The notes under the pieces: generated by a model | Seen by the model: the letters and a program-made list of their open reading frames with translations, nothing else | The model's database searches: none | Told to the model about the DNA's origin: nothing | Position numbers and translations under genes: made by a program | In this document: piece by piece, positions 1 through 64,000 of the stretch | How positions within the stretch are numbered: position 1 is the first letter of the stretch | How the letters are laid out: every line of letters starts with the position of its first letter | From: Trichosphaerium sp. ATCC 40318 | Lineage: Eukaryota > Protista > Tubulinea | Assembly: GCA_038496445.1 (NCBI GenBank) | Contig: JALMLS010000234.1 | Location: 13,797-77,796, forward strand | Length of the DNA: 64,000 nucleotides | Reading direction: 5' to 3'

Positions 1-1471
1 AGTGTATCACGTTTCAATGATATCTTAATATCTCTTGCTAGTTTATCCTTTTGGTAACTATACTCTTCAATTAAAGGATATCCTAAATCTATACATCTAG
101 ATCTCACGTGCTAAAAAGCATAAGTTGTCAAAAGAAAAAGTAAAAAATAAAAAGCATAATCATACTGTAGACATTGCCGGAATAATCTCAATGTGACATC
201 TATCCTCACCATCATCAAAACTATTTTCTTCTTCCTCATCTTCTTTATTATTCTTGTCTTCACCTAATAGGCGTTAAAAAGTGTTTCTAATTGATACTAA
301 AAACCAAGCCACCTCCGATATCTATCATAGCCAAGAAATCTTCTTCAGTAGGGAATACAGGTGCTGCGCTGGACGCTACGAACGATTCTACAATACCAGC
401 CTACAGAAAAACAATGGCATAAGCGTGTTGTTAGCCTATGGGATCTTGAGGTGTACCTCTGGATTCGCCATAGCAGATTGTATTTCTGAATCTGCTATGA
501 GTACTTCAAGTAATTCAACACTTGTTGATTCAATGTAATACTTCACACCAGCTTCTCGAGTCCCTCTAACTACAAGCCTTATACTACCACTCTTAAACGT
601 AGAACTCTTTATCAAATCCTTAACTTCATCTGGGATGCTCACCTGGCGTTATTTTAGTTTTTTTCTAGCCAACCATTTTCTTTTTTTACAAAGTGTTTAG
701 GCTTGTTCCAAAAACATATCGAGAGTAAATTGTTCAACGTTCGTGCCTTTGAGAAGTGTTTAAGCTTATCAATGATTTGATAGGTATTTTGGCCTGTTGA
801 TATTGCTCCAAATAGAGAAAATTTGCTGAGCTCGTACTCATGTATATACGCGGATCTGGTTGGTTAGAAAGGCGTATTAACAGACGAAAAGTTGACGCAT
901 TTTATGAGAATTTTTGAAGCTTTTGTTGTACGTGTCAATAGCGTACCTGCAAACTGGTTCAGCGATTGAGATGAGGAACTCGTATGCCTGTTGGTATTGA
1001 GGCGAAAAACGTTCAAGAAAAATACGGCAATTTGGCAGGACAATAATAGGCTTCGACGCGTTCTTGGTGTCGTCTGTGGCCAGTAACGTGTATGTTTGCG
1101 ACAAATCCTTATAAACAAGTGTTGGTGTAACCAAACCGTGGTATGCGGGTTTTCTACGCGTCTTCTTTGGTTTTTTGGCACTTTGCTGTGGTGAATCAAT
1201 GTCTAGAATTTCAACATCACTGTCATCATCTTTACTATCGGAAACACCCTCTGACGGTGCTTTACGACGTTTTTTAAGCTTGGGAGCTTCATTTTTGCCG
1301 GATACACTGTCTGTATTTCTCTTTCGCTTACTTCTCAACTGTACTTTTAATTGTGTATCTGTACGTACTAAGACAAGTGTCTACAAACAAAAACAGTTTA
1401 AACGAACCGTCAGGCTCAGCTTCATCGCTACTAGCAATTGCAACAACGTCAGAAAACTCATCACTGCTCAT
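1..1471 (-). CDS. ERCC3: TFIIH helicase/translocase XPB (ERCC3/Ssl2), 5' part; gene runs off the left window edge
   Basis: Spliced exons give [79 protein letters not shown] and [18 protein letters not shown], matching the XPB N-terminal domain. Likely start MSSDEF at 1471. Confidence 0.9.
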
Positions 1472-1600
1472 ACCACGCGCAGTACCAGCGTTTAGACTCC
1501 GAAAATGCTAAAAAAGCAAATGAGTTAAGTGTGGAACTGCTAAGCGTCAGCTGTTTTTCTTACCTCATTTTGACACTTGCTGGATTTTGGCTGACACGTG

Positions 1601-3841
1601 ATGGTTATGTTTATTGACCAGAAGACTACAGTACGATTAGCATCGTACTACGAAGTAACAGTTTGGTATTGTATTAGGTTGTCTTGTTGATTTTTTGTAC
1701 TGTTGTTAGCGCAAGTATTAATGTTAATGTAACTACATATGGCGCTAAAGGTACGCTTTACACTTGTTAACATGAGAATGAAGACATTTAGGTGACGGCA
1801 AAACAAACGACCACAACGCTATTGTAGCTGCTATTTCAGCGTGTAAAACGTCAGGAGGCGGCGAAGTAGGCCTTTTTATAACTAATTGACTTACTAAAAG
1901 AATGTAGGTACGCTTCACAGCGCCTGGAAGATACCTAACCGCGCCATTTAATTTAACTGATAATTTAACGTACAATTATGACAACTTTTCTAAAGCCAGT
2001 TCAATAATTCTCTTACAGCCTGAGAGTTGATCCTGGCGCCACTATTCTCGCCATAGATGATGAGGTACTGAGTGTTATTAGCAAAAAGCGTAATTTTATT
2101 AAACTTGGTTGATTCTAGACGAAGTGGCCTGTTATACCACCAATGCCTTCTTATGGTACCGGAAGAGAGCTTCCTGGGCCTAGATACACATCATTTATCC
2201 ATGGGCAACATTTACAAAACGTTGAGATTACAGGTCTGTATTTTTGTGGTTTTCTGATTTTGTGCTTTATTTTCTGGTTTTTTTCTGATTACTTACATTA
2301 CTTAGGCGGTGGTACAATAGATGGGCAAGGCGCATATTGGTGGAAGTTATTCGAATCAAAGAATCTTAAACATACAAGAGGGTACGATAGAGCTTTAAAG
2401 CGTAGTAGAGTTTGTAACAAACAAATAGACGGCTTATTGAATTCATGTGGACAAATCATGTGTTGATACATAATATACATCTTCAAAACAGCCCATTTTG
2501 GACTGTTCACCCAGTTTACTGTGACGATGTAACAGTACGCAATGTCTCGATTAAGAACCCTGCTAGTAGTCCCAACACAGATGGTACGAAACAATGAGAT
2601 GTAAAAAAGAAGCTAATAATATTTAGGCGTTGATCCTGACTCTTCAACAAATGTGCTTATTGAAAATTGTACTATTGATGTTGGGTGCGTTACTTATTCT
2701 TTAGAATATATGGATATCTAAAAATAAAATAGCGATGATATGATTGCTATCAAAAGCGGCATGAATGAAGCAGGAGTTAAGTATGGAAGACCAAGGTATC
2801 CGAATTCTTTTTTATTCGAAAACCCAATTGCCCCCACAGGGCTCAAGAAGCTTTTCTTCCTATCCCCACTTTTGGTCTAGTTTTATATGCTATATCTTGT
2901 TAGCAACATCAAAGAAAATATTCACGTGTGCACGTGTCAAGGAGAGTTGTTATTTAGCGTTTATTCATTTTTTAGCGGAAATATGACTATCAGAAACAAC
3001 CTATTCCTAAATGGACATGGCGCTTCTATTGGATCTGAAATGTCTGGTGGTGTTTTTAATATCACTTTTGATAATAACATCTTCAAAAATACAGAAAGGT
3101 ATCCACACTCTTTGCATGCTAAAGAGCCTTGACATTTTTTCTTTTTTTTCGTTTTTCAAAAAAAAACTGTCAACCTTTTTATCGCATTTATACTTAAACT
3201 GAGTTTACTTTATAGGGGTTGTCGTATAAAAACCGAGGCTGATCGGGGAGGGTATGTTAAAAACGTAATATTTAAGAACATGGTTATAAACAATGTAAAA
3301 GAGGTAAACAACAAAACTCTAAAAGAAATTTAACAATTTTTCACAAATCTTAACACCAATGTAGGTTATATCTGTCAGTATGTTTTGTGCGTATTGTTAA
3401 AGTAGAGAGTAATAGGTGGTTTAATATTGTTTTAGATGGATTTGATACTACATCTCAAGGCCAGAGAGACGATAAAGCTATGGCTTTACCTCTTCCTATT
3501 TTTGAAGACTTTACTTTTTCTAATCTAACTGCAAATGATTGTGAAAGTGCAGGACAAATCCAATGTCTCGAGGGAAGTCCATGTACTTCACTAAACCTAG
3601 AAGACATACACATAGGAGTACGTTATTTTAATAGCAGAATATTGTAACATAACAGCCATTTTCTGAGTGTTTTATTTCATCGGCCAAGCGGAAATTTTGA
3701 GCCGAGCCATAACATACAATTTCTAAGCATTATAAATAGGCAAAAACAGGTTTCACGTGTGGCTATGCTTTTGGCAAATACAGGGACGTTTCACCAACAC
3801 CTTGTATAAAGTCTGAACAGAGCAGCAAGTTGTCAATATAA
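1601..3841 (+). CDS. Secreted GH28 polygalacturonase-like enzyme, multi-exon
   Basis: Signal peptide (VVLLIFCTVVSA), YGAKGDG, GGTIDGQG..WW, NSPFWTVHP, and GH28 catalytic motifs PNTDG, GDD.IAIKSG, GHG.SIGSE, RIKT across GT-AG exons. Confidence 0.9.
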
Positions 3842-4403
3842 ACACTACTATTCAGCGTAATTAATATGCCTAATTCTCGTCAGGTTTTCACACGTGTTGT
3901 CGTTTTAATACCAAGTCTGTTCCCGTTTTGGTATTCCGTACTGAAATGTAAACTGGATGAAGATATGACAATGACTGTCTTCGTTTAAAAGTCAGAGATA
4001 CCATTAGATTGAAATAGGCATACAACGTGGATCACAAATGAAAAAAATAGTTCACAAAAGAAAAGGAATCCCTTTAGGCTGAATGTCATTTACTTTTTGT
4101 ACCACGGTTTATTGACATGTTGTGAGGTCTATACATACTCTAAAATAGAGTGTACGCACACACTGGGTCACACTCATGACGATTTCATTGCACTAAGTAT
4201 ACATTCTGATCAACACAAGGAAACGCATTATATTACTTTCCCAAAAATGCAATAAAATTGTATCCATCAACTGACTAATTTTAAGTTTGGTTTATTGTAA
4301 AACACTGAAAAATCGTGCTAGATGGAATACATAAAAAGCTGCAAGAATTGTCTTTATCACATAAAAACTAAATCATTAAGCTCTCTTTGCTTTACTTCTA
4401 AAA

Positions 4404-4852
4404 TCAAGCATATGTAGGTTGTGCGTTCTTTTTGCGAGCACACATGACACATCCAACAATGCATCCAATACAACAACCCAAAATAAGAATACCAACTACC
4501 ACATCGTTAGAAGAGGGAAAAGAAAAAGGAATGAAGCAAACAGTAACAACATACCAACAATACCAACAGGTAGAACCCACTTCCTAAGGCAGCTTGAGCC
4601 TACAAGTTGACCCGTACAACACTTTGCATTTATTCCAGTGTCTTTATCTAGCCAAGAACCGTTGCATGTACAGCAATAATTAGTGCCAAGGTACGTAACG
4701 GAAATGTCTTTGCTAGGGCAGTTGTCTCCTGGTGCACAAGCTATCCCGCCGTCGTGTGGTAGTGCTGATAAGTCTAGTGTCTCTGCAAGGTAAGCTGAGG
4801 CTTGTAGGCATGCAAAGGAAAGTATTAGGACGAAGAGAGTTGTTGTAGTCAT
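4404..4852 (-). CDS. Small type I membrane protein with Cys-rich ectodomain
   Basis: Signal peptide MTTTTLFVLILSFACLQASA, Cys-rich ectodomain, one intron, TM segment WVLPVGIVVGILILGCCIGCIVGCVMC, short tail RKKNAQPTYA*. Confidence 0.75.
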
Positions 4853-5085
4853 AGGTTCGAAAATGATGTTTGGTTTCTTTGGAACAAGTTGGGAATTCAC
4901 AGAATACCCAGTTTTTTGCTGGGTATTTCTCTGCACAGCAAAAATTCAAGGATCGTTCTTTAATTTATACTACAATTAGGTATTTATATTGTAACAAAGA
5001 GGGTAGATATCCAAAAAGAGACGCTCTATGAATTGCACAAAACTATTTAGCAAAAAACCACAGTTTGTGACGTTTTTCTTAGATT

Positions 5086-5187
5086 CTTAGGGTACCACTG
5101 GTTCAACTATCCTTGCACGAAGACGGTGAACCTAATCTTAGGGACCGTACATTAACTAGCAACCTTCGGGTTAGTCATTTACCCAAG
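5086..5187. ncRNA. Candidate structured intergenic RNA (unassigned)
   Basis: GGGTA(5090-94)/TACCC(5180-84) closing helix, GGTTCA(5100-05)/TGAACC(5127-32) helix, AACC-TTCG-GGTT hairpin (5161-72). No family recognised. Confidence 0.25.
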
Positions 5188-5433
5188 GCATGCGTAGTAT
5201 TACACGAGCAGATTTTCACAACAAAAACACTCCCAAACGTAATAGTTTTTGCTTGGATCATCAAGGAAACTACACTCACGTGGTAGGCCGGCGTAACCGA
5301 TGTTTGTTTTATCAGCTTCATAAATATCCCACACGCGAATTCGATGCTGTAAACCGCTTTATTTGGCATATTGTTGCTGTTTAAACACTTCTTTCTTGCG
5401 TATATTATGTGCAATAAGAAAGATTGGTTATGT

Positions 5434-7262
5434 TCACAACGTGAAGAGATCATTTGCTTTTACAAAGAGGACCCTAAATATTTTCGTTATTACACAAAAA
5501 GTTCAAAAAACATACAACCAAAAAAATGTACCTCTGTGTTCCTCTTCTTACTTTTGATAGACCTTTTGGTATTGGTTTTCTATACTTTGATAGTATAGGT
5601 AATATACATGTTCCGTAGTTATGTACTAGTTGGGATAAAGAAATACGAAACCAATCATTTTTTGATGTTAGATTATAGGTCTTTTTAACTTGTTGAATAA
5701 AATCATACTCCCTGCTTTTGTCCCACGTTTGTGTACTTAAGATATGCTCTACAGAATAAGGTATTAGCTCACAGATATTATTAAATCATAATGCGTACTG
5801 GTTCGGGTTCTAAAGGCATCAAGACGCCATGGGTGATCAGGATACATATCTTGAACCAAGTTTTTCAAATCTCCATAATACCTTTCCGACATTCAGTTTC
5901 TGTTTGTATAAAAACTTTTCACTTACCCTATAATTCCTGAAGCTATTGATTTAATTTTACTGTGTTTTATACTATGCCATTCATCTATACTAAAAATACC
6001 AAGGCTTTTTTCTAGCTAAGAAAATCTGTTGGAACCACAAGAGACTCAAAAAAAATTATCAAAAAAAAAAAGAGCTTCTTACACTACGAACAACATTTAG
6101 TCTATTATGAGATTTACTCCAGTAATTCATCGGCACTGATGCTGTAATAACATTAAAAAACAAAAGGAAAATCTAAGAGATATACCAAATCGCCATGACT
6201 CCCATCTATAATCTGGATACATATCATGTAAGCACCGATGTAACGAACCGCCATAATACCTTTAAAAAAAAGTCACAAGATAACTTTTAAGTCAAAGGCC
6301 ACCCCACGTGCGTACATGTATATCATATCGGAACCTGGTACTTGTTTAATTTGACGTGTGGTAACTGTATACCAATCTTCAATCTTATTTATTTCTTGCT
6401 TTTTTTCATACTAATATTTCCATTTGAGTCAGAACATGCTTTACTGGTTTTATAGGTTAAAAATCGTACATCTATCAACCAAGCAAGTCTGTTAGCATAA
6501 ATATGCCATCCGTGATGTGGAGAAACCTTTGCTATTTAGACACGTGTGAGTACAAAGCAAAGAAGCAACAACAATAGTACTAAATTTCCAAGATTGCCAA
6601 GATGTATCACTATAAACTGCCCTTATCATAGCTACTAATGAACCCTTGTACTTGCTTGACTTTTATTAGACGAACTACTAGCTACGTAGATCACTTCTTA
6701 CGCTAAAATTTTCTTTCCTCCTGCATTGACAATATCGTCACCTGAGACTTGATACCAATCATCTATTTTTTTAATGTCAAGTTGTTCTTCAATCTATACT
6801 TCCGTTATAACCTATTTTGAAACAAAAATAAATAGTGTACATCTCTAACTACATCAATGACATTACTATGATTATCCCAAAATCTTTCAGATACACATCC
6901 TGATGAAGTGTCAAAGGTTGAAAGTTTTTCCCTTTTTCTGAAAAAAGCAAAAAATAGTATTTAAGCGTTTTCTCACGTACTAAATTTTGTTTGCTTCCAT
7001 TGAACATCAGGATAGGCGTTGGTTAGTGCTAAGCTTACGGAACCACCACCAGATCTGGTTTTAAAATTAGTTATCTAGTTTTAACTGTTCAATCGCTAAT
7101 TACCGTATAAATCGGTGTCCTCCCGCCTGTATAACATCTCTATACGTTACATTATACCAATCACGTAGAGAAGTAATGCCAAGCTTCGCTTCTACCTACA
7201 AACGTATTATAACGCGTTTTACGCAATAAGATAACCTTCATGACAGACGCTAAGCACGCCAT
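5434..7262 (-). CDS. DWY/WKF tandem-repeat protein, copy A (5 repeats, no nuclease domain)
   Basis: Hand-spliced GT-AG exons give repeats centred on RDWYNV, DDWYQV, EDWYTV, DEWHSI and NDWFRIS, most followed by GG..., Y.GS..., YP...W..W.F; ends QRVLFVKANDLFTL*. Missed entirely by the ORF track. Confidence 0.8.
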
Positions 7263-7410
7263 GGCTAAACGTCACTAAAAGCCTCGAAACGGCCTCTCTG
7301 CTATCCGTTTTGATACGGTCCACTTCCAGCAAACTAACAACACATTACACAGAACTTAAGCAAACATACAAGGTAATTTGTATTCAACGTTTTTATTTCT
7401 TTGAGAAAAA

Positions 7411-10179
7411 TTATGACGATCGCAATGCTTGCAAATTCTCAAGCTCTTGTTGTAAATCTGCAGTCTTACGACACTCCTAAGCTTATATTAAACAACTTCG
7501 TCCTTATACTACAACCGTACCTCTTGAAACTCCTTGGCGGCCTTATAATACGCACGCTCTTTCTCAACCAAAGTCTGGTATTGCTCATCACTGAGATCTC
7601 TTGTCTCCTAAAATCAAAAAATGAGATACAGAAGAACGTGATTCTACACGTCTTCAGATTGTTTTTACTTTGTCTGTGATACGTACCTTTGATTGCTCTA
7701 CCATGTCCTTTGCCCGTGTGAGATTATCTCTAACAGACTTTTCGATCTGATCGAGAGACTCCAAAAACTTTGTTCTGACTGATTTGGATTTTCGTGTTTT
7801 TGGATATGTATCACGTATGGATTGTAAAATATTGACCTGAAGAGAACATGATTAGCAACCATAAGTGTAACAGCAACTGAGAAGAAAAGCAAGGAGCAGA
7901 GGAAAAGAAAACTAGGCGCAGTACGTACTTCTTTTTCTAAAAATGTTCTTGTATCTTGCAATGTATTAAAAGTATTATAATACTGCTTTGTCTCAGTAAA
8001 TCTCACTGTCATTTGCTCATATAACTCTACAAACTGTTTACTGTATTGTTGTAGTTCCCTACGAGATGGAATCTCATCAATCTTCCTCTTAGCAAGTGCA
8101 ATATCCTATTATTGACAAAAAACATAAGCCACGTGATTTTCAGAATAACTAAAAAGACGTACCCTAGTCTTAGACTTGAGTACTTCATTAACTTTTCTTT
8201 GTTTTTCAGCAAGTTTAGCAAGCTGCGCTTCTGCCAAACGTATCTTCTTTCCTTCTGCAGTTTCGTGTCTATTGGTAAAAAATAAGAAGAACAGTTCATC
8301 CAGGTAGATTTCAAAAAAAAAAATCGGTTCAAAAACATACTTTTGGCTTTTAACAGCCTCAACCCTTGCTTGCCACAAACCAAGCTGCTCTTTACAATTT
8401 AGTTTGAATTCCTTAATTTGGGTCTTAAGGTTCTCATTGAGGCTCACAAGAGCTCGAAGTTGATCAATAAGAGCTTTATTCTGTACAAAAAAATTAGGAA
8501 GAGATTAAATAATAATAAAAGCTGTTTACCTCTGGTGTTTCCTTTGCAATAAACTCATCAATTCTAGCCTGAATTTGAGCATTCTCAGCCTCGCTTGTTT
8601 GTAGTATCTCTTTAAGTTTCTCTAGACGCGCAAGTAACTTATTACGCCCAGGTTTGAGAGCATCTGCCTTACTAAAAAGAGATAAGTTGTCAAGCTCAAA
8701 TAGCAATAATAAATAATTAAGTTTTCGTGTGAACAACGTACGCATCTGCTGCTGCTTTTTGTTTCCTTATTTTACCCAATTGATTCAAATGAGCTTTCTC
8801 TTTATCAAGAGTCTGAGACTCTTCAGAGTACTTTTTCTTTACTTCTTTCCAAACTTCACCGCCCTTTTGGAAACACGTGATATCAGCAACGAAAACAAAT
8901 AATAAAACAAAAAAACAAGCTAATACCGGTACTCACCTCTTGAAGATTTTTTTGTATCATTTGTCGTACATTATCTTCCTCAATACTCTCACCTTGCCCT
9001 GTACAATGAAGAATGTCAAAACCACGCGTTATGAACAAAGTAGAAAGTACATTTTGACGCAGATTTAAGCATTTTTTGTTGTAACTTTTCGTTCTTCTCC
9101 GCTTCTACAACAACCTCTGCTGCATCCTCTAAATCAAACTGTCAACGCAACGGTGCTATAATCCCTTTCGCAAATATAATATCTTGACGCAAAGGGGGAT
9201 GATTTAGAGTACGTACCTGCAGTGGCAAAGTTGTCTAACGGATTCTTTTTATCTTCCTTCGCTCTGTTCTTTTGTTTGAGGGCCATAGTATACAGATACC
9301 CTTGTCCATACTCAACAAGCGTCTTAAATGATAGTTAGCACGCTAGTTGGCGTCAAGGTGTATTTTGTTTCTTTGATTTTACGCACAGCTTGAACTCTGT
9401 CATTTTCTTGGCGCCTGTCACTACGCAGACGCTTGCTACGACGTGTTCTTGATTGTAGTTAGCAACAAATAATTTTTATGGAAGTCATACCTCAATCTGT
9501 ATTTTCTAACCACCCCATAGTTGGAGCTGGCGCGATTTAAGTAGTTTAATCCTTTAACTTTGCCTTCTTTGGCTTGACGTTCTTCAGGGAGCTCAAAACC
9601 TTTGTCAAATTGCGCAACAGAGAATAAACGAATGACATCTTCAGTTTGAGACCTAAAATCGGTTAGCAAATCACAAGTGTAAAAAATGTCTAACCTGACT
9701 TCTATTACTCTGTTCACGAGCCACTTTAGCGCTGGTAGAAGCTTAATGTAATTGAGGTACAGAATTTCATTGGCAACGAGGCGAGTTGGACATTTCATTT
9801 TCCTTAAAGCCTCCACAACATTACCAGATACTTGTCTATCATGAATTTAGTAATTACAGCATATTTTGAAAAAAGAATAAGTAACTTCTGTATTTTGACA
9901 CGAACATTCCAAACAGACGTACACTTTTTCAAACAAACGCGCATTCTCTTGAAAGAGTAGTGCGAAATCGATTTTTACTTGACTGTTCATAATACACCAA
10001 CACATCCCTCCAACAACGCGATCAAAGGGGCTTAGGGTAGTAATACGCGCTCTGAAGTATCCAGCAGCCAATAGCAACCCAATGGTGGCCTCATATTTCT
10101 TTAACTGCTCAGGATCATCAACATGTTGGGTATTGCCATCTCTCGCGGCTGATTGGCCAGCAGCAATCTTAAAAGACAT
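7411..10179 (-). CDS. CCDC93: CCDC93, CCC/Commander complex subunit
   Basis: LLLAAGYFRARITTLSPFDRVVGGMCWCI N-terminus, coiled-coil body, ETKQYYNTFNTL and YKAAKEFQEEC C-terminus. Confidence 0.92.
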
Positions 10180-10300
10180 TTTGTGGTATTATACGAGTGT
10201 TTTGAAGAACTTGACAGCGAAAATTGTAGACTATTTTTGAACGCTGCTTTTTCTCAAATAATAATTGTTCATCAAGAGGTGCTATAACCAATAAGCTATA

Positions 10301-12629
10301 ATGCACCATTCCGATAAACGGCGTAACGCGTTAAAAGACAGTAACCATAATAATACCGCTGTTTCGTCTAAAATAGATCGAGTGCTGCTTGAACTTGTAA
10401 ACATACGCGAGAAGTTACATCTAGAAAGTACAGCGAGAGAAAATCTGGGTATGAGCATGAAAAAATGATTGTAACACCTGAAAATGAGCTTTCTACGTGC
10501 ACTCGGCCACTCCCTAGCAATTTTCAGAGCTTTTGAGGTCATTGAAGTGTCAAGCTGATCATTTTTAGAGACGAGCATAACAGAACTCAAAGCAGACTTG
10601 TGGCGCCTTGAACAGAACTATGACTTTTGCTATAGCATTTTAACTTCAAATGGGTACCCGACATTAATATCTTTTTGAGTTTTAACGGATCCTTGCCTAA
10701 ATAGCTTATGTGAAGCCCCTTTTATCCTTCAATTACCAAGGGAGTTATTCGAGTTTATAACACGTTTATTGGATGTTGCAACACTTCACAGCCTCATAAG
10801 ATCATGTCGGGCACTATACCACCAAACTTGGTTGTGGACACGTGCGTTGAAGTTATCTTATAGGTTTATTCTATTTCTTACTTGCTCTGTGTTCATTTAG
10901 GTCTTTGCAAGCAGAAGTTTGGTGAGAATGTTGATTTTAAGTTTAGAGGATGGAAGAAAGAGTTTTTAAGAAAACTTCACTTACAAGATTCATGGCGGAA
11001 TGGAAGGTAGGACTAAGTCATGTTACGATTATTTATTTATATGCTCATCACCTTGTAGGTGTAACGTCAAGGATATTGAAAATCATACCTTCGGTGTGAG
11101 TTGTCTTGATATAAGTGGTGATTTGGTCGTTACTGGTTCGGGTGAGTTTTTCTTTCAGTATTTTTATTTTATTTGTTCATGTTTTTATTAGCTGATAAGA
11201 CTGTGGCGATAAGCAATATCAACACGCTCAAAAAATTGGTCATATTCACAGGGCATAACCAAGGTGTTATGTGCGTTAAATTGGCATATCAACAAGGATT
11301 GGTATTTAGTGGTTCTGTAGATACAACAGTTCGGTACGTGGTTTTATTAAAATGATAATATAATTGACAAACATTTTAGTGTATGGTCTCTAGCAAAGCG
11401 TCAATGTGAATACGTGCTTACAGGTGCGGTATAATGAAGCAGGCTACTACATAATACTCAGTAAGGCCACACTGATGCCATTTTGTGTATTTGCTACGAT
11501 CCTATAAAAGGCAGGTTAGCTAGTGGATCTGGAGATACAACTGCTAGGTATTTTCCTTGCACGTTTATTGTGTTATATTAAAAAACTTGGATAGGCTATG
11601 GGATATAAATAATGGAGCAACACTCCATGAGTTTACAGGTAAACAACTACTTTTCAAAAGTTGTGTTTTTTTAATTGTTTTGTAGGTCATAGATTGAATA
11701 TTTTATGGTTCGTTTATTTATCTATGTGTTGGAGTTTTATTTCTAACATGACATGAATTAAGTCTTGAGCTTCATAAAGATTTTCTTTTTACTGGTGCTA
11801 AAGACTTTGAAATACGTGTATGGTCTACAATAGACGGAAGTTTAATCCATGTTTTGAGAAGTCATAGATCTGACATTTTTTGTTTATCAATGGTGAGGCT
11901 TTTATGGTATGCTTTATCAGTTTATGTACTAACTGTTTATGTAAGTGGAATGATCATTTAATATCAGGTTCTATTGATAGCCAGGCCGTAATGTAAGTGC
12001 TAGTTCTAAAGATTACAGTGATGGTTTTTTAGATGGAGTGTGAACGAAGATGATGCTCAGAAAATAGAGACTCTTCAAGGGCATAAAGCTGATGTTCTAG
12101 CGTATGATCAAGAGCCTTGTATCTCACAGTATTAATATTAGGCTAACCATCTATAGGCTGAAAGTTTATGGCGATATGTTATTCACAGCAAGTACAGATA
12201 GGACAGTAAGACGTAAGAAAAAGATTCTTATTATTCTTATTTATTTCTTAATAGAATGGGACCTCACAAAACCAATAAACGAGAAACTTGTAAGAGTTTA
12301 TGGCGGTCATAAAGACGCAATAGAGGTCATAGGTGTGTCAGAATATGATAATTTAGTAACATGTAGTGCGGATAGAACAATAAAGGTAAAAAAAAACCAA
12401 CATAAACTTTTCTATGTATAGTAACCAAGTTACTTCCTAGATTTGGAGTACAAATACTGGTGAGTGTATATCTACACTACCAGGAATGGAATGGGTACAC
12501 TTATATATTTATTCTATACAACTGTTTTCTAATACAAGCCTCTAGATGTTTAGTATGCAAGTGATTGAGAATGCCATTGTTTATGCATCGGCAGCATCAG
12601 GGAAACTATTTGTTTACAAGTTCAATTAG
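10301..12629 (+). CDS. F-box/WD40-repeat protein (FBXW-like)
   Basis: F-box LPRELFEFITRLLDVATLHSLIRSCR followed by several GH...SGS.D.T.R.W WD40 repeats. Confidence 0.88.
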
Positions 12630-13086
12630 AAAATAAACAAGTACAAAGAAATCACGTTGTCAAAAATATGAGAAACATATGCAATGTAACATTTACATTT
12701 AATGACAGCACAACAAAGTGGTATTCCCTGTTGTATGAAGTAATATCAATCTTTGCGTTCACTATGTTGTTTACGTAAATAAACAGATAGTAAGTTAAGA
12801 ACGATGTGGCTCACTTGTACTGGTTTTTTTATTATAGATCTATTGCCATGGGCATATGTTCTATCCAATCTTGTCTACACGAAGAACAATTATGTCAATA
12901 AATTTATTTGAATGAAAAAAAATAATTCATAGGTACGTGCCTCTGTTTCACTACAGAACTCTTGTTCGTTATAACGTGATAGTATATTTAATGTCCTTAC
13001 AGTTTGATTAGGGTTATTTTATCAACGTTCTCTACAATAAGATATACAATCTCTGCAGGTAATTGAAGTGTGTCAGCACAAGACAT
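12626..13086 (-). CDS. Small hypothetical protein with F-box-like N-terminus
   Basis: MSCADTLQLPAEIVYLIVENVDKITLIKL resembles an F-box; three GT-AG introns keep the frame, but one needs an atypical GAG acceptor. Confidence 0.35.
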
Positions 13087-13254
13087 TGTCTCTCAACAAT
13101 TAAAGCTCCAATAAATAAAACAAGAAAATTTCTGCCAAATCCTTGGCCATTAAAAACTTTTAAACTTTTTTTTAAAGAAATCCTAACCACCACAACGTTT
13201 ACTGTTTTTAATTCATTATTTGCATACATTTAGGATATTACAGCCAAACAAAAA

Positions 13255-14434
13255 TCACAAAGTGTCTTCAAGGTCTTGCAAGTATGACAACATTAGCATA
13301 TTCTCCTTCAGAATACCGTTCAAATGGGCTGTATCTGCGCGTTGTCTAGAGTAAGGATCTATTTGTTTCTTCTACAGTGTTACTTAGATAAGGGTAATTT
13401 TTCATGCCAAAACAAAAACTTTAAAAAAAAACGAAACAATTTTCTGGTAATTGCTTTGCTTGGTGCTACTGTACGTACCTCTACGTTCTTCATTTGTGGG
13501 GGCAGTGATTTTCTTCTACTAGCTTTTACAGAAGTTATCGTATCTGCGGTAGTAGTAGGTTTCTTTCTCGTGCCAACGCTTTTTCTTCGGTTTCTTTTCT
13601 GAGAACTGACAGCCGGCACTGACAGAGATAGAGTTCCTTTGTTCGAAGATACGTGGTCCCCTCTATACCCTGTGCTTCTCTTCCTAGGCCTTGAGCTAGG
13701 TATAGCACTTACCGATTGCGTTTCGGGATCAAAACTTCTTGATCTTGGCTTGTCACGGGACCGACGTCGTTTCGAAGCAAATGATTGTGTTTCAGGGTCA
13801 AATGCACGTGAAGTTGTCTTGTGTTTTGATTTAGATTTTGACCGACGCCTTGTCGATGATGCAAACGACTGTGTCTCATCTATGACGTCATGGCGACGAG
13901 AGCGACCATTACTTCGCCTACGATCCTTCCTGTTGGTCGAAGATGCCCTGTAGCCACCGAAAGATTGCGTTTCGGGGTCAAATTCGCGTTCTGGTAATTG
14001 TATTTCTACGCCTGCTGGTAAATACGCTCCAGTGCTATTGCTTTAATTAGATACACGCGTCAAGGAGACTCCTAGATTGTTTTTAAAGTGACTTACTGTA
14101 AATAGGTTTGTAGAGTTCTTCTATTCGTTTCAATAAGCTCATTGCATTGTCGTTGTGTCCTTACAACGTCGTGGGCTGTGTGCGCTGTTATTAAAATGTG
14201 AATTTCTTGAATTGAATTTGGATCTATTGTTGGTTACTTTCTCTAAAAACGGAGTTTTTTATAGCGCTAACCGTGCAACCCATCACGTAATTCTACTAGA
14301 ATAGTAGGTCCTCTAAAGAAGCTTAATTTGATATCTGTTATTATTGCTTTGATAGCCTTAAAACATTGTTTTGTTCTGTTTTCTGCGATTGGAAACCCTA
14401 TGGGTACTCTTGCAACGAACGGTCTTGTGGACAT
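13255..14434 (-). CDS. Hypothetical protein: possible degenerate KH-like N-terminus plus basic R/S-rich region with four (F)DPETQS(F/V)-like motifs
   Basis: Four exons joined in frame by GT-AG introns; repeats at 13711-13982; ends LSYLQDLEDTL*. Confidence 0.7.
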
Positions 14435-14600
14435 GTGCTGTTTATTTGTTAAAGAAATTAGAAACAAGTTGACCGACGCAGAAAACGTAAAAGCTGTTTT
14501 TTATCAACAAGAATTCTTGTAGGTAACGCCTGCGTACAAAAGAAGAGTTTACTGTACCTGGAAGCTGCCTTGTGGCGCTTTAGGAGTTAATTAGTCAACT

Positions 14601-15781
14601 ATGAATACCACATCAGGGAGCACTGGAAGTAACGAGGTAATCATGCAAAGCACGCTAAACGGCCTTGCAATTCGCATTCGATTGTCGCTATCACGATGCA
14701 AAGGCCACAATCGATCAAATTGTGTCAGAATGGAATAAAGAACACCAAGACGATGCACCGGAGACAATAGACGCAAATACGAAAATACCAAGCTCGAATA
14801 TTGGTTACAAGATGCTGTTGAAGATGGGCTGGAAGGATGGCGTAGGCCTTGGCAAGAATCTACAAGGTACAACCGTTTTGATAGTGTTAATTATTGTCTT
14901 GCGCTTACAGGTCTAAAGGTCGAAAGGAACCAGTACCACAAGGCACAAAGGGAGATTTTAGAGGTTTAGGTCGAGTAGAACAAGATAACAAGATGGCAGA
15001 AGAAGCTACAAGCAAGCGGTACCTATTTTCTCGTTTGTATTGCTTAAAAGAGGTAAAATAATATGTTAAATAAAGGCGTGCACTCGCTACTGAGAAGATT
15101 GAGACAGAAGATGAAACTATTAAGCGTAAACAAGAGCACGAGAGGCAAGAAAAAATAAAAGAAGACGTCAAACAAATGACAGATCCGTTCTATTGTAAGA
15201 TATGCGACAAGGTGCGGACGGCTTCATTAAAGTTGTTCATTTTATTGTTTTACAAAAATTGATCACTCTCCCTGCTCCAGGCACGCGTAAATAAGCGCGT
15301 AGAGGGTTTTGTGTACTATAAAAAGCAACGCTTTTTTTTTGGGTCAGAAATTAAATAAATGTCTCATTTATTGTTTTAGCGGTTCAAGTCAACTACTCAG
15401 CTAGATACACACGAAAAAGGATATGCACATAACCATCGCAAGGTATAGACTGGAGTAAATTATTACATACTAACGTAAGAGTTCTAGAGGCTTGCTGATT
15501 TACGAGAGTTTGATGGTCAAATGAAAAAGACACAATCAAGGAAAAGACAGCTCAAAAGCCAACAAAACGAACTTGAACGTGCACTAAAGAAGGCTAAAGC
15601 AACGTAAGTTAATCTAAATTTACCTTTTAATGTGTAGCGTGCATTTACAAATTGTTCATTTAGAGAGGAAGCTATGAAGATCCTAGCGCCTTCTCCAGGT
15701 GATCCTGAAGCAGAGAAAGAACCTGAAGTTAAAGTAGAGGCATTAAAGAAAGACAGGCCAAAGATGTCGTTCAGTTTTTAG
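14601..15781 (+). CDS. G-patch plus C2H2 zinc-finger protein (GPATCH8-like); start approximate
   Basis: [29 protein letters not shown]...RGLG G-patch and FYCKICDKRFKSTTQLDTHEKGYAHNHRKRL zinc finger. Confidence 0.85.
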
Positions 15782-15946
15782 TCAATAAAGTAGAATAGAA
15801 TCAAAATTATAATTTATGTTATTGTACTTCACTGCCACGTGTGCCAATAGTATTTTAGAGGCCGCTGTAGGAGGTTTGAAGCCGAGGTTGAGTGCCACTA
15901 AGCGTGTCAAAAGTGGTCTTGCTTAGGAAGCCTTAACATACTTGTA

Positions 15947-17356
15947 ATGGCGCTACGACGGTCATTTGTTACTTGTGGATGCAGTTATATTTCGTTGAAG
16001 CAGCCTAGAGCTTGCTATACAACATTACCAGATATTCCCACCAAAAAGAATCTAGCACGCGTTAAAAAGCAAGAAAACGCGGTGGCAAAGGCAAATGGCC
16101 TTCAAAAACATTTTAATCCACGAGCTTACACATTACGCCCAAATACATATTATTTTATTGATTCCTCGATCATACCAGAGGCGTCTATGGAACACTCAGT
16201 GTATTTTAAAAGTAAAACTACCATGTGGCTCACTATGCCTCTTATACAAGGTATGTACACGCTAATTACGCGTAAAACTAATCATAAACACTGTTGTGAC
16301 GTTGTTTGTAAGCGAGAAATGTTAACTTTCTTCAAAGGTCATTTTTTTTGTACAGAAACTGTCCAAGAGGATAGTATATCAACATATAATACAACCATAC
16401 CAAACGGTTATCGAGCAGTTACATCTGGGTTAAAATATGACCAAAAACAAAAGTTATATGAAAAAATGATGCCAATTCTTGAACCAAACAAATCTATCCG
16501 CTACAAGGTATGATATCGCCCGTGTTGTCAAGGAACGATCCCCTAATATTTTATGATTCACTCAACAAATGTTTTTCAAATCACGTGATTTTGTAATGTG
16601 AATCTAGTGAACAAAGAAAAATCCGAAAAATTTGATGCTAAGTTTTTTTTTTTAGATGTCGCATCCTTTACGGATTATTATTGAAGCTTCATTTTGCAGT
16701 TCTGATGTAGAAGCATTAAAACTACCTAAAGAGTCTATGTTTAATTTCTTAACACAAAATGAGAAGATGGCAGAGCGTCTATCAAACAAAGTACGAAACT
16801 TTTTTTTTCATCAAAAATCACGTGTGTTAATGCTTTAGTTAGGCAGTTATCAATGAAATGTTAGAAGTTTTGGATGAAGAGAATATACCAAAATTTAAAG
16901 GTATTCTCAATTGTGTTCTATTGAAGGATATAAACCCAAATGATATAATATCACCAATGTCAGATGTACGTAAAGAAAAAAGAAAAACAACAAAAGTTGT
17001 ACAACTTTTTCTAGGATTTTAGGGGTTTTTTTTCCTTCAACAAGACTTCCATTACCAAGAGCGATTAATTCTCCAAAATAACTTATTATTATTAGGAAAT
17101 GATTGAACTTGCAAAAAGCACTGATCCCGAAGAAAAAGAGTTATTTGACTTAGAGTAAGAATCACAAACTTTTCACTTTTTTTTACCATTCGAAATTTTC
17201 CTACTTTTTTTTTTTGCTCACGGAGTTTGTTTTAGAGATCCAAATATAATACCCGGCCAGGAGAAATATCAAATTGAGCAAGCTAAGTATAGAGGTAGCT
17301 TAGATGTTCGAGGAATGTTAGAAAACAGACCACAAAATAGAATACCAATGAATTGA
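15947..17356 (+). CDS. Hypothetical protein with mitochondrial-like presequence and degenerate PIN-like motifs
   Basis: MALRRSFVTCGCSYISLKQPRACY (basic, no acidic residues); YFIDSSII, FCTETVQED, LRIIIEA and FLTQNEKM in PIN-like order. Confidence 0.6.
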
Positions 17357-17742
17357 AAAAAAAAACTTGTTTGTTTTTCTTGTGGATTAATGATATATGT
17401 CAATTACTCATAACCTAAACCACTTCCATATCTCATCTTATGTGCTGTGCTGACAGATAAACAAAACGCTTCTTACTGTTAAAACAAACTATACATTCGC
17501 AGTGATGAACAACGAGATCAAATGTTTATTGATGGTAAACAGCATTGTGGACACAAAAAAGTGGTATTCTAAAGGAATTGGGTTGGTGTGGTGGTAAACA
17601 ACAAACTAAGAGTGACTGTTTTTTGCTTCATACAACCCATGTGAATGTTATTTTGCTCTTCTTTTTCTTCATATTTGATGTCGTGATTTGTTTTTAGAAA
17701 AGGAGACAAAGTACCTAAGGGAAGAAAGAAAACTGGTTAATA

Positions 17743-20700
17743 TTATTTTTTTTCTGGATCTTTTTTGGATATTTTAGCGTACTTTGTTGCTGGACATAAA
17801 TCTACAACAGAGAGTGGTGGCATCGTAGAAACAGGTACAGTACATCCCATCCAAGTGTGTGGTAGGAACGCATGACCAACAGAGATGTCCAAAATACATT
17901 TTTCTGAAAAAAACGATAAATGAATGAACTCTGAAATCAAAGAGAAAAAAAAAAAACTGTACCTGTCAATGCTGGGTGTGTTATTGTTATATCTGTATTT
18001 ATTTCGTATTTAAGGAATCCAATAGGTTTAATATTTTGTTGTGGTATACGATATAGTTTATACTCTTGGTCTGGAAAACGAATCTAAAGAAAGAAAAAAA
18101 AGTGAATAGGTTTGATTTACAACAAAAACTGAGAACGAGAATGTGGAGTTCTAGAAGTTTTTTTTGTTCGTAGTATCTGATAAATACCTTAATAACAATA
18201 CCAGACGTATTATCTACATTTGTCACAGTAGCTACAAAAAAGATTAGGATATTGGCGAGTTACTTAAGTCAACATAAAAAAAAATAGAAAACATTGTTAC
18301 CTTTTACTGAGATTTCATTTGGGATCATGTGATATCCCTTGGCAGGGTTATCATAATTTGGTTTTGGTAGTAACATCTTTGCTGATAATTGTTTGACTAT
18401 GGTTTCTACAACTGGCATGGAAGGCCACCATACCTAATAAAATGTTTTAGGAAAAAAAAACTTTCGGCTTGATTGCCTTGAGTGAGTCTATAAGAGCTGC
18501 TGATCCATTCTTTGGATGCCATTCAAATATCAATCCCATTAATGTCGTGAGTGCTTTTGACAATGTAACACTACGGTGAGTCCAATACCTAACCAAAACA
18601 AATAAGAATCCAAAAATGAAAGAAGTTGTCCATAACGAAAAAAAGTAAAAAACAGCAAAAAAATAGGCTTGGTTAACTTGCACCAACTAAGTTTAATACT
18701 TTAAAGTCCTTCAAAAATATATACGCACGTTCTTATAGTTTTGACTTGTTCACAAAACAAGTCCCATTCTTGTATTGTTGTGTCTGAAGAAGGTTTTGTG
18801 ATAAAACGGACAGCCAGGGCGAATATCCGCATTTCTAATACAGCAAGGTTCGCTTCACAGTTAAGACCCAAGAATAAATATTGCATCTTATAAGTGAATC
18901 CCAGTAATCGTGTAACAATATCTTCAGTTATCCCTGACATTGTACGCATCTATTAGATAAAAGTAAGAAAAAAATAGGAATGATGAGAAAAGTAAAACAC
19001 GTCAGCAACAAAAATCTATTGGTGTACCTGTACTACACATTCGAGGCTTTTCATATACATAAGAAAGAATCTTGCTTTTCCTGACGCTCGTTTATCCATA
19101 CGTGCTATACGTGCAAGGTTCTGTTTGCCTTTTGAAATCAGTTTTTTTACTGTCTTCAAGTTTTTTGTTTGCATGATTTGTGGCATTGTTTCAACATCCT
19201 GCAGTACTAATCTTAGAGATTTATCCACAACTATAAGTGTGTCAATAAACAAAATAATCCGATTTATGGTGTACCGTTATGACTCTTTTTGGTTTTAGCA
19301 TCAGTAGAGCCAATATTTTCGTAATGGCTGAGATGTGGTACAAGTTTTGGAAACTTTATCCTAGAAAAACAGTTTGAGTATACTCAAGGCATCTTATTTC
19401 GCTTTAAACGTACCGTAGGTAGTGGTAATGTTTTTGAACATATGAAGGTACTACAGAGAAAAGACGTGGATGAATCGAACATGAGTTTAGTATGCACAGA
19501 AGAATAGCGATATCTATTTTGTCAAGGTTCAACAATGTTTGCTTATTAAAGCACAAAACTATTTTTCAAAGCAAAACCCCCACCACTCTATGCTTTAGGA
19601 TACAAGACTTGTCTTCAACATTAGGTTCCCTAGGTATAAATCTCCTATCTATACGAAGTAATCCTTCAATAATATACTCTAAGAAGAAACAATCAGAAGG
19701 ACAGCATCAAACTATTAAAATAAATGTAGCATAACGCTGCTTGCCTGTAAAGCTACCATGGTTTCGACCAAGGTACTTCATACATTCATATGTGCTCTTA
19801 ATATCTACAGGGTACCTATAATTAATCGTTATAGTGATGTAAGCGAGGGTTAGTGCGCACTTTGTAAGACTTGAAAGTAACGCTTGTATAGCTGTATTGA
19901 GGCATGCCGTATTAAGCAAGTGTAATGTACATAATATTTGATGAACAGCTTGTCTTATAATGGGAGAAGAATCTTCTAGTATAGCCAGAACAACATGAAG
20001 CTAAAAGCAAGAAACAAATGAATAAGCGAACAAATGAAACAAAGAAGAATCCGTTTTGACAACGCTTGAAGAACAAACTTACTTGTTCCATATCTAGCTG
20101 TACTACAGATCCAATTTTTCGTAAACTGTGTATTGCGTTCAAGCGAACCTTAACATAATACGTAAGAATGTGATTACAGCATCCGAAAAAAATAAGAAAA
20201 AAGGCGGGAAAAAGCAAACATACAGAGTCAATCTCATCATTGAACATATCAACCAAGAACTCAACCGCACTAAGTGCAAATTTTTTTGATCTGGCACCAA
20301 GCTCACAAATAGAGTCAATTGTAGCATTACGAACCTAGTACAAAAGTCAATTGAGTGACACCTAACACAATGGATAAATACCTCGAAAAACTCATCTTCT
20401 AGACCATGAATAAATGCTCCAGCTGCACCACTATCCAAAATAGATACAGTGTTCATTTTGACATCAATGTCACCCTTAGTATGTTTTTAGTCGCCACGTT
20501 TTTTGTGGATTACGATAAAGCTGTACCTCAGGACTTATCTCGTCTTCTTCGTCTATAGCGTGCATACTTATAGCTTTACGATTACTACTCAACTGAACAG
20601 TTTGTGAACCACGTGATAGTGTTTTTTTACTCAAAGTCTGAACTAATAATCCAGTAGATACGCCAAACATACTACCTAATAATCCACTAGCCTAAACAAC

Positions 20701-22019
20701 TCATAAATAACACGCTCTATCCAGATGCAATAAAAAACAAACTCAAACAAAAACTCTTTCTTTCTCAATCACTTTAGAGGGCACATAGAGTATACTAATG
20801 ATAAGAAGGAAGTACATACCTTTGTACGGACTGTTGTTGATTCATCACATACCATAGAACAAATAGTTTTGAATCCATGATCCACTAATCTCACTTTTCC
20901 TTTTTCTCTAGAAACAACGTGCTGTGGGTACAAATTACTCATGACCCTAAACAATATTCTTAAAATTAAGCACTGATATGGTTTCATGTACCATATAAGC
21001 TCTAATGCTTCTAGTCTTACATCTTCAATTGGATCAGAGAGAGCGACCACGGCGTTTTGATAAAGAGCAACATCAAGCTCGAAATTTCTGCTGTGAAGTG
21101 TTCTGATTGCTGATAACGCAGCCTATAAAAGTTATTATACCTATTGTACTCAAGTTAAAAAAAAAGAGCGTACCACTCGAACACGTGCATCTGGATCAGA
21201 TGCAACTCGACCAAGTATTTGTTGAACATCTTTACTGAGTTGTTTTGAGTTATTCTTATCAACTGGTACACACAAAGATGATAGTACGTTAATAGCACCA
21301 ATTCTGACTCCTAAAAACAAACTTATTTAACACCGTCAATGCATAGAGTACGTACTAGGATCTATTGAATCCAAAAGAGGTACAGAAGCATTTAAGAGAG
21401 CTTCACGAATAGGAGATTTAGCTTGGGCAACTTGAAGCATTGCTCTTAAGATATCAGGGCGAGTACCACTTGGATCAATAGATTGCTTTAGTTTCGAAAT
21501 TAAATCTCCACAAACTGCATCAGAAGATGAATCTGGTTGAACAGAAAGACGACCTATCAACCTCACTATAACACTCTAATCAGAAATTAATAAATGCCTG
21601 AGGATTCAACACAGCAATTGTTCGTATTCAACAATAAATTTCTCACGATAGTACAGCAATGGCTCAAAGGCGGCCAAAAAAAAAAAAAAGTTCCAGGATT
21701 TTTGTGACAAACTTGATGATTTTTGGCCGTTAAAACACGTGAGCTGGGACGAGTATACCGAAATGATATTTTGTTTTGTTGGAGGTTTATGAAATAAGGA
21801 GTGAGGTACCTTGATAGATGATTTATATTCTCTGCGTAGTTGAATATTTAAAGACTCCATTAGTTTGGCATGTTCTGCTTTGTCTGGTATTGGTAGAGTG
21901 TTTTCTAAGCGTAGGAGATACTTTTTGAGGTTGTCAGAGATATAATAAATAAGATTTTAAACGCACTCTGATTTTTGCGTCGTTATCTTGCCCAAATAGA
22001 ACGCTATGAGGGCCTTCAT
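17743..22019 (-). CDS. INTS4: Integrator complex subunit 4
   Basis: LDSGAAGAFIHGLEDEFFEVRNATIDSICEL...FLVDMFNDEIDSVRLNAIHSLRKI, RLVDHGFKTICSMVCDE and HEAT repeats. Confidence 0.92.
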
Positions 22020-22779
22020 CGCTTTTATTGTCGTTCTTGTTGATTTTAGAGATTGTTGTAACATTTTACCGTACCGCGTTGTATTGACTCGAAAAAACCA
22101 TTTGGTCACCTGTTTTTTGGCGTTTTTGACTCGATTGAAGAGCCTACGATAATGTTATTAAATAAAACCCATATAAAGGCAGTACTTCGCGTGCACCAGC
22201 TAATGTAACGGTTTCTATCGTTGTTCTATAGTAAATTAACAATTTTAAACGTAGCAATGCAGTACGTAGTCCCAAACGCATCTAAGCGAGTTCGCTTGGC
22301 ACCTGCGTGCGCCATCGGGCTGTTACAAAATACTGGCAGTCAATAAACGTCCGTTTTGCCTAATTCACTGACCAAAGGATTTGTCCACTAAATGCACAGG
22401 TGGCAGCATAGGGATTAAGAAATACGTCAAGAGGTCTAAAACGGTGCTAGCAGTGACTATTTTAAAAAAAACGTCTCTTTGTTTGAAAATTTTTTACAGC
22501 ATTTCCTGTCGCTTTACAGTGTTTTTTTTTGTTTTCTTTTTTAACAGCGACAAGAGATAAAGACAAGTGTGGGTGATAAATAACTGCACAACACTAGGAA
22601 GGGCAAGAAAATCCATAAAAGGGTAAGAGATTCTTATTTAAACAGCCGACCGAGTTTGTGGTTTGTTTTTTTAGGCCTTCCGATCCTAGAGTTTCTGTTA
22701 GTATCCTCCAAGTAGCATAGTATGCAGCAGTATAATTAAGAGCGGCTCATAGTGAAACGTTTTTGCGTTGAAGGCTGCT

Positions 22780-25136
22780 TTACGTGCTTTTTCGAATTCT
22801 ATTTTCGAAAAAAGAAAAAACTGTACCTTCGTTCTTGTTTGCGCTGTAGTTCCAACAAAGGCATAAATTTCATCTCTACTTCAGCACTAAGTAGTGAGTA
22901 TAATTGCTCGTGACCACCGAGTGGTTCTCTAAAGAAGAAAATTAACACCCACGTAAAAGAATCTTGGAGATTGATCAGCGTACCGTAGTTTCTCCATGTA
23001 TCCAGAAATGAGTCGTACAACGTAGTCAAGTTGTAATAATAACACATCACGTGGTAGACTAGTGACTTCAGATGTCTGTTCACTATCAGGTTCACCACTC
23101 TACAAAGGAATTAGTCATAAAACTTTTTTTCCAGAAATGTCAGAAACACGTACAGCCAAGTCCTCCAGAAAACTATTCACTTTGTCTTGATATTTCTCAA
23201 TGAGACCATTAAGTGGTTCCATGTATACTTCTTTCTGGCCAAAGAGGACTTCATTAGCCAAATTCTGAATAACCTTTGCAATAAGAAGTAATTGTCTTCT
23301 AGTTGCAGAGTTCGGGGCACCTAAAAGCAATTAACAAACAATCTATTACTAAGCCAAAGCAAAGAAGCTTCCCAATATACAACAAAAATAATAGCTAGTA
23401 CAATCACAGGTGAACATGACCAAAAAACGCGCTTGGTTTTTCAAAAAATATATGTACATTCCATCAAAGTGCTAACGTACTCTCAACAAGTCCATAGTTC
23501 TGTGGAGTTATAAGTGCAGGACATAAAAATCTCAAAAATATGAATCCTCCTACGGCCTAGTTTTAAAGTAATAAGTAAAACAACACTCAAACAATAAAAA
23601 TGACAACTATTTGTGAGTACCTTCATTTTTGCTTGTGGAAATTTTTGTCCGACAGTTTCAGCTAAATGACGAGATATCTCTCTTAGAGTTCTTCAAAACG
23701 AGTTAGATTTCCGGTTTATAAAACCGATGTTGAACAGAAAATATGATACTCACCCAGGGCATGCTTTTGCGGAACCTAGTACTGCGTCCAAAAACTTTTT
23801 TGTATTTGTTTTGAGTATTTGTATGTTTTCATCTGGATCTTCGCCCTCTTTCAATTTTTGAGGGTCAATCTAAGCGCTCGTTAATTAATAACTATACATG
23901 CAGCCATGCACACGGCTACAATAAAAATAAAACGAGACAAAACCGTTGAAAAAAACCGAAAATAAATCTTGTAAATGTACCTCAACTCTAACTGATGAAT
24001 TGCATAGCTCTTGAATTAGAGGACCCCAAACAGTTTCTATCCAGTACAATCCGATTATGCGTGTGAATTCTCTCATTAGCTTTGTTGCCATACTATCTGC
24101 ACGGAATAACGTTGAAGCACGCGCTAATAACATCAGTTTCGTAATTTCAACAAAGTTGGCTTCTTACCCGTTAATTGCACTTCATCTGTTATTATTTTTC
24201 TTACAAGAGTATCCAGTTGCTTATCCTCCTTGAATATAGCAATGAGAGCAGCTGAAAGACGCGATTCAAGGGTTATTTTTGATAACGCTCTTATTAATGT
24301 GGCTTGTGGGTGTACTATAGTCTAAAAGCGTTTATTAGATTGTTGATAGTATATAAATCGCTAAGGAATGCAGTTTGGTGCATTCGGAATGGTGAATTTT
24401 TGTCATAAAGTTGAGAATTGAGAAAGGCTGGATATAAACACGTACGTTAACCAAATTTGAGTATTTAATGTACTGGACTTTGAGTCTTAACTCTCCTAAC
24501 TTCTTTTTCGACTTCTTTTTGCCTTTTGCTTTTATTTTGACCCAAAGGTCCTTTGTTTGTTGGTCTAGAAACTGGGACATCTGAATTGTAACGGCACCCA
24601 TGAATACGGCTTTTTGAGAGTATGTTAGATAGTTCTACGATACTGATTTCTTAGTTTGTTTTCGTTCTATGTACCTTTGTCAGGTTTGCTGTTGTCTGTG
24701 ATTGTCATTACAAGAGGTTGCGTAGGGTCTACTACATCGCTAAAATAATGCGTTGGTGAGCGATTTCGCAAAATAAAAATTGTATGGTATCTAATAAACA
24801 TACAGTACAAACTCTTCGTTCCATGTGGGGTTCACTGTCTTTTTTAGGACTTTAGTTGTGTATGAAATACCATCTTCACCTAGCGAAAAACTGCAACAAG
24901 GATCTGGAGCGCCTACAAATAGGTTTACACGCGTACTCATTTAACAGCGTTGCTAGTGTAAACCAAGGACAGTTCAATTAACAACCGTTTTATTACGTAC
25001 TATTGGAGTCAGTCGGCCTTAGACCCTTAGCCATTTTGACTGTTTAATAAGATCAGTTTGTGAGCAAGCAATTACTGTTAAACGCACCTTGAAGATACAT
25101 TTTACCAATGTCCCTAACTGCTGCATTATTTGCCAT
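22780..25136 (-). CDS. C2-domain RasGAP
   Basis: C2 (TKVLKKTVNPTWNEEF) followed by RasGAP signatures TLFRADSMATKLM, GGFIFLRFLCPALITPQNYGL and RRQLLLIAKVIQNLAN. Confidence 0.92.
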
Positions 25137-25349
25137 GATTTGGGTGCTGATCAAGAGCTCTAGCGCATTTATAAAAAAGTTGTTTGAACCTCTGTGAAAA
25201 AGCTGCACAACAGTTTTGACACAAATTCAACTATTGTCTACTACCCATTTCGTTGATTGTGATGGCTTCAGTCTGCTTGACATATATAACGAGGTTCTAT
25301 GGACTATGAAAAAGGATTATACTGTCACATTCGTTGTTGGGTTTAACAC

Positions 25350-28028
25350 ATGCAGATAGCGCCAAAATCAGCTTTTATAGTCTCTGGCGTATCCACGGTA
25401 ATTAAGGGGAAGCCTATTTTTCATAAAGAGCAACAAGTCATCTTTGAAACAGTAATTGCGCCACGATTACGCGTACAAGTACTAAATGATTGGTACAAAA
25501 TAACTGTGGGAGCTGTCATTGAAGCTGGTGGAAGACCGTTCATCAGAAAGTACGAAAACTAGTCGATACGCAACCACTTAGCGTAGAAAGGCCCAAATAA
25601 ATCAGTTCATAACTTTCTACAGTTAGAAAGTTGTACTCTAAATTTTTACCCTCTAGTTATGGTCATTCGATAGCGTATGCGTTAAAGTGTTTATATCCGA
25701 CCTATCCTTGGGAACCCTGGAAGTTCACGTGCGTACCACCTTTTGTTTCTAAAAATGACATTTTAAAAACTAGTTCGTATCTTTGGCACCTTTATTTACT
25801 TTCTGGCTTACTTTAATTATAGAAATGCACCTCATAGGTACGTAATAATGACAACAATCTAAGGAAGGTATTTGATATTTTAATAGACACTGGCAAGACA
25901 TTGTAAATCAACGTGAAAGTATAGATCGACTTGGGAAGAAGATGCGTTTGAAAACTTTAGCTGATTGGTACACAGTGGACACCGAGAAGGTTATCAAATA
26001 TGGCGGTCGTCTTATCATGAAGCAGTACATACTCACTATTAACTAAACATCTGACCTAATAATCTAATCTTAGATACGGTGGGTCGTTAGCACATACAAT
26101 GCAAATTATTTTTCCAGAGTTTAACTGGCGACCTTGGAAGTTCACGTTTGTAACCATTTATTTTGGTTAGTATTAATTAATATATATGATAGACGGGCTC
26201 CAAGGCAACACTGGACTTCTAAGAATCAAAAAAGAATGCTATTCGAATCTATAGCAGCAGATCTTGACTTAAAAGACCTAAGTGATTTCTACTCAATACA
26301 GAATTATCAAATTTTTGAGCAAGGCGGAAGAGCCGTTCTATGTAATTTGTACGTTATCCTTGTATGACCTTTTTAACTACTATAATGCATATGTATTTAT
26401 ACTGTGATATTAGGTATAGCAGCTCATTGAAGAATGCTCTGACAGACTTGTATCCAGACTACGATTGGATACCTTGGAAATTCAGGTTTGGTTTTTTAAG
26501 ATCAAAACAAAAAATCAATCACTGTCTCACCACGTGAACTAGTCGTGCACCATCAAGGTTTTGGCAATCAAAAGAAAATCAAAGAGAATACTTTGATGTT
26601 CTTGGTAAAAAGCTTAAAATTAAACAGCTGGATGATTGGTATAATGTTAAACCTAATATCTATTCAAACTTAAAAGTGATGACACTCATTAAGAACTTGT
26701 ACTACTAATTACCATTTCTGACTAGTATCACTGAAACTATTCCTAATACATGTTTTAGTTATGAAAGCTCTCTTGCAAAAGCTGTGATGGCTATATACGA
26801 TGACCATAACTGGACGGCGTGGAAGTTTATGTAAGGTTCATTTTTGAATGCACTCCACATACAATTCGTTTCAGCTTACTTGCTTGCTAATCGCTCACAC
26901 ACGCTTACTATTTTGCTAGTCAAATACCTACAGATTTTTTCGTATCAGAGAGCAATGTAGCTTTATTTTTAAGATGTACGACATGCCAACAAAGCTTTCG
27001 CCTTTTTTTTTCTGTTGCAACCACTTTTTTTCTAATGTTATTTGTTTTGCTTGTAGATGTTGGACGTACATTCAATATATCATCTCCAAAGGAATGGTAT
27101 CGTATATCAAACCAACAAATATGTGATGAAGGAGGTTCTAGACTATTAGTACTGAATCAATGGAGACAAGTCTTGACTGAAATGTATCCAACTGAACAAT
27201 GGAATTGGGATCTATTCTCTCTATCTTCAAAGAAGTCTTGGCAATGGTACGTAATTAAAAACTTCATTTGTGCTATTGAAGGCTAATTTAACATAACATA
27301 AATTCAATACAACAATCAGCTAGCTATAATTACCGTTTGCTACGATTTTCTTTTCGTTTAGATCTGCGTACCAGCTCATCTTTTTTTTTTCTAGGCAAAT
27401 GTATAATACTGCCTGTGAATTATTTCCGAATATTAAAGTCGTAGAGGAGTTTAATATTATGCATCTAACTGGATATCATACAGCTATGATGGTTGATGTT
27501 TTTATACCAGATTATAGCCTAGTTCTTGAGTACCAAGGTACGTGGTATACTGCTTAAAATAACAGCTTAATCAACCTAATTTTCGGTGTTGTTCTCCAAG
27601 TCTGTATCACGTGATCATTAACGTTTTTTGAAGGTCGTCATCACTATGAAGATCTTGCCTACTTTGGACCGACGCAAGCGCAAACAAAACGTGATTCAAA
27701 TAGAACACGGATAATAGAAAACGCAGGTACATTAAACACTACGATGATGGAATTCAAGCTTTGTTGCCTTTGGCTTAATTGACAATTAGGTTTAACGCTT
27801 GTGCGAATACCTTTTTGGTGGAAGGGTGATAAAGAGAGTATAGCATCTACCATTGTATTTTATAGGTAAGAAAAAGAGCATTACTGCTTCCAACTCGCGG
27901 TGCAACTTTTTATGGGTTTTTTTTTTGGTTAACTTGCTTTTGTTTTTTCTAGGCCTGATATTCAATTGAGTGTACCTCCTGATGTTCCGCCTCTGGTAGA
28001 GAGATCACGTGTAAAATATTTCAAATAA
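25350..28028 (+). CDS. DWY/WKF tandem-repeat protein, copy B (5 repeats) fused to a C-terminal PD-(D/E)XK-like (Vsr/DUF559/RAP-like) nuclease domain; start approximate
   Basis: Repeats centred on NDWYKI, ADWYTV, SDFYSI, DDWYNV and KEWYRIS; C-terminus MVDVFIPDYSLVLEYQGRHHYEDLAYFG...KRDSNRTRIIENAGLTLVRIPFWW; junctions GT-AG and in frame. Confidence 0.85.
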
Positions 28029-28254
28029 ACTAGTGAAAAAATAATTGAAGGACTACAGAGCGCATCTTCTAGAAGAGACAAAATTAGCTTGCGAAGAAAG
28101 AAGTTTTAGTTTTTCGTTCCATTCAGAAATACGTCGTTTAGATTTGTGATTTTTTCAGAAATTTATGGTGAGACATGTTTAACAAATGTGAATAGTGAAG
28201 TTTTTATTGACATTGGTGGGCTGTGTTTACATTTTTGTGAAAAAATTGGGATAG

Positions 28255-29548
28255 CTATTGTGAAACAATTACTTTAGCTACAGGGATCATTGAAACAGAT
28301 AGTGTTGGTTCACCTGTAAGACCTAATGATAAAAAATATTAGTATCAAAGCGTACTTGATAGAAGGTAGCCAATCCATACCTTTTTTGACAAGTGATAGT
28401 GGAAATACTTGTTGCTGAAATGGCATTATTTCGTTTAATGATATTGTTGTTAATGCCATTGGTTTCTTCTTACTCATGAGTTTTAATGTGACATCAGGAC
28501 TATAGTTAGATACTATGATAGGCTTATTCCATGTAGGTTCTGCTGACTTCTTTGCACAAGCTGCTGTTTTACCAATAACAACATCATTTATTGAAGCTTC
28601 AATATGATACTTTTGTGCTAATGACAACGGATTAACAATAAAATAACAAGCTAGAAAAACAAACCTTTTGATAGAGAAGAAGCTCCGTGAAGCATCAATA
28701 CAAACTTTGCGTCATTTGTTGTATTTGTACCATGTACAACTTCAACTTTACTAGAGCAAGAAAAAAATAAGAAAAACTAACTACTGCAAAAAAACCAGTT
28801 TATACGACTTACTGAGCAGATCCTTGGCCAAGATTTAACTGTGGAGTTTGTGGCAAAATACCTGTATCCTGATTCTTTCTAACTTCTTCATTACAAACTT
28901 GAGTTCCCTCAGAAACAAGTTTGTTTACTTGATTTAAGCCAGCCATTAGTTGTGAGGGAGGTGCTCTACTAGCTATTCTAAAACACGTGATTAGTTATAT
29001 TTTTATCAAATAAATGTAAATACCTTTGTTGGAGTTCCACATTTGGTGTTAATACGACAACTGCGATTAACATGCCAGTAGAAAAAGGAACATGTAGTTC
29101 AATGTACATATTTTCTTGAAATTGAGCAGTTTCAACCTCTTTGTTCTCTGATAAAGTTCCAACCTGTTTAAAAGGTACAGTGTTAGTTTCTGGGCGTAGG
29201 AAAAGCGGTTGGAGTACCTTTAAGGTAAATCGAATTTTAACATTCCTGTTTCTTATTGTCCACTTGAAATCAGTATTCCATGCTGGATTTGGGTCCTAGA
29301 CATCGTTTAGAACGGTTTTAAACTGTTTTTAGTTACCGTCTTGCGTTCCGTAGTCATTAACCGTCCAATGGCTCCAATTGGTTTTCCGCTTACTTGTACC
29401 GCTTTACCACCTTGATCGTTGAGTACAGCGTGTACAATACTGTAAAAAGAGTAAGTTAACGGTACAAAAACTCTCCGCTTTCTCAAAATGAGCTAGAATA
29501 TACTTCAATAGCATTACACTTATCGTACGTTACTTGTATATCAGTCAT
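28255..29548 (-). CDS. Tandem C2-domain protein
   Basis: Two C2-like segments: TTERKTDPNPAWNTDFKW and GKTAACAKKSAEPTWNKPI. Confidence 0.65.
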
Positions 29549-29929
29549 TTGTTGTTAGTGGTTTGTAAGTTTAAGAATTTTGATAAAAAAGGTATTGGTC
29601 GGGACTTCATTGAAGTCGAGCATTTGACCCTATAAAGTACCCAACTATATTACCCGGGTTTTAGATACTGTAAACAAACGTTCTGTTTGACACTCTTTGT
29701 ATTTTGATCTTAGATGTCGCTTTTTCATTTTATGACCAAATATGGAAGTAGAAGGTTGGGTTCGTAAACTTTCACGATATAAATGAATACCAATAAGATC
29801 GTAAGGTCGGTCAATACGCCAGAGAATTGATTATGTCGTTGATCCAAGGTATTGTGCCCGTTAAAGGCAACATAGTGCCGTGACAAGTTAATTGTTGCAA
29901 ACTTCTATGATTTCGGTGCGCATTTTCTC

Positions 29930-29978
29930 AGCGATGAAGCTGAGCTTGACGGTTCTTCTAAAATTCTTTTGTTTGTTG
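29930..29978 (+). repeat. Degenerate inverted copy of an XPB exon/intron junction (1381-1429)
   Basis: AGCGATGAAGCTGAGCTTGACGGTTC matches the reverse complement of 1404-1429 at 25/26 nt; 42/49 nt overall without gaps, extending into the XPB intron. Confidence 0.8.
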
Positions 29979-30477
29979 CCTTGTCATCTTGACATGAATG
30001 AAACACTTCAAGAAAATTGCACTAGTCTTATTAATGAAAGTGTACAAGACGCGTATACACGTTATTGACCAACTTGAGAGATTTCACAACTCCTCCAGTT
30101 ACAAATGCATTCACTCTTACCTCCTTTAAACGCATAGGATAGGATCACTGAACGCACAGTCCGTCCACCAAACACTCTACTAGTTGAGAGTCGCTTGGTT
30201 TTATTGAAGTCTTTGTTGGTAGCGTGTTTACTTGATAGAACCCATCCATGTTCCAGAGTCTCAAGGAATTAAGTAGGCAAAAAAAAAGCTATCAAATCCA
30301 ACGAATTCGCAGCTCTGGACTCAATGAGTTCATTGAGAATTTGTGTTAAAATCATAGCTATGGCACATTCCAGACTCAATAAATTATTGGTTACGTACAA
30401 CGGTAAGTAAAACGAGATTTTGACATGCCAAAACAAGTCATTTCTCTATATTTAACCAAACCAAGCTCCTTACACTA

Positions 30478-31548
30478 ATGTCTGGTACAGTAGAAATATA
30501 CGGTTCAAAAACCCTAGAACGCTTCACAGACGGTATTTTACTAAAAGGCTTTCAAAACAACGGCTGGACAGCTACAATGCATAGCGCTAGTGACAATATA
30601 ACATACAAAGCTGATTTAATACTCCTGCAACTTCACGGAGGGCCACATGCCGAAAAACAAGATAAACTAATGCTGCAACACTTAAGACGCGCCTCAAACA
30701 GTAAAAAAGCTATAATTGTGCTGCTACACAGACCAGACGAGATACAATCGCGTCACCCTGAACTATCTATACTGTTAAATGACTGGGAAGGTAAGCCCAT
30801 GGCCGTTGTGTTTCTTGGGGATCTTCACATTAAAGACGTATTTTATCCGAACAAGCACAATATTTTAAAATCCGTAATTCCTCACGGGTTTTTTGACTTT
30901 GAAAAGACTTTGACAGAGTCACCGAATATTCTTATTGGTAGTCACACTACGTGGGGAGAGATGAGATCAATTGAACACGTGCTACAACTTCTAGGACACG
31001 TGTTTCAAAACTCAAAAGAAGAAAGAAGTTCAGTTATTGGTTACATTGGAGGAAAGCCTACTGAGCTAGTTTCACTAAAGGCAATAGCCCAAACGCATGC
31101 TATGATCATTGATAGATATGGAATAACATTGATAGATGATAAAGAATACAATAGTATCGGTGTCAGTGATAAGAAAAATGTTGTCGTTGTAAACACAACA
31201 ACTGATCCAATTGATGTAACATTTAATGTTCAGATGTACTACCTTGAAGGCTCAGTACGTACTGGTGAATCTTCAGGAAGCCTTCATGCAAGTCAAGGTA
31301 TACCTGTGATTATAGAAATGAATGGTTCAGAAAAGATAGAAGGTCTAGAAGTCATTAAAGTGCCATACTCTGATGGTTCTGATATAACCACAATTGACTT
31401 ACAAGCAAGTGCTGAAACGATCATCAAGTGGTGTAAAAGTGGATACTATAAGAAGGCTATTGACATAAATACAAAGAGATCTAGAGTATGGTATAATACA
31501 GCAGTAGCTAAAGAGTACATTTCTTTATTTTCAAAGTTGCAACAATAA
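30478..31548 (+). CDS. Intronless divergent GT-B (GT4-like) glycosyltransferase, 356 aa
   Basis: IIVLLH, VIPHG, ESSGSL..SQGIPVI and C-terminal W...VAKEYISLFSKL follow GT4 motif order; single uninterrupted ORF. Confidence 0.65.
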   Translation: MSGTVEIYGSKTLERFTDGILLKGFQNNGWTATMHSASDNITYKADLILLQLHGGPHAEKQDKLMLQHLRRASNSKKAIIVLLHRPDEIQSRHPELSILLNDWEGKPMAVVFLGDLHIKDVFYPNKHNILKSVIPHGFFDFEKTLTESPNILIGSHTTWGEMRSIEHVLQLLGHVFQNSKEERSSVIGYIGGKPTELVSLKAIAQTHAMIIDRYGITLIDDKEYNSIGVSDKKNVVVVNTTTDPIDVTFNVQMYYLEGSVRTGESSGSLHASQGIPVIIEMNGSEKIEGLEVIKVPYSDGSDITTIDLQASAETIIKWCKSGYYKKAIDINTKRSRVWYNTAVAKEYISLFSKLQQ

Positions 31549-31766
31549 AAAAGATTGATTCTGTTTATAATTTTTACATGAAAAACCAATAAATTCCCAT
31601 CATACTACATACCTTGGGTGCAGACAGCCCTCAAAAGGGTTCTATCAACAGCTATTATTGCTAGCAATTACAATCTCGAGCGAGTTTAAAATTCTCTGGA
31701 GTGACCCACGTGAAAAAGGTGCAAAATTATCACGTTTCCGAAGTTGAGCCAAATGATATGACATGG

Positions 31767-32225
31767 TTAGCGTTCCTCTTCTTCGTCAATATGGTGTTCT
31801 AGTAAACCTTCACCGCTTTCTTGTTCAATAGGAGAATGTCTTTTCGGTCTGCCAAAATAAAATCGTGCGCAGATACTGATGGAAAACATGAGGAGAGCCA
31901 TCGCACAAATTGAGAAAAATCCTATCAATAAAATGTTTGTAGCTTTTGACGTTGGATCGCAACAGTTTCCTTCACAGCAATGCATTGACACGCAGCAATG
32001 AACATCACCGCAACAACTAAGCGAGTTTTAAGCACTTATTAGCAAAAACAGCACAACAATTAGTTTAGAGCGTAATTAAACCCATACGTTGTAGAAGGCG
32101 CTGAACAGGTGACATTCCCACAAGTAACGTTTATTTCGTGATGACTCTGTCACGTATTGCGTGAGCAGGTTCATTTACGCGTATATACTCACCGTGAGCG
32201 TATTAAAAGAGCCGTGTTGATACAT
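31767..32225 (-). CDS. Small Cys-rich single-pass membrane protein
   Basis: Spliced: MYQHGSF...NVTCGNVTCSAPSTTCCGDVHCCVSMHCCEGNCCD, TM segment ILLIGFFSICAMALLMFSISICA, acidic tail. Confidence 0.7.
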
Positions 32226-32340
32226 TTGTAGTCTCTCCTTTGTACTGGCTTCAATTTACTTCTCTATAACCTAGGTCGTCACTCTGCACTGCTAGTCATC
32301 AATGTGGCATTATATTAAGCCAAACGCGAAATGTTGCGAA

Positions 32341-33126
32341 TTAAGGCGACAAAAGTTTAAACTGCCAATCTTGTGATACGTCCGTTCGTGAAAATACAAA
32401 CCTGTCATGAAGGCGGTAGTCTCCGTTCTGCCAAAATTCAATTGACGTTGGCACTACCCGAAAACCACCCCAATGAGGAGGTCGCGGTATCTCTAAGAGA
32501 ATGTTAGAGTTACGAGACTATTAAAGCAACGCACGTTCTGCTTCGGCGTATTTCTCCGTTAATTGATTGTACTTTGCCTCTAATTCGCTTCTGTCTTTGA
32601 TTTCTGAGCTTTGATTTGATGCCCATGCTCCAATACGCGACCCTACTGACAGTCAGTCTTGTAAACGTTTTATATCGCACCTTTCGACCTACTGTCATAG
32701 TACGCAGTAGATTCAGCGTCTGTCATTTTTTCTACGTTGCCCTTGCTGTTGTTAGTGTTTAACAGCGTAACTTTCTTACCTCTATACGTATTTGGCGATG
32801 AATTTCTTCCCAATAGAACACTAGTGCTGCTCTTGGGTTTGCGATCAATTCCTTTCTGACGGTGTCAGTTAAGACAACAAATAGAACTGTTTTACGTCAT
32901 ACCCTTTTCTACTGGTGTAGTTGGTGTAAAATTCGAACCCTTTGTTGGAATGTTTTTTAAGAAGCACCATACGCGCTGAAGGTACGCCCTCAGTGGTTGA
33001 GGTGCATAAACACATTGCGTTGTGTTGTTTTTCTCCCAAGGCCTTTTCAGCAACTCCAAACCAGGTACTGAACGCTTTAAAAGGTCCTTGTGCCCGTAAG
33101 GTCTTTGCTGTAGCGATAGCTGCCAT
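32341..33126 (-). CDS. PNPO: Pyridoxine/pyridoxamine 5'-phosphate oxidase
   Basis: [37 protein letters not shown] and [14 protein letters not shown]...RLHDR. Confidence 0.95.
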
Positions 33127-33198
33127 CGTATCGATGCCTTCACAAATCGCTTAACTACAACTAACTTACCAAAAAATTCAAAAACAAGATAAAGCACA

Positions 33199-33763
33199 AT
33201 GTCAGGCGCTCGACTAATTGCACATCTGGCTATGGTACTTAATAAGAAAGTAATACCTAATATTAGAGGTGGAAAGATAAGCAATCAACAAGCCTGTACG
33301 AGTTTTTTTTAATTTTTCTTTCAATGTAACAGTTTTTTAGCCATGGTCGCTGACGAAGTAATCTCCTTTATGCGTAAATCAATTATGGAAGAAGGTTGCT
33401 ACCGCCAATCTGCTTTTGGCTCATTCCTTGTCCGGTACGTTATAGAACCCATATCGCACAAATACTAGCGTTTTTACCTGATTTCTATGGACAACATATA
33501 AAACGCTCTAATAACTTACGTACACTCGCTCGAGCATACAATGGTGTTATTTTATAGTTCATAATGCTATACTACTCAAAATATCGTTACTAATCCTTTT
33601 TGCGTATAGAACGCGCGCACCACGTATGGCTCGTAACCCTAAGACAGGTGAAGCTATCAGTGTACCTGAAAAGAACGTTGTTGTATTCAAACCTTCAGCA
33701 TCATTCAAACAGATGGTCCTAGAAGCTAAACCATACGTAAAGGCTTCAGCAAAACCAGAGTAA
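33199..33763 (+). CDS. Bacterial-type histone-like DNA-binding protein (HU/IHF family), 3 exons, 114 aa
   Basis: Exons 33199-33295, 33341-33434 and 33610-33763 give ...AFGSFLVRTRAPRMARNPKTGEAISVPEKNVVVFKPSASFKQMV, the HU/IHF beta-arm signature. Absent from the ORF track. Confidence 0.9.
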
Positions 33764-34324
33764 CTTCAACGTTTTGTGAAGTCAACAAACAACCAAAAGA
33801 AAACGAAAAAAAAAATTCCGTATGTCAAAATGAAAAAGATTTGTACAGAGAAAGACCTGCTGCTTATATTCAAGTGTTGAAAATAAAAAATAAATAATGA
33901 AACCATTCTAACGAGCCTTGTTGATTATTGCACCACGTGATGTTAAGTAAAACTGTTTGAGTGAACTCACTTGTTTTGTTGGCATTTGATAATTTTGGTA
34001 AGGTGAAGTCAGTCTTGCAAATCCTGTACAGAGAAACACAGGCTTTAGCAAATTGAACGAGATGTCACGCTTTCAATACGCCATGTTGTTAGCTTGTCAA
34101 GTTGTTACATGCCTTCGGATTGTGACTTTAGGGCTGTAGTTGTTTGTTGAAAAAGAACCATAAGATAGTTCCTTTTTGAAGCACTACTGAACTGTTCGTT
34201 GGTCACAAATAGAACCTTGCAACCGAAAAGCGCGCTGAGACTACGTATTGCTAACTTCAGACAAATCCGTCAAGTTTGCCTACCAAATCCTCAATCACAT
34301 ACAAACCAAACAATAACGTTGCAA

Positions 34325-36587
34325 ATGGCAAGCAACGCATCTTGTGATCTATTAAATCTACCAACATTGGCATCCATAACGGATGTAGTGCATTTTGTAA
34401 AAAGTGAGGTTCACAATCGAGGTACACCTCGTCTAGGCCTTATTTCGTGTATTCTTGGCGAACTAGAAGAGAACAATGGCGCATTTCCTCTTGTTTCCTT
34501 TGCTGAAACCTATAGCCGGTTATTATCCTTCTATCGCGGAGAGCTAGCGCATTGTGACGCCAAAACGAAGCGTAAAGAATGGTTTTTCGCAACAGCCACT
34601 GACTTTCCTAGCCGAGCTTCTACAGATCATGTCGAAGTTGACGTGGCACGGAAAACGCGTACTAAAGAAGAACAGACGCTATAAACTAAAGCACGCCCAT
34701 TTATGGCATTTTGTAAACAAATCTCTGTGTAATTGCCTTGGCTTTGCTACAGTACGATGAAATAATACGTATCACGTATTAAAGCAATACCAGGTTGTCG
34801 TGGATGCCTGTAGAGTGCTTGGTATTAATAACGTACGTGCCCAAGTGTAAAAATGTGCTCCACGGTGACAAAATGACGTTGACAAGGTTTGGCCTATCAT
34901 AAGCGAAATTCATGTTTGGATTGGCTTCAAGGAAGATAAAGAGAAGTTAAAAATACTACCACGTGTATCTGACATGTCTGTGTACGTACCAGATATTATG
35001 TTACGGTGTTTTGGCAAAATGTCATTTTGTTTTTTCTTTTTTGACACTTGACACATTGCAGTCGACTTTTCTTTTTGAGATAGTTTTTTATTAATTTGTT
35101 TCAGGACTGATATGGTTGAAATTATGACACCATCAAGTACTATTGGTTGTCCTGTAGAAGAAAAGAATAGTTTCTCATGGTGCTATCAAAGAAACACGTG
35201 GGATGAATGGGATGCTACATTATGTAGTGATATTCAGTTTGTAGCAATCCTTTTGACTAATACAGACATTGATGACGTACGTTGTTGGGTTTTTTATTGG
35301 ATGTACGAGCACTTTTTTGTTTAACTTTTTTTAGAATCTAAAGATTCTTCTTATGGCAGGATTGATGGATGATTGTCAGTTTACAAGGGTACCTTGCTCT
35401 TTTTTTGAACTAGCAAGGTGTTATAAGGATACAGAAGATCATGTTAGTGCCAGGAAATATTTCAATAAAGCGGTATTGCATTTCCTTTTTTTGCTACAAC
35501 CAAATGACAAAAAATGTAGGTGGAATCCTCAGAGAAGTTTTGTAATAATTGTAATGTCTATCCATATACAGAACAGGGAGATCATCTCTTTGAAACCGGT
35601 ACAAAGCAATCTAATCGTATTAAATCACTAAGTATTTTATTCGTAGGCTTTTTTCTTGAAGCCCTTGAAGCTTATGCACGAGGTAGCTATTTCTCCAATA
35701 CTGTTTCAGTTTTGCATGATGGACAGTGTCTTATTTGTTTTAGCTGCAAATGTTACTAGACGTTATCGATACATGTCATGGGATTCTGATCTTGCTAAGG
35801 AAATGAATCAAATACCAAAACGTGTAGCTACAAAGATTATAACAAAGTTACAAGAACAACAGAAAGAAGAAGGATGGAAATATTTTCTAAGCTTTTTCGA
35901 TTGTTTATTTACTTGGTTTGAAAAGAGTTCAATGAGGTTATCAAGTGCATCGGTAGATTACTTTAAGAGTGGTTGTACGAAGTTTCCTAGAGAGTTGTTA
36001 CATCATGTGCCATTAAAAGTAAAGAGAGATGACGAATCAACAACTAAAATGGACAAAACTGATCAAAAACCTTCGGTTGTTTTACCTAGAAAGAGACGCT
36101 TGCAAGCTACTCTTATTGGCCCTGTTAGTAAGAAGAGAAAGATAGAAACAAATAATACATGTGAAAGGTAAGGTCATTCAGTGTACTATCTTATTAACGG
36201 TTAAGTGCTTCCGCTCCTTTTATTGAAGAATCAGAGTTTCAAAAAAATAAGAAGAAACCTGATATTCCGGATACTGTCGCTGTTGGTACCCCAAACAAGT
36301 TGGTAAGTTGTACTACTCATCTCGTGTATTAAATCATTTTTAGGCAGATAAGGATTTTTGTACTATGATACATAGCGATGCGTTGTATAGGGTAGTAGCT
36401 GTTTTGAAAAATGTGAATTGTACAACAAAAGACAATCAACTAAAACAAATTATACATCAAGCTCTTGAATCTGGTACGCAAAATAAACCATAAGATAAGC
36501 TACATTAATACTTGGGTCTATGTAGAGGTTATTGAAAGTAAAAGAAAACGTGTCAGAAGAAAGAAATCAATACAAACATTTACTTGA
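34325..36587 (+). CDS. MEN1: Menin homolog
   Basis: Collinear Menin-like blocks: LASITDVVHF...PRLGLISCILGELE, FPLV, HAHLWHF...CNCLGFATVVVDACRVLG..VWPIISEIHVWIGF, SWCY, VYPY, EALEAYARAANVTRRYRY..DSDLAKE. Confidence 0.8.
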
Positions 36588-36631
36588 TACTATTTTACAA
36601 TTTTACAAGAAATCAACAAAATGTTTCATTC

Positions 36632-37478
36632 CTAAACGCGCTTGACACCTACAGGCGTATTCAATGCGCTATTTGGTCTGCTAAGACGAGGTGTTGAGTT
36701 TCTTGATAATAAATCAGCACTTGGAGGTGTCATAGGTCTGCGTGGTGATGTTGGTTGTGACAATCTTCCTGAAATCTTTTTTTTCAGTTTTGAAATCCTT
36801 GATCTTTTGTTTCTGCTTGCGACAAGTTTCTGCATAAGCTGTAAGAATGAAAGTGTTAGTAATAGTTTTATGTGTTTTTAAGTATTGTCTTACGTTAATA
36901 TCGAGTTGTACAAGTACATCTAGTAGAACAGGAGCGTTTGAAATGACAAATTCTCGAAAAGCGAGGTGAACACTTTTTTTGGAAAAATCATTAGGAAAGT
37001 GCTCCGCCCATACTGCGAATAAGTTGCACACTCTGAGGGTTGTTTTTATGGTGTTTGAAATATTGTTGCTATAAAAAAGTCAGATAAAATATCTAGCAGT
37101 CGCTTTGATTCTAAATATAAACGAATACACGCGAGTTGAAACGGCACACCGTTTCGTTTCGAAAAGACAAAAATAGAAGTCGAAAACAAGTAATTTCTTT
37201 TTTTGCAAGTTTTTTTCTTTCTTTGCTTTGTTTTACCTTGTTGTTGTTTCATTGCTTGTGGTGTTGTTTTGTTGCATTTTCTCTTGGGTTTGCTGTTGAT
37301 TATAAACTGCAATAAGGGTATGTAGCTTCCTCTTTGGAGTTATGATAGAGCTAGATAGAAGGGTGTACGCTGAACCAAAATCTAAAATGAGAAAAGTAAG
37401 AAAAAAAAGGATTTGTTTTACAAAAAGAAGTACGAACCGAATTCTGAGTACGCTAGTTGCACAATTTGTTCTTCCCAT
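36632..37478 (-). CDS. Small protein with RasGEF N-terminal (REM)-like domain only
   Basis: FGSAYTLLSSSIITPKRKLHTLIAVY...LRVCNLFAVWAEHFPNDF resembles REM; Ser/Pro-rich tail; no CDC25 domain seen. Confidence 0.55.
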
Positions 37479-38069
37479 TCTTTATAGTTTTTTTCTAAGT
37501 GTTTACGTCCAGGTGAAGTTGTTTTAGAAGGCATTGCTATCTATGTAAAGATGTCACAGATATAAACATACGCGTACTCTTTTTGACTTTTTTTTTTACA
37601 ATATCAAAAAAACTAATTTGTCCGATTCTTCTTAGTTGTTTTTACTCTTCAATCCGCCAACAGTGTTGTGGTACTTGCTATAAGAACATAGTACAGTCGT
37701 AACCGCTAGTTACGACGTTGAATTACCCAAACGGAAGAGGAGCCCGAAACATCTTATTTAGAACGTTTCGTTTGTTTTAGGTAGCACAACAAAATAAGTA
37801 ATATTACGTAATGGCAATAGTTTGTGCAGTAATTACTGCGTAAAGTAAAAACAGAGCAAAAAAGGCAAGTTTCAAAAAAAGAAACTCAGACCTCTTTTTT
37901 GCCTTTACTGCTACTCAAGATCCTCTTTTTTGGCTTTACCCTAATCAACAAAAAGGCCCAAGACTATGGTTTAAGTAACAAGAACGTTACAGTAAGCTAT
38001 CAGAACACACAACTTATTTTTATTTACAAAGGTTTTTTGAATTCTCATTCATTGCTCAGTTTTTTTTTT

Positions 38070-39501
38070 TTACATTTCGTCATCGGATGGTGCATCTTCT
38101 TGTGCAACAACATAAAAGTCTACAAAACTCAACTCTCCTACACAGGCGGGAAAAGTCAGTGATGACCAAAATGGTAAAAATAGAATAAATCAAAAAAAGT
38201 AGTGATTTGTTTGTTGTTTTGGTATAGCCGCTTTAGTTACTTACCGTCTTCTGTTGGTATCATATGCTGTATGTTAAGTAACCCACGAGCATTTAGGCGT
38301 ATCATCGTTTTCTTAGCACTACCAAGTGCTTTTAGGCAAGGTTGTAATAGTTTTAACCGATATCTAAATATGGTCATTAAATCAAAAAAGGCCGGAAAAA
38401 CCGAATGTGTCGTACTCAAAAAGCATATCTTGTGTGCATTCAAAAGACTCAAAAGGTTCAGAATCCTTGTTATAATCAACAGCAAGGCTACCAGTAGCAC
38501 TTACAGTCTTAAGCTGAAAATGAGGGTCCGTTCGTGCAATACGCAAAGAAGCAACGCTATTTGACCAATCTAGCTCTCCAAATGCGTCTCTAAGGGCGTC
38601 ACTCTACATTAAAGTCAACCAAAGCGCGTAAAACACAATTTCAATAAAGAAACACTACCAGCCTCAAAAAACTAATAAAAACCTCTCCATTACCTTACCT
38701 TCATTATAACTTTGGCTGTCTGTGGTGCTGATCGTAGATTAAATACAGGAGAAGCGAGTGAAGGCTCTTCTGTATGTATTGTGCAATCAGTCAGTACGTC
38801 ATTTTCCTCAAGCCTAAATCTAAACGTAAGAAAAAACTGTCTCAGTTCTTGTTGGTTTTCTTCACGTGCAATACAAGTAGTGGATTTCCGTGACCTTTGT
38901 ATCCCATTTGAAGTGCTGGGAAGCTTGATGGAGAGTTACCATAGATATCAAGGCAGCTTAGAAGTGCTAAAAGCAAAATTAATCAAAAATCCTTAGTATG
39001 CTTCTTTTATGTCTTTTTTGGCGTAGCAAAGGTGTTTTACGCACCATGAAGGCTAACTGCAAAGTCTACATTGTCACTTTGGCTGTTAAAGTTGTATTCT
39101 TGAAACAGAGTATGCGATAGCATTGTACTGCCCTATGAACGCGTTTAGATAAATGAGCGGTTTATTTTTTGAATATTTGTTTTTTAGTGGAAAGGCAACA
39201 ATTTATGCGTATGATTCTTTGGGCGTACTTGCATGGCTTGTTTCTTTTCTACGCTACATTTTATACCAGCAGCCGAAACATTAAACGTTACGCTCTACAA
39301 ACGCGTTAGTACTTGTATCAAGAGCTCCAGGAATAAACATACGCAGTTTGGGTCATACTGTAACGTTTTAAGTAAACCAGAAAGTGTACGCGCGTTCTCC
39401 ATCTTCACAAGCAAAGTAAACTTCACAGGGCCTGCGTCTTGCGTTGGTTTGGCTGTGATTGATTGGGAAAGGTTTTGCGATATTGAACCGGCTGTGTACA
39501 T
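38070..39501 (-). CDS. RAD1: RAD1, 9-1-1 checkpoint clamp subunit
   Basis: ENARTLSGLLKTL, GIKCSVE...MQG, LFQEY, LLSCLDIYG, KVIMKSDALRDAFGELD, YRLKLLQPCLKAL...IRLNARGLLNIQHMI and FVDFY. Confidence 0.92.
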
Positions 39502-39624
39502 GGTGTTACGCTTGTGTTTGTATTAGATCGAAATTTCTGTGCTGATAGAAAACCCACGACAATTTGTTACTTCTGAGAAAAACGCCATCAATAAGCGCGA
39601 AGTATGTCATTTTTGCGTTGAGAC

Positions 39625-42600
39625 ATGTCAAAGAACAGCTCAAGCACCGTAAAAAGTACCCCGCCCAAAAGGAAGAAAACGTTGGGTGTAAGGAGGAGAA
39701 TTGGTACTACTGGAGGATGGAATAAGCGTGTAGCGACACCAAAAGCGGAATTTGATGATGATTGGCAAAGTAGCCGCAATATACCCAAAAAAGTGCCTGA
39801 GGCGTTCAATATACAATTATCAGAGGTGAGTAAGCGTTATTGGCACTTTTTTAAATTAATCAGGAACAACGTGCTGTTTCCAAAGCTATTCATCGCGGAA
39901 AAAGCATATTCTTTACTGGCAGCGCTGGTACAGGTAAATCGGTACGAATTAGTTGATACAAACCAATTTCAGTTACTTTGATGCCTACGACGATAATATT
40001 GCTGCATTTCGCGTTATAATTATTAACGGTCCCACTAGACGTTGCTTCGATACATCATTAGAACATTACCGGACGACACAACCTACGTAACGGCTGCAAC
40101 AGGTGTTGCTGCAGTAACTATTGGTGGCATGTACGTCAAAAGGAAAAAAACTTGCACGGCTGACACTTTGACATTCAGGACGATTCACTCGTTTGCTGGT
40201 ATTGGTTTGGGTAGAGAAAATAAACTAGCACTTGCTGAGAAAGCACTAAAGTCGCGGGCAAAGCAGTACTGGCAGAAATGTAAAGGTACAATGAAGAGTT
40301 AATTAATCACGTTTCTTTTGTTTTTATTTTATTCTCAATTAACATGTTGTCCTTAGTGCTCATTATAGATGAAATATCCATGATTGATGCGGATCTAATG
40401 GATAAACTTGATTATGTTGCTAAGTATATACGACAAAAGAAAGAACCATTCGGAGGTACACACGTTTTCTTGTAGAGTTTTTGTTTTGAACTGTTTTTTT
40501 ACTTGGTTTGTAGGCATTCAGCTTGTATGTTGTGGTGATTTTTTCCAGTTACCGCCTATCAATAGATCAGGTCCTAATGGTGAAGTAATGTTTGCTTTTG
40601 AGTCAAAGGCGTGGAATGAAACAATACAGGAATCGTTTGAGTTGACACAAGTTTACAGACAAGTAAACAACAAAAAAAAAAAGTGCAATCATTGCCTAAC
40701 GTTGTTGTAGAAAGGAGACAATGACTTCATTAAGATGCTGAATCAAATACGTCATGGTCAGTGTAAATCATCAACCAAACAGATGCTTGAAGAATGCTTG
40801 TACAGAAAACTAGATGAATCAAATGGCGTTCAACCTACACATCTTTTCGCTTTAAACAAAGATGTTGGTACGAAGAAAAAATGAACTTTTTATTCATCTA
40901 GGTTGTACTAATGTTACTTCTTTTAAAGATAGAGAAAACTCTAGTAGGCTTACAGAGTTAACAGGACAGACAGTATTGTACAAAGCAAAAGACAGGTACT
41001 ACCAAGTGAATAAATGCAGTTTTGTTTAAACTTCAATAGAGGTGCAGAACCTTATATAAGTCAAATGAAACGGCACTGCCAAGCTCCTGAAGAATTACTA
41101 CTTAAAGTTGGAGCCCAAGTCATGTTGCTCAAGGTACGTTGATTACAAGAGAGTTTTAACATTCTTATACGATCATTAGAACACAGATGTTAAGAGAGGT
41201 TTGTGTAGTGGAGCAAGAGGTGTTGTGATTAGTTTTGACAAGACAAAAAAGCGTCAATACCCTATTGTTAGAGCACGTGTCTTTTTTAGTATTTAATGAT
41301 GATTAATTAACTATGTATTATTAATATTGGTGTTTAGTTCGCTAATGGAATAGTTGAGACTGTTGAACTGACTAAGTGGGAAGTTAATGTCGCTGGGAGA
41401 GATGTGGCTGTACGATTTGAGTTCTTTTGTTTTAGTTGTGTCCACAGGAGCTTATTTAGTATTAGACACGTCATCAATTACCTTTGAGGCTCGCATGGGC
41501 ATTGACAATACATAAATGTCAAGGTCAAACTATTGAACATGCAGAGATGAAGCTTGATAATGTCTTTGAATAGTATGTTCATCTTTTTAGCATTCTGTCT
41601 GTTACTAACTATTTCATTGTGCAGTGGTCAAGCATATGTAGCACTATCACGTGTATCTTCGTTGAAAGGATTACGATTACTTTCTTTTGACTCAAGGATA
41701 ATTCGTGCGCACCCTAAAGTACTCATGTTCTACAAGGTACAGCATCAAAAGAACATTTTGTTCAACTCTTTATTTTTAATGTCTATTCTCACTTTATTCT
41801 CCTTCAGCGCTTTGATAATTACAAAAAACCACTTCAAAAAAATAAGCCGTACGTCTCGTGAATTCGTTGCTAAATAACGTGCTAACTTTGAGCTTAATTT
41901 AGTACGAAAACATTTGTAAAAAAAGCACCAGCCAAGAAAAAACCCACTAAGAAAACACCACCAAAACCTGCATCTTCAACAGTACGTCTAGATAATCCAC
42001 TCCCATAGCTAGGTATTTTCGTTTCTGATATATTGCAAAGCCCTCAGGTGGAATGTTTGGACGTGGTGGCTTCAAATTCTCGCTACCAACAACAAGAACA
42101 CAACCTGTAATTTCACCAGACGAAGATGAAGATAAAGAAGAAGAGACTGAAGATAAACACATGAACGATGCGGTTACAGCAACACTTATACCTGTTGATA
42201 CACCAGAAGAATCGGTATGTTTATTATGCTAAGATATATGCACACTGAAACAAATACAATAGGACGAAGAAGAATCTAGTGAAGATGAAGAAAAAAAATC
42301 AATTGATATTTTCAAGTTGGATGCAAAGCGAAGTGCTTTGCGTACTGGATTTAATTCATATGCTAATAGGTGAGTATTATTCACAGTTAAAAAACCCAAG
42401 TAATAATTTATTTGTTAGGCAACGTCCACCACTCAAAGGAAAGAAACCGCTGCCTGTTGGTAAACCGAATTGTCTTACTGGTAAAGCATTTGTTGTTACT
42501 GGTGTTTTGGAGTCCCTTGAACGAGAAGAGGCTGAAGCACTTATCAAACAGTATGGAGGGTACGTCATAAAGAATTACGGGAAACGATTGATGATTGTGA

Positions 42601-43957
42601 TTGTATCTAACTGTTCCTCGTTAGTCTTGTTTTCAAATCAGTTGCTAAAAAGGTTACACATGCACTTGTTGGTGATCAATATGGAATATCTAAAATACGA
42701 ACAATTGTTGATAGATATATACCTATTATAAACGAGGATGGTTTATTTAAGATGATATCTACATTGGCTGAAGCCAAACCTGTAGAGAAGAAAAAAAAGA
42801 AACCAACAAGAAAAAGGTAAGACTCACTTTGTTAAGTTGAGGTATTAAGTCATTGTTTTAGGAAGTCTACGTCTCCTGTAAAACCAGCTGTGGAGTGGCC
42901 TATACGTAGGAAGACATCACCAAAGTCTTCTACAAGGCTGAAATTGGAGGATTTTGATAACCAACCGAGAGTAAAGAGACAAAAGACTGATGATATTGTT
43001 TCTATTGATTTGACTGATGACGATGATGTTATGACTGATATATCTGATTCTAGAAATCAAATGGATTCAAGAACAGAGTCTATTATTGCAAAACATATGG
43101 GTATAGATAAATCAAAGGATGGACATAGTATAGCACAAGAGATGAGTGAATGGTTTGATGATCCAGATGAACTTGAAGATATTCTCAACAAAACAGTTTT
43201 CCAACCTAAAAAAAAAACATCTACCTCTACACAACAAACACATAAAACAAACAAAGTTATCGATGATGACGATGACAAAGACACTGTTGATGATTTTTTC
43301 AGAAAATACAAGACAAAAAAAACAAACACAACAACACCATCGCCGAAGAAAGAAAAACCAGAATTTTTGAAGAAAAAAAAAGAAGACAAAAAAGATGGAT
43401 TCTCGAGTGCTAGGGTTACTAAAGATACCAGCGAAAAAAAGACGAGTATTTTGGATCTATTAGAATCTATATCAGATGACGACGATGATATTGATATTGA
43501 TGCATTACTTGCAAGTCCACCGAGAACACAAAACTCTAAGCCAACTAAAGAAGACGAGAAAAAAGACTCTACTAACATTACTGTTGATGCTTTATTGGTA
43601 GATGATGATAGTGATAGTGATAGTGAAGCTGAGTTTGCTAGAGTATTAGCAAAGTACAGAAAAGATAAAAAAGAAGCTACTGAAGAGAAAACAGAGAAAA
43701 AAGATGTTAAGTCTTTAAAAAAAGCTGCAAAAGAAGCAGATAAAAAAAGAGTACTACTAGGCACGTGATTTTCGCGGTTTTCCCTTTTTATTGCCTATGA
43801 CTAACTAGTTATGTTATCTATAGATGATATTGCAAGTGCGCCAGTGTTCTCAAAGAGGGAAGCAGTGATTAGTGCAACAAAGAAGAAAAAAAGAAAAAGT
43901 CTAATACCCGCTTCTAAAAAAGCTCTTTTTGATTCAGATGATTCTCTTGACTTTTAA
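39625..43957 (+). CDS. PIF1: PIF1 5'-3' DNA helicase, apparently fused to an RFC1-type BRCT domain and a long acidic/basic tail
   Basis: [64 protein letters not shown] and GQAYVALSR; reading frame continues through GT-AG introns into [32 protein letters not shown]...IINEDGLF. Confidence 0.85.
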
Positions 43958-44361
43958 AACTTGTATCATAAATAAAGAGGATTTACCAACTTGTAAACTG
44001 AATTGTTTATTGTGAGAGCCTCTTAAAACTTGACATCTTCAAATACACTGAAATCAGAAAGTAAAAATTACAAGGTTTATCATACAATGAGAAGTTAATG
44101 TGACACTTATTACTGTCTCTTCACATCTCAAGTTCGCCCTTCTTAGAGGCAGCGGGTGTCACCACAACAATCTCGAGTGCCAACAGCGACAACCTCAGAA
44201 CAAAATACCGATGCCTCTCAGTTTGGTGTAACCAGTCAAGAGCTGATACGGTATTAACAACCTCACATAAAATATATCTGCTATTTGTTTACCCAAAATG
44301 TTGAGTCAAATGATTTTCTATCCGTGCACAACTTAACCACTAAAGGGATACCGAAAACATC

Positions 44362-46226
44362 ATGTCGTACAAGCTCTTGTTGATTTGTTTTGTTTGGGTT
44401 TATCCTAGGGTACGATGATTTACGTTCTTGTCGATTTTTTCACCAACTATAGATACTGTGCTGAAAACGTTGTTATTGATACCTCTCGCGTCATTGCTGA
44501 CACTGGTACAAAGTTTATTGGTGCTGGGTGCGCAAGATTCAACTTATTCCAAAACCTTTTCAAAATCACGTGATTAATAATTTAGATGGGAAGTAGAGCG
44601 TGTTTTAGCTCAAGAAGAATTTTTGACAAATAAACAGTTTCAATATTTGACGCGTCAAATAAGCCCAGGCGTTCTTCGTGTTGGTGGTATATCAGCAGAT
44701 TTCGTCCGCTATGACTTGAAGAGTAGTATTGGGTAAGTTCTGGAGACTCACTTTGAGAAATCTCATGAGAAAACGTGGTTCTTTCTAATTTTTTTTACTA
44801 TCTAGTGCTGGCGATTTTCCTATTCCAATAAAGGATATGCCTGTTTCTGTTTTCAAAAAAATAGTTGATTTCGCTGAAGCTGCTAATCTTGATTTCTTGT
44901 TCGACTTGAACGAGTTATATGGTCGTAATTGTACAACTTCAACTTGTACTGGACCTTGGGATACAAGTAATCTAGAGTCCTTTTTAAATTACCTAAAAGA
45001 AAATAACATTGGACCTATTCATGGGTTTGAACTCGGCAATGAGTTGACCCGTAAGCCTCATATATCTATTGAACAGAATATCCAAGATTACAACAGGCTA
45101 AATAAGATATTCACGGCTATTTGGCCGAACAACAAACCTCTTATTTTTGGACCGAGCACAAATTACTGTGACGAAGATGTTCAAAAGTTTATGTCAGGAA
45201 CGAAGTCTTTTTTGAGTGGTTTTACGTATCATACGTACCCTGCTGGTGATGGAACTACTCTTGCACAAGATTTAGTAAGCGCTAATTGGCTAAGAAATAA
45301 TATTTTAAAGCAAGACAAACAAGCTAATAGCAGTGGTTGTGTTAGCATTTGGAAACAAATAGGTACAAGGTGTTTTTTTTTGGTTCCACTTTAAAAAATC
45401 TCGTCCTGTTATTCCTCGGCTCTTATTTATACTCTAAGGACAAGCGAATGATATTAAACTATGGATAACTGAAACAAATTCTGCTTATAAAGATGCTGGC
45501 GGGGTACAATCTTAAAAAAAGACCAACCATCTCTTTGATTTTTCATCTTAATTTTGCATTTAGTTTACTGGCATGTTCCAAAACGGATTTTGGTATATTG
45601 CTTCCCTTGGGCAATATGCAAGCTCAGGTGTTACACTACACGCAAGATGGGCGCTTACAAACCATGATACATTGGGTCTCATAAACCTTAGAACAACACC
45701 TATATCAGGTACAACAAAACGAAAATTTTAAAAAAAAACACAAATTAAGTTAACGCTATTTAAGTTGCTCCTGACTACTGGCCTGCCGTATTATACAAGC
45801 GAGTCATGGGTACCAAGGTATTGGGAACTACTACAGGTAATCACTGCTTTGTTAGAGCTATCAAACCTCTAAAGACCTTCTTTAGATAGCAACGGACAAG
45901 TGTTGGCTTATGCTCATTGTGCAAGTTCTTCTCAGTCTCAAGGCGCTGTTGTTGTCATGTACGCAAACCCAGGACCTCTAATAATTACTTTGAATATATC
46001 TGGATTCAACGCAATGTTCCCAAGAAATGAGTACATCTTTACGGCAGACACATTGCAATCCACTGTTTCTAAGTTAAATGGACAAAAACTTCTACTTGGA
46101 TCTGATGGTACTTTACCTCCAATGCAGGCGAAGGTGGTTACATCTGGAGACTTTGTTGTACCTCCTAGATCATATGGGTTTGCTGTTTTCCCTTCAGCGG
46201 GTGTTGCTGCATGTGCTGGCAAGTAA
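44362..46226 (+). CDS. Secreted GH79 heparanase/beta-glucuronidase-like enzyme
   Basis: Signal peptide, SPGVLRVGGISAD, FLFDLN, FELGNE (acid/base), LWITETNS (nucleophile), PDYW and LAYAHC. Confidence 0.88.
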
Positions 46227-46707
46227 GAAGCGATATTACAATAAAAATTCAGCATTTCTTCAACCTTACATTAGAATCTACAGTTACTGAAATGAGGTTT
46301 TATTCTAATGGATGTTGTTAAGTATCTAACAATTAAATTAAGGATGCAATCCTATTCCGAGACGGATAGATCCTAATCCTAAGCGAACTGTGGTAAGATC
46401 GCGTAAAACTAACCCAAACACAAGAAAGAAAAGAAAAACCAGTACTGCACAAAAATGACTTTTCTGAATATTTGGTTTTTAAGGAGAATCCTCCCGTGTA
46501 CTGCCTGCAACCTTACTACGTTCACAAAAGCTACACAGTACCCTGAGTATGTGATTTAATAATAACATAATCATTACAAGGCTTACCTGTTGTTTTTTTT
46601 GACAACTAAAAGTACAATTTTTATTTCAACATCTTTTTTTTTTCATAGCACATGTTTCTCGCAACTTTCTGAAGTTTGGACAGTATGAATGTATACTTGA
46701 CTAGGTA

Positions 46708-47385
46708 CTAATCGTTGCCAAGGGAATAATTGTTTGTACCCGCACTGGTCAGCATTACTGGAGGCTCGCATTCTATACACGCTATCCCAATACCAGACAA
46801 GAGATAGGGTTCAGCGCCCTTCTTTATTATTCTCTGGCATCCAATGCATCTCTCTGGTGTGAAACTTGGTGGATTGGGTAGTTTTTCAAAATTATAATCG
46901 TTTGTGGCGTAATACGCTACAATCTCTGGGTCGTCATTCATGTTTCGGCACTTTGTGCAATTCGTGAATTTGTTCGGGTGACGTTTGAAATGATGGTATG
47001 CGCACATTGAGTACCGCTCATGGTTGATGTAGCAGCTGTCTCTTTTATAAAAGGTTGTTTGAGACATTTGATAACTATCATCACAAATCCATTCGCTACA
47101 ACAAGCCGTACGCGTTAAACGGTTCGTTTTGCCACATAGGCCACACTGCTTAGTGTTAAAACAGGTTTAACCATATTCAACTTAAAAACGTACGCAAGGC
47201 GCTGGTTTGGATCTAGCATTGCCATGTTTTGCCTGTAAACCACAAGACAACTTGTGTGTGTTCCAATGAATCTTTTGACAATTTCTACTACAATACCGCA
47301 CTTTACGGCAACCGCTACAGCGTGCAAGCTTTTTTGTTCCAGCATGTTGGCAATTGGCGCATTCTTGGCGGGGCGGTTCGGCCAT
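46708..47385 (-). CDS. MYND zinc finger fused to an uncharacterised Cys/His-rich domain
   Basis: CANC...CSGCRKVRYCSRNCQKIHWNTHKLSC, then after one intron CGLCGKT..LTRTACCSEWICDD...SCYINHERYSMCAYHH...YYATNDYNFEKL.NPP...CIGC...CIEC. Confidence 0.8.
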
Positions 47386-47965
47386 TTGTAGAACAAAGCG
47401 TGGGTAAAGTTGTACGCAATGAGTTTGTTAAATTGCTTTGTGTGTGAAAGCAAAACTGAAATTTTTTCATCAGTCTGAGGTGTTCTGCGACCAGACCTGT
47501 TCGAAGTGACTATACCATCCAAACAGTTTCCACTATGATTTACAAGCCTACGTTGAGCCTACACCTAGTGTAGGCAGTTTTGACTTATTGAGGCGGTTAA
47601 AATGCTCACACGTGCGCATAAATGCATGACACGCATTTTATACAGCTGATACAGGCTGTAGTACCAACTTGGCGACTTGACGTCGATTCCTTTTCCTGCG
47701 CTAAAAACGCGTATTTGCGAATGCTAGAAATCGTTCACTAGCGTAGTTGATGATTTCATTTCATGATCTAAAGGAAAAACGGGAGTGCAGAAAAAAAGTT
47801 AGCCAACTTACGACTTTACGATCCAACTCCTTTTTATGTCGTGCAACAAGGGAGGTGTTTGCGAGGTACTAGTACAAAAAACCGACTTTAGTTGAAAAAC
47901 GCATTCTTTTAGTAAATTCCGTGTAAACAGCGTAAAAGAGCACGCAATCCATCTATAACGATCAT

Positions 47966-50551
47966 ATGATGGACCACACGCTAGAAGAAAACGTTCCCGT
48001 ATTTCGACCAACTGTAGAAGAATTTAAGGATTTTTCAGGCTATTTGGAGAAGGTGAGCGCTGTAGTGGGCGATTTGGGTATTTGTAAGGTTATTCCTCCA
48101 AAAGTCTGGTTACCGGACATAAAATACGAAGATATAGACTTCAAGATACCTACACCAATACGACAAATCGTCACAGGCTCTCGTGGATATTATGGGCAGT
48201 TAAACGTTGAGGAAGAAGCGATCTCAGTTCAAAAGTTCAAAATTGAAGCAGATGAAGCTTTGAGTGCTGCAAGATTAGGAAAACTGGATTTGAAGGACAT
48301 TGAGCGAAAATTTTGGAAGACATTAACGTATAATCCACCTATGTATGGCGCAGACATGCTTGGATCATTATTTGACCCTAAACATTGGGGTTGGAACTTA
48401 CAGAAATTGGAAACAGTATTAGATTTGCTTGGCGTTGATCTACCAGGTATTACACAACCATATCTTTATTTTGGCATGTGGAAAGCCGCATTTGCATGGC
48501 ACACTGAAGGTACGATTTAATTTTATGCTTGGTTCACGAAATTAAACCTCTTACTTTCCTTCATTGGGTTTATACATACTTATCGTCCTTTTATCGTTAA
48601 AATTTATTTTTATCGTTTTTCTAACTTCACTCTGCAGACATGGATTTATATAGCATAAATTACCTACACCATGGGTCCCCTAAACAGTGGTATGCTATTC
48701 CTAGAACAGAAAGCGCGCGTTTTGAGCGGTTAGCGGAGGTACAATTTGTTTTCGGTTTTTTCACTGAATCTCGTCAGTATCCTGTCAGATTTTTTTGACA
48801 CTTTTTGTAGAGTAGGTTCCATGAAGACTACAGACTATGCAAGCAATTTTTGAGACACAAGACTTCGATAATTTCTCCGTACACGCTTCAAAAGAACAAT
48901 GTAACAGTAAATGCAGTAACACAACATCCTGGCGAGTTTGTCATCACTTTCCCTTATGCCTATCATGCAGGATTTAACTATGGTACGCCTTAGCATGATG
49001 ATAAATATCCAACGCGTCATATACCCTTACTCTGTTGGCTCACGTATCTTTGCTTAGGGTTCAATATTGCCGAAGCAGTAAATTTTGCAATTCCAAATTG
49101 GATTGATTTCGGCAAGAAAGCATCTGTTTGTACTTGTCACAAAGATGCTGTTAGTATAAATATTGGTATACTAGAGGAGAGATATGAGGTAGGAAGACTT
49201 TAATTACTTGAAACCGCTTGCTTACAGGTTGTTGTAGATGTTACAAAATGGTGACTCTTTAGATGAGATAATACCAAGTGGGACAAAAAGAAAACGGCTT
49301 GATGTTGCCTTACTCACACCAAAAGCAAAAAGAGCACGTACACGTGCGGCAGCAGCAGAAGCTAGAGCGCTAGCAAAAGCAGCAAAGGCAAAATCAGTGC
49401 GTGAAATGTCAAACCAAACATGTGACATTTTCTTATTTTTTTCTGATTTATTTTGCACATTACTTTTGCTCTCGAAGCAAATTTTTCTTTACCTTCTCTT
49501 GTGTGTATGAGCTCAAACACTAAATATACTTTAGAAGAAAAAGGCTTCTCCTAGAAAGTCAAAAAAGAAGGCAGGAAGCAAATCAAAAGCTGCACCTGCA
49601 GTCAGAAAGACAAGGTCTATTAGTATGAGACGAAAGGCAAAGATTAACGTAAGTTGATGCTAGCCATCACCCCAAAAACAAACAAACAAACCAAAACCTC
49701 CCTCTCACCCTTCCCTTGACGTTGATCGAACGTGCAACGGTCCGCCAAACCCCAAAAATTTGTTTCTCAACAAAAAAAAAACGCGAAAAAAAAAACTTTC
49801 CTCCTTCAGTTTCTGGGCGCAAAAAAAGGGAGCTTGTACTCGCTAGCTCATTACTTTACACGCCCTCCTACTTTTGGACAACACAATTTTTTCAAACGTG
49901 TATCTGTTGTACATAGCTTTAATGACCAAAAAAATAAAAAAAGCCTATTTATTTGTATAGAAGTTTTAGTCACAAAAAAAAACGAAAACAAAACATGAGT
50001 GCGTGAGTGATATCTATTTCATATTTTGAATAGATTTTACTCTACCATGCTTGTGCGAGTTGTTTAGTTTATGTGCCACTAATTCAGAGGTGCTAGTTCA
50101 GAAATTAAATAGCGGTCCAAACAAACAATAGTTCAGCAGTAATCAGTGTGATTCCTTTTTTTTTCTTCTTTTTTAACGTGGTGTTTTTCAGGGCGGAAGA
50201 CAAACCACACCTCTTCATTACCCACACAATCGCGTACCCCGACCACTTTCTCAAAGGTATCAATCACACACAAGGCCTCGTTTCGTACACAATCCATTAC
50301 AGCATCACAAAATACTTCAAATGCCACTTGATGTTTTTCCTCGGTTTTTGTCTTCTGAAGATTTTGTTGTATTGCCAAAGAGACCAACTATGCAATATTA
50401 CACAGTACCTCATGTAATTAACTATACAAGTGGTAATACTACTAGACCATTAGTAGTAAATGAGGAGGTGGTTGAAGAAGAACAATCAATTCCTTTTTTA
50501 CCTTTCACTTCAATTGTTGACAAAAATGCGTTTGTTTCTCAAAGACTGTAA
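47966..50551 (+). CDS. KDM4: JmjN/JmjC histone demethylase, KDM4 family
   Basis: [13 protein letters not shown] JmjN; [60 protein letters not shown]. The last exon (about 50192-50551) is inferred via a ~540-nt phase-0 intron. Confidence 0.9.
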
Positions 50552-50923
50552 GGAACTCAGCAAACAAACAAAATCCCAAAGCGAAAAAAACCATCACGCT
50601 TCATTGTAATTCTAATAACAATTCTTATATTTTTATCATTTGACTTCGATTACAAAGAAAAAAAGGGTTAGACTACAACCAATTTGTACCTAAATTTTCA
50701 TTCGGTTATATCATTTGATAGAAGCCAAACGTTTACCTCTCCGTGAGTAAAATGACCTGTGTTTGTCCTACTGTGTTAATTCTCGATCCCAGCTTGAATC
50801 TATGTTGAGCTATCTTTTATGGATATGAACTAAATTAGGCAAAAAGTCTGAAAGCTTTAATTTGGCGTTGACTTTGCCTGATTTATCACAAGTATTTTTC
50901 TTACTTCTTGATCACAACTCAAA

Positions 50924-52476
50924 ATGGACTTCGCTTCACCTTGGGCAAGACTGAATTTCGCACCAGCCTCAGATCTTCAACCTTCTGAGACATTCAGATT
51001 GACATTTTCATCGTACACGCCATTGATGTACGCTTGCGCTACTGTAGGTGCTTTTTATGGTTTGTGGTGGCTTGGCAAGAAAGTGAGCAATTACTTTGCT
51101 GGTAAAACAAATACACAGTGAGGTTTTATTCTTAAGGTTATTAGGACGTAAGAGCTACAAAGGAAAGACTGTTGTCATAACTGGTGCCTCTTCTGGCATT
51201 GGCGAACAATTGGCTTATGCATACGCCAAAGACGGTGCCAAGTGCGTCATTACCAAGATTAAATACCAGCTAAGCTTTATAGCATTGTATTAGCGGCTCG
51301 TCGTGAAGATAAACTTAAAACCGTTGCTCAAAAGGTCAAAGAGCTTGGTGGGAAAGCACTCATTGTTAAAACGGATGTAACAGACTTTGAGCAATCCAAG
51401 TACGTTTTGTTTTTACAAAAACATTCAGGAACTCACCTCCACTGAAAGGAACCTTATTGACGCTTCAGTACAAGAGTTCGGTGGTATTGACCTCCTCATT
51501 CCAAATGCTGGTATGTTACATTAACCCATTTTTCTTTCACGTTGTAGTAAAAGGCACAATTTTTATTAAAACACGTGTAGGTTGTGGTGCTTTTGGATGT
51601 GCTGACTCATACGTTGAGGGAGAGAAGGTAATCAATAAACTCATGGACGTGAACCTTAAAGGTGCCATGTATGTCACAGTACATGCAATGAAGCATATCC
51701 GTGCGTCAAATGGTACAATTGCTCCAGTACTATCCATGGCAGGTAAAGTCAATTATTCTCGAATAAGCCTTTTTTTTTCTTTTTTTGGTGTTTTTTTTTT
51801 TTCCCTCTCAGCTTTGTTATTAGGTTTAATGGCTCAACCTCTGAGTTCTGTATATTGCTCTACAAAATTTGGCATGAAGGGTATTGTTGTTTGCAGTGTT
51901 AAACACTCAGAAAAGCAGGTCTGATTGATTTTCTTGTGTAGGATTCTTCGAAAGTGTGAGAATGGAAGGTGTCAACGTCACACTCATTTGTCCTGGTGTA
52001 CTCACTACAGAATTCTTGGATGCACTACAAATGTCAGATAATACTTCGATGGTTTTTCCGGATGCTGTACTAGACACAGCAAAATCCATGGCATACAACC
52101 TAGAGGTACGAAGTTGGAGTTTTTTCACGTTTCATTGATATTACACGTGCCCATCTGTATTTCTTACGTTTGGTCCCTAGGCAGCTGTAAGTGAGTACAA
52201 ACAATCTATTGCTCGCGGCGATGATATGTATAATGAGGGTACTGTTAATTGGATAACGCTTACTCTATACAAAGTACGTATAGTTTGTTATGAAAGCAAT
52301 ACACAAATTGCATTTTCTCGAGGGTTTTTGTGTCTTTGTAATGTCTTATCTAGTTCTTTCCTAATTTCGTTGGATCAATGTTCATTGCAAACTTTACGAA
52401 AGGACTTACGGATAAAAAGTGGCAGAAGTTTATACCACCAAAACCTGCAACTGCAGCGCAGAAGAAGAAAAATTAG
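50924..52476 (+). CDS. Membrane-anchored short-chain dehydrogenase/reductase, tandem copy 1
   Basis: N-terminal TM segment, VITGASSGIG, LAARR, NAG, catalytic YCSTK. Confidence 0.9.
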
Positions 52477-52993
52477 AAAAACGAATTTTTTCCCTTCTTA
52501 AAAATGCATGAATGCCCAACACCTTTGAGATAATGGGCTATTCGATAACACCTCACATGTGACACAATAAATTAGATTTACAGTAGTTAATTTAATTACA
52601 ACAAGAGGTATCTTTGAACATCACAAATTGCTCACAAATAAATAGATATAACCACAAATAAGGCGAGCTGTAGTAGAAAGTGAAAAGGTATCGCTGTATA
52701 GTTTAAACGAACAAAATTCACCAAGTTATCACGTGATAATGTTCTGTCCACTTTATCATTACCTCTCGCATGAGAAAACAACAAGATGGGGATATCGTAA
52801 AAAGGTCGAGTTCAAATCCGTATTTGATGGTGCTATAAGTCGTAGAGATGGATGGTACAGTCAGGCCAATTATTTTTGCCGAACACTTCACCAAGCTTAA
52901 GAATGCTTGCCGTCAAAACGTTGCTACCTGCGAGTCTGTACTGAAAACGCAGGGCGTTGATAATAATTATCACCGCTTTAAAAAATACGCCGT

Positions 52994-53021
52994 AAATCCG
53001 GGTCAATTTCAACCCGGATTT
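52994..53021. other. Perfect 10-bp inverted repeat upstream of SDR copy 2
   Basis: AAATCCGGGT-caatttca-ACCCGGATTT. Confidence 0.6.
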
Positions 53022-53106
53022 GCTGTAATGTTTGACTTTAATTGATTTTTTTTATTATTTTAATTATCTCTAATAGTTGTACACCACTTCTTGATTGCAA
53101 CACAAA

Positions 53107-54622
53107 ATGGACTTCGCTTCACCTTGGGCTTCACTCAACTTCGCACCAGCCTCAGATCTTCAACCTTCTGAGACATTCAGATTGACATTTTCATCGTACA
53201 CACCATTAATGTACGCTTTTGCTGCTGTAGGCGCTTTTTACGGCTTGTGGTGGTTTGGCAAAAGAGTGGGCAATTATTTCGCCGGTACACCAAAATTGCA
53301 CAATACGTCGGACTTAGCGTTATTAGGACGTAAGAGCTACAAAGGAAAGACTGTAGTCATAACTGGTGCCTCTTCAGGCATTGGCGAACAATTGGCTTAT
53401 GCATACGCCAAAGACGGTGCCAAGTACGTCATTATGATGAATAACCGCCATCTAATCGATATAGCGTTGTAATAGCGGCTCGGCGTGAAGATAAACTTAA
53501 AACCGTTGCTCAAAAGGTCAAAGAGCTTGGTGGGAAAGCACTCATTGTTAAAACGGATGTAACAGACTTTGAGCAATCCAAGTACGTTTTGGGCTATTCA
53601 AAAAAAAGTTGAGAAAAGGTAAACTCACATCCAAAAAAAGGAACCTTATCGACACTTCAGTACAAGAGTTCGGTGGTATTGACGTTCTCATTCCAAACGC
53701 TGGTATGTTGGCCTGGCTTATCGCTGACAGTGCAGGTTATTAACCTTGAGATAGGACTTGGCTCTATGGGAGTAACTGACTCATGCGTTGATGGAGAAAG
53801 TACCATTAATAAACTCATGGACGTGAACCTCAAAGGTGCCATATACGTTACAGTACATGCAATGAAGCATATCCGTACGTCAAATGGTACAATTGCTCCA
53901 GTACTATCCATGGCAGGTAAAGTCAATTATTCTCTTTTTATTTGTTTTTTTTTTCCATTTTAACTCATCCTTATCAATAGGTTTAATGGCTCAACCCTTG
54001 TGTGCTGTATATTGTGGAACAAAATTCGGCATGAGAGGTACTATTGTCGTTTATTGTACTTTAGTTGGCAACGAGTGTGCTGAGTTTTTTGATTAGGATT
54101 CTTCGAAAGTGTGAGAATGGAAGGTGTCAACGTCACACTCATTTGTCCTGGTGCACTCCTTACAGAATTCTTGGATGCAATGGAAATGTCAGATGGTACA
54201 AAAATGACTCTACCAGATTCTGTAGGCAACTCATTAAAATCCATGGCATACAACCTAGAGGTACGCATTTGGAGTTTTTTCACGTTTCATTGATCTTACA
54301 CGTGCCCATCTGTATTTCTTACGTTTGGTCCCTAGGCAGCTGTAAGTGAGTACAAACAAGCCATCGCTCGTGGTGATGATATGTACAATGAAGGTGTTGT
54401 TAATGGTATTGTTCGTTCACTATATAAAGTAAGTATAGCCTTGTGATGCAAGAAATCCTTGTCGAATTTACTTGTGATTTTTGTTAATGGTTCTCGTAGT
54501 ACTTTCCTAAAGCTATTGGATCTATGTTCATTGGACAATTTGTAAAAGGGCTCACAGAGGATAAATGGCAGAAATTTTTACCACCAAAACCTTCAAGCGC
54601 ATCCCAGAAAAAGAACAATTAG
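53107..54622 (+). CDS. Membrane-anchored short-chain dehydrogenase/reductase, tandem copy 2
   Basis: Paralog of 50924-52476 with the same exon structure; VITGASSGIG and YCGTK. Confidence 0.9.
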
Positions 54623-55732
54623 AAATCCTTTTTTTTAGAGTAGGACTAGAACAAAACGTAAATAAAATGTATTGAGACTGTACTTTATTTTAACGCACAA
54701 CAATTTAACATGGCCTCCTTTACGATGTAGTGTTTGATGTAAATATGTTTATCGAATGCACATTTTAAGGCTTACTTTTTGTGCTAATCAAATCTCATCT
54801 ACCAACTACAGCTCGCTGACTTTTAAGTTAACAAACCGATAACGTTTTCGCATAAAAAAAGTGACTAAGACTCTAGCGGGTGGTGCTATGCTAGGATAAT
54901 CACTGTATGGGAACTGACACTGCAAGCAATATCAAATCACCATTAGTTTTCCAAATAATGGGGTTAAAGACAAAGTGACACGTGGTCACTTGCATGGGGT
55001 TTAACCCAAGCTGAACTTTTACTACACATGATCAAAGCCATTAGGCCGAGAAACACATGAGAAGGAAACGTTGACAACCTTTTATCATCGTCATTGTGCA
55101 GAAATAAAAAAATTGTGGGATTGTGATCAAAGTGCCAAAGAAATGAAAACGCAACATTCACTGAAATTTATAATTCAACAACAACATTTGCAAAAACAAT
55201 GTCAGGTTTACTAACACACCGATATTGATCTTTTTTTTTGTGTAGTCGAGGTTTTTGCACAAGGTTTCTTTTGCGAATCTTACTTGTAGCATTTTGCATG
55301 TACATAATCGCTCGATCGTTTTACAATGCTGAAACAGTATCAATAGTGTTACTTTTATTGTTAGTGTATGTGCTAAACCTTTAATTGTTAATTTAATGCT
55401 GTTTTCGTCAAAAAACACAATCTTCTCATGCTACAACTACAAGCAGAGTCTTACATAGCGATAAACTAAAACTATTGCGATCAGCTACATTAATAGCCAC
55501 CTTGCGTAGAGCACCCAGTTGGAAGCTTTGAGTTTTGTATTTCGTGGAACGTGAACAAAAAAGTTCCTTGTATTTGTACAAAACAAGATGTTCTCAACAT
55601 GTCCGTTTGTTTTACTAGTAACGTTTTTAAGAAGGTGATTAAACCACAATTTTTATTTTACAGAATTTGAAGTATTTTTAAAGTGCAGCACGCAATGTGT
55701 TATTAACCGTATTGCGAAGTCATAAGAAATTA

Positions 55733-56009
55733 TGACCGCTCCCTCTACAACAGAACCCATACGCTTGCTACAGAGCACTGGCTGGACCAGCGAAGGTTTT
55801 GTTCCTTTACTTTTTTAACTACGACTTTACAACGTTTATGCTGAAAATGCAAGGTTCTTACCAATTTTTTCTGGTAGTTGTGATAGCTGTTTTAATGTGC
55901 AGATCAATATAATCACCACTAAGCTGTGAAGTCACGTGGAACTGTGACCTCTTCCATTTTTACAGACCTTATGCTTGCTACAAAGCTCAAACTGGTAGCG
56001 AAGGTTTTG
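55733..56009. repeat. Degenerate ~65-bp direct repeat pair about 210 bp apart
   Basis: TGACC...ACAGA.CC..A.GCTTGCTACA.AGC....CTGG..AGCGAAGGTTTTG at 55733-55801 and 55945-56009. Confidence 0.6.
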
Positions 56010-56098
56010 CTAATCAACTCAGCAGCAGAAATAAAAAACCAAGAATTGAATCAAAAAACAAGTTTTTATATGTAATGCTTCTATGCGTCTTTATTCAT

Positions 56099-58224
56099 TT
56101 AAAAAACATCTGGCATTGGTGGATATAGGTTTGGTGCCGTAGGACACTTTGATTCAACTTTTGTTGAGTGGTATAAAGATTGTACCCACTCTGTCAAGTT
56201 TGCTTTCATTTGTTCAAAAATGACAGGATATTTTAAAGAAAGATCAGTTGTCTCTTGCAAGTCAGCATCTAAATCATACAAAGCAGGTTCGCAAGCTTCT
56301 TTCAGGCATGATTTTGAATCATTGACAAGCTTCCACTTTCCGTAGCGCCATCCTAACCCAACGCGTCCGTGCCACCACCATCCCATGCCACGATCTAAGT
56401 GTTATGTCAGCGTCGTACAAACAATCAAACAGGTGTTAGTTTTTTTTATTACCTGGGAACTCTTCTCCTCTTATTAGTGGCATTATACTTGTGCCGTCCA
56501 TAGCCCAATCTTTTTGATCTTCTGGTCTTTCTACGTTAAGAATATCCATCACTGTAGGTAAGAAATCAACAGTATTAACCTAACTAGAGTTAACCGGCAT
56601 GATTTCGAGGTGGGATAACTTACAGGAGTATTTGGAACCACTCTGTTTTTTTTTATCATCTCAGGCCATTCTATGATACCAGCAACTAAAGAAAAGTGTC
56701 AACTCCAAAGGATTCTTGCAAAGCAAAAACCAAGCAACATTTACCTCGATGTCCTCCTTCCCATGTGTCTCGCTTTCTTCCACGTAATCCTTTGGCTGAA
56801 CCTGGCCAAGTTAGGTAATGGGCAGCGTCACATATCCCATTATCACAATTTCCTTCTGGGCCATTATCGCTTGTGAACCAGATCATCGTGTTATCAGCAT
56901 ATCCTTGCGTTTTAAGTAACTTCCTAATTCTTCCAATCTGTTCATCTAGTTCTACTTCTGCACCGTAGTAATCCAGTTGAGCACTGGAATAATCGCCTTT
57001 AGGACAAGTCTTTCCGTCAGCGCAGTCTTGGCGAGTTTTATTCACTACACGGAGTGAGATAAGAAGGATAAAGAGAGGCATACATGCTATGTAAGGAATG
57101 TGATTATTGTGAAACCAAATCATACTCAAGAACGGATCGCCATTCCTTTCAGTTAAGAACGATTCAAACGAGTCTACAAGAAACTCTGCGTCGTTCTTAC
57201 CTACTGGGATGCTAGCATTGAAAACTCCTTCAGGTGCAGTGGAGTTCTCCCACCAGTAATTACAACAGTCTCGCAAGCTACAAAAAACTGTCAGAAAAGA
57301 AGAACAAGGTTTCTTTGGGGTTGAGTCTTACGTGTTGTAATGCGAGTTTGGGCCATAGTGTCCTACCATACAAGTGTCTTCCCACTCCTTCTTACATTTG
57401 CAATTCGTTGTAGCGGTAGGCGCTACTTCAATTGTCATGTTGAAATGATCAAAACCATGTGTGATTGGTGATGAAGGATACTTAACACTGGGATTATCAA
57501 AGAAGTCTCCCAAATGCCATTTCCCGAATATTGATGATCGATAAGACGCGTCAGCCTTTCTTACTGCGTCCGCTGCAGTGAAAACCTTTGGATCAGGTCC
57601 ACCAAATGGCATGTTGGCCTGGGGTGAGTATTACACGATACACTTTCATCTTCAGAAGCATGTCCGTACTTGACACAAGGAAGGATCTGTGCATCCGTAA
57701 ACATAATATACGCAATCTCTTACATGATTTCTACCTGTAAGTACAGTAGCGCGGGTAGGAGAACATACTGTACCACCTTGAGTATGGGTAAGTTACAAGG
57801 AAATGTCATACGAACATGACAAGGAAAAATTTCCCATTTCAAAAAAAGGCCCTGAAAGGGCCTTGGTATCACTCTCTCCGAGGTCATAGCGTTTGCGCCA
57901 TGATTCCCCAAACTAAATACCATCGAACAATTGAGGATAGCGTACCGCTATGAAAATCTAAATGAAACAAAGTTAACAATGAATTAAGGTAAACACGTGA
58001 GCCTAAACGGCGTATTTTCGATTTTTCCGTTACTTACCTAAAAACTTTATTGAGTTCTCTCCGTTAGCGAATGCATCGATGTTTGGTGTCTTAACGAAGC
58101 CATTATGGTATCCAAAGTCAGACCAGCCCATGTCATCCACCAAAATAAACAAAAACGATGTTTTTTTGCCGGTTTGAGCGCCCACAAACCCAACTAGTAG
58201 TAAGAGCACGATTATAGACTGCAT
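56099..58224 (-). CDS. Secreted formylglycine-dependent sulfatase (S1 family)
   Basis: Signal peptide, FILVDDMGWSD, TPNID, CSPTRATVLTGR, GKWHLG, NTMIWFTSDNG, RGRK..WEGGHRV and LYDL.ADL.E. Confidence 0.93.
57777..57945 (-). other. Highly structured 169-nt intron of the sulfatase gene
   Basis: Hairpins at 57884-57903, 57846-57864 and 57804-57821 (UUCG loop on the transcribed strand) plus a TGGTAT/ATACCA helix. Confidence 0.55.
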
Positions 58225-58317
58225 ACTAGCCGTCAGGATAAAAATTTGTTGAAGTTCATTGACGGTTCTTGTCACGTGCTTTTATTATTAATGCTCAAGA
58301 CAAAACCAAACCTTCAA

Positions 58318-58877
58318 CTAAAAAGAAACAAGAGAAAAGTGACATTTTGACATGAACAGCTCTTTATTTTTCTCAGCACAAACAACGATACCAATCGCCG
58401 CTGCGCATGATATAACTCTTTGTCTTTTGCAGCTTTAACCCATACTCTCTAGCGAAGAATAAGGAGGCAAACGTTAAGACGCTAGCTAGTACCGTATTGT
58501 AGTGTTTCATTCCGTTTCTTCTTGTACACGCAATAGTACACTGCTAAAATGCTGATTACAATAACGCTTAATATCACTACACCAGCCACGACACCCACGA
58601 TAATCAAAGCGCGTACAATAGAATCAGCTACCTTAGTACATGATGTGAGGCAAGATGTAAGCTCTGTTTGTCTGTATAACTCGTTAAAACAAAGGTAACG
58701 CTATTTAGATATGTAAGTCACGTACGTGCACCAATGACACCTAGTGTCTGTATCACAAGCTGTTTTGTTGGTTTCGTAAAGATCAAAACAGAAATCAGCA
58801 CCAGGTACTTGACCGTTTACAGATAGAATGTATAATGGAGCAAACAAAAGCACAAAGATAAGGAGATGCGTATCCAT
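58318..58877 (-). CDS. Small type I membrane protein with PSI-like Cys motif; 3' end approximate
   Basis: Signal peptide MDTHLLIFVLLFAPLYILSVNG, C...CDTDTRCHWC...CLTSC, TM segment ALIIVGVVAGVVILSVIVISILAVYYCVY, then KKKR. Confidence 0.7.
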
Positions 58878-59008
58878 GTTTTCAAATGCAAATATAAGAA
58901 TAAGTAAAGGTCCCCAGTATTCTGGATATTCGAATTTTGGGGTCTTTTAGCTCTAAACAGGCCAGTCTGGTATAATTTTACATTTTCTATGAAACAAATT
59001 CCCGAAAA

Positions 59009-59083
59009 ATACGCATCAGGGAATACAACTCCATTGTGCTCCAGGGTTCTCCAGTTTCGTCTTGCGTCCCCACGACCGCTCAT
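59009..59083 (-). pseudogene. Possible DNA topoisomerase IB fragment
   Basis: NWRTLEHNGVVFPDAY resembles the TopoIB motif W.TL.HNGV.FP..Y; no further TopoIB sequence follows. Confidence 0.4.
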
Positions 59084-59429
59084 AGATCTATTAAAATTGA
59101 TGTTGAGAGGAGCTTTTTGATGATGCATTACTGGCGCTTCAAACTTGCAAAACACTTTGCAATCTATCTGCAAATACGTGTAGAACCTATCACATGATTT
59201 TTTCCAGACCTAATACACTTTGAATCGCTGACAAAAACAGATAATAGTTAGTCGTACAAGACCAATATTTGTAACGCATGTAAAGTAAAAACTGTGATAT
59301 CTTTTGAAACAACAACTTTGACCAACAGTTACATTTCGCTTTTTGTGTGAAAAGTGTCAAGTAAAAGGCACAATTTGCACCCACTCTTTTTTTACTATGT
59401 ACAAGTACTCTACAAAAACAGAATTTTCA

Positions 59430-60660
59430 CTACTCATCTTGTTTCTCTTGCTGCCTCTGTAAGTAACGTGCTCTAGCCTCCATGATAGACTTATCTGAGT
59501 TACGCCTTTGAAACTTAACCTTACGTTGTTCTGGCGTTTCTTTCGGCCTTTCAACGCGTTTTTTATAAGGCTCAAGTGCAGGCAATAATTCATCCATGAG
59601 TTTGTTTTCTTCCTCATCTTTTCTCTTTTTCTCTTCTTCAAGAGCTTTTTGGGTTTCAGCTGATTTCTCTTCATTGAGTTTCTTGACTCTAGCTTGTTCT
59701 TCCTGTTCAGCTTGTTTTATAATCCTATCCATCTCCTAAATGATTGAGCTGGTACAAAAGGGGGAAACAGAAAGAGAAAGACAGTAAAAAAAAAAAGCAA
59801 AAAAAAAACATGAAGAGGTTTAAAGCTTACTTTTTCGCTATCGCTGTCACTATCATAACCTCCACCAAGTGCTGAATTTGTACCATCTATCATACTAGAA
59901 TAAAATCCTACCATACCAGTCTTTGTTACATCAGTAGCTTTGTATTTCTCCTCAAGCTCATTCTTCCATTTTTTATTTTCTTCCAATTGCTTCTTATAAC
60001 TTAAAAAGTGTCAGTGTGACCCTCCATAATTTTAAAACGATTTGTTAGTTCGTACCTAGGCGTAATAAACCTCTCTGTCTCTCCCCAAAGCTTTTTATCC
60101 TCCTCCATTTCACGAATAAGTTTATTTTCAAAAATCAAGTCTCTGTCGCGTTCTCGCTCTTGTGCTTTCTTCATAAGCGCTGGTATATACTTTGCTAGAG
60201 TTTGATGTAAGTAAAATGAGTTATTTTGTGACATTTGACTGTTTTTAACGTTAAGAACGTACGTTTATCGCTTTTAATCTGATGTTTGCGTCTTTTACGG
60301 TTACCTTTTCTAAGCTCGTCATGGATCTCGTCGTACTCAAATATAGTAGGGTCTTGCGCTTGAGCGTCAGCGAGAACCTTTTTAGTCTATATTGTGTTAA
60401 TAGTTAAATTGTACAGTTTTTAAACTTTTGATGGCTGCATCCGCCGTCATTTTAGGTACCTTTTTCATATTCCTGCCTCTTGTTGCGCTTCTTTCAACTT
60501 GTTTGCGTATTTCCATTTCGCTCATTTCGCCTTCATCATCAGACGACGACGCTCCAAACGCATTCTTTACCACTAACTTTTTACGCTTTTTTTGTCTGCT
60601 AGGCGCAAGTATTAATCCATACTTTTCACCCTTTTTGCCTGTCAAAGCAGAAATACTCAT
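59430..60660 (-). CDS. NSRP1: Nuclear speckle splicing regulator NSRP1/CCDC55 (DUF2040)
   Basis: KYGLIL, AQDPTIFEYDEIHD, KYIPALMKKAQERER, ERFITPSYKKQL and SIMEARARYLQR. Confidence 0.88.
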
Positions 60661-61116
60661 CGTAGTACAGCCGTTAAAGTGAAAAAGCGTTGATTTTTTT
60701 TACTTTTGACTGTAAAAGACTTCACTGCAGTGGCGTTTTGTTCCGGTTATTCTCATTTCTACTACTTTGTAAACGAACGCAATAACCCATATAGAACCGC
60801 CACAAATAGTAACTTCGCTTGGCTTCAGTCCATTGTTGGAATCACAACAGTTATAACAAGGCTTAAAAACCATCCGTTACGTGAGACCATTACTATTACG
60901 TATTATTACGGCTAGTACATAAGCCTGGAGAGTACACATCACAAATGCGTTTTTCAGGAGTGTCAGTAGTGTTATTGGCATTGAGAGAGTTGGTTTAGTA
61001 TCCTGGTAGTGGCATACTTCACACAGGCGGAAATTAATGCGCTTTTGTTGACGCACAATGTGAACGCTTGTAGTTCTTACCCGCAACCACTTTTAAAAGT
61101 AACCTACACTCCGTAG

Positions 61117-63850
61117 ATGTCCAAGAAACAAAAGGGAAAGAAGGGCAAGCAGCAAGGGGATGATCTCGTCCCTCCATCCCGCACGGCTAGCCTCAAGAGT
61201 GCGTTTACCTTATATCAAAGCTAAAACAAAGCAAGCTGCTCTACAAATATAGCCTCACTACCCTTTTCAATTTCTGCGCTAAAAACCCGCTAGTTGATCA
61301 TAGAGTACTTGTAAATGATAGGACGTATGCTGATTTATTCTTCATCCTTGCGGATAGAAAGGAAATAGCAGCTCATAAGGCTATAATGTGTGTTAGAGCG
61401 CCTAATTGCATGTCTCAAGGTAACATGCGTTATAAATTAACGTTATAAATGTCGCCACTTTTAACCCCTTGAAGGCGTCAAAAAAAAACGTGATAAAAAG
61501 AATGTAACGCATTTGGAGCTTGATCCGAGCCTTCCAATAAACGAAGAGGTAACCACAAAAAATCAAAAAAAAAAACCCTTTGGATCAACTTGTATCCCTT
61601 GGGCCTCTTTTTGGCTTATTTTAACAATAAGATATAGACGCTACTGCGGAGCTTAGAATATTGTTACAGCGGAGAAGTTAATTTCGAAACACTTAGTACG
61701 GTTACCTTATTTTTATTCCCTCTTTTTTTTTTTATCTTATTTTTGAAATTTGTACGATCCTATGTACTGCTAACACTACAAAAGCGCCTAGCTTAGCGAT
61801 AAGGATGATCGCTGTTGCTGTTGTATACGGTTTAAAACACTTTGAGCAAGTTTTAAGGAAGTACTTACAAGGTAATTAACAAAAAAAAATCAAAAGGACG
61901 ATTATGCAGTTTATTTCTAATCAAAAAATCACGTGGCATTTTATTTATCACGTGACCCACGGGGTTTTTTATTTTTTTACCCATTTGTGTTTTTGGTATT
62001 AAAAAAAGATTATAGCCAGACTGAACCATGATAATATTTTTGGATTGCTAAGAGAAGCTAATGACCTAAAGGTATCTGATCTTTACTGTATTTTTGGTTT
62101 TTGGTTTTTGGTTTGTTATTTTGCAGTATATAATCGCTAATTATCGTCATAATAAGGTCGCATCTGCAAAAGAAGTTTTAATGGATTACGCATACAAAAA
62201 CCCGGTTATTTTGGGTAACACTGAAGGAGTAAACATTTTGGGTATCGGCCTATTTCAGGAGGTACAGGAAAAACCTATTGAGTATTGAATCGTAATTAAC
62301 ACTGCTTTTTTTCATTGTAGGTTGTAGTACTCCAACAAAAACAACCACAAAAACTCGCCGATGTACTTGAAGTCACTGAAAGTGAAAATGTGAGCGGAGT
62401 AACAAATTTCCTAAAACTGATAATAATCTTGTTTCATTTTGTGTTTGTTTTTATCCTTTTTTTACTGATGTTTATTGTGCAGTCTTCGAAGCATTTTAGA
62501 CATTTGTATGATTTAGAGCGTAAGAATTCAGCTGATATTCAATTTCGTATTGAAGGCACGAGCTCGGGAGTTTATCCTTTTTTAGAATTCAAGAACGAAC
62601 AATTTGCTAAATTGTAGTAGGAAAGCTTATTCTATGCCACAAATGTATCTTTGCATCTGCTTCTCCTCAAGTAGCTTCAATACTCCTTCAAGATCCTCAA
62701 GGAGACGCTAAGAAAGGAGGTTTGGAGTACATTCTACCTGTACGTTGTGATACTCTTTTCTTCTTCCTTTTGAATTGAATTGATGTGTTTTTAGGTACCT
62801 GGTTTCACTTCTGACGCTTTTGAATGTTTGTTAAAATGGATTTACTACAGAGATACTAACGTTAAACCTGCTGCATCAACACAACTTATCAAATTTTGCA
62901 AAGGGTTCAACATGCCTGAACTCAAGTGCGTTTAAAAATACACTACCAAGGTTTTCTTACTAGGTTACACAGGCAAGTTTGCGAAAATGTTGTAGTTGAT
63001 AACATTCAAACATCAACAGTATTAAGTATCCTCGAAGTAGCATACAATCCAGTTATGGAAGACAACCCAATCCTTAGGAAGAGATTGAAGCATAACGCCA
63101 CGAAATTTTTCACACAAAATTTCTACAATATTGACCTCACTCCAATTGGAACGTACGTCGCTTATCTTTGTGTATAATGCGATAATATACTTACTCGTTA
63201 TTAGTATGCCACTGGCTATCGCTGCAGATTTACTCAAGGCACTACAGGAAGACGGCAAAAATGGACGTTCGTCATTGGGTTCTGAGCCATCCGGTAAATC
63301 GATAAAAACACGTCGCTCAGCTGTAAACATGACTGGTCAACCATCACCACCGGGACACGCGCCACCAGCACCATCACATCAACCACCAGTACGTAAAAAT
63401 AACAGAACATGGCACCACTACAAGCATTATCTAACATTTAAATAAAGCCACCTGCGGCGCGACCAGCTTTGCCTGTGTCCCCTTCACCTGCCGCTGTGAT
63501 GGCGTATCCGACGTCTTCAGAGACCGAATCAACAGGAGGAGGATGGCAACCTGTTAGACCTTCAGCACCACAAACACCACAAACTCATGTACCAGCAGGT
63601 ACGTCGAGCTGGTTTTTTTAATGGCAACTTTTTCTTGAACGCGATTTTTTTCGTTTTTGTTAAACCGCACAACATAACTACCTATTCAATGTGTGCGCGT
63701 TTTATATTATTTATTTTTTAATTACATACTATCACAGCACCTCCTTCGACATTACCTTCAGAAGCGCCTGGCACCATGCGAAAAGGAAAGAAAGGAAAGA
63801 AGGAGAAAAAAGTGAAAGAAGGGAAAAAAGGAAAGAAGAACAAAAAGTAG
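61117..63850 (+). CDS. Tandem BTB/POZ-domain protein with Pro- and Lys-rich tail
   Basis: YADLFFIL...IAAHKAIMCVR and SADIQFRIE...ILCHKCIFASAS...AFECLLKWIY BTB domains; ends KKGKKNKK*. Confidence 0.85.
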
Positions 63851-64000
63851 ATTAGATGGGGATACACTTCCTGATATCCCAAAAGCCGTAGTATTTAAGC
63901 GAATTAAATAAAACACAACCCCTCAGAAAACCCAAATAACAAAAGACCACAGTGCCAAAAACATCAACGAAACGAAAACCCACAAAAAAAAGAAAAAAAG

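Follow-up and report, generated by a model that had tools for sequence, protein, structure and literature searches.

A predicted PIF1 helicase gene that probably continues into an RFC1-type BRCT region in Trichosphaerium sp. ATCC 40318

The locus described here raises the question of whether a PIF1 helicase and an RFC1-type BRCT region, lying one after the other on the same strand, belong to one protein or are made as two. It is located on contig JALMLS010000234.1 of the Trichosphaerium sp. ATCC 40318 assembly GCA_038496445.1; the window is the whole stretch of 64,000 nt that was analysed (13,797-77,796, forward strand), and all coordinates are positions in it. The locus is probably one 21-exon gene (39625-43957, + strand), in which a PIF1 helicase is fused to an RFC1-type BRCT region with a tail. 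In its layout, PIF1 takes up residues 1-478 and is followed by a disordered linker of some 120 residues that is first Lys/Pro-rich and then acidic, by the RFC1-type BRCT region at about residues 600-708, and by a 360-residue tail. The next gene downstream codes for a GH79 hydrolase, and no second copy (paralogue) of the locus was found in the genome. The features of the gene model are as follows.

39625-43957, + strand: whole predicted gene, 21 exons, 3201 nt, 1066 aa, TAA stop at 43955-43957
39625-41736, + strand: PIF1 helicase core, exons 1-13, residues 1-478, from ATG 39625 to HPKVLMFYK
41737-41807, + strand: intron 13, GT..AG
41808-41848, + strand: linker exon 14, consensus donor GTACGT at 41849
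41849-41902, + strand: intron 14, GTACGT donor, CTAAC branch motif, TAG acceptor
41903-41981, + strand: linker exon 15, stops in the other two frames
41982-42040, + strand: intron 15 (the join), GTACGT donor, single branch motif CTGAT, AAG acceptor
42041-42214, + strand: exon 16, acidic linker, contains ATG 42053, strongest coding score in the model frame
42263-42369, + strand: exon 17, acidic run, then the start of the pre-BRCT segment
42419-42559, + strand: exon 18, pre-BRCT segment and first half of the BRCT
42625-42816, + strand: exon 19, second half of the BRCT and a Lys run
42862-43760, + strand: exon 20, charged low-complexity tail of 299 aa with SIM-like and PIP-like motifs
43761-43823, + strand: last intron, GC..AG, the sole placement that keeps the frame
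43824-43957, + strand: exon 21, end of the tail, TAA stop, followed by AATAAA at 43971

Read exon by exon, the frame is free of stops from HPKVLMFYK into the BRCT region, as the preliminary description had stated, and passes through the Lys/Pro-rich linker exons 14 and 15. In each of the 21 exons, also those of the linker, codon usage favours the model frame. The introns along the frame had been described as GT-AG, which is correct for 41737-41807, 41849-41902, and 41982-42040 and incorrect for the last intron, 43761-43823, confirmed by an RNA contig as GC..AG.

The PIF1 half has Walker A GSAGTGKS in exon 2, motif II LIIDEISM in exon 5, and, between motifs II and III, the Pif1 signature stretch. 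In an exon-wise profile search, exons 2, 5, and 6 matched Pfam PIF1 (PF05970), and exons 9 and 10 matched Pif1_2B (PF21530). Exon 6 matched the yeast and human PIF1 structures with E-values of 1.7e-11 and 2.3e-8, respectively. By these motifs and profiles, the half is a complete SF1B helicase core, for which 5'-to-3' unwinding is predicted.

The BRCT half comprises six exons (42041-43957). Exon 18 aligned with human RFC1's BRCT as solved by NMR (2K6G/2K7F) over residues 17-60 (E 3e-11) and with yeast Rfc1 (8e-7). The alignment to 2K6G begins at residue 17, ahead of the BRCT core, so that the pre-BRCT segment is covered, and the part of this segment coded by exon 17 aligns with F/W-x-S-Y/F...PP in RFC1 proteins of other organisms. 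Searched exon by exon, Pfam BRCT (PF00533) scored 22.3 bits over profile positions 2-32 and 15 bits over positions 35-78; a six-frame scan of the genome with the same profile gave 33.4 bits at this BRCT. The TG, R, and SK pocket positions are retained (T-G...R...K pattern): an 11-residue stretch aligns with human VITGVLESIER, and GISK aligns with the SK conserved in all RFC1s. In human RFC1, the residues of the phosphate pocket are presumably T415, G416, R423, and K458, in a numbering that reportedly comes from Kobayashi et al. The intron at exon 19 matches that of the RFC1 on C4, the genome's own, in position and phase.

Downstream of the BRCT there is no AAA+ module; exons 20 and 21, in the charged tail, match no Pfam family, and the gene ends at 43957. 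The RFC1 C-terminal domain (PF08519) has no match at this locus, its single match in the genome being on another contig, C4. The protein cannot serve as a clamp-loader subunit, because neither an AAA+ module nor a lid nor the RFC1 C-terminal domain follows the BRCT. The SIM-like motif and the PIP-like motif (TVDDFF) in exon 20 are regular-expression matches only. Word searches found no homologue of exon 20 and no match for exon 16. The helicase identity, the RFC1-type BRCT with its pre-BRCT segment, and a charged low-complexity tail in place of the RFC AAA+ module had all been proposed beforehand, and these matches bear them out.

Both halves are transcribed and spliced, presumably in a shared mRNA. 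RNA contigs confirm five introns of the gene, of which three are in the PIF1 half (40131-40178, 40663-40710, and 40868-40928) and two in the BRCT half (42215-42262 and the GC..AG intron 43761-43823). One contig runs over 42086-42213 and continues, after splicing, at 42263. Exon 20 is covered at 43208-43496 and 43559-43757 by contigs of run X1, and an X1 contig that reaches 43937 links 43757/43760 to 43821/43824, with three ambiguous letters. The contigs come from two partial runs and leave 41040-42085, including the join, uncovered. For the fusion proposed in the preliminary description, the domain identities and the open frame (with the acceptor at 42040 only) stand, and a single mRNA is probable.

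The fused frame depends on one acceptor, AAG at 42040. In intron 15, the branch A is at 42028, the first AG is AAG at 42039-42040, 12 nt past the sole branch motif, and the second AG is CAG at 42046-42047. The first keeps the fused frame; the second shifts it, and PIF1 then stops at a TAA at about 42108 as a protein of 538 aa. If intron 15 is retained, TAG 42006-42008 ends PIF1, and if intron 14 is retained, PIF1 ends in YVS at TGA 41857-41859. All three stop-free paths from the PIF1 frame to the BRCT frame need intron 41982-42040. Such a path is seldom obtained by chance: any stop-free in-frame spliced path arose in just 16 of 2000 dinucleotide shuffles of the interval 41737-42052 (0.8%). Introns 14 and 15 share the consensus donor of the gene, GTACGT, with branch motifs CTAAC and CTGAT, respectively.

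The choice of acceptor bears directly on the main alternative, in which two products are made from the locus. PIF1 would then end at about 42108 through CAG 42047, or at 42006-42008, and a separate BRCT protein of 544 aa would start at ATG 42053, with an internal promoter or an overlapping transcript as its source; in a mixed variant, both acceptors are used and PIF1-only and fused isoforms coexist. The ATG is in frame, codon 5 of exon 16 and 12 nt into it, so it could serve as a start, and the RNA gap over the join suits this alternative as well. In a position-weight matrix built from the other 16 introns of the gene, the acceptor at 42040 scored -2.8, under every training intron, and CAG at 42047 scored 4.4, far above it. 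This gene-only matrix, which counts against the fused frame, was set aside as under-sampled, AAG acceptors being common in a survey of 274 kb of the genome. In that survey, introns with a single branch motif were taken as informative; the first AG at least 9 nt past the branch A was used in 21 of the 22 such introns, and six of these 21 have an AAG acceptor. First-AG usage and the frequency of AAG acceptors therefore favour 42040, and two products would require the second AG, as used in one informative intron of the 22.

Further points weigh against two products. The introns reach to 12 nt before ATG 42053, too close to accommodate a terminator, a promoter, and a 5' UTR, so the promoter would have to lie within the last exons or introns of PIF1. 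The PIF1 and BRCT reading frames would overlap by about 58 nt. Moreover, with the PIF1 stop reached through 42047, five further introns lie downstream of it, and the PIF1 mRNA would either carry these five introns past its stop or be polyadenylated at an unmarked site inside the BRCT exons. No AATAAA occurs on the + strand between 41009 and 43971, though this signal is too inconsistent across the genome for placing 3' ends. Two products are, on this evidence, rather unlikely, and the single gene is the likelier reading in view of the quality of the introns, codon usage, the first-AG rule, and the tight spacing, in which a second promoter has no place. It is also possible that a homopolymer assembly error in the A-runs of exons 14 and 15 restores the frame with the 42047 acceptor.

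The genome has its own RFC1 on contig C4, with BRCT, AAA+ module, and PF08519. Whether this RFC1 keeps its BRCT had been named as a point to check, and it does, as a much more divergent copy; the BRCT of the window is therefore an additional copy rather than one that has moved. In the BRCT core, the copy in the window is 53-67% identical to the RFC1 of other organisms, and the genome's real RFC1 is 32-43% identical. A third RFC1-type BRCT (2K6G at 5e-13) is on contig C37, on the same strand as a FANCM-like helicase and downstream of it. Of the three branches compared in the BRCT tree, that of the copy in the window is the shortest. The BRCT part at this locus is best explained by lineage-specific copying of RFC1's 5' portion.

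Such a copy might also be a decaying, functionless remnant of a partial RFC1 duplication, with the link to PIF1 as read-through noise. The low-complexity tail without relatives and the occurrence of the architecture in one genome only are compatible with decay. Nevertheless, six exons have stayed open over 545 codons, two introns of the BRCT half, one of them GC..AG, are spliced in RNA contigs, and the 53-67% core identity to foreign RFC1 BRCTs indicates that this BRCT is under constraint; with its short branch and the lower identity of the real RFC1, decay is highly improbable.

No protein with PIF1 and BRCT together was found in the searched protein libraries, a point that agrees also with two products, and no published PIF1-BRCT fusion was found in the literature within reach of the search. 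Comparative support for the fusion is consequently absent. Exon 19, the less conserved half of the BRCT, was compared with 1.84 billion representatives and had 13 matches, all of them RFC1 or short fragments; the protein of the window is itself absent from this library. The full-length nearest matches to the BRCT all have BRCT, AAA+, and RFC1_C, and no non-RFC1 carrier of the BRCT region of RFC1 protein P0001 was found among proteins of 393-1251 aa. The FANCM-like locus on C37 is a second case of a helicase with a same-strand RFC1-type BRCT and in this way speaks for the fusion, the link there being putative too. The two loci share a nearly identical pre-BRCT segment, ANRxxPPLxGKKPLPxGxP, but at C37 about 2.7 kb of low-complexity exons lie between helicase and BRCT. 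It is tentatively proposed, with the balance slightly against it, that in this amoeba lineage the RFC1 BRCT region was copied at least twice, onto the C-termini of a PIF1 and a FANCM-like helicase, while the BRCT of RFC1 itself drifted.

To our knowledge, known PIF1 family members have disordered N- or C-terminal extensions only and no BRCT. The predicted protein has in common with yeast Pif1 and Rrm3, S. pombe Pfh1, and human PIF1 the Walker A, motif II, signature stretch, and 2B domain; if fused, it differs by a C-terminal extension of about 590 residues that includes a folded, predicted DNA-end-binding domain. A partial analogy is yeast Srs2, a helicase that reads SUMO-PCNA by means of a PIP-like box and SIM at its C-terminus; the common feature is a disordered C-terminal helicase tail with short PIP-like and SIM-like motifs. 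However, Srs2 is SF1A UvrD-like, moves 3'-to-5', and has no BRCT, whereas the motifs of the window are regular-expression matches. With the BRCT region of RFC1/RFC p140 (human 375-480, 2K6G/2K7F; yeast Rfc1, 7TFH among others), the pre-BRCT segment, the core, and the pocket are in common. The SIM-like and PIP-like motifs stand before the BRCT in the RFC1 of this genome and after it in the protein of the window. For the isolated human RFC1 BRCT region, a Kd of about 10 nM on recessed 5'-phosphate DNA is given, and in full RFC the BRCT acts together with the AAA+ 'shoulder' of Rfc1 (PMC9293004). This shoulder partner is missing in the protein of the window.

By analogy with the isolated RFC1 BRCT region in vitro, loading at 5' ends, nicks, and Okazaki junctions, as suggested in the preliminary description, may take place. 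The BRCT region would anchor the protein where a 5'-phosphate DNA end is recessed or nicked; the downstream Okazaki fragment, repair gaps, and resected breaks are candidates. The 5'-to-3' PIF1 motor would then strip the strand away, starting at its 5' end, and the tail might contribute PCNA or SUMO contacts.

The value of the finding is limited, as the join is a predicted one and the architecture is known from one genome only. PIF1 is known to be recruited to its substrates (Okazaki flaps, break-induced replication, and gaps) mainly via PCNA and disordered tails. The RFC1 type is the one kind of BRCT known to hold recessed ends with a 5'-phosphate. If the two halves are fused, direct recognition of 5' ends would be indicated as a loading route for PIF1, and the protein would be a ready-made construct for testing such 5'-end-directed loading. 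Cryo-EM work on RFC raised the question of whether the isolated RFC1 BRCT region, which binds 5'-phosphate tightly, does so in an independent role (PMC9293004); the reuse of the region here without the clamp loader suggests that this is so. If both helicase fusions are true, they would make up a small class of helicases directed to gaps and 5' ends, and a natural experiment in which the RFC1 BRCT region serves as a portable module for targeting 5'-phosphate ends.

The window is C227:13797-77796 in a eukaryotic assembly 70 Mb long, with G+C content of 37% and introns of 38-120 nt. Positions 39000-45000 were read in three frames and splice sites were then anchored to obtain an exon model, whose exons were compared one by one with Pfam and structures, joining being restricted to local scripts. 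The resulting model of 21 exons runs for 1066 codons (3201 coding bases) without a stop, so the stop-free reading from PIF1 helicase to BRCT claimed in the preliminary description is correct at sequence level. Its parts are as follows.

39625-41736, + strand: exons 1-13, complete PIF1 helicase (Walker A, motif II, Pif1 signature, Pfam, structures)
41808-41848 and 41903-41981, + strand: linker exons 14 and 15, Lys/Pro-rich (read from sequence)
42041-42214, + strand: exon 16, acidic (read from sequence)
42263-42369, + strand: exon 17 (read from sequence)
42419-42559 and 42625-42816, + strand: exons 18 and 19, BRCT (Pfam/structure comparison)
42862-43760, + strand: exon 20, charged tail (read from sequence)
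43761-43823, + strand: GC..AG intron (spliced RNA contig, RNA run X1)
43824-43957, + strand: exon 21, to TAA at 43957 (read from sequence)

In the PIF1 part, Walker A reads GSAGTGKS and motif II IIDEISM, and the Pif1 signature stretch is present. Single exons matched PIF1 and the Pif1 2B domain in Pfam, and exon 6 matched the yeast and human PIF1 structures with 1.7e-11 and 2.3e-8, respectively. Intron 41279-41337, outside the RNA contig coverage, needs the unusual donor GTCTTT to hold the PIF1 frame between ..YPIVRAR and FANG... Elsewhere in the genome, PIF1-like matches at C88:20029-20331 and C430:20189-20491 have identical scores and internal stops, and may represent a duplicated or transposon-borne gene; further PIF1-like matches are on contigs C10, C22, and C4.

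Exon 18 alone matched the BRCT region of human RFC1 in its NMR structure (2K6G/2K7F, residues 17-60) with 3e-11, and yeast Rfc1 with 8e-7. The alignment to 2K6G/2K7F starts ahead of the BRCT core, in the pre-BRCT segment, which bears out the proposed RFC1-type BRCT together with its preceding segment. Exon 19 is the half of the BRCT with lower conservation. With it as the query, 1.84 billion representatives were searched exhaustively by HMMER, giving 13 proteins; those of full length are all RFC1s that carry BRCT, AAA+, lid, and RFC1 C-terminal domain. Across the BRCT core, identity between the window copy and these foreign RFC1s is 53-67%. The phosphate-pocket positions T-G, R, and S-K are retained in the alignment. 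Judged from these comparisons, the domain is of RFC1 type. In line with the preliminary description, no AAA+ module follows the BRCT in the remaining exons, only the charged tail, for which neither a Pfam family nor relatives were found in the searches. SIM-like motifs and a PIP-like TVDDFF were noted in the tail, given as the 42768-42778, 42919-42935, 43865-43869 region of the protein model (DNA ~43000-43600). Similar motifs, a Lys run plus a hydrophobic-acidic stretch, occur in the N-terminal parts of RFC1, both in this protist and in others (proteins P0005 and P0009). The next gene downstream, 44363-46226, encodes a glycoside hydrolase of family GH79 (heparanase/beta-glucuronidase-like), apparently with a signal peptide (Pfam PF03662, 4.6e-18, on 44837-45391).

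RNA contigs were accepted at identity of at least 99%, and the runs containing the stretch contain little of it. Five introns were confirmed, in both halves (40131-40178, 40663-40710, 40868-40928, 42215-42262, and GC..AG 43761-43823), and therefore the PIF1 half and the BRCT half are each transcribed and spliced. Contig coverage breaks off across 41040-42085, which includes the join. There, past ...HPKVLMFYK, two small exons rich in Lys and Pro are set among three short introns. Introns 14 and 15 begin with GTACGT, the consensus donor of the gene, and their branch motif is CTAAC or CTGAT. Intron 15 extends to 12 nt before ATG 42053, and thus terminator, promoter, and 5' UTR would have no space. 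From 41009 to 43971, the + strand has no AATAAA. A codon-usage score chose the model frame in 21/21 exons, including the linker exons, and when 41737-42052 was dinucleotide-shuffled 2000 times, just 16 of the shuffles allowed an in-frame spliced path of any kind. The intron signals, the missing AATAAA, the codon usage, and the shuffles count in favour of one gene.

Every path free of stops depends on the AAG acceptor at 42040. CAG 42047, 7 bases beyond it, scores much higher in a matrix from the other introns of the gene, and its use would terminate PIF1 at about 42108. Together with an in-frame ATG at codon 5 of exon 16, this points to the main rival explanation, namely two products, or two isoforms set by the 42040/42047 acceptors; this is rather unlikely, as the PIF1 stop would then precede five introns and the PIF1 and BRCT frames would overlap. 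Acceptors were surveyed in 274 kb (the window, the piece L002 of contig C4, and 20 further 10-kb pieces, L004-L023) on introns chosen for a strong donor, one branch motif only, and long open frames to either side. In 21 of 22 informative introns, the frame was kept by the first AG lying 9 nt or more past the branch A, with AAG as six of these 21 acceptors. The first AG past the sole branch motif, 12 nt from it, is AAG 42040, and under the first-AG rule of this genome it is therefore the expected acceptor. A single fused gene is the best explanation of the sequence and is probably real. In the same intron sample, branch motifs are yeast-like CTRAY, 9-20 nt before the acceptor, the first-AG rule is strict, and AAG makes up about a quarter to a third of acceptors.

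The RFC1 C-terminal domain occurs once genome-wide, on contig C4, in a gene (C4:425700-430000; L002 ~3700-7700) with pre-BRCT segment, BRCT (its halves matched at 0.004 and 0.002 in Pfam), and AAA+ module. Thus RFC1 has not lost its BRCT, which answers a question left by the preliminary description. This BRCT is 46% identical to the window copy and just 32-43% to foreign RFC1s, has S-G and K at the positions of T-G and R, and forms a long branch in the tree. By these measures, the PIF1-linked BRCT is the conserved one and that of RFC1 unusually divergent. In both genes an intron after Y-x-G, before the next G, splits the BRCT at the same site and phase; short motifs such as VSIDLTDDD and KKRVLLD are also common to both, but RFC1 has them ahead of its BRCT and the window gene after it.

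A genome search with exon 18 recognized a third RFC1-type BRCT on contig C37 (C37:306700-312100; piece L027 ~3700-9100). It matched 2K6G with 5e-13 (L027:8690-8947), and its pre-BRCT segment is nearly identical to that of the window. A FANCM/Hef-like helicase exon (L027:3961-4182; PDB 9EL5, 1e-10) precedes it by ~2.7 kb on the same strand, with low-complexity exons between; that the two form one fused gene is a lead, not a result. In a small tree the three BRCT copies of the genome form one cluster (87/90; the long branches call for caution), and the window copy has the shortest branch.

Among the nearest BRCT relatives, no protein with both PIF1 and BRCT was found. No relatives of exon 16 were found in protein searches, and a full-text literature search found no PIF1-BRCT fusion. 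According to the summary in PMC9293004, the RFC1 BRCT region in isolation binds DNA with a recessed 5' phosphate (Kd ~10 nM); for whole RFC, the paper describes a 5' duplex that sits on the Rfc1 AAA+ shoulder and is capped by the BRCT. A portable RFC1 BRCT region could keep the PIF1 motor at 5'-phosphate ends, at nicks, and at gaps, and PCNA- or SUMO-binding motifs of the tail might assist. In this probable gene, two well-known modules come together in a new way, in one genome so far, and its domains suggest that the product would function as a 5'-end-tethered PIF1.
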